From: an uncultured virus (IMG/VR IMGVR_UViG_3300042197_003121) | Lineage: Duplodnaviria > Heunggongvirae > Uroviricota > Caudoviricetes | Length of the DNA: 20,000 bases | Reading direction: 5' to 3' (one strand) | Virus record (IMG/VR): IMGVR_UViG_3300042197_003121 | Shown here: positions 1 through 20,000 of the stretch, piece by piece | Layout: every line of letters starts with the position of its first letter | How positions within the stretch are numbered: position 1 is the first letter of the stretch | The notes under the pieces: generated by a model | What the model saw: only the letters and a program-made list of their open reading frames with translations | Databases searched by the model: none | Told to the model about the DNA's origin: nothing | Made by a program: the position numbers and the translations under genes

Positions 1-2
1 GT

Positions 3-134
3 GTTCCCGTGCTTCAGACTGCGAATCTCATACCCATCAAATTCGATGGGATCAAGAATTTCAGAGGGACCGCCTTTATACTTAAATTTCTTGGCCTTGA
101 GCATAACAAGGTAGAGTTGGTCTACAAAGCATAG
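3..134 (+). CDS. C-terminal end of an upstream ORF (partial, ...KFLGLEHNKVELVYKA*)
   Basis: Open frame from the window edge to TAG at 132-134, 27 nt before the next plus-strand gene. The frame choice is uncertain. Confidence 0.35.
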   Translation, partial: VPVLQTANLIPIKFDGIKNFRGTAFILKFLGLEHNKVELVYKA

Positions 135-161
135 CGCCCTAAACTTACCTACGCAATAAAA

Positions 162-1466
162 ATGGCAACCGTTATTGAGCGCGATCATAATCGCTACGAA
201 GTTGTTAAAGTTTTAAATCCTGACGATCAGGTTCTTAACGTATCTCTTGTTTCGTCTCCTCAAGACACCTCTCCAACAACTCTGGACGCTTTTGGTCGGT
301 TACGAATTTCGCAACCCCTTACTCTTTTTGACTCCAGCCATCGCTATCAAGATAATGGCCTGTGGAACACAAATACAGCTAGTGGTGGGACATCAACTTT
401 TAACGCAAATGCTGGACTGGTTGATTTAGCCGTCACCACCACATCCGGGTCTTTAGTTTATCGAGAGACGAGAAAAGTATTTTCTTATCAGCCTGGAAAA
501 TCTTTGCTTGTAATGAATACGTTTGTCATGAACCCTGCTAAAACAGGATTAAGGCAACGTGTTGGATATTTTGGCACAGATAATGGATTTTACATTGAGC
601 TAGCAAATTCAACGCTGTCTCTGGTAGAACGTAGTTCTGTTACCGGATCAGTGACAGAAACCCGTGTTACGCAGGCAGACTGGAATGTAGATAAATTAGA
701 TGGAACTGGTCCATCTGGACTCACTCTGGATATTACAAAAGCTCAAATCCTTTGGGCAGATGTTGAGTGGCTTGGATTAGGTACCGTGCGAATAGGTTTT
801 GTTATTGGTGGTCATTTAGTTACTTGTCACGCTTTTGATCATGCAAACCTGATTACATCAACTTATATCACAACAGCCTCCCTGCCACTTTGTTACGAGA
901 TTGAAAATACTGCGGCCACTGCTAGTTCCAGTACCTTAAAACAAGTTTGTTCTACTGTTATTTCAGAGGGTGGGTATGAATTACGTGGAGCCCAACAGTC
1001 AATTGAAACGCCGATCGCAAGCCCTAGGAACTTAACTAATGCCTCAACTGTGTATCCAATCATTTCAATCAGGCTGAAAACTTCTCCAAATCGCTTAGAT
1101 GCAATTGTAATTTTGACGGCCCTTTCTATTATGGGTATTACTAATAACGCTAATTATCTTTGGAAAGTTGTTGTTTCTGGCACCACTACTGGTGGAACTT
1201 GGGTTAGCGCTGGTGTAGACTCCGCAGTTGAGTATAACTTAACAGGTGTTTCTTTTACGGGAGGTCGCTCCTTGGCATCTGGTTTTGCCAATGGTTCAAA
1301 CCAGGGCAGTACACCTGTAGATATTTTAAAAGAAGCCCTATTTACCACTCAATTAGAGCGAAATACATTTACATCCACACCATACGAATTAACTTTAGTT
1401 GCCTCATCAAATTCAGCCGGAGCGGAAATTTTGGCGTCAATGGATTGGGAGGAAATATCTCGGTGA
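162..1466 (+). CDS. Ser/Thr-rich, beta-rich phage protein, probable virion/tail structural protein
   Basis: 434-aa ORF, very T/S/G/V-rich. The DAFGRLRxSxPxTLFD segment resembles proteins I recall from aquatic phages. Confidence 0.55.
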   Translation: MATVIERDHNRYEVVKVLNPDDQVLNVSLVSSPQDTSPTTLDAFGRLRISQPLTLFDSSHRYQDNGLWNTNTASGGTSTFNANAGLVDLAVTTTSGSLVYRETRKVFSYQPGKSLLVMNTFVMNPAKTGLRQRVGYFGTDNGFYIELANSTLSLVERSSVTGSVTETRVTQADWNVDKLDGTGPSGLTLDITKAQILWADVEWLGLGTVRIGFVIGGHLVTCHAFDHANLITSTYITTASLPLCYEIENTAATASSSTLKQVCSTVISEGGYELRGAQQSIETPIASPRNLTNASTVYPIISIRLKTSPNRLDAIVILTALSIMGITNNANYLWKVVVSGTTTGGTWVSAGVDSAVEYNLTGVSFTGGRSLASGFANGSNQGSTPVDILKEALFTTQLERNTFTSTPYELTLVASSNSAGAEILASMDWEEISR

Positions 1467-1470
1467 GTCA

Positions 1471-1677
1471 TTAAGCGTCCCAACCGTCTCTCAGGTATCC
1501 AAAATCCCTGGCCTCAGTGACAGCCCTTTCTTTGTTACACACGTCACATTCACCGTGGTGATACGTGGCGCAATGTTGTTTGGGACCTGAATAGCATTCG
1601 CCATTCCACCAATTGCCCCACATTACGCCGCAATCATCGCAAACCCAATCGGGTTGATCTACGTTGATAGATCTCAT
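1471..1677 (-). CDS. Small zinc-ribbon protein
   Basis: 68 aa with two CxxC pairs (CDDC, CDVC), converging on the plus-strand gene. Confidence 0.7.
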   Translation of the reverse strand: MRSINVDQPDWVCDDCGVMWGNWWNGECYSGPKQHCATYHHGECDVCNKERAVTEARDFGYLRDGWDA

Positions 1678-1754
1678 CTCAGTTTTCCATCAATAAAACG
1701 CATCATATTTTTTAATAGATTCAAAGCGCAAATTATTGCGACGATTGCAACCAT
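1674..1754 (-). CDS. Possible 26-aa hydrophobic peptide (MVAIVAIICALNLLKNMMRFIDGKLR)
   Basis: Fills the gap between two genes, and its TGA overlaps the next ATG (ATGA). Below the ORF-track size cutoff. Confidence 0.35.
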   Translation of the reverse strand: MVAIVAIICALNLLKNMMRFIDGKLR

Positions 1755-1758
1755 TGCT

Positions 1759-1950
1759 TCAGGCCAAGTCATCGTCAGAATCCTCAGGTTTTTGCTGGGT
1801 TTTTAACCATTCTTGTCGTTTAGCCTCTGTTTCTTGAAGGTTTTGAAGTCGTTGACGGTAAAGATTACCAATCCATTCAAATTGTTTTTGTTGATCTTTG
1901 GCAGCAGCCTCGATCATATCTTTCATTGCTTGGTGCTTGTCAAATTTCAT
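1759..1950 (-). CDS. Hypothetical helical protein
   Basis: 63-aa ORF overlapping the end of the AbrB-like gene in a tightly packed operon. Confidence 0.7.
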   Translation of the reverse strand: MKFDKHQAMKDMIEAAAKDQQKQFEWIGNLYRQRLQNLQETEAKRQEWLKTQQKPEDSDDDLA

Positions 1951-2158
1951 CGAACTCCTCTAGTTCTGAATCTGTATAATCTTGGCGTGGACTTTTAGTC
2001 AGCGTAATCGTACCGTCTGGATTATCTTGCCAATCCAAGACATCCCCTTCTTTCCACTCGAGGCGCAGCAGGAGATCGTCAGGGATGGTAAGAATACCTT
2101 CCTCATCAACAGTAACTGACCAACATTCGGCATCATTAGGGATTTGATCGTAGTTCAT
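1940..2158 (-). CDS. AbrB/MazE/SpoVT-family DNA-binding protein
   Basis: VTVDEEGILTIPDDLLLRLEWKEGDVLDW matches the swapped-hairpin pattern. ATGA overlap with the upstream gene. Confidence 0.8.
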   Translation of the reverse strand: MNYDQIPNDAECWSVTVDEEGILTIPDDLLLRLEWKEGDVLDWQDNPDGTITLTKSPRQDYTDSELEEFDEI

Positions 2159-2484
2159 GATTCAGATTTGGTGTTAAAGTAACGTTCAATTTCTTCACGA
2201 AGAAGTGTACGCATCTCCTCCTTGGCATCATCCTTAAAAGAATAATGGAAGAGATAATCATCATCTTCCTTAATTTCTTTTACTTTTTTATATGATTTAT
2301 CGACTGCGTACATCATGTCCATTACCATGCGGAAGAGGTCCTTGGGGCGACCCACAACCATGTTGGTTTCGCAGTTGATGCTGGTATCCAGAATTCGCAT
2401 CATGTCTGCAATGCGAATACTGTGTTGATGGAAGACACTACTGTACGTCTCGTAGTCATCCATGTAGTACTCAGACATGCTCAT
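2155..2484 (-). CDS. Hypothetical protein
   Basis: 109-aa ORF whose stop overlaps the next start. Confidence 0.75.
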   Translation of the reverse strand: MSMSEYYMDDYETYSSVFHQHSIRIADMMRILDTSINCETNMVVGRPKDLFRMVMDMMYAVDKSYKKVKEIKEDDDYLFHYSFKDDAKEEMRTLLREEIERYFNTKSES

Positions 2485-2543
2485 ACCGTAGGAGCGAATG
2501 GCACTCCAGATTAGCAGAGGTATTTGGGATCTGCTAGGGAGCT

Positions 2544-3095
2544 TTAGGGTTTGTTAACGTTGAAGTGTTCTAATACCGTATCCAGTGATACAGGAGTAAA
2601 GTTATTTCTTTCTACGCATGCATTGAAATACTTTGGATCTACCTGCCCATTTTTAATTACTTGATGACAATGCAGGTGTCCGTGAACATTTCCTCGATAG
2701 TGACCTGACAAACAATCAGGGTGAACTGGGATATGGGTCAAAATCAATCCACCAAGAAAGTTAGATCCTGGTGCAAAGAAAAATGCACCCCTTACATCTT
2801 CAAAATATTGTGTAAAATCTTTGATTGAACAATGCTGATCGTGATTTCCACGGATCAAAATTTTGTGACCATTCAGCCGCTCCAAGATAGGGAGGCTTTT
2901 CCTGGGAATGACCACATCGCCGAGATGGTAAATCTTATCGTGTTTACCTACGACACGATTCCAATTCTCAACCATCGTTTCATCCATTTCTTCACATGAA
3001 GAAAATGGACGAAGCAGTTCACCGTCTGGTCTTACAAAAGAAAGGCTTTTAGCGTGTCCGAAGTGAGTATCTGCTGTGAAGAAGATCGAGGACAT
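2544..3095 (-). CDS. Calcineurin-like metallophosphoesterase
   Basis: Motifs DTH, HLGD, GNHD, THIP and HGHLH in canonical order. Confidence 0.92.
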   Translation of the reverse strand: MSSIFFTADTHFGHAKSLSFVRPDGELLRPFSSCEEMDETMVENWNRVVGKHDKIYHLGDVVIPRKSLPILERLNGHKILIRGNHDQHCSIKDFTQYFEDVRGAFFFAPGSNFLGGLILTHIPVHPDCLSGHYRGNVHGHLHCHQVIKNGQVDPKYFNACVERNNFTPVSLDTVLEHFNVNKP

Positions 3096-3096
3096 C

Positions 3097-3306
3097 TCAA
3101 TCGTAGACGAAGAGCACTTGTTTCTTTACTTTATATTTTTCTTGTTCTTGCTTTTTCAGAACAGAAACCCGTTGTTCTGCTTCTTTGAGTGTGTCAAACG
3201 TTCCGCAGGAATGCCACCAATTAAGTGCAATTAATTCTTCTACTTCATATAAAGCAACCGAAGGATCAATTGCTGAAGGCCTTTGAAGAATTCTGTGTTT
3301 TGACAT
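3097..3306 (-). CDS. Hypothetical protein
   Basis: 69-aa ORF with a GTFDTLKEAE motif common in small phage proteins, adjacent to the phosphoesterase. Confidence 0.7.
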   Translation of the reverse strand: MSKHRILQRPSAIDPSVALYEVEELIALNWWHSCGTFDTLKEAEQRVSVLKKQEQEKYKVKKQVLFVYD

Positions 3307-3322
3307 AATCTAATGATCAAAG

Positions 3323-3388
3323 AGCATGGCCAGGAATCGAACCCGGTCTCTAGCCTCTAGGGACTAACGTGTGCCAACACTTCCATGC
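3323..3388 (-). tRNA. Atypical tRNA-like element (short D-loop, non-7-nt anticodon loop containing CUA)
   Basis: Minus strand reads GCATGG AA GTGT-TGGC-ACAC G TTAGTC-CCTAGA-GGCTAG AGA CCGGG-TTCGATT-CCTGG CCATGC T. All four arms are present with a canonical T-loop; CCA is not encoded. Confidence 0.7.
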
Positions 3389-3684
3389 AGTGACCCCTCT
3401 GTTTGAGCTTCATTCGGCGTCCCGAGATAGGCTTGAGGGGTGTTGTTATGTGTTTCCAAACCGCAAAGTTTGGTTCGCTTCAGGGCTTTACACATAAGGT
3501 TGTTTCCATCAGAGGCCCGAAAGTCCATGGCAGTAAACCAACTGTAAGGTCCGTCGAGCTTGCCAAATGGGTCGAGGGCTCATTCGTGGACTAGACGAAC
3601 AGGGGGTGGCCATTCCCCTGGCCTGCAAACACAGGACTTAGCCCGATGCTTCGACCAGAAATTTCCAGTCCATGCAGAGCGGGG
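3389..3684 (-). ncRNA. Large structured RNA, probably a manA RNA motif variant
   Basis: No credible ORF. Serial minus-strand hairpins: CTGCA..TGCAG enclosing GACTGGAA/TTCTGGTC; CAGGGG/CCCCTG; TTCGT/ACGAA; a UUCG-capped arm; TTATGTGT/ACACATAA; CCCCTC/GAGGGG. The 3' end CCCCTCAAGCCTATC...GCTCAAACAGAGGGGTCACT abutting a tRNA resembles cyanophage manA RNAs (from memory, unverified). Confidence 0.65.
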
Positions 3685-3766
3685 TGGTAGATGACCCAAG
3701 CATGAAAAACCAGAAAGGGTAGGACAGGGGCTTGGGCTCTATCTCAAAAATTTTAACAGATTTACT

Positions 3767-3964
3767 TCACCTATGGGAAGGTTGGGTGGAACCAAATTTT
3801 TCCATGATTTCGTCAATGGCCTCTAAAGATTCGAGACGGACAAGGATGTCAGTGATGGATTGAATGATGGCTGGGTGCTCAGCGCGGGCGGCGAACGCAA
3901 GCGCCTCACGGAGAGAGGTTGCTGCATGGTTAACTGATTCTTTAACTTGACTGGAGAGTGCCAT
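3767..3964 (-). CDS. Conserved small cyanophage hypothetical protein (MALSSQVKES...LREALAFAAR)
   Basis: Likely start at ATG 3964 rather than 4030. Resembles a family I recall from cyanomyoviruses. Confidence 0.7.
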   Translation of the reverse strand: MALSSQVKESVNHAATSLREALAFAARAEHPAIIQSITDILVRLESLEAIDEIMEKFGSTQPSHR

Positions 3965-4096
3965 TTCGGATGTTCGAGGTGCTCGTACTATAGGGTTAAT
4001 TACAAACATAACGTTCGGTTTGTCCAACACTTATTATTTTTACAGGATTCCAGCATTTACTGAAACCGTGAAAACCGGTGAAACTGGTTCGGGTTG

Positions 4097-4693
4097 CTAG
4101 GTAGTCAGTCTTTTCCGGCGCTCGTAAACAAATGCATACCCCGGAACCAAATGGGCTGCTGCTGGGGCTGAACCCGCATCGCGCTCTAGTTCAAGGCGGA
4201 TGCGATCTTTGTCAGGGAGATCCTCTTGTTTCACATCGACGATTGTTCCATCATTCAGACGAGTGATGGTAGTTGTCTTTCGCAACCCAAACTCGGAAAC
4301 TTCGTCTTCGCTCCAACCATCAAAACCATCAACCAATCTTGATTTGACCCTCTTGATGGTTGCCTGGTACTTAGTCCCCGTGGGTTTTTTATCAATTAGA
4401 TTTTGTTGATAAGCGTACTTAATTAACGAAACCATTTTCTCCTTATTCTTTTTCCACATATCAAGGTTCTCTTTAATTTCATCAAGCTCTTCTTGTAGCG
4501 CCGCGATGTACTTATCGCAGCGCTTAATCAGCTCAATAATTGAATCAAACTTGCTGGCTTGCCTGGAGGCTAACGCTTGCAGGTGCTGCTCCAGCTCATG
4601 CTTTTCGTCATCGCTGACCTCCGGTAAATCCCGGAGGAAGCTGACGTGTTGAATCGCTTCTGACAGTTGGGCGTAGGTTTGAGAGTCGGACAT
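4097..4693 (-). CDS. Siphovirus Gp157-like coiled-coil protein
   Basis: 198 aa. The N-terminal coiled coil ([28 protein letters not shown]) followed by a beta-rich region matches the Gp157/Gam-like layout. Confidence 0.6.
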
Positions 4694-4724
4694 GGTGTGG
4701 TGGTGTGCGTGTGTGCTTTAAAAA

Positions 4725-4859
4725 TTAACCTTTACCCTGGCCCCGATAAGCCTTGGAGCTCTTGAAAGAACCCCTCTTTCTCAGACCGTGCCCGATGCTG
4801 GTGCGCTTCTTGATCGGTTCGCGGTGGGCTTGGCCAGTAAGTGATTTCTTTGTTGACAT
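4725..4859 (-). CDS. 44-aa highly basic protein ending YRGQGKG
   Basis: MSTKKSLTGQAHREPIKKRTSIGHGLRKRGSFKSSKAYRGQGKG*, directly downstream of a promoter. The YRGQG C-terminus recalls a widespread small phage family. Not in the ORF track. Confidence 0.75.
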   Translation of the reverse strand: MSTKKSLTGQAHREPIKKRTSIGHGLRKRGSFKSSKAYRGQGKG

Positions 4860-4885
4860 GAGTGGTGGGCGTGAAGTGCCCCACC

Positions 4886-4913
4886 ATCCTAGTCATTTTG
4901 TCCACCCTGTCAA
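4886..4913 (-). promoter_or_regulatory. Sigma70-type promoter
   Basis: TTGACA (4913-4908), N16, TAGGAT (4891-4886). Confidence 0.65.
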
Positions 4914-4935
4914 GCACTAAACTTAACAATGTTTT

Positions 4936-4977
4936 TGTAGTGTTCTTTACACAACAAAAATCATTTGTAGTTAGAAT
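4936..4977 (+). promoter_or_regulatory. NtcA-type activated promoter upstream of the nblA-like gene
   Basis: TGTA-GTGTTCTT-TACA at 4936-4951, with 21 nt between TAC and the -10 box TAGAAT (4972-4977). Matches GTAN8TAC-N~22-TAN3T. Confidence 0.7.
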
Positions 4978-5000
4978 GGGAATTATATCTCGCGAACTCT

Positions 5001-5246
5001 ATGTCAAGTTTTGATCTCATAGAGGTTCCCTTCGACCCGAATGACTTCGAGGCCACTTTAGAGGACGAATTTTTAATCGCAAAAATTACGAAAGAATTAG
5101 AAGCGGTTACAGATATCGAACAGCTTAGAACTGGTGCTCTAAAGCTTCTTCATGTCGCAGTTTTACGTCAGGGGATGATTCGAGGCTTATGCCGACGCCT
5201 TGCTGGTCTGGAATCAAACATCATTAAAAAGCGATACGACGAATAA
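5001..5246 (+). CDS. nblA: NblA-like phycobilisome degradation adaptor
   Basis: TLEDEFLIAKITKELEAVTDIEQLRTGALKLLHVAVLRQGMIRGL fits the NblA pattern (LE-x-x-F start, helix-loop-helix, distal R/Q). Isolated plus-strand gene with an NtcA-like promoter. Confidence 0.65.
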   Translation: MSSFDLIEVPFDPNDFEATLEDEFLIAKITKELEAVTDIEQLRTGALKLLHVAVLRQGMIRGLCRRLAGLESNIIKKRYDE

Positions 5247-5268
5247 AAAACCGCCCCTTTCGGAGCGG
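5245..5268 (-). terminator. Intrinsic terminator
   Basis: Minus strand CCGCTCC-GAAA-GGGGCGG-TTTTTT downstream of the DUF5895-like gene. Confidence 0.85.
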
Positions 5269-5298
5269 CTGGCGGTTCACCTTGGGATTCCGGTTACA

Positions 5299-6219
5299 TC
5301 ATAAGGTGATTTCACCTGTCTCTTCGTCGCGAGCACCAAACAGAGCTTTGGTCCCACGACCACCATCAACCGGCGGCAAAGTGAAATCGAGGCCCGGCTT
5401 GACCGCGTGGAACCCGATTTCCTTTGCACACTGGTCAAAGAAGGACTTGGCGTACACCTCAGGCGGGCAGGTTTCGTACACGCTCTCGATGAAGTCAATG
5501 TCGTCCTCAGCTTTCGGGAAGAACTCTTCCACGGTCTCCGCCGTAGGCACCACCCACTTCTCGGGGTAAGCGATCCAGCTCTTAGCTTTCTCACCACCGT
5601 ACAGCTGGGAGCCAAACGTCGGAGTGAAGATCGCAGCGGCTGCCTGCTTGGGGTCAAACCCAGCAGCAGACTTGAGGCCCATGCGATCCGCAAAGGCTGA
5701 TTCGAGCTGCTCGATGAAGGTGCCGTATGCCTCGCAGAACAGTTTGGAGGCCCCACCGTGAACCGAAAGGATCAACGGTTTCTTGTGCTGGGCAACACCG
5801 TCAGCGTTCACGAGGAACATCAGGACCAGACGACGGCGCTTATAAGGGGAAGGCTTTCCAGGGTTTGCAGCCTCGAAGTCGTCGTAGAGGAAGGAGTCCC
5901 TGGGGTAAATCCCGTCGATGCCACCCTTCTCACTATTCTCAATAAAGGTGACGGACTTTGAGAAGCCGCAGTGGATGACAACCATTCGTGGCGTCTTGAA
6001 GAAGATGCCGTCGTTCTTGTCTCCGTTGTTGTACGTGTGGGTGTACTCCTCCGCTTTGGGGAAGTCTTTGACGTTCCCGGACCAGCCGATGCGGGCCAGG
6101 GCGGTGTCTTTCAGGAAGAGGCCGGATTGGCTCTTGTCATTCAGCAGCTGGCAGTTCACCAGCTCGCGCATTTCACCTTGGTATTTTTCGGTGTTCAGGT
6201 ACCGATTAAGTACGGACAT
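5299..6219 (-). CDS. DUF5895-like cyanobacterial/phage protein
   Basis: Likely start MSVLNR at 6219. Blocks CQLLN..GLFL..IGW, GIFFKTPRMVV and RRRLVLMFLV..HKKPLILSVHG recall DUF5895. Visibly GC-rich codon usage. Confidence 0.6.
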   Translation of the reverse strand: MSVLNRYLNTEKYQGEMRELVNCQLLNDKSQSGLFLKDTALARIGWSGNVKDFPKAEEYTHTYNNGDKNDGIFFKTPRMVVIHCGFSKSVTFIENSEKGGIDGIYPRDSFLYDDFEAANPGKPSPYKRRRLVLMFLVNADGVAQHKKPLILSVHGGASKLFCEAYGTFIEQLESAFADRMGLKSAAGFDPKQAAAAIFTPTFGSQLYGGEKAKSWIAYPEKWVVPTAETVEEFFPKAEDDIDFIESVYETCPPEVYAKSFFDQCAKEIGFHAVKPGLDFTLPPVDGGRGTKALFGARDEETGEITL

Positions 6220-6315
6220 TTCAGTCGTTGCAGTAGGTCTGCGTCGGTTGACGCTCCATAAGAATAGCCCCACCCCCAAGAGAATGGGAATGGGGCAACA
6301 GATTAGAATTTCTTA

Positions 6316-7014
6316 TCAGAATGGGACTAGGTCTTCGTCCGGCTCAACGGAAGAAGGCGCCGAATCCTGTTGCATCGGTACCCGTGGTGCAGGTTTTGCC
6401 GCTACTGCTTCTTCTGCTGCCTTGGGCTGGTTCTTACCAAAGACCGAGTACTGTGACGACCGCACCCGCACTTGGTAGGTAGCCCTTTGTTCCCCACTCG
6501 TGGTTTGCCAAGAATTGTAACGCAGGCTACCAGCCAACGTCATCTGCCTTCCAACGAACAGCAGATTGCTCAGCCTCTTGGCATCATCACCCCAGCTTTC
6601 AACCCTGAAGCCAAGGGAATCTTCCCATCGGTGACCAATCAATTGTTGACTTGGCGCCTTACACATCAACGAAAAAGTAAACAGATCTTCCAGTTTCTTT
6701 TCACCGATAAAACCAACACCACCCGCAAGATTTACTTGATTCAGATTAAGGTCCTTCGAGACCACCTGTATCATCTGAGTAGGTACGACATACATCTGGT
6801 AGTCGTTACGATTCGGGTACAACCGACCACCAACCAGAAGACGAACTCCTGGGGTAAACGCATCCATCGAATCACCAGCAGCCTTGTTCGGGACAAGGTT
6901 GAAAGGCACCGATGGATTCTTTCCGCTGCCAGGGATTTCAAGCTTCATAAAGCGAAGACCTGAATCGGTGAAGGTCTCGCTGACGTAGGTCGCAGTGCAG
7001 AGGATGAGATTCAT
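6316..7014 (-). CDS. ssb: Single-stranded DNA-binding protein with two tandem OB-like domains
   Basis: Second domain NQVNLAG...FRVESWGDDAKRLSNLLFVGRQMTLAGSLRYNSWQT...GEQR is SSB-like, with acidic tail DEDLVPF. The first half repeats the G-x-x-L-x-V-x-GRL pattern. Confidence 0.85.
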   Translation of the reverse strand: MNLILCTATYVSETFTDSGLRFMKLEIPGSGKNPSVPFNLVPNKAAGDSMDAFTPGVRLLVGGRLYPNRNDYQMYVVPTQMIQVVSKDLNLNQVNLAGGVGFIGEKKLEDLFTFSLMCKAPSQQLIGHRWEDSLGFRVESWGDDAKRLSNLLFVGRQMTLAGSLRYNSWQTTSGEQRATYQVRVRSSQYSVFGKNQPKAAEEAVAAKPAPRVPMQQDSAPSSVEPDEDLVPF

Positions 7015-7028
7015 GGCAATTGAAGGGT

Positions 7029-7481
7029 TTAGGACGGGTCAATGACTTGGTAGTGGACACCCGCTTCTGCGAGCATATTACTAGCCAAGATGAAGTTCTC
7101 TAACCAACGGTCGGGGATAATGCTACCACCCGATACGTAAACGGCAGTAATTCCTGCATTGATCAGGACTGCAGCGCACCGGCTACATGGCGAAAACGTC
7201 ACGTATGCGGTGCAGTGTTCAGTGCTGACACCATGCAGGGCAGCAGTTGTTACTGCGTTTACCTCCGCATGGACTGTCATTTCATACTTCTGTTCCCTGT
7301 TGGATAAGCGATCAAAGCTATCACTTAGGTTTTTGGGAAAGCCATTGTAACCGGTACTGATTACACGACGATCTTTAACCAAGACACAACCAACAGAAGT
7401 AGAAGGATCTTTACTCCATGTAGCAACTTCAGCTGCTAAACGAAGAAAGCGGATGTGCCATTTTTCATCGTTTATGTTCAT
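7029..7481 (-). CDS. dCMP deaminase
   Basis: SKDPSTSVG, TGYNG, HAE and PCSRC zinc-binding deaminase motifs. Confidence 0.93.
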   Translation of the reverse strand: MNINDEKWHIRFLRLAAEVATWSKDPSTSVGCVLVKDRRVISTGYNGFPKNLSDSFDRLSNREQKYEMTVHAEVNAVTTAALHGVSTEHCTAYVTFSPCSRCAAVLINAGITAVYVSGGSIIPDRWLENFILASNMLAEAGVHYQVIDPS

Positions 7482-7648
7482 CGTGCAAATGCAGCCTCCA
7501 AACGATCTAAAATTGCGTCTTGAATAGCTACTTGTCGAGTCATCAAAACACCAATAAGTTTTTCCAGATCGTTGGACATTTCCTGCAACTCCTCAAGGGA
7601 TATCTCCTCGAGAGACTCTTTGATTTTGCCGAAGCGCTGGGGTTCCAT
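7478..7648 (-). CDS. 56-aa acidic helical protein (MEPQRFGKIKESLEEISLEELQEM...)
   Basis: Its TGA overlaps the deaminase ATG and a promoter-like sequence lies upstream. Not in the ORF track. Confidence 0.7.
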   Translation of the reverse strand: MEPQRFGKIKESLEEISLEELQEMSNDLEKLIGVLMTRQVAIQDAILDRLEAAFAR

Positions 7649-7669
7649 GGGGTGACGTGGCGCAGGACC

Positions 7670-7697
7670 AGTGTACTAGGGTTTTTTCGTTCTGCAA
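7670..7697 (-). promoter_or_regulatory. Putative sigma70-type promoter
   Basis: TTGCAG-N16-TACACT. Confidence 0.45.
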
Positions 7698-7724
7698 CAA
7701 GAAAATATTATTAAGACAGTCGAC

Positions 7725-9569
7725 TCAATGGGTTTCCTTCCAATTGGCGCCAACCCGCGATTCGCCTGTGAAAGGGCACAATAAATTAAAATATTGCCCT
7801 GATTTTTGAATAGCCTCAATCGACAATTTTTGTACAGATTCTATATAAATAGGCTTTGACGCTAGCTGCCATTCATCGTGAAAAAACCCACAAAAAGCAT
7901 AATCAACTCCATGTATTAATCCTTCACCCTTTAAATTATTAAACAAAATACAAGTAGCTTTTTTCATTAATACTGCACCAGTGGATTGCAATAATTGATT
8001 CAAAGCTGAGTGCCTAGATCTAATTTGCAAGTGCCTGCCATCAATTCCTGTTAAATAACCACGCTGTGTAATCCTGGAATCAATTTTATCTTTTAACTTC
8101 TTAATTGCAGGAAGTTTTTTATAAAATGTGTCGATAACTTCTTTGCCTTTTTCCATCATCTGTTGCTCAGACCCCTTGGGGTAAAAGAGCGAACCTACCT
8201 TACGGGATCCAGCACCGTAGCAAACAGCGAAAATCAAAGACTTAGAAAGATTACGCTGTGATTTTTCAATCTCTCCAGTTCCATTCCAAACCCCAAATAG
8301 CTTGGCATTGTAAGAGTGAATATCAAATCCATCTGTGCTGACCAGCTTTGCGTACTCCCCACCATCAAAATGAGCTAGCCACGCCCCCAGTGCTCGTAAC
8401 TCCAAAGCCGCTGCGTCTGTACCGATCAGCCCCCAGCCTTCTGGAGCCGTAAACAAGGCACGACATTCATCACCATAAGGAGCGCCGACCGCTGGCACCT
8501 GACTCATGTTGGGATTTACGTGCGAACAACGACCGCTCACACAGGCATTGGTTTTAACCCCACCATGAATGCGACTATCTCTATATCGTTGACAATGAGT
8601 CAACCACGACTCTTTACCATCCGCAATTTGGCCAAGCCTTTTGTTAAGAAGTTGGTATTCAGCAAGTAACTTAGCTTCTGGATACTTTTCTCCAAGGATT
8701 TCAAGCACATCGTCATCCACCGTAACGTTACCCTTCTCTGTTCGATCAAAGCTGATTTCGGGATAACGAGCCTGTAACCTATCTGCAATTTGTTTTCTTG
8801 ATCCTGCATTGAAAACAATAACGTTTGACTTGAGCTTCCGTCCAGTTTTTTCAGAAATACGCTCTTCTGTGATTGGTGGGAATACTTCTTGGAGCTGTTC
8901 ATCAAGCTCCGCACGTTTAGCTTTGAGCGTATTGACCAGAGCGAAGGCCGCTTTTTCATTGAATGGGAAGCCAAATTCTTCCTGGAGCGACATGACTTTA
9001 GCAAACTCGTGCTCCAGCTCATGACACCTAGGATCTAACTTTTGCTCTATAAGGTACTTATAAAGTTCAAACGTTACGAGTGTATCTCCTTCACAGTATT
9101 TTTGCATTTCAGGAGTCCACTTTTCCCAGACATTGTCTACATCAGGATCTTTTTTGGTTTCCTCTTTAAACTTAATTTTTGATACTCCCAGTCTCTCGCC
9201 CCAGGCCGCAAGAGAATGGCGCCCCTTGTATTTTTTATCGATGTGAGAAAACTTCTGCTCATCGACAGGCTCCAGCTCTGGCCAGAGAACCCGACTCAAA
9301 ATTAAAGTGTCTACCGTGTCGCAATCTGATCTCATAGTGAGACCAGGATAGACTTTGCGTAGTGCCCGGTAGTCAAAATTGATTGTATTGTGACCAACCA
9401 ACTGACTTGCTTTACTGATTAAATCCAGGCCTTTTTCAATTGGGATGTACCCCTCTTGATCAGCGCAGCTGTGAACCTCTCCAGTTTCAACGTCACGCAG
9501 CACCAGACAGTGGATCCGGTCCAGCTCCCAGAGCAGACCATTGGTTTCCACGTCAAGACAGTACCGCAC
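7725..9569 (-). CDS. polA: Phage family A (T7-like) DNA polymerase with 3'-5' exonuclease domain
   Basis: Exo motifs DVET, HNTINFD, HSLAAWG, YCEGD. Pol motifs DAAALELR (A), RNLSKSLIFAVCYG (B), HDE (C). Confidence 0.96.
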   Translation of the reverse strand: MRYCLDVETNGLLWELDRIHCLVLRDVETGEVHSCADQEGYIPIEKGLDLISKASQLVGHNTINFDYRALRKVYPGLTMRSDCDTVDTLILSRVLWPELEPVDEQKFSHIDKKYKGRHSLAAWGERLGVSKIKFKEETKKDPDVDNVWEKWTPEMQKYCEGDTLVTFELYKYLIEQKLDPRCHELEHEFAKVMSLQEEFGFPFNEKAAFALVNTLKAKRAELDEQLQEVFPPITEERISEKTGRKLKSNVIVFNAGSRKQIADRLQARYPEISFDRTEKGNVTVDDDVLEILGEKYPEAKLLAEYQLLNKRLGQIADGKESWLTHCQRYRDSRIHGGVKTNACVSGRCSHVNPNMSQVPAVGAPYGDECRALFTAPEGWGLIGTDAAALELRALGAWLAHFDGGEYAKLVSTDGFDIHSYNAKLFGVWNGTGEIEKSQRNLSKSLIFAVCYGAGSRKVGSLFYPKGSEQQMMEKGKEVIDTFYKKLPAIKKLKDKIDSRITQRGYLTGIDGRHLQIRSRHSALNQLLQSTGAVLMKKATCILFNNLKGEGLIHGVDYAFCGFFHDEWQLASKPIYIESVQKLSIEAIQKSGQYFNLLCPFTGESRVGANWKETH

Positions 9570-9571
9570 GA

Positions 9572-9805
9572 TCAGTAAAACTTTTTGTAGAGCCTAGCTA
9601 CGTTAGCAATTTCTAGACCACTGGTAAAGCCACAATCGTTAAATCTTTTTAAAACGTTTTTAGCCTCTGTCAGGTCTGATAGGCAAATCGAACGATTAAT
9701 ATTTTGTGTGCTATCCACTGGGATCAAGCGCACATCAGTTTTGTCCTCCGTAAAGCAAAGGACGCTGCTCATATCTGGAGAGCAGATTACAAATCCAGTT
9801 TGCAT
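9572..9805 (-). CDS. Hypothetical protein
   Basis: 77-aa ORF packed 2 nt from each neighbour. Confidence 0.75.
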   Translation of the reverse strand: MQTGFVICSPDMSSVLCFTEDKTDVRLIPVDSTQNINRSICLSDLTEAKNVLKRFNDCGFTSGLEIANVARLYKKFY

Positions 9806-9807
9806 AA

Positions 9808-10092
9808 TCAGTCCCGAAGAGCGTCACGATTCGGCACTGCCCGCATAAGAAAAATGTCAAGGGCAATGTGAATAAGCAGAGGAACCATGGCAAAAGCCCG
9901 TTCAGGTAATCCACCAAACAAAGCAGCCAACTTATCACTAAGATCAGTTCGATGCAGCTCTTCAAATTCAATCGATAGCATTTGAGCCACGCCAAGAATA
10001 AAATCTTGCACGCTATCGTCGTGGTGCTTTAATTGATCTACAATCTCGTATAACTGAGGATCTTTTTCGATCATCATTAATAGTTCTTCCAT
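9808..10092 (-). CDS. Hypothetical helical protein
   Basis: 94-aa ORF in the polymerase operon. Confidence 0.75.
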   Translation of the reverse strand: MEELLMMIEKDPQLYEIVDQLKHHDDSVQDFILGVAQMLSIEFEELHRTDLSDKLAALFGGLPERAFAMVPLLIHIALDIFLMRAVPNRDALRD

Positions 10093-10093
10093 A

Positions 10094-10693
10094 ATGTCTT
10101 ACCGAGTTTGCCGCAAGTTTATCTCAACTACATTCCGAATTGAAAATCAAATTTCTAAAGTCTTCCTGGAGCCAATGAGAGAGCATCGCCCAGGCTTTTG
10201 GGTTTGGAATGTTGGCTTCGCTGTTGGTAAATCCAGAAGGCAGTTAAACGATTGGTACCGGAGACGAAAAAACCGAAGGCGACGCACGATTCACACTCAA
10301 CTCACTGGTAAAAGCGGGATGAAAATGATCCGTCGCGGGTTTGAAGAAGTGCTTCGCCTCCGCTGGCACATTCAACCTGGCGACTGCATAGTTCTAGACT
10401 GCACTTCAGCCGATCCAGAGCGTCAATTTCATGCCTGGAGCCGATGGCATAAACGTCACCCAGAATGGATCATTAATTACGAACGAAAAGAATTTATTTG
10501 GTATCGTCCGCCTTATCCAGATGATCAAGTTTGGAATTATTGTCAAGTTGTTGGTCGTCAACCAGCTGATCCTCTGGCGAACACGGACGGGGACGCTTAT
10601 TTTTCTGCATTTTCTCTTCAGCTAAAAGATCCACATAAGCATCAATCCAATTTCCAAATAGCTGCTCAATACAGCCAGGTTCTAGAAAATTAA
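10094..10693 (+). CDS. Hypothetical Arg/Trp-rich protein, antisense to the surrounding operon
   Basis: 199-aa ORF and the only long ORF covering 10094-10493. Confidence 0.65.
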   Translation: MSYRVCRKFISTTFRIENQISKVFLEPMREHRPGFWVWNVGFAVGKSRRQLNDWYRRRKNRRRRTIHTQLTGKSGMKMIRRGFEEVLRLRWHIQPGDCIVLDCTSADPERQFHAWSRWHKRHPEWIINYERKEFIWYRPPYPDDQVWNYCQVVGRQPADPLANTDGDAYFSAFSLQLKDPHKHQSNFQIAAQYSQVLEN

Positions 10694-10814
10694 TGGCTAC
10701 GCGGATCCCATCAGCTAATGCAGCTCTGGACTCATGCGTATTTTGCGCCAGAAGCTCCAACATGACTGCAGTCAGCCATTTATTGGGTTCTTTGTTTGGG
10801 TCGATGTACATCAA
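10494..10814 (-). CDS. Hypothetical protein
   Basis: 106 aa with ATGA coupling to the upstream gene. Its 3' part overlaps the plus-strand ORF. Confidence 0.6.
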   Translation of the reverse strand: MMYIDPNKEPNKWLTAVMLELLAQNTHESRAALADGIRVAINFLEPGCIEQLFGNWIDAYVDLLAEEKMQKNKRPRPCSPEDQLVDDQQLDNNSKLDHLDKADDTK

Positions 10815-11041
10815 TCGATTTCAATGATGACACGCTTCAGTCGACCGTGTCGATCTCGTTCTTCGTAGACGGTGAACTCTCCATCGCCGATCTCGGTGTC
10901 AAAGGACGTATGGAGATTCCACGCTGGAAGCTTGACAGAACCCTGAGAGGCTTGGAGATGAGACGGGTCAGCAATACAGATCTTGCCGGAATCACAGCCG
11001 ACTACCCCGATGAGCTTTGACTTAGCAATTTTAACGACCAA
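10811..11041 (-). CDS. Hypothetical protein (GVVGCDSGKICIADP motif)
   Basis: The G-x-V-x-x-DSG-x-I-x-I-x-DP...GDG pattern recurs in small phage proteins. TATAAT boxes lie upstream. Confidence 0.75.
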   Translation of the reverse strand: MVVKIAKSKLIGVVGCDSGKICIADPSHLQASQGSVKLPAWNLHTSFDTEIGDGEFTVYEERDRHGRLKRVIIEID

Positions 11042-11112
11042 CGGTCCGGTTTGAGATTATACATACTATTATACCACTGGGCTGAAGAAGGACAGTTGAC
11101 AGGCCCTTACTT

Positions 11113-11151
11113 AAAAAAAGGGAAGCGTAGTTCTTACTGTCTCCTACGCTT
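11113..11151 (-). terminator. Intrinsic terminator after the hydroxylase gene
   Basis: AAGCGTAG-loop-CTACGCTT, then CCC and T7 on the minus strand. Confidence 0.6.
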
Positions 11152-11176
11152 GGTAAGTGATGAGCCGTGCCTCTGA

Positions 11177-11809
11177 TCAGGGTGCGGCTCCGCCCTTACC
11201 ACGACTCAAAAGATTTGCCAGCATGGACTTAGAGTCCAGGACCCGAGCTGCTGGGGGTGCGACCTGCTTTTTAAAATCGATCAATAAGATAAATCTGGTT
11301 CGATCGCCCCAATTCCAGGCCTCATGCTCGAGCGTATCATCGAACACAAATGCTTGTCCTGGAGCCCAATGATGAAATTCATCGCCGACCCGAATCCCGC
11401 ACGTATCTGAAGTTAGTGTGCCAGTTGCTCGTCTGTCATACTCTGGACATGGCTTAGGTGTAATCAACCCAAGGTGACACCGCAACACTGAATCGCTGTA
11501 GCCTACGTGAGGTCTGATGTGGGTTTCTGGGGCCAGGGCCGAAAAGCCTGCTGTCACCATGCCTGGGATTGATTCCACAAGGCTGGTGGTCTTTGGACAG
11601 CGTTTGCAGTTTTTCGCCAGCTTTTCCCCGAAAGCGTAAAGCCCATAGACATCCCACCTACCCTCGTAAATTTCTACTTCATGCCAGGCTTGGAAGTAGC
11701 TCTTGTTATTCTCTGATTCGTTATAGAGGAGGTTATTCAGCTCCTCCAGGACATCTTCCCAGGAATCTTCTAAGGATTTAAGGAAAGAAAATTCTGCGTA
11801 TTGATCCAT
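11177..11809 (-). CDS. Aspartyl/asparaginyl beta-hydroxylase family 2OG-Fe(II) oxygenase
   Basis: CPKT, FSALAP-THIRPHVG, LRCHLGL and FVFDDTLEHEAWN..R motifs. Confidence 0.92.
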   Translation of the reverse strand: MDQYAEFSFLKSLEDSWEDVLEELNNLLYNESENNKSYFQAWHEVEIYEGRWDVYGLYAFGEKLAKNCKRCPKTTSLVESIPGMVTAGFSALAPETHIRPHVGYSDSVLRCHLGLITPKPCPEYDRRATGTLTSDTCGIRVGDEFHHWAPGQAFVFDDTLEHEAWNWGDRTRFILLIDFKKQVAPPAARVLDSKSMLANLLSRGKGGAAP

Positions 11810-11818
11810 GATTTAGAT

Positions 11819-11972
11819 GTTGTGGGCAGGCAGGCGTCTCGCAATAGAGACTTAACCGGTGCGGCCGGTCCTGCACTGCTTTATTGCGGAGCCGCTGCAC
11901 AACTCAACGGAATCCAAAAAGTCACACCCTAACGAGGATAAAGTGTGAACCTGTGGCCACAGGGGCTGCAGA
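11819..11972 (-). ncRNA. Structured 5' leader RNA, candidate cis-regulatory element
   Basis: Hairpins CCTGTG/CACAGG and TCACACTTTA/TAGGGTGTGA (G-U pairs work only on the minus strand), followed by an 85-nt multistem domain with two possible pseudoknots. Confidence 0.7.
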
Positions 11973-11980
11973 CCAAGGCA

Positions 11981-12009
11981 ATTATGCCCTACCTTATCTC
12001 AGCTGTCAA
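11981..12009 (-). promoter_or_regulatory. Sigma70-type promoter
   Basis: TTGACA (12009-12004), N17, CATAAT (11986-11981), immediately after the thyX stop. Confidence 0.75.
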
Positions 12010-12690
12010 CTAAATTTCCCATTCCACGTCTGCACCACCCAAAGCTTCTGCAATGGTAGGAAGCTGACTGCAGAAAATTTTCTTTATATCTTTTGCGATG
12101 TGCATGTGCTCCATCTGGGTGCCGTGCTTCTCCCTGAGTGCCAGGTAGGTGATCCATGACCTGATGCTGCCGTTCATGTACAGACGAGTTGGTGTAGCTA
12201 GCGGAAGGATTGCCCTGGCGCATTCCTTAGCGACACCGTTGCTAATCATCTCCTTGTACAGATGGCTAACCTCTTCAAACAGTATTCCGATTCGTCGGTA
12301 ATACTGTTGAACGGTATCAATTCCTAAATCGTCAACTGAATTTTGACGATTTTTATAGTCTTGCCTCCGCAGGTGAGGCATTTTTGGCGCCCCCAGTATA
12401 GTGATATCCTGATAGCGTGATGAAAATTCTTGATAGGAGAAGGATCTATGCCTCAGGATCTGAGCAGAAATCCCCCGCGTTGTATTAATTTCCATACAAA
12501 GGTTAGCCATCTCAAAGATTGACCAGTGCCTTTGATTGATGCAATATTTCAACAGCTTAGGAGCCGTCTCCATATTATTTTGGTTGTCCGGATTTGAAAC
12601 CCTGGCACAATAACTAATCACCTCCTCTGCATCAGGAGTGATCCACACAAGTTTGACGCTTTGCATTGGTTCAATGGCTTTGAGTTTCAT
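12010..12690 (-). CDS. thyX: FAD-dependent thymidylate synthase
   Basis: ARVS, HWSIFE, QILRHRSFSYQEFSSRY and ECARAILP motifs. Start at 12690 is supported by TAATG coupling. Confidence 0.96.
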   Translation of the reverse strand: MKLKAIEPMQSVKLVWITPDAEEVISYCARVSNPDNQNNMETAPKLLKYCINQRHWSIFEMANLCMEINTTRGISAQILRHRSFSYQEFSSRYQDITILGAPKMPHLRRQDYKNRQNSVDDLGIDTVQQYYRRIGILFEEVSHLYKEMISNGVAKECARAILPLATPTRLYMNGSIRSWITYLALREKHGTQMEHMHIAKDIKKIFCSQLPTIAEALGGADVEWEI

Positions 12691-13037
12691 TAGATGTGGC
12701 TCCATCGTTTTCGTTTTACAATCCGATAAACAGTGCTGTGATGGATACCGTAGCGTTCGGCAATTTCTTTGTAAGTTGTTTTTGTTTCCGCTAGTAAGCG
12801 GATGTCCCTTACATTTTGCTCTGTCAAGACAGAAGTGCCAGATTGTTCTCCTCTTCTAATACAATTAGAATGTTGAGGTACGCCGGGAATTGATCCGCGT
12901 TTTTTGATTGCGTAGGACTCAATTGTTTTAAAATTAGTCCCACACTTTAAGCACTTACAGTAACGCCAGGTCTCATTACCGTGGTGCTTGGTCACGGTCA
13001 CCTTGGTGTTTTTGGAATTACACTTCCGGCAATTCAT
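12690..13037 (-). CDS. NrdR-like zinc ribbon fused to a C-terminal HTH
   Basis: MNCRKC..TKV..T...RYCKCLKCGTNFKTIE, followed by EIAERYGIHHSTVYRIV. Confidence 0.75.
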   Translation of the reverse strand: MNCRKCNSKNTKVTVTKHHGNETWRYCKCLKCGTNFKTIESYAIKKRGSIPGVPQHSNCIRRGEQSGTSVLTEQNVRDIRLLAETKTTYKEIAERYGIHHSTVYRIVKRKRWSHI

Positions 13038-13222
13038 CCTTCATAAAATTCATAGGACTCAAATGCAAACCATTCATAGATTTCTGCCATAATTGAAGTT
13101 TGAATTCTTTCAAGAATTGCTTCTTGCGTTGGGTTTTCAACGTGTTTGTGGGCCATCTGCCATCCACGGGCTGCTCCACGTTCAATGCAATCCTCAATGA
13201 TTACTTGAGTCCTGGCCTTCAT
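13034..13222 (-). CDS. Conserved cyanophage hypothetical protein (AHKHVENPT motif)
   Basis: Likely start MKARTQ at 13222. Stop overlaps the next ATG. Confidence 0.75.
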   Translation of the reverse strand: MKARTQVIIEDCIERGAARGWQMAHKHVENPTQEAILERIQTSIMAEIYEWFAFESYEFYEG

Positions 13223-13448
13223 TAGATTCTCCAAAAAGTTTAAGTAATTGGTCTGCCTTAATGACGAATTCAGCGTAATAATCTCGCCAACCTTGTACAG
13301 ATGCTTTAATCTCTGCAAATGCTTGCTCTGAAGTTACATCTGCGTAATCAAAGAAGTAAGCAAAGGCTTCGTCAAGAAGTTCTTTTCGACGGTTTGCCTC
13401 ATACGTTTTCCCCTCCGTTGAAAGTTGTTGAATAAAACTTTTTTCCAT
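13194..13448 (-). CDS. Hypothetical protein
   Basis: GGAGG precedes the ATG at 13448. Confidence 0.7.
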   Translation of the reverse strand: MEKSFIQQLSTEGKTYEANRRKELLDEAFAYFFDYADVTSEQAFAEIKASVQGWRDYYAEFVIKADQLLKLFGESNEGQDSSNH

Positions 13449-13449
13449 G

Positions 13450-13770
13450 TCAACCTCCAATCATTTCGCGGTAACTTTTCACAAGATCATCAAGTTCCTC
13501 TTCACGGACTAACCGCATTTGAGCATGATCAGAAGGTGTCTGGAGACCATCCCAAAGCACCTTCACGAACTTGTTGTTCATGGTCCCACGGGTTGGAGTT
13601 TTTGTTGGCTTGATGAATACATCAATTACAACTCCATACCGTTGAGTTCGGTGGATTTGTATTTTCTGGAGAGTTTCTTTACTCAGCCCTGGAATCGCTG
13701 TTACTTTCGGCCTCTCCGCTACTCGATCGCCTGGTTTGAATTTCGCAGGCTGAGCTTTCTTGCGTCTCAT
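13450..13770 (-). CDS. SH3/KOW-like small basic protein
   Basis: FKPGDRV...GVVIDV...VKVLWDG pattern. Confidence 0.7.
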   Translation of the reverse strand: MRRKKAQPAKFKPGDRVAERPKVTAIPGLSKETLQKIQIHRTQRYGVVIDVFIKPTKTPTRGTMNNKFVKVLWDGLQTPSDHAQMRLVREEELDDLVKSYREMIGG

Positions 13771-13930
13771 GTCGTTTGATTTGCTCTAAAAGAATTTCGG
13801 AAAACTCGTCAGACGTAAGGTCTTCGAGGTAGTTGTACTCAGGATGGGTATCAGGATCCCACTCAAAGCTGATGTCACCGGTCTCCTCGTCATATGAAAC
13901 AAGGAGACCGTCTTTTTCACTAGAGCTCAT
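13679..13930 (-). CDS. Acidic hypothetical protein
   Basis: 83 aa with ISFEWDPDTHPEYNYL; overlaps the next gene. Confidence 0.7.
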   Translation of the reverse strand: MSSSEKDGLLVSYDEETGDISFEWDPDTHPEYNYLEDLTSDEFSEILLEQIKRHETQESSACEIQTRRSSSGEAESNSDSRAE

Positions 13931-13960
13931 ATCAGAAAAAAATTCTGATCAGACTCTAGC

Positions 13961-14311
13961 TCAACCATACTGTTTAATCCACCTCCCTACTGTTGTTTTT
14001 CCAATGCCAAGGAGTTGCGCAATTTGCAAGTGAGTTTTACCTTGCGTACGTAGCTCAAGGCACCAACGAAGTTTCCGTTCACACTCTTCCTCTTCCTTGG
14101 TATGAATAACTGTTGTTGTGGAAGAAGAAGAGAAGAACGGATGAACATTCTCAAGCTGATTGGAAGCCAGGCCGAGAAGGTGAACGTTACGTGCTCCTGG
14201 ATGTTCTACTTTTGCTAAATCGCAGGCTTCGAGACCGTTTTTAGCAGTGATGGTAGTCTCAACAGGCTTTCCATCTCCGAACGCAATTCGGACTTTGTAG
14301 GTCTTGCGCAT
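13961..14311 (-). CDS. Protein with C-terminal HTH
   Basis: GKTHLQIAQLLGIGKTTVGRWIK. Likely start MRKTY at 14311. Confidence 0.8.
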   Translation of the reverse strand: MRKTYKVRIAFGDGKPVETTITAKNGLEACDLAKVEHPGARNVHLLGLASNQLENVHPFFSSSSTTTVIHTKEEEECERKLRWCLELRTQGKTHLQIAQLLGIGKTTVGRWIKQYG

Positions 14312-14313
14312 GC

Positions 14314-14700
14314 TCAAACGTTTTTCCAAGAGTGACGGTTAACAACCCCGTACACCGTGGTCAAATGAATACCGAACTCCTTCGCCAGTTGGCAATATGC
14401 CGCGTGAGTGCTGTTGAACTGAGTTAGAAATTCAGGACTTGCTGCTTTTGCACGAAGTTCACGGACCCGATCAACGTTGAGTTTGGCCATAGGGCGCATA
14501 CGACGGCCCCTCTTCTCCTTCGGAGCCTTGACCGTAGTGGCCTTTACACTGGGAAGAACACTGTTGATGGGTGCGGTGATCATGATCTGATCGCTGTTTC
14601 GCGTGGCAGTCAGGACGAGGTAACCGTCGCGGACATCGATGTTGGGCGCGTCTTCTGCTGTGATTTTCAGGGTCTGGACCGCTTGGAAATTGAAAGGCAT
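14314..14700 (-). CDS. Protein with C-terminal HTH
   Basis: AKLNVDRVRELR...QLAKEFGIHLTTVYGVVNRHSWKNV. Likely start MPFNF at 14700. Confidence 0.75.
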   Translation of the reverse strand: MPFNFQAVQTLKITAEDAPNIDVRDGYLVLTATRNSDQIMITAPINSVLPSVKATTVKAPKEKRGRRMRPMAKLNVDRVRELRAKAASPEFLTQFNSTHAAYCQLAKEFGIHLTTVYGVVNRHSWKNV

Positions 14701-14746
14701 GGTTGAAAGCGCAGTGTGCGCCTGGGTTTGACCCGCAGGCTTGACC

Positions 14747-14774
14747 ACTATACATGCTCTTCGGTAGATTGCAA
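14747..14774 (-). promoter_or_regulatory. Putative sigma70-type promoter
   Basis: TTGCAA-N16-TATAGT followed by a short leader hairpin. Confidence 0.5.
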
Positions 14775-14958
14775 GAGAGGGGAGGGAACTCCTCTTCGTG
14801 GTGCATGGTTGATTCAATCGTGCGTGTGTGCATGGGCCGGGGAGTGGTGTCCTCGGCCCTCCTTTTTGCTCTTTTGAATTTTTAGATTGTCTTTATATTT
14901 GCTTATAGCTTTGTTATATATGGTGCTTCGCTGGTGGTGAGCTGAGTTCTACTCTTTC

Positions 14959-15186
14959 TTACTTGGTTTTATCTCCCCGGTTTTCGCTCCGGTTGCGCAT
15001 CTTTAGGTTTTCGGGTTTGTTGTTCAGGGGGTTGCCATCTGCGTGGTCGACATCCTTCCCGTCACCTTTACGGGCATGACCATTCTTTTCTTTCCATCGG
15101 CGAGCCTTCACCCTGGCAGCACGACGTTTGATCTGCTCTTCAGTCCCGTGGTATTCGCGATATTCTTCTTTGTAATCTCTTGCCAT
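14959..15186 (-). CDS. Small HNH endonuclease-like protein
   Basis: GDGKDVDHADGNPLNNKPENL..N motif with the RDYKEEY N-terminus typical of this phage family. Confidence 0.85.
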   Translation of the reverse strand: MARDYKEEYREYHGTEEQIKRRAARVKARRWKEKNGHARKGDGKDVDHADGNPLNNKPENLKMRNRSENRGDKTK

Positions 15187-15267
15187 AGTGTTAAGTCATT
15201 ACTTCTTATTCTATTTAATAGATATATAGACCCCTGGCGGCGGCCACAATTGATTCGTTGATTTATA

Positions 15268-15324
15268 GTTGATTTTAAATGCAACAATCAGAGACATGTG
15301 TAAGTTGTTACATTTAAAATCGAC
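15268..15324. repeat. 20-bp imperfect inverted repeat (18/20) with 17-nt spacer in an AT-rich intergenic region
   Basis: GTTGATTTTAAATGCAACAA (15268-15287) versus TTGTTACATTTAAAATCGAC (15305-15324). Confidence 0.8.
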
Positions 15325-15409
15325 GATTTATTTGATTTTTGTTCTACTCTGTTGATGCCACCAATAGGCCTACTTTTGGTACAATATATTTATAATATCT
15401 GTTTTTGGT

Positions 15410-15850
15410 ATGGGGTCTCCTAATAATCAATCTACTAGGACAGGCTTTTCAGTTCCTGCTCCGTCCCCATCAGCTCCTCCCCTTTCAGAAGAACTTCTCA
15501 GTGGACCGCTCTCTGGTATCGTGCAGATTCGTGATGAACAGTTAAAATATCGAGCAGATAAAGAACAACAAGCTCGTTTTGAACAAGCTCTTCGCAATAA
15601 ATCTCCCCAGACACAGAGCGAGCCTAAACCTACTCAGGATTCCCCCTCAGCTCCTCCTCAGCGTTCCACAGAAGCTGCACGAATGGCCGGAAGCTATTTT
15701 AGCAATCCGCCTTCTTTAATGTATATACAGAAAGATCCATTTCAAGAGATTAGTGACTTTGAAGCCAGGGAGATGGCTAAAATAATTGATCGAGAACGTA
15801 GGAATTCTTATCGTCCGCAAATGACATCTCGTGGAAGAAGGTTCAGGTAA
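15410..15850 (+). CDS. Hypothetical Pro/Ser/Gln-rich, likely disordered protein
   Basis: 146-aa ORF behind an AT-rich region containing TACAAT/TATAAT. Confidence 0.7.
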   Translation: MGSPNNQSTRTGFSVPAPSPSAPPLSEELLSGPLSGIVQIRDEQLKYRADKEQQARFEQALRNKSPQTQSEPKPTQDSPSAPPQRSTEAARMAGSYFSNPPSLMYIQKDPFQEISDFEAREMAKIIDRERRNSYRPQMTSRGRRFR

Positions 15851-15865
15851 TAAAAACAATTTTAT

Positions 15866-16075
15866 CTAGTCTCGACGATATAAATCTTTCATATACTCAT
15901 TCTTACCTCGAACGTAGCATTCTGCTACAAATTGTCCGAAATTTATGTTCTCAGGTAGGAGATGAGCGTCCTTCAGTCCATCCATCAAAGCAGAAGTTTC
16001 TAGACGCTCAGCGTTGGTCATCTCGATTGGTTGAAAGTATCTTGTCTTGGTGTGCGCTTCCATGGGATTATCCAA
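15866..16075 (-). CDS. Hypothetical protein (start uncertain)
   Basis: ORF converging on the plus-strand gene. Confidence 0.6.
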   Translation of the reverse strand: MDNPMEAHTKTRYFQPIEMTNAERLETSALMDGLKDAHLLPENINFGQFVAECYVRGKNEYMKDLYRRD

Positions 16076-16095
16076 CGGTTCACACCATTCTAATC

Positions 16096-16347
16096 TTAAC
16101 GATCGCTCTCAAACAATAACAATTTCTTAATCTCTTGATCGTTAGCTTTTAATAGTTTTGAAATTACAGATAACTTTTTCTCCGCATTCAAAGCCCTGGA
16201 GCTCCAATACACAAGAAAACGATTCGATTGATCTAATTCTGTCTCGAGTGCAGATTGAAAGATTGATGATGGACTGATATCAATGTCAGCCTCCCGCCAC
16301 CGCTCGTACAAAGCTTCTGGGATGCTGACAGAAATAACTTTTGACAC
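16096..16347 (-). CDS. Ribbon-helix-helix (CcdA/CopG-like) protein
   Basis: VISVSIPEALYERWRE..ISPSSIFQSALETEL. Confidence 0.7.
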   Translation of the reverse strand: MSKVISVSIPEALYERWREADIDISPSSIFQSALETELDQSNRFLVYWSSRALNAEKKLSVISKLLKANDQEIKKLLLFESDR

Positions 16348-16350
16348 AAT

Positions 16351-16386
16351 AAAAAAACCATGCTACCCACACAGGATAACATGGTT
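16351..16386 (-). terminator. Intrinsic terminator
   Basis: AACCATGTTATCC-loop-GGTAGCATGGTT followed by a T run. Confidence 0.7.
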
Positions 16387-16409
16387 GTGCAACTGATTCA
16401 CTTTTAAGT

Positions 16410-16604
16410 TCAGGTTAAAACTTTTAACCCCATTTGTTGTGTAGGTGTGACAGGCACTGGTTCGCTCACAGCTAATGCATCACATGCAAGGCGCATAGAA
16501 TTTGCAAAATGCTCTGCACTGTCAAGATCAGGAAATGCTGGTGAAAAGGTTCCCAGGTCTTGGTTATAAATGAAGACTACCCAGCTTGCAATTGGAAAAT
16601 TCAT
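16410..16604 (-). CDS. Hypothetical protein
   Basis: Likely start MNFPIA at 16604; contains FPDLDSAEHFA. Confidence 0.65.
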   Translation of the reverse strand: MNFPIASWVVFIYNQDLGTFSPAFPDLDSAEHFANSMRLACDALAVSEPVPVTPTQQMGLKVLT

Positions 16605-16665
16605 GGGATCCTTAGTGCCCGGACAGCCTAGCAAACCCTGGCACCGAACCGACTTTAAAAAATGA

Positions 16666-16842
16666 TTAAATTGATAAGATGATGGGACCTGACTTGAAAT
16701 ACAAATCGGGGTTGTTCAGGATCGTTTGGTCCGCATCTTCATGATCTGTAATCTTGATCACTTCGCTCCGCCCTGATGGGTTTTGAGCGAGCACAGCCCA
16801 CACCAGGCGATTGGTTTTCTCGCCGGAAATCATGTTGTTCAT
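16666..16842 (-). CDS. 58-aa hypothetical protein (MNNMISGEKTNRLVWAVLAQNP...)
   Basis: ATG-to-TAA ORF co-oriented with its neighbours. Not in the ORF track. Confidence 0.6.
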   Translation of the reverse strand: MNNMISGEKTNRLVWAVLAQNPSGRSEVIKITDHEDADQTILNNPDLYFKSGPIILSI

Positions 16843-16915
16843 TGCTTTTATTTCTACCTGCGTATCTTATTTTGCGGCGCCTACATCTACACTGTACAAC
16901 GCTTTGGCAAATGGA

Positions 16916-16965
16916 AAAACCATTGCTATGACTGGGATTTGAACCCATATCGTAGCAATGGTTTT
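16916..16965. terminator. Long hairpin, possible bidirectional terminator, capped by a T-loop-like sequence
   Basis: AAAACCATTGCTA ... TAGCAATGGTTTT; the minus-strand apex reads TGGG-TTCAAAT-CCCA. Confidence 0.6.
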
Positions 16966-17032
16966 GTTCCCGAAAGGGAAGAAATTGTTAAACTTGTAGC
17001 CTAGTTAACGTTTTGTTACCGATCGGTGTATT

Positions 17033-17218
17033 TCACAGCCAGTCGGGGTCGTCTAGCCAATTGTCTTCGAGCCAATTGTCTGCTTTTTGCTGGTGCTGGC
17101 TTTGGCTCAAGGCGGAGAGAGCGATCAGTTTGCCAATATTGGCACGGCCGCAAAGGGCTTGACTGACTTCTGCGTCGAGCATGTTCTGGAGCTGGTTCGG
17201 GGGGATGAAGAGGCTCAT
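17033..17218 (-). CDS. Hypothetical protein with DNWL repeat tail
   Basis: Likely start MSLFIPP at 17218, after a CA-rich leader. Confidence 0.65.
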   Translation of the reverse strand: MSLFIPPNQLQNMLDAEVSQALCGRANIGKLIALSALSQSQHQQKADNWLEDNWLDDPDWL

Positions 17219-17328
17219 GGTGTGTGCGTTTGGTTTGGGTGTGGAGCAGGTGGTTCTGCCCCACGTCAGAATCATAGCTCAACGGGGGAGTCTTATTTTG
17301 TGTCTTACGTGTCTCATGTTTTAGGAAG

Positions 17329-17354
17329 AAAAAACCGGAGTCATCACTCTCCGG
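17329..17354 (-). terminator. Intrinsic terminator
   Basis: CCGGAG-loop-CTCCGG-TTTTTT. Confidence 0.75.
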
Positions 17355-17407
17355 CTTAGGTTGCTTTCTGTAGCGATAAGAGCTTAGCACAGCGGATGAG
17401 ATCCATT

Positions 17408-17698
17408 TCACCCCCATAGCTCGAAGGCTTCTCGGATGAACCGAACTGTCTTCCTCTCCTGGGGTAAACCGTACTTCTCGGCGAGCTGTAAGATTTGGCG
17501 CTGTGTTGGGAACGGTTCCTGAGGGGTCGGCCTGTACGGTTCGGCGAGTTGACCGTCCGCATCGATGATTCCCATGTTCATTAGGAACTTTCGGGCATCC
17601 TCCGGCTTCTTGAGCTTTCGGATGAGTGTTTCCACTTGGTCTTCTGTGATGCGCTCATAAACCTGGAGCGCAAAGACATTAGCCTCTGAAGAAGTCAT
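17408..17698 (-). CDS. Hypothetical protein
   Basis: 96 aa containing ARKFLMNMGIIDADGQLAEPY. Confidence 0.7.
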   Translation of the reverse strand: MTSSEANVFALQVYERITEDQVETLIRKLKKPEDARKFLMNMGIIDADGQLAEPYRPTPQEPFPTQRQILQLAEKYGLPQERKTVRFIREAFELWG

Positions 17699-17990
17699 CC
17701 CATACCCCTGGATTGTTTTGGGTGTACTCAGCTACCTTTTTACTTTGTTCCTTTATCTTTTCTTTATATTCCGCTTCGAATTTTTGGTAGTTGGGATCGC
17801 ACATAGCGTTAAATGGTAGCCACCACGTACTGTCTTCACACCAGCTTGGGTCTCCTAGCTTCCAACAGCGGTGCCACTCTTCCCAAATCCAGAATTCACC
17901 TGAATCTGGATCGAGATCATCCCACGTTGGTTTCTCTTCGCTCCAAGTCCTGGGGCGCATCAGCATCGGTCTCATTATCAATCTTTTCAA
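17679..17990 (-). CDS. Trp-rich hypothetical protein
   Basis: 103-aa ORF overlapping both neighbours. Confidence 0.7.
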   Translation of the reverse strand: MKRLIMRPMLMRPRTWSEEKPTWDDLDPDSGEFWIWEEWHRCWKLGDPSWCEDSTWWLPFNAMCDPNYQKFEAEYKEKIKEQSKKVAEYTQNNPGVWDDFFRG

Positions 17991-18394
17991 TTAATGATTT
18001 GCTCTTCCAGTTCTCTCACCTTCTTCGCTTCGTTTCGCAACCAGTCAGCCGTTTCACCTGGGTCGCGATCATAATCAATGCTTCCTCGGTGCTCTGCAAT
18101 GTCTGCAATCAATTCAAACATTTGAGCAAGCTTTGGAGGCCAGAGGGAGCCGTATAAATCTAATTCAGACTGAATCCTTTTATAAAGAGGATCGTCTGAT
18201 TTTTGTGGTAAAGACTTATTTTCTTCAAAAAAATCCATCGATTTGACGGCATCTTCAATCATGAATTCAACGAAGGACTCATAATTCATTTTGAGCTTGG
18301 CACCCATCTCGACGAGTTTCCAGTGGATGTCGTCTTTGATTTCTAGGTCGTACCGATGCGTTCCTTCAGTTGGTGGGAATCCGTTGTAGGGCAT
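17987..18394 (-). CDS. Hypothetical protein, possible N-terminal RHH
   Basis: YDLEIKDDIHWKLVEMG...YESFVEFMIEDAV. Confidence 0.7.
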   Translation of the reverse strand: MPYNGFPPTEGTHRYDLEIKDDIHWKLVEMGAKLKMNYESFVEFMIEDAVKSMDFFEENKSLPQKSDDPLYKRIQSELDLYGSLWPPKLAQMFELIADIAEHRGSIDYDRDPGETADWLRNEAKKVRELEEQIIN

Positions 18395-18414
18395 GTGTTG
18401 TGCGTGTGGTTGGT

Positions 18415-18633
18415 TTACTTTTTAAGAGATTTGTGAATGGCTTCGACTTCACTTTTTAACATGGCATAAAGCCACATCAAAACAAAAGACTGTAGCCAAG
18501 TAAAAGAAAATGAAAAATGAAGAGCAACTGTAATTAAAACGCCAGCTAACAAATCTCCGATTAAACGAGCAATCAACTTTGCGTTAGAGTCGTCCACTTT
18601 GTCGGTTGATGGGTTTTGCAGCATCGGTCTCAT
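18415..18633 (-). CDS. Small membrane protein
   Basis: Two hydrophobic stretches. Confidence 0.65.
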   Translation of the reverse strand: MRPMLQNPSTDKVDDSNAKLIARLIGDLLAGVLITVALHFSFSFTWLQSFVLMWLYAMLKSEVEAIHKSLKK

Positions 18634-18657
18634 TATGAGATTCGTGTGTCTTACGCT

Positions 18658-18930
18658 TTAGTCGGCGTCGAATGAGTCATCTGTCATTTGCGGTTGAAAT
18701 GGGATAGGTTCCGGCAATGGGGCGAACTGTTCGACCATAGCTTCGAGCATCTCGCAGAACGTGTCAAGTCGAAGCTCTTGTTCGCCGTCGATGCCATCGA
18801 TGAAGATGGAATTTTCGAAGAGTTCGTCGATCGTATTAAGGATTCCCTCCAGCATGGAGACAATCTGGTAGTTCTTTTGTTCTAAGGTGTCTTTCGGCAT
18901 GGTGTCGATGATGAAGGTGTAGAGATTCAC
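18658..18930 (-). CDS. Acidic hypothetical protein
   Basis: 90-aa ORF; start uncertain. Confidence 0.7.
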   Translation of the reverse strand: MNLYTFIIDTMPKDTLEQKNYQIVSMLEGILNTIDELFENSIFIDGIDGEQELRLDTFCEMLEAMVEQFAPLPEPIPFQPQMTDDSFDAD

Positions 18931-18936
18931 TGCACT

Positions 18937-19299
18937 TTAGCGTGTGTTGCTTTGGTTGTCTTCTTTCTTTTGATTTTCTTGTTGTTGCTTGTGATACCAG
19001 GGTGCACTGATTTGGAGTGTACCTCCGAGGAGGTCTTGAGCTTTGGAGCTGTCAGGCTGATGTTCGGTGATGATGGGTTTGATGTAGGTGTCGTGGTCTT
19101 GGACCTCCCAGTCTTTGGTGATTTCTACGATTTGTCGATCGACTTTTGCCATCGTTTGTTCTGTTTTCCACGCAACCCAGTCAGGGAAGCAGTGAGATCG
19201 GATCATTTTGACGAGCCAATGGTTTGCCCACCTGGCGTCGAACTCGATGAGAATGTTTGTTATTTCATAGATGATGCCATTGATGGTGTGTGAAGACAT
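18937..19299 (-). CDS. Hypothetical protein
   Basis: 120-aa ORF. Confidence 0.75.
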   Translation of the reverse strand: MSSHTINGIIYEITNILIEFDARWANHWLVKMIRSHCFPDWVAWKTEQTMAKVDRQIVEITKDWEVQDHDTYIKPIITEHQPDSSKAQDLLGGTLQISAPWYHKQQQENQKKEDNQSNTR

Positions 19300-19329
19300 C
19301 TTTGGTTTGCAGGTATTTTGTTCATCCTA

Positions 19330-19728
19330 TTAGGATTCATCGGTAAGACGAAGTTGTATACCCTCTGCCGTACTTACAATTTTCATCTTTTTGTAAATTT
19401 CAGTTATTTTGAAATTTTCATCGATTCTAATGAAATTCTCAATAGGTAATTGATATTGAGAATCAATGAGGTTGTTAGGGTCGATGTTGCTGATGGAGTA
19501 GTGGTAGCCTTCAGGGGTGATGAAACCGCCAAAAAACCCCATATTTGATCGATCTGCTGTCTCTCTCATATCTGCAAGAGCTCTCATTACTTTTAAGTAT
19601 TGAGGGTTGATTGAAGTTTGATACGAGAGGTTTTTCTTGGGGTCAAGATCAGATTGGAAGTGTTCCATGAATTGATCGACCAAGATGGGATTGTGGTGGC
19701 GAAAAATGTGAATCTGTGGTGCAGACAT
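19330..19728 (-). CDS. Hypothetical protein
   Basis: 132-aa ORF. Confidence 0.75.
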   Translation of the reverse strand: MSAPQIHIFRHHNPILVDQFMEHFQSDLDPKKNLSYQTSINPQYLKVMRALADMRETADRSNMGFFGGFITPEGYHYSISNIDPNNLIDSQYQLPIENFIRIDENFKITEIYKKMKIVSTAEGIQLRLTDES

Positions 19729-19744
19729 TTGGTTCTATTCTTCC

Positions 19745-19885
19745 TTACGTGTAGATAAGACGGAAGGTTTTATTCTGTTCTTTCAACATTTGTATTGCTT
19801 CTTTCCAATCAGGGTCTGTACGTTTGTAGCTCGCGGTTACCCTTTTGTTGTCGTAGAAATACGCTATCGTGATGGTGTTGTTCAT
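19745..19885 (-). CDS. 46-aa hypothetical protein (MNNTITIAYFYDNKRV...)
   Basis: ATG after a CA-rich leader, co-oriented with neighbours. Not in the ORF track. Confidence 0.6.
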   Translation of the reverse strand: MNNTITIAYFYDNKRVTASYKRTDPDWKEAIQMLKEQNKTFRLIYT

Positions 19886-19945
19886 GAGTGTTTGCTGGTG
19901 TGTGCAGGTGGCGGCGGGCCACAGACAGGATAGCGGATCAACATG

Positions 19946-19970
19946 AAAAAACCCGCTATGTCAGCGGGTT
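19946..19970 (-). terminator. Intrinsic terminator
   Basis: AACCCGCT-GACAT-AGCGGGTT-TTTT. Confidence 0.8.
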
Positions 19971-20000
19971 GAGACGAACTGTAGTAGTGAAGGGGACTAC

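Follow-up and report, generated by a model that had tools for sequence, protein, structure and literature searches.

NblA is a small adaptor of helix-loop-helix shape that delivers proteins of the phycobilisome to the Clp protease, and NtcA is the cyanobacterial nitrogen regulator that activates class II promoters once 2-oxoglutarate accumulates. At the nblA promoter of Synechococcus elongatus PCC 7942, NtcA sites were reportedly found by Luque et al. in 2001. In Nostoc, nblA is NtcA-dependent but, according to passages of the published account, has no consensus NtcA site (PMC13283749). The most strongly NtcA-induced promoters of Synechocystis carry the palindrome GTA-N8-TAC near position -41.5, with GTA kept more strictly than TAC and an N8 that leans toward A/T, and the class II promoter is outlined in sections of the same paper as a -10 element of the form TAN3T without a -35 element (PMC5714215).

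Small NblA homologues that are expected to bring about phycobilisome breakdown are likewise borne by phages, namely the T7-like S-TIP37, the Microcystis phage Ma-LMM01 and the T4-like S-SCSM1; the nblA annotation is present in the latter two. The nblA gene of Ma-LMM01 is a known phage case (PMC4103541), and the viral NblA of S-TIP37 was studied by Nadel et al. (2025), where parts of the article state that it shortens the infection cycle and lowers light harvesting by ocean cyanobacteria (PMC12695635). Predicted NtcA sites are known from the marine T4-like cyanophages, with 1-16 sites per myovirus genome located before diverse genes (Sullivan et al. 2010, PMC3037559). Portions of that paper also state that nblA was not seen in marine cyanophages, and raise the idea that the nitrogen drain caused by phage replication acts as the trigger in T4-like cyanophages (PMC3037559).

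The locus described here appears to combine these two themes, a phage NblA and a phage promoter of the NtcA type, in an NblA family that carries no annotation; the sequence comparisons given below support this as the new element. A literature search covering full texts found no description of NtcA control of a phage nblA. Our main reading, to which we assign a probability of roughly 0.6, is that a divergent phage NblA is transcribed from a class II NtcA-type promoter. The sequence that was analysed, called the window, is the whole 20,000-nt stretch of IMG/VR record IMGVR_UViG_3300042197_003121, an uncultured virus of the Caudoviricetes. The locus contains the following features.

4097-4693 and 4725-4859, minus strand: neighbouring genes on one side
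4886-4913, minus strand: predicted divergent promoter of sigma-70 type serving the minus-strand genes, TTGACA 4913-4908 and TAGGAT 4891-4886 (consensus scan)
4922-4926, plus strand: CTTAA pentamer, 15 nt upstream of GTA (column conservation in relatives)
4936-4951, plus strand: NtcA-type box TGTA-N8-TACA, with core GTA-N8-TAC at 4937-4950 (direct reading)
4972-4977, plus strand: -10 hexamer TAGAAT (direct reading and promoter scan)
4983-4985, plus strand: predicted transcription start, from the position of the -10 hexamer
5001-5246, plus strand: NblA-like ORF of 81 aa, ATG at 5001 (ORF list)
5249-5270, minus strand: GC-rich hairpin between the convergent nblA-like and DUF5895 genes (terminator scan)
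5299-6279, 6316-7014, 7029-7481 and 7725-9569, minus strand: neighbouring genes on the other side

The box consists of TGTA (4936-4939), the N8 segment GTGTTCTT (4940-4947) and TACA (4948-4951); the core palindrome at 4937-4950 reads GTAGTGTTCTTTAC, and its flanks are T-rich on the left and A-rich on the right. Twenty-one nucleotides (4951-4971) separate TAC from TAGAAT, and another 23 (4978-5000) separate TAGAAT from the ATG. An earlier note on this DNA had described the same box, spacing, -10 hexamer and start codon, and each of its coordinates was reproduced by direct reading. If transcription starts at 4985, the centre of the box (4943.5) would lie at -41.5. The claim that a -35 element is absent proved nearly right: the promoter scan found no canonical -35 for the nblA-like gene, but a weak hexamer, TACACA, matches the consensus at 4 of 6 positions with an 18-nt spacing and coincides with the right half of the box; it was the only -35-like hexamer on the plus strand. 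The divergent promoter, with 10 of 12 consensus matches and a 16-nt spacer between TTGACA and TAGGAT, has the full TTGACA hexamer that the promoter of the nblA-like gene lacks. The box lies in the 141-bp divergent intergenic region. On the sequence level, GTA-N8-TAC, 21 nt to TAGAAT and no canonical -35 agree with the class II NtcA-type architecture that the earlier note had assigned to this promoter. That note had also called the gene a lone plus-strand unit in a minus-strand region, which is borne out by the ORF list, where it is the sole plus-strand ORF between the minus-strand gene blocks. The hairpin behind the gene has 9 pairs, 6 of them G-C, and a T-run on the minus strand only, with the tail TTTTATTCGT.

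Compared with class II NtcA promoters, the window promoter shares the palindrome, the distance of 21-22 nt to a -10 of the form TAN3T and the lack of a canonical -35. It differs in that it lies in a phage genome before a phage gene, in that it is a candidate site recognized from sequence only, and in that the box coexists with a near-consensus -35 in one phage sub-clade. The locus also differs from the known phage nblA genes. The window family is a different sequence family, 81 aa long with extensions and recorded as hypothetical protein, and its gene, unlike the known ones, is a unit of its own on the opposite strand, running from promoter to hairpin. Neighbouring genes occupy the 150 nt upstream of nblA in S-TIP37 and Ma-LMM01, while the nblA of S-SCSM1 has promoters of the TTGACA/TATAAT type; neither GTA-N8-TAC nor GT-N10-AC was found in the 150 nt upstream of any of these three genes. 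The idea is the same as in the marine T4-like cyanophages, that is, host NtcA sites before phage genes to exploit the nitrogen-stress response, but the phage lineage is another one, and no good site besides that of nblA was found. Host nblA expression is tied to nitrogen status via NtcA, as is predicted here. The phage promoter, with a single consensus box at the activating position, would represent a more direct wiring than that reported for Nostoc.

The box is not significant when the window is considered alone. GTA-N8-TAC occurs at 4 sites against 1.72 expected (at least 4 in 15 of 200 shuffles), and TGTA-N8-TACA at 1 site against 0.15 expected (at least 1 in 30 of 200 shuffles). The combination of a box with TAnnnT at 20-23 nt is found once against 0.185 expected, and at least once in 163 of 1000 Markov simulations. 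The strict form, TGTA..TACA followed by TA[GT]A[AC]T, appeared in 0 of 1000 simulations, for a pattern that was defined after the site had been seen. Since the box is within chance in the window, its weight rests on its conservation in relatives. The other three GTA-N8-TAC sites were rejected. The one at 14534-14547, which falls within coding sequence on the minus strand and has no suitably spaced -10, is attributed to chance, and those at 2578 and 6517 have no suitably spaced -10 either.

The window is phage DNA, as judged from its predicted DNA polymerase, SSB, dCMP deaminase and ThyX genes. The genes identified in it include the following.

162-1466, plus strand: virion structural protein, phrog_1645
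5299-6279, minus strand: DUF5895 protein, adjoining the nblA-like gene
6316-7014, minus strand: SSB-like protein
7029-7481, minus strand: dCMP deaminase
7725-9569, minus strand: family A DNA polymerase
11177-11809, minus strand: Asp/Asn beta-hydroxylase family protein of the 2OG-Fe(II) type (PF05118, E 1.6e-44)
12010-12705, minus strand: ThyX
12690-13037, minus strand: small protein with C-terminal HTH_23
13961-14329, minus strand: small protein with C-terminal HTH_23

The gene content is best explained by a freshwater cyanophage that is a distant relative of Synechococcus phage S-EIVl, to judge from sequence similarity and gene order. The DNA polymerase is 40% identical to that of S-EIVl, and S-EIVl has a syntenic lone plus-strand gene. 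In this phage, the only cultured relative, the intergenic region is 40 nt long and holds TAGAAT but no box. A search for near-identical DNA with positions 4000-9000 found no match in cultured phages, and the DUF5895 protein has no homologue there. No tRNA genes were found within the window.

The promoter was compared over 35 loci from viral contigs, 55 loci from metagenome contigs and the syntenic S-EIVl gene. After one weak partial match (L091) had been dropped and identical upstream 100-mers had been merged, 62 distinct promoter regions remained, the window included. They fall into five groups.

13 of 62: perfect GTA-N8-TAC, 21 nt from the -10, without a -35 (window included)
15 of 62: perfect box at spacing 22 to the -10, immediately next to a TTGAC[AG] -35 at 16 nt
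8 of 62: one mismatch, mostly AAC for TAC, at spacing 21, without a -35
8 of 62: -35 present, no box
18 of 62: neither box nor -35

A perfect box is thus present in 28 of the 62 upstream regions and a box with at most one mismatch in 36, locus counts which, the sequences being related, overstate the number of independent events. The 28 perfect boxes are confined to spacings of 21 or 22 nt from the -10, and the rest of the 5000 positions examined hold none; five control palindromes of like composition occurred 0-2 times. Conservation of the box upstream of homologues was a check that the earlier note had set beforehand, and the claim came through it with this fixed spacing. Where a box (at most one mismatch) is present without a -35, in 21 promoters, TTTGTA and TAC hardly change, in contrast to the freely varying N8 and 21-nt spacer, and CTTAA is among the best conserved columns. 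Across the related promoters GTA is more strictly kept than TAC, and 3 to 8 of the 8 positions of N8 are A or T. The related loci have TAGAAT, TAGACT or a similar hexamer 25-29 nt ahead of the start codon. The proteins encoded at box-bearing loci range from 95% down to 51% identity to the window protein, so the box keeps its spacing across a diverged phage clade. In the protein tree, which was built from a short alignment and has many unresolved forks, the box is scattered over the main clade of 52 rows and is absent from S-EIVl and two basal groups.

A further conserved element is an ATTATG(C) stretch 4-5 nt past the -10, at the predicted transcript start, which reads ATTATA in the window (4982-4987). 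It is conserved in relatives (L001-L090), both with and without the box.

The arrangement of the divergent promoter provides a further comparison. The gap between the box and the divergent TTGACA is 22-25 nt in box-only promoters and 4-5 nt in promoters with a box and a -35, or the hexamer is missing; correspondingly, a TGTCAA found again in relatives precedes the box by 4 to 25 nt. The fixed spacing to the nblA -10, set against this variable gap, indicates that the box belongs to the plus-strand promoter. In the loci L010, L013, L024, L065 and 11 others the box has the form GTAAC-N4-GTTAC and lies between two inverted TTGACA hexamers, GTGTCAAG ... CTTGACAC, giving a compact back-to-back pair of divergent promoters about 35-80 nt upstream of the ATG. 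In sister loci the -35 is kept and the box is lost.

These variants bear on the strongest alternative, which we consider unlikely. The gene could be transcribed from an ordinary host sigma-70 (early) promoter, independent of NtcA, and the palindrome could serve a phage regulator, another host factor or a shared divergent operator. The weak TACACA at 18 nt would then act as the -35, and the position of the palindrome between two inverted TTGACA hexamers in 15 loci, the retention of the -35 with loss of the box in eight relatives and the presence in the window of the two small HTH proteins (12690-13037 and 13961-14329) all fit such a promoter. Related records also have no genome-wide excess of NtcA-type sites: with the strict consensus, the box with a -10 was found 3, 0, 4 and 1 times in four related phage records (L039 left out), against 1, 1, 3 and 1 for the reversed control pattern. 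However, the conserved triplets are exactly those of the NtcA signature, GTA and TAC with 8 nt between them, and a -35 cannot account for a GTA that precedes TAC by 11 nt. No other -35 candidate was found in the 21 loci that have a box but no -35. The spacing to the nblA -10 stays at 21 or 22 nt, against a distance of 4 to 25 nt to the divergent -35, and a CRP-type HTH over the cut-off was found in none of the four related phage records. The two HTH_23 proteins of the window could possibly be phage transcription regulators, judged by their domains. One has an NrdR-like zinc ribbon and the other a weak match to sigma-70 region 4.

The main reading, transcription of a divergent nblA from a class II NtcA-type promoter, has to accommodate the same variants. 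The 26 of 62 promoters without a box, S-EIVl among them, together with the 15 of 28 boxes beside a good -35, imply that NtcA control is neither universal nor necessarily strict. In the 15 promoters that combine box and good -35, NtcA may only modulate expression, and the -35 abutting the box could render them NtcA-independent.

The second component of the main reading is the identity of the protein. The window protein has 99 homologues, nearly all 81 aa long and strongly conserved, and all source names seen for family members are hypothetical protein. Among the 99 homologues there is no precomputed Pfam domain, and the window protein alone matched 0 Pfam families even at E<=10 and had no match in PHROGs or in the PDB. 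It is below the Pfam gathering cut-off for NblA (PF04485, 25 bits). Within the family, 24 of 47 aligned members have sub-threshold matches to PF04485 (best E 1e-4), and other Pfam families are matched by at most 5 of the 47. A profile of the family gave two NblA structures as its two best matches in the PDB (2q8v, E 0.015; 2qdo, E 0.086) and 54 matches at E<=1e-3 among 1.84 billion representative proteins. When 53 of these 54 were scanned against Pfam, 7 matched NblA at E<=0.01 and 3 of them were over the 25-bit cut-off: P0108 with 25.8, P0132 with 30.7 and P0140 with 34.0 bits, for which the family profile gave library-wide E values of 3.4e-18, 4.8e-6 and 1.7e-4, respectively. In a BLASTP comparison the window protein and P0132 are 37% identical over 57 aa without gaps.

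Alignment of the family profile with a profile of the NblA-scoring proteins (hhalign) gave a probability of 98.8% over 59 columns. The family profile widened with remote matches ranked all four solved NblA structures 1st, 2nd, 3rd and 5th in the PDB (2q8v, 3.6e-8; 2qdo, 7e-7; 1ojh, 0.006; 3cs5, 0.09). The NblA-scoring proteins and part of the widened set were found via the family profile, so the last two results are supportive but not fully independent. The NblA core corresponds to about residues 17-68, and the family-invariant residues are inside the aligned core. Outside it, two stretches are conserved in the family but absent in canonical NblA, an N-terminal segment and a C-terminal tail with near-invariant E71 and Y79. 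Searches that started from single sequences reached less far. With tblastn only weak matches were found in phages (S-EIVl hypothetical protein, E 0.1; S-SCSM1 nblA, E 10), P0132 had no tblastn match in phages, and a homologue search seeded with P0140 returned only P0140.

On these profile comparisons the core of the ORF at 5001-5246 qualifies as homologous to bona fide NblA over about 50 residues. The label nblA-like given in the earlier note is upheld by the family profile, the relatives that pass the PF04485 cut-off and the NblA structures. As the window protein itself is under the Pfam threshold, it is classified as a divergent homologue of the NblA superfamily and not as a member of PF04485. 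The widened profile placed NblA structures at the top; structure searches recovered no NblA. The AlphaFold2 model is a helix-loop-helix with helices at 20-34 and 39-78 (mean pLDDT 74, pTM 0.43), for which Foldseek found no match in the PDB at E<=0.001 and VIA-align gave generic long-helix matches only (Z<=6.1). A model of two helices is too generic a shape for such searches.

The protein could also be a helical hairpin that descends from NblA but has ceased to act on phycobilisomes, serving for instance as a Clp adaptor or inhibitor that has other targets. In that case the connection with antenna degradation would be mistaken, even with real control by NtcA. The missing Pfam match of the window protein, the conserved extra segments at both termini and the uninformative fold searches are in line with such a role. 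Sections of the S-TIP37 study moreover state that its viral NblA directs the cleavage of many non-antenna proteins (PMC12695635). The gapless alignment with the NblA core over 57-59 columns, which holds the family-invariant residues, and the preservation of the 81-aa length and strong conservation in 99 homologues make this quite unlikely.

It is very unlikely, finally, that a genuine NtcA site represses or tunes the divergent minus-strand operon or is the decaying relic of a captured host nblA promoter: the palindromic site does lie within the 141-bp divergent intergenic region and the box has decayed in several lineages, but relative to the start predicted for the minus strand its centre would be at about -64 in the window and at about -46 in loci that also have a -35, so that its position is not conserved for a minus-strand promoter, and a relic would not preserve GTA and TAC through a divergence that has changed the N8, the spacer and, to as little as 51% identity, the protein.

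Action of NtcA requires a cyanobacterial host, which we infer from the NblA homology, the synteny with S-EIVl, the matches of the virion protein and the occurrence in lakes, the family being found in freshwater and lake metagenomes. Among 176 phage records that match the virion protein at 162-1466, 165 are named Synechococcus, Cyanophage or Prochlorococcus. This protein is 62-68% identical to those of many T4-like Synechococcus phages, and its top match is Puniceispirillum phage HMO-2011; by these matches the gene seems to be common to very different phage types. Two observations count against a cyanobacterial host. No psbA was found in the four related phage records, and in a search of species genomes one relative (L103) turned up in a MAG labelled Bacteroidetes. 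The label is probably due to mis-binning. The L103 contig is syntenic and phage-like, with homologues of o4097, the DUF5895 protein (62% identical), SSB and the dCMP deaminase. Its NblA-like ORF (2989-3207) has an in-frame TAG at codon 13 and is preceded by GTA-N8-AAC at spacing 21.

In view of the above, a mechanism can be considered in which host RNA polymerase transcribes the nblA-like gene as a self-contained plus-strand unit. The -35-less promoter would need an activator. When nitrogen assimilation lags, NtcA loaded with 2-oxoglutarate would occupy the box near -41.5 and bring in the polymerase, after which the NblA-like protein would direct phycobilisome proteolysis. Antenna breakdown would in this way be switched on, or boosted, by the nitrogen-shortage signal of the infected cell, and the trigger could be either an environmental nitrogen shortage or the nitrogen drain by phage replication. 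In this scheme the binding of NtcA, the start site, the dependence on nitrogen and the bleaching activity are predictions, as is the cyanobacterial host. The earlier note had gone further, suggesting that the gene may be on only in nitrogen-limited hosts and that amino acids may be recycled.

A wider and more tentative interpretation, possible but short of even odds in our estimate, is that a widespread clade of freshwater cyanophages directly reads the host 2-oxoglutarate/NtcA signal to time antenna demolition, with the gene moving repeatedly among three promoter designs. These designs would be the NtcA box only, the box with a -35, and the -35 only. Through them a viral auxiliary gene would be naturally tuned from conditional to constitutive expression, perhaps in line with the nitrogen regime of each lake, and the wiring of nblA to NtcA would be more direct than that found for the Nostoc host gene.

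If the main reading is confirmed, the destruction of the antenna by viruses, and with it their effect on primary production, would be tied to nitrogen availability. The locus offers a concrete case of a phage auxiliary gene that is possibly gated by a host metabolic sensor, and the natural promoter variants (box only, box with -35, -35 only, and none) can serve as ready-made controls. It also brings to light an unannotated NblA family from lake metagenomes, which Pfam-based surveys will miss.

In two lake metatranscriptome runs (X23 and X24) no contig covered the nblA-like gene; the contigs, which are 90-99% alike, cover 5781-6241 in the DUF5895 gene only. This material consists of contigs at low shares and is therefore uninformative on expression of the nblA-like gene, and the contigs over 5781-6241 do not prove transcription of the DUF5895 gene. 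A last observation concerns the metabolite to which the candidate promoter would respond. The phage with a candidate 2-oxoglutarate-sensing promoter also appears to encode, on the minus strand at 11177-11809, a 2-oxoglutarate/Fe(II) oxygenase that consumes 2-oxoglutarate.

What the first reader, a model, noticed from the sequence alone, without database searches (positions are those of the whole stretch)
11819..11903. Candidate new riboswitch-like RNA: compact double-pseudoknot domain abutting the start of a 2OG-Fe(II) hydroxylase
Seen (minus strand): GTTGTG-CA-GCGGC-TC-CGCAATA-AA-GCAG-T-GCAGG-[ACCGG-CCGCA-CCGGT]-TAA-[GTCTC-TATTGC-GAGAC]-G-CCTGC-CTGC-C-CACAAC. P1 closes the domain and P2 leads to a three-way junction with two hairpins. 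Both hairpin loops are complementary to consecutive segments of the single-stranded 5' bulge: GCGG(C) with (G)CCGC, and (C)GCAAUA with UAUUGC(G). P1 ends 9 nt before the ATG, over the ribosome-binding region. The gene has its own TTGACA-N17-CATAAT promoter and terminator, giving a ~165-nt leader with two more hairpins. I recognise no known family. Inference: a ligand-sensing or catalytic RNA. Because the enzyme uses Fe(II) and 2-OG, and 2-OG is also the NtcA effector, the phage might read host C/N or metal status in two ways (speculative).
Basis: partly seen in the sequence, partly recalled or inferred. Interest (0 to 1): 0.85.

Follow-up and report, generated by a model that had tools for sequence, protein, structure and literature searches.

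The report
New structured phage RNA, not riboswitch
The flagged 85 bases are the back half of a roughly 165-base folded RNA with its own promoter that many uncultured phages carry once per genome, and the hydroxylase gene next to it looks like a passenger rather than the gene it controls.

Summary
The sequence is as described. Its core is real: a closing helix with two hairpins forming a three-way junction. That core recurs in 43 distinct sequences with strong covariation (90.9% of cells paired against 70.1% in shuffles; 25 of 34 pairs change on both sides).

In the family, the P1 5' strand is a hairpin loop and the 'bulge' is a stem strand.

The domain is the 3' half of a ~165-nt RNA that starts 6 nt after a conserved -10 box. 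From 5' to 3' it has two hairpins (the second a perfect palindrome), an optional hairpin that looks like a terminator in this clade, a hairpin with a conserved loop, and the junction.

Nothing in Rfam matches and no cultured phage carries it. Each of five phage contigs holds one copy.

What follows the RNA varies: the hydroxylase, GP88, a tRNA-Thr, or a convergent gene. A second structured element (E2) always lies downstream on the same strand, so the two bracket a variable cargo slot.

Best reading: an autonomous phage non-coding RNA module of a new family. It happens to form the hydroxylase 5' UTR here and is not a dedicated riboswitch. Its function is unknown.

The parts
12004..12009 (-). 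-35 box TTGACA, directly after the thyX stop codon
   Evidence: 11 of 12 match to the sigma-70 consensus. A -35-like hexamer (at least 4 of 6) is present in 24 of 43 distinct upstream regions of the family.
11981..11986 (-). -10 box CATAAT
   Evidence: In 42 of 43 distinct upstream regions the best -10 hexamer ends exactly 6 nt before the first hairpin. It matches TATAAT at 5 of 6 or better in 35 of 43. The inferred start is G11974 or G11973; this is not measured.
11963..11974 (-). H0: 5'-terminal hairpin GGUCUGCAGCCC with a self-complementary core CUGCAG
   Evidence: The core is replaced by CUGAUCAG with matching flanks (GCCUGAUCAGGC, GUCUGAUCAGAC) in L051, L052 and L054.
11950..11963 (-). 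H1: perfect 14-nt palindrome CCUGUGGCCACAGG
   Evidence: In an alignment of loci fetched through the hydroxylase, and so unbiased for the RNA, 96.9% of cells are self-complementary, including the two central pairs. 5 of 7 pairs change on both sides.
11916..11948 (-). H2: hairpin with the conserved loop AUCCUCGUU, followed here by UUUUU (terminator-like)
   Evidence: The U run is present only in some clades, and the hairpin is different or absent in others.
11892..11910 (-). H3: CCGUUG / loop AGUUGUG / CAGCGG.
   Evidence: Family H3 is 92.3% paired and 9 of 10 pairs change on both sides. The window pairing is shown. The family loop is (A/G)GU(G/U)GAAG.
11880..11891 (-). J: linker CUCCGCAAUAAA, homologous to the family's conserved CGAUGAAGC
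   Evidence: In many relatives this strand pairs with GCUUCA-like sequence after P2' to form an outer helix. That helix is 66.1% paired and 2 of 6 pairs change on both sides.
11870..11879 (-). P2 5' strand GCAG-U-GCAGG
   Evidence: Family P2 is 99.2% paired and 5 of 6 pairs change on both sides.
11855..11869 (-). H4: ACCGG / loop CCGCA / CCGGU
   Evidence: Family H4 is 98.2% paired and 6 of 8 pairs change on both sides. The loop is CCGCA in 18 sequences and CCGA or CCUA in 25 sequences.
11836..11851 (-). H5: GUCUC / loop UAUUGC / GAGAC, preceded by the junction UAA (11852-11854)
   Evidence: 98.9% paired and 4 of 5 pairs change on both sides among the 18 window-type sequences. 97.6% paired in the other type.
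11826..11834 (-). P2 3' strand CCUGC-CUGC. It ends 16 nt before the AUG.
11819..11824 (-).
   Evidence: Present in the window, L003 and L004; shifted in L001; absent in L007, L042, L008 and others.
11177..11809 (-). Asp/Arg beta-hydroxylase family gene (PF05118). Here it is the cargo between the RNA and E2.
   Evidence: (E 1.6e-44).
11060..11196 (-). E2: a second conserved structured non-coding element that ends in a TATAAT box. Its first bases overlap the hydroxylase 3' end.
   Evidence: The consensus fold has 28 pairs, 17 of them with changes on both sides (8 sequences).

Best explanation
The 85 nt are the 3' domain of a new family of phage structured RNAs about 150-165 nt long. The family architecture is H0, H1, an optional H2, H3, a linker, and a three-way junction made of P2, H4 and H5.

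Shown here:
- The RNA sits a fixed 6 nt after a sigma-70-type -10 box.
- Its helices covary.
- It is single-copy in each of five phage contigs.
- It is kept whatever lies downstream.
- It is always followed on the same strand by a second structured element (E2), at a distance that depends on what is inserted between them.

Inferred:
- Host RNA polymerase starts at about G11974.
- The two 5'-terminal hairpins form first and shield the 5' end.
- In this clade H2 plus its U run can end a short form of about 55-60 nt.
- Read-through gives H3 and the junction. Their conserved unpaired bases (H3 loop, CGAUGAAGC linker, CCG(C)A loop, UUAAA junction) form a surface for a macromolecular partner or for self-association, not for a metabolite tied to the hydroxylase.
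- In this window the cargo slot holds the hydroxylase in sense orientation. The RNA is therefore also that gene's 5' UTR, and its closing helix, 16 nt from an AUG without a Shine-Dalgarno sequence, may damp translation.

My confidence by level: about 0.9 that the family and fold are real, about 0.7 that the RNA is independent of the hydroxylase, and about 0.3 for the partner-binding mechanism.
For: - Homologues: blastn links the window's leader to loci at 97% down to about 70% identity. 43 distinct sequences were examined.
- Covariation on a MAFFT-only alignment of 21 sequences: 90.9% of cells paired against 70.1% in shuffles (0 of 500 shuffles reach it) and 36-52% with slid partners. 25 of 34 pairs change on both sides.
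- Covariation on 43 rows aligned by the covariance model: 32 of 34 pairs change on both sides.
- A model built only from the other loop type finds window-type relatives at E 2e-7 to 3e-4. It ranks 11820-11920 as the best hit in the whole window: 13.6 bits, E 0.072, with the next hit at 8.2 bits.
- Fixed promoter spacing holds in 42 of 43 distinct upstream regions.
- One copy per contig in 5 of 5 contigs of 49-85 kb, one of them complete with terminal repeats.
- Downstream content among 41 distinct instances: hydroxylase 24, convergent DUF4278-like gene 10, GP88 4, other 3. In two further loci (L134, L176) a tRNA-Thr follows within a few bases of P2'.
- E2 lies on the same strand downstream in 23 of 40 distinct loci and on the opposite strand in 0. 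Distances are +329 with no cargo, +510-545, +825-1133, and about +1500.
- In P2, H4 and H5 there are 18 G-U cells against 6 non-standard cells. The structure therefore reads on this strand.
- One 162-nt contig from an RNA library covers 11794-11955 and bridges H2 and its U run.
Against: - No direct evidence shows where the RNA starts or ends, or that a free small RNA exists. The RNA-library contig may derive from DNA, and contigs do not show ends.
- 24 of the 41 instances do have the hydroxylase AUG within about 5-20 nt of the closing helix. Most of those loci were fetched using the hydroxylase as bait, but the adjacency could still matter for regulation.
- No terminator follows the junction in the window.
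- No partner is identified. The conserved ~100-aa protein encoded just upstream in 35 loci has no match in this 20-kb window.
- The window's own copy scores weakly against the model (E 0.072).
Confidence: 0.5

Rival explanations
1. One reading: a cis-acting riboswitch-like sensor (or protein-binding operator) that controls the hydroxylase. Ligand binding would stabilise the closing helix next to the AUG.
For: The RNA has covarying helices with conserved junction and loop bases, as aptamers do. The closing helix ends 16 nt before an AUG with no obvious Shine-Dalgarno sequence. In 24 of 41 distinct instances the hydroxylase follows directly.
Against: The RNA is retained where the hydroxylase is inverted (L017, L029) or not the following gene, and where a tRNA-Thr, GP88 or a convergent gene comes next. 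Only 1 of 17 pattern-fetched loci has the hydroxylase downstream. Several loci (L018, L024, L065) carry a T7/SP6-like promoter-like box between the RNA and the hydroxylase (the resemblance is recalled, not tested). The pseudoknots proposed as the binding core do not covary.
Confidence: 0.1
2. A promoter-proximal RNA that acts on the transcribing polymerase, like the put RNA of phage HK022 or lambda nut sites. It would let host polymerase read through terminators, including the RNA's own H2.
For: It lies at a fixed position right after a host-type promoter whatever follows. The 5' hairpins are highly conserved. A terminator-like H2 lies inside the RNA in this clade. An RNA-library contig bridges that U run.
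Against: There is a single copy per genome. H2's U run is absent in many clades. The elaborate 3' junction has no counterpart in put or nut, whose features I recall and did not test. In ten distinct sequences the transcript would run straight into a convergent gene.
Confidence: 0.12
3. The selected function is partly at the DNA level, or is as a replication primer. The palindromes at +1 to +25 would be protein-binding or recombination sites, or the promoter plus structured transcript would mark an origin. The region is a hotspot where cargo is inserted and inverted.
For: H1 is a perfect palindrome including its centre, which a hairpin loop does not require. The element is single-copy and sits in the nucleotide and DNA-metabolism module, with thyX upstream and the DNA polymerase at 7725-9569. 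Cargo between the RNA and E2 varies in content and orientation.
Against: H3, P2, H4 and H5 have non-palindromic loops and G-U pairs that would be mismatches on the other strand. L170 carries a U-G in H1. No initiator, recombinase or AT-rich unwinding stretch was identified.
Confidence: 0.12
4. A self-cleaving ribozyme that processes the 5' leader of whatever RNA follows.
For: It has a complex conserved fold at the 5' end of transcripts with varied downstream content, including a tRNA.
Against: No Rfam ribozyme model matches, even at E up to 10 on 401 nt. The junction strand lengths (0, 3-8 and 0-3 nt in most sequences) do not fit the hammerhead core as I recall it. No conserved double pseudoknot is present.
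Confidence: 0.04

Closest known systems
HK022 put RNA and lambda nut sites (promoter-proximal antitermination RNAs of phages)
   Same: Phage-encoded RNA hairpins sit just downstream of host-type promoters, and their position does not depend on the identity of the genes that follow.
   Different: This RNA is about twice as long and adds a three-way junction. It is single-copy. I have no sequence or fold match to put or nut; their features are recalled from memory, not tested.
Riboswitch aptamers built on three-way junctions
   Same: A closing helix encloses two hairpins, with conserved junction and loop bases and covarying stems.
   Different: There is no coherent downstream gene set. There is no Rfam match. 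No expression platform is coupled to the junction.
Cyanophage and marine phage RNA motifs in Rfam (PhotoRC, wcaG, manA, glutamine-II)
   Same: These are conserved structured RNAs found in phage and marine or freshwater metagenome sequence, some near host-derived metabolic genes. Their gene contexts are recalled.
   Different: None of the 4,227 Rfam models matches the window or 20 related loci.
T4-type promoter-early stem-loop (PeSL) cassettes
   Same: A host-type promoter combined with stem-loops flanks variable cargo genes. The PeSL description is recalled.
   Different: PeSLs are short and repeated many times per genome. This module is long, has multiple helices, and is single-copy.
Large ornate phage-associated RNAs (ROOL, GOLLD)
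   Same: They are phage-borne, have multiple helices, have no fixed downstream gene, and self-assemble into RNA-only complexes (I saw only the search listing and the start of the abstract of bioRxiv 10.1101/2024.12.08.627333). Here three hairpins have self-complementary cores.
   Different: This RNA is far smaller: 165 nt alone, or about 330 nt with E2. No Rfam match was found. Self-association is untested.

Membership tests
Any Rfam 15 family | Score at or above the family's gathering threshold | tested here: not met
   0 matches in the whole window. 0 matches at E up to 10 in 11700-12100. 0 matches in 20 related loci.
Riboswitch | Conserved aptamer with covarying helices and conserved unpaired bases | tested here: met
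   90.9% of cells paired against 70.1% in shuffles, and 25 of 34 pairs change on both sides. Conserved loops are seen.
Riboswitch | Consistent position upstream of a functionally coherent set of genes | tested here: not met
   Downstream content: hydroxylase 24, convergent DUF4278-like gene 10, GP88 4, other 3, out of 41. tRNA-Thr follows in L134 and L176. Only 1 of 17 pattern-fetched loci has the hydroxylase.
Riboswitch | Expression platform coupled to the aptamer | tested here: inconclusive
   The closing helix ends 16 nt before the AUG and no Shine-Dalgarno sequence is evident. The only terminator-like hairpin lies upstream of the domain.
Riboswitch | Specific ligand binding | not testable with these tools
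   This needs in-line probing or ITC.
Double-pseudoknot RNAs (HDV-like or twister-like ribozymes) | Two conserved, covarying pseudoknots | tested here: not met
   Pseudoknot 1: 0 of 4 pairs change on both sides. Pseudoknot 2: two columns are unpaired in 13 of 17 and 13 of 18 sequences. Loops match their own upstream no better than others' upstream.
Intrinsic terminator / attenuator (H2) | GC-containing hairpin followed by a U run | tested here: met
   Window 11948-11922 has a 10-pair stem followed by UUUUU. The U run is missing in L010, L018, L024, L030, L036 and L017, so it is a clade feature and not a family feature.
put/nut-type antitermination RNA | Promoter-proximal position in an early transcript | tested here: met
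   The -10 box ends 6 nt before H0 in 42 of 43 upstream regions.
put/nut-type antitermination RNA | Family-specific fold or sequence (two put stem-loops; boxA and boxB) | not tested
   I compared against no put or nut reference sequence; the resemblance is recalled only.
PeSL-type mobile regulatory cassette | Many near-identical copies per genome | tested here: not met
   One copy in each of 5 contigs of 49-85 kb, and one in this window.

The most novel reading that the evidence does not exclude
The RNA and the downstream element E2 are the two halves of one ornate phage non-coding RNA of about 330 nt. In the state without cargo it has two three-way junctions and a covarying loop-loop contact. 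It would self-associate through the self-complementary cores of three hairpins (CUGCAG, UGGCCA, UGAUCA), as the much larger ROOL and GOLLD RNAs do. Phages use the gap between the halves as a slot for cargo genes such as the hydroxylase, so in this window the two halves would become the 5' and 3' UTRs of the cargo mRNA.
Probability: 0.15. Interest if true: 0.8.

Novelty: new member of a known kind. Interest (0 to 1): 0.62.

Why it matters
Few phage-borne structured RNAs have covariation this clean and this wide a spread across freshwater, estuarine and marine contigs while being absent from Rfam. This RNA gives a concrete model to search with. It has an unusual feature to test: perfectly self-complementary 5' hairpins. 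It also comes with a simple genomic rule, in which the RNA and a second element bracket a slot holding host-like metabolic genes in either orientation. If its partner or activity is found, that could explain how these phages use host polymerase early in infection, or how they capture and express cargo genes.

Tried and rejected
- Whole genome: none is held for this window.
- Cultured phages: blastn of the window's leader and of two family members (L071, L030) found no match.
- Exact 28-mer scan of viral contigs: no match.
- Bacterial genomes: the 5' pattern gave 40 stretches, and 0 of 40 matched the RNA model. I treat them as chance hits. Only this one pattern was used as a pre-filter, so absence from bacteria is not shown.
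- tRNA or tmRNA reading of the element: ARAGORN finds none in the window.
- Leader peptide: the AUG inside CGAUGAAGC opens only short, unconserved frames and is missing in the window, where the sequence is AAUAAAG (reading).
- H2 loop pairing with the GGAU/GAGG stretch after H2, H2-H5 kissing, and H3 loop to H4 loop pairing: complementary in some clades only, and H2 is absent in others. Rejected as family features.
- The ~100-aa upstream protein as an obligate partner: it is beside the RNA in 35 loci, but no match was found in the window. It has no Pfam or PHROG family.
- Sequencing runs: only two holders were found. The lack of RNA-library cover outside 11794-11955 is not used as evidence.
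- Earlier scan notes: nothing on record.
- Literature: two full-text searches found no description. In the 2023 catalogue of candidate viral structured RNAs (PMC10690425) I read the outline and abstract and searched the supplements. Files 1, 2 and 4 could not be searched, so the motif may be listed there.
- A second, broader covariance model was not built. The alignment that included the weak window-type rows also held two false rows.

Full report
**What is at the coordinates.** The 85 nt fold to -33.8 kcal/mol, z -2.78, and 2 of 200 shuffles fold as well. The MFE keeps P1, P2 and the two hairpins.

The gene downstream (11177-11809) belongs to the Asp/Arg beta-hydroxylase family, PF05118 (E 1.6e-44). 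The gene upstream is thyX. The promoter TTGACA-N17-CATAAT (12009-11981) matches 11 of 12 consensus positions. A terminator-like hairpin with a U run (11948-11922) lies between that promoter and the domain.

The window comes from an uncultured phage. Its DNA polymerase is at most 43% identical to any cultured phage, and no whole genome is held for it.

**Relatives.** I used the hydroxylase and 37 relatives as bait, and 65 metagenome loci came back. The whole ~190-nt leader, not just the 85 nt, aligns by blastn to loci at 97%, 91%, 83%, about 75% and about 70% identity.

The upstream 220 nt of all loci share one architecture from the -10 box to the start codon. Two pattern scans of viral contigs added members that are independent of the hydroxylase. 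The same 5' pattern in bacterial genomes gave 40 stretches, and none matched the RNA model.

In all I examined 43 distinct sequences. Eighteen are the window's type (H4 loop CCGCA, H5 loop UANNGC). Twenty-five are a second type (H4 loop CCGA or CCUA, H5 loop UGAA or UGAAUC).

**Fold and covariation.** I use these labels, from 5' to 3':
- H0 and H1, two hairpins at the 5' end.
- H2, a variable hairpin.
- H3, a hairpin with the conserved loop (A/G)GU(G/U)GAAG.
- A conserved linker, CGAUGAAGC.
- A three-way junction in which P2 encloses H4 and H5, joined by UUAAA.

On a MAFFT-only alignment of 21 second-type sequences, 90.9% of cells pair. Shuffles give 70.1% (0 of 500 reach the observed value), and slid partners give 36-52%. 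25 of 34 pairs change on both sides.

| Helix | Cells paired | Pairs changing on both sides |
|---|---|---|
| H3 | 92.3% | 9 of 10 |
| P2 | 99.2% | 5 of 6 |
| H4 | 98.2% | 6 of 8 |
| H5 | 97.6% | 3 of 4 |
| Outer helix (linker with sequence after P2') | 66.1% | 2 of 6 |

A covariance model built from those 21 sequences found window-type relatives that were not in its seed at E 2e-7 to 3e-4. On 43 model-aligned rows, two of them false, 32 of 34 pairs change on both sides. That alignment leans towards the structure.

With filters off, the model's best hit in the whole window is 11820-11920: 13.6 bits, E 0.072, with the next hit at 8.2 bits. Membership of the window's copy therefore rests mainly on sequence homology and shared architecture.

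Folded one at a time, 43 of 43 sequences give the junction. By a generic test, 41 of 43 do, against 132 of 1075 shuffles. In P2, H4 and H5 there are 18 G-U cells against 6 non-standard cells. This fits a structure read on this strand.

- In the family the P1 5' strand (GUUGUG) is the H3 loop. The 'bulge' GCGGC is the 3' strand of H3 (CCGUUG/CAGCGG).
The alignment is MAFFT-only and poor around H3.
- H5 is 98.9% paired there.
- Pseudoknot 1 is 64.7% paired, and no pair changes on both sides.
- In pseudoknot 2, two of six columns are unpaired in 13 of 17 and 13 of 18 sequences. The cells that do pair are invariant letters.
- L001, at 91% identity, has lost one base of pseudoknot 2.
- Without any alignment, the H5 loop's best complement in its own upstream region averages 4.18 nt, the same as against other sequences' upstream regions. 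For the H4 loop the values are 3.39 and 3.58 nt.
- Both pseudoknots and P1 are therefore window-clade coincidences or clade-specific extras.

**The 5' half.** The best -10 hexamer ends exactly 6 nt before H0 in 42 of 43 distinct upstream regions. It matches TATAAT at 5 of 6 or better in 35 of them. This places the inferred start at the first G of H0.

H1 is a perfect 12-16-nt palindrome in 29 of 30 distinct 5' ends. In the set fetched through the hydroxylase, which is unbiased for the RNA, 96.9% of cells are self-complementary, including the two central pairs. 5 of 7 pairs change on both sides. The core of H0 is also self-complementary (CUGCAG or CUGAUCAG).

A hairpin loop does not need to be self-complementary. 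This feature is unexplained. It points either to pairing between two copies of the RNA or to a DNA-level role.

**Context.**
- Among 41 distinct instances, the hydroxylase follows in 24, a convergent DUF4278-like gene in 10, GP88 (PF17338) in 4, and other small frames in 3.
- In L134 and L176 a tRNA-Thr follows within a few bases of the junction's closing helix.
- Among the 17 true loci fetched by RNA pattern alone, the hydroxylase follows in 1.
- In L017-type loci the hydroxylase and the DUF4278-like gene are inverted and converge on the RNA.
- Each of five contigs of 49-85 kb holds one copy. One of them is complete with terminal repeats.
- A second structured element, E2, has 28 predicted pairs, 17 with changes on both sides, among 8 sequences. 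It lies downstream on the same strand in 23 of 40 distinct loci and never on the opposite strand.
- E2's distance from the RNA is +329 with nothing between, +510-545 with only the inverted small gene, +825-1133 with the hydroxylase in either orientation, and about +1500 with more genes.
- In the window E2 is at about 11196-11060 and ends in a TATAAT box.

The RNA and E2 thus bracket a variable cargo slot, and the hydroxylase is one of the cargoes.

**RNA evidence.** One lake-water RNA-library run holds a single 162-nt contig that covers 11794-11955 with 5 differences. It bridges H2 and its U run. DNA can contaminate such libraries, and contigs do not show RNA ends, so this is only a hint.

**Comparison with what is known.**
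- No Rfam family matches the window or 20 related loci.
- Two literature searches found no description.
- The supplements of the 2023 catalogue of candidate viral structured RNAs could be searched only in part.
- The RNA works most like promoter-proximal phage leader RNAs, or like autonomous ornate phage RNAs.
- It fails the gene-association test for a riboswitch, the double-pseudoknot test, and the copy-number test for PeSL cassettes.

**Mechanism.** My committed reading is an autonomous non-coding RNA module made by host polymerase. Its conserved unpaired bases bind a macromolecular partner or another copy of itself. In this window it doubles as the hydroxylase 5' UTR, and its closing helix lies 16 nt from the AUG.

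The family and fold are shown. Independence from the hydroxylase is well supported. The start site, the short H2-terminated form, the partner and any effect on translation are inferred.

**Limits.**
- Most metagenome loci were baited with the hydroxylase.
- The pattern scans favour conserved variants.
- The covariance model was seeded with one loop type only.
- Shuffle controls ignore phylogeny.

Noticed in passing
window 11060-11196 (minus strand); L010:1978-2115, L013:2004-2141, L030:2420-2557, L069:1621-1758, L071:382-519(-), L076:392-529(-), L130:1300-1437: E2 is a second conserved structured non-coding element. An outer GGGG/CCCC helix encloses two hairpins, and a further GC-rich hairpin is followed by a TATAAT box. 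One hairpin has a self-complementary core (UGAUCA, UGGCCA or UAGCUA). A loop of the second hairpin looks complementary to the loop of the last hairpin, with matching changes between loci (read by eye). The consensus fold has 28 pairs, 17 with changes on both sides. No Rfam match.
   Followed up: partly
L071:1246-1557(-), with relatives in 35 loci; no match in the window: A conserved ~100-aa protein with no Pfam or PHROG family is encoded directly upstream of the RNA in many phages. Its last codons (E-L-T-I-stop or S-T-T-I-I-stop) contain the -35 box of the RNA's promoter.
   Followed up: partly
L134 and L176, 1302-1373: A tRNA-Thr (anticodon TGT) gene follows within a few bases of the RNA's closing helix. 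RNase P processing would therefore release the RNA as a separate molecule there.
   Followed up: partly
L018, L024, L025, L065 between the RNA and the hydroxylase; L068, L070, L081 between the RNA and the following gene (GP88 in L068 and L081): Short conserved boxes (such as GTGCTTACACTATGAAG and TAAACTACTCATAAGC) resemble T7/SP6-type phage polymerase promoters. The downstream genes may therefore have their own phage promoters. The resemblance is recalled, not tested.
   Followed up: no
window 10094-10693 (+) overlapping 10494-10814 (-): A 199-aa frame on the plus strand matches phrog_38455 (E 9e-47) and is conserved in L017. It overlaps a conserved minus-strand frame by about 200 nt.
   Followed up: no
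window 9276-9287 and 10763-10774: Two further perfect 12-nt palindromes, inside coding sequence, have the same cores as H1 and H0: CTCTGGCCAGAG and TGACTGCAGTCA. The total number of 12-nt or longer palindromes in the window (5) is what chance gives.
   Followed up: no
window 12690-13037, 13961-14329, 14314-14817 (minus strand): Three small proteins carry helix-turn-helix regions. The first has a zinc ribbon plus HTH_23 by Pfam. The other two I judged only from reading their C-terminal sequence. They are candidates for binding the palindromes if those act at the DNA level.
   Followed up: no
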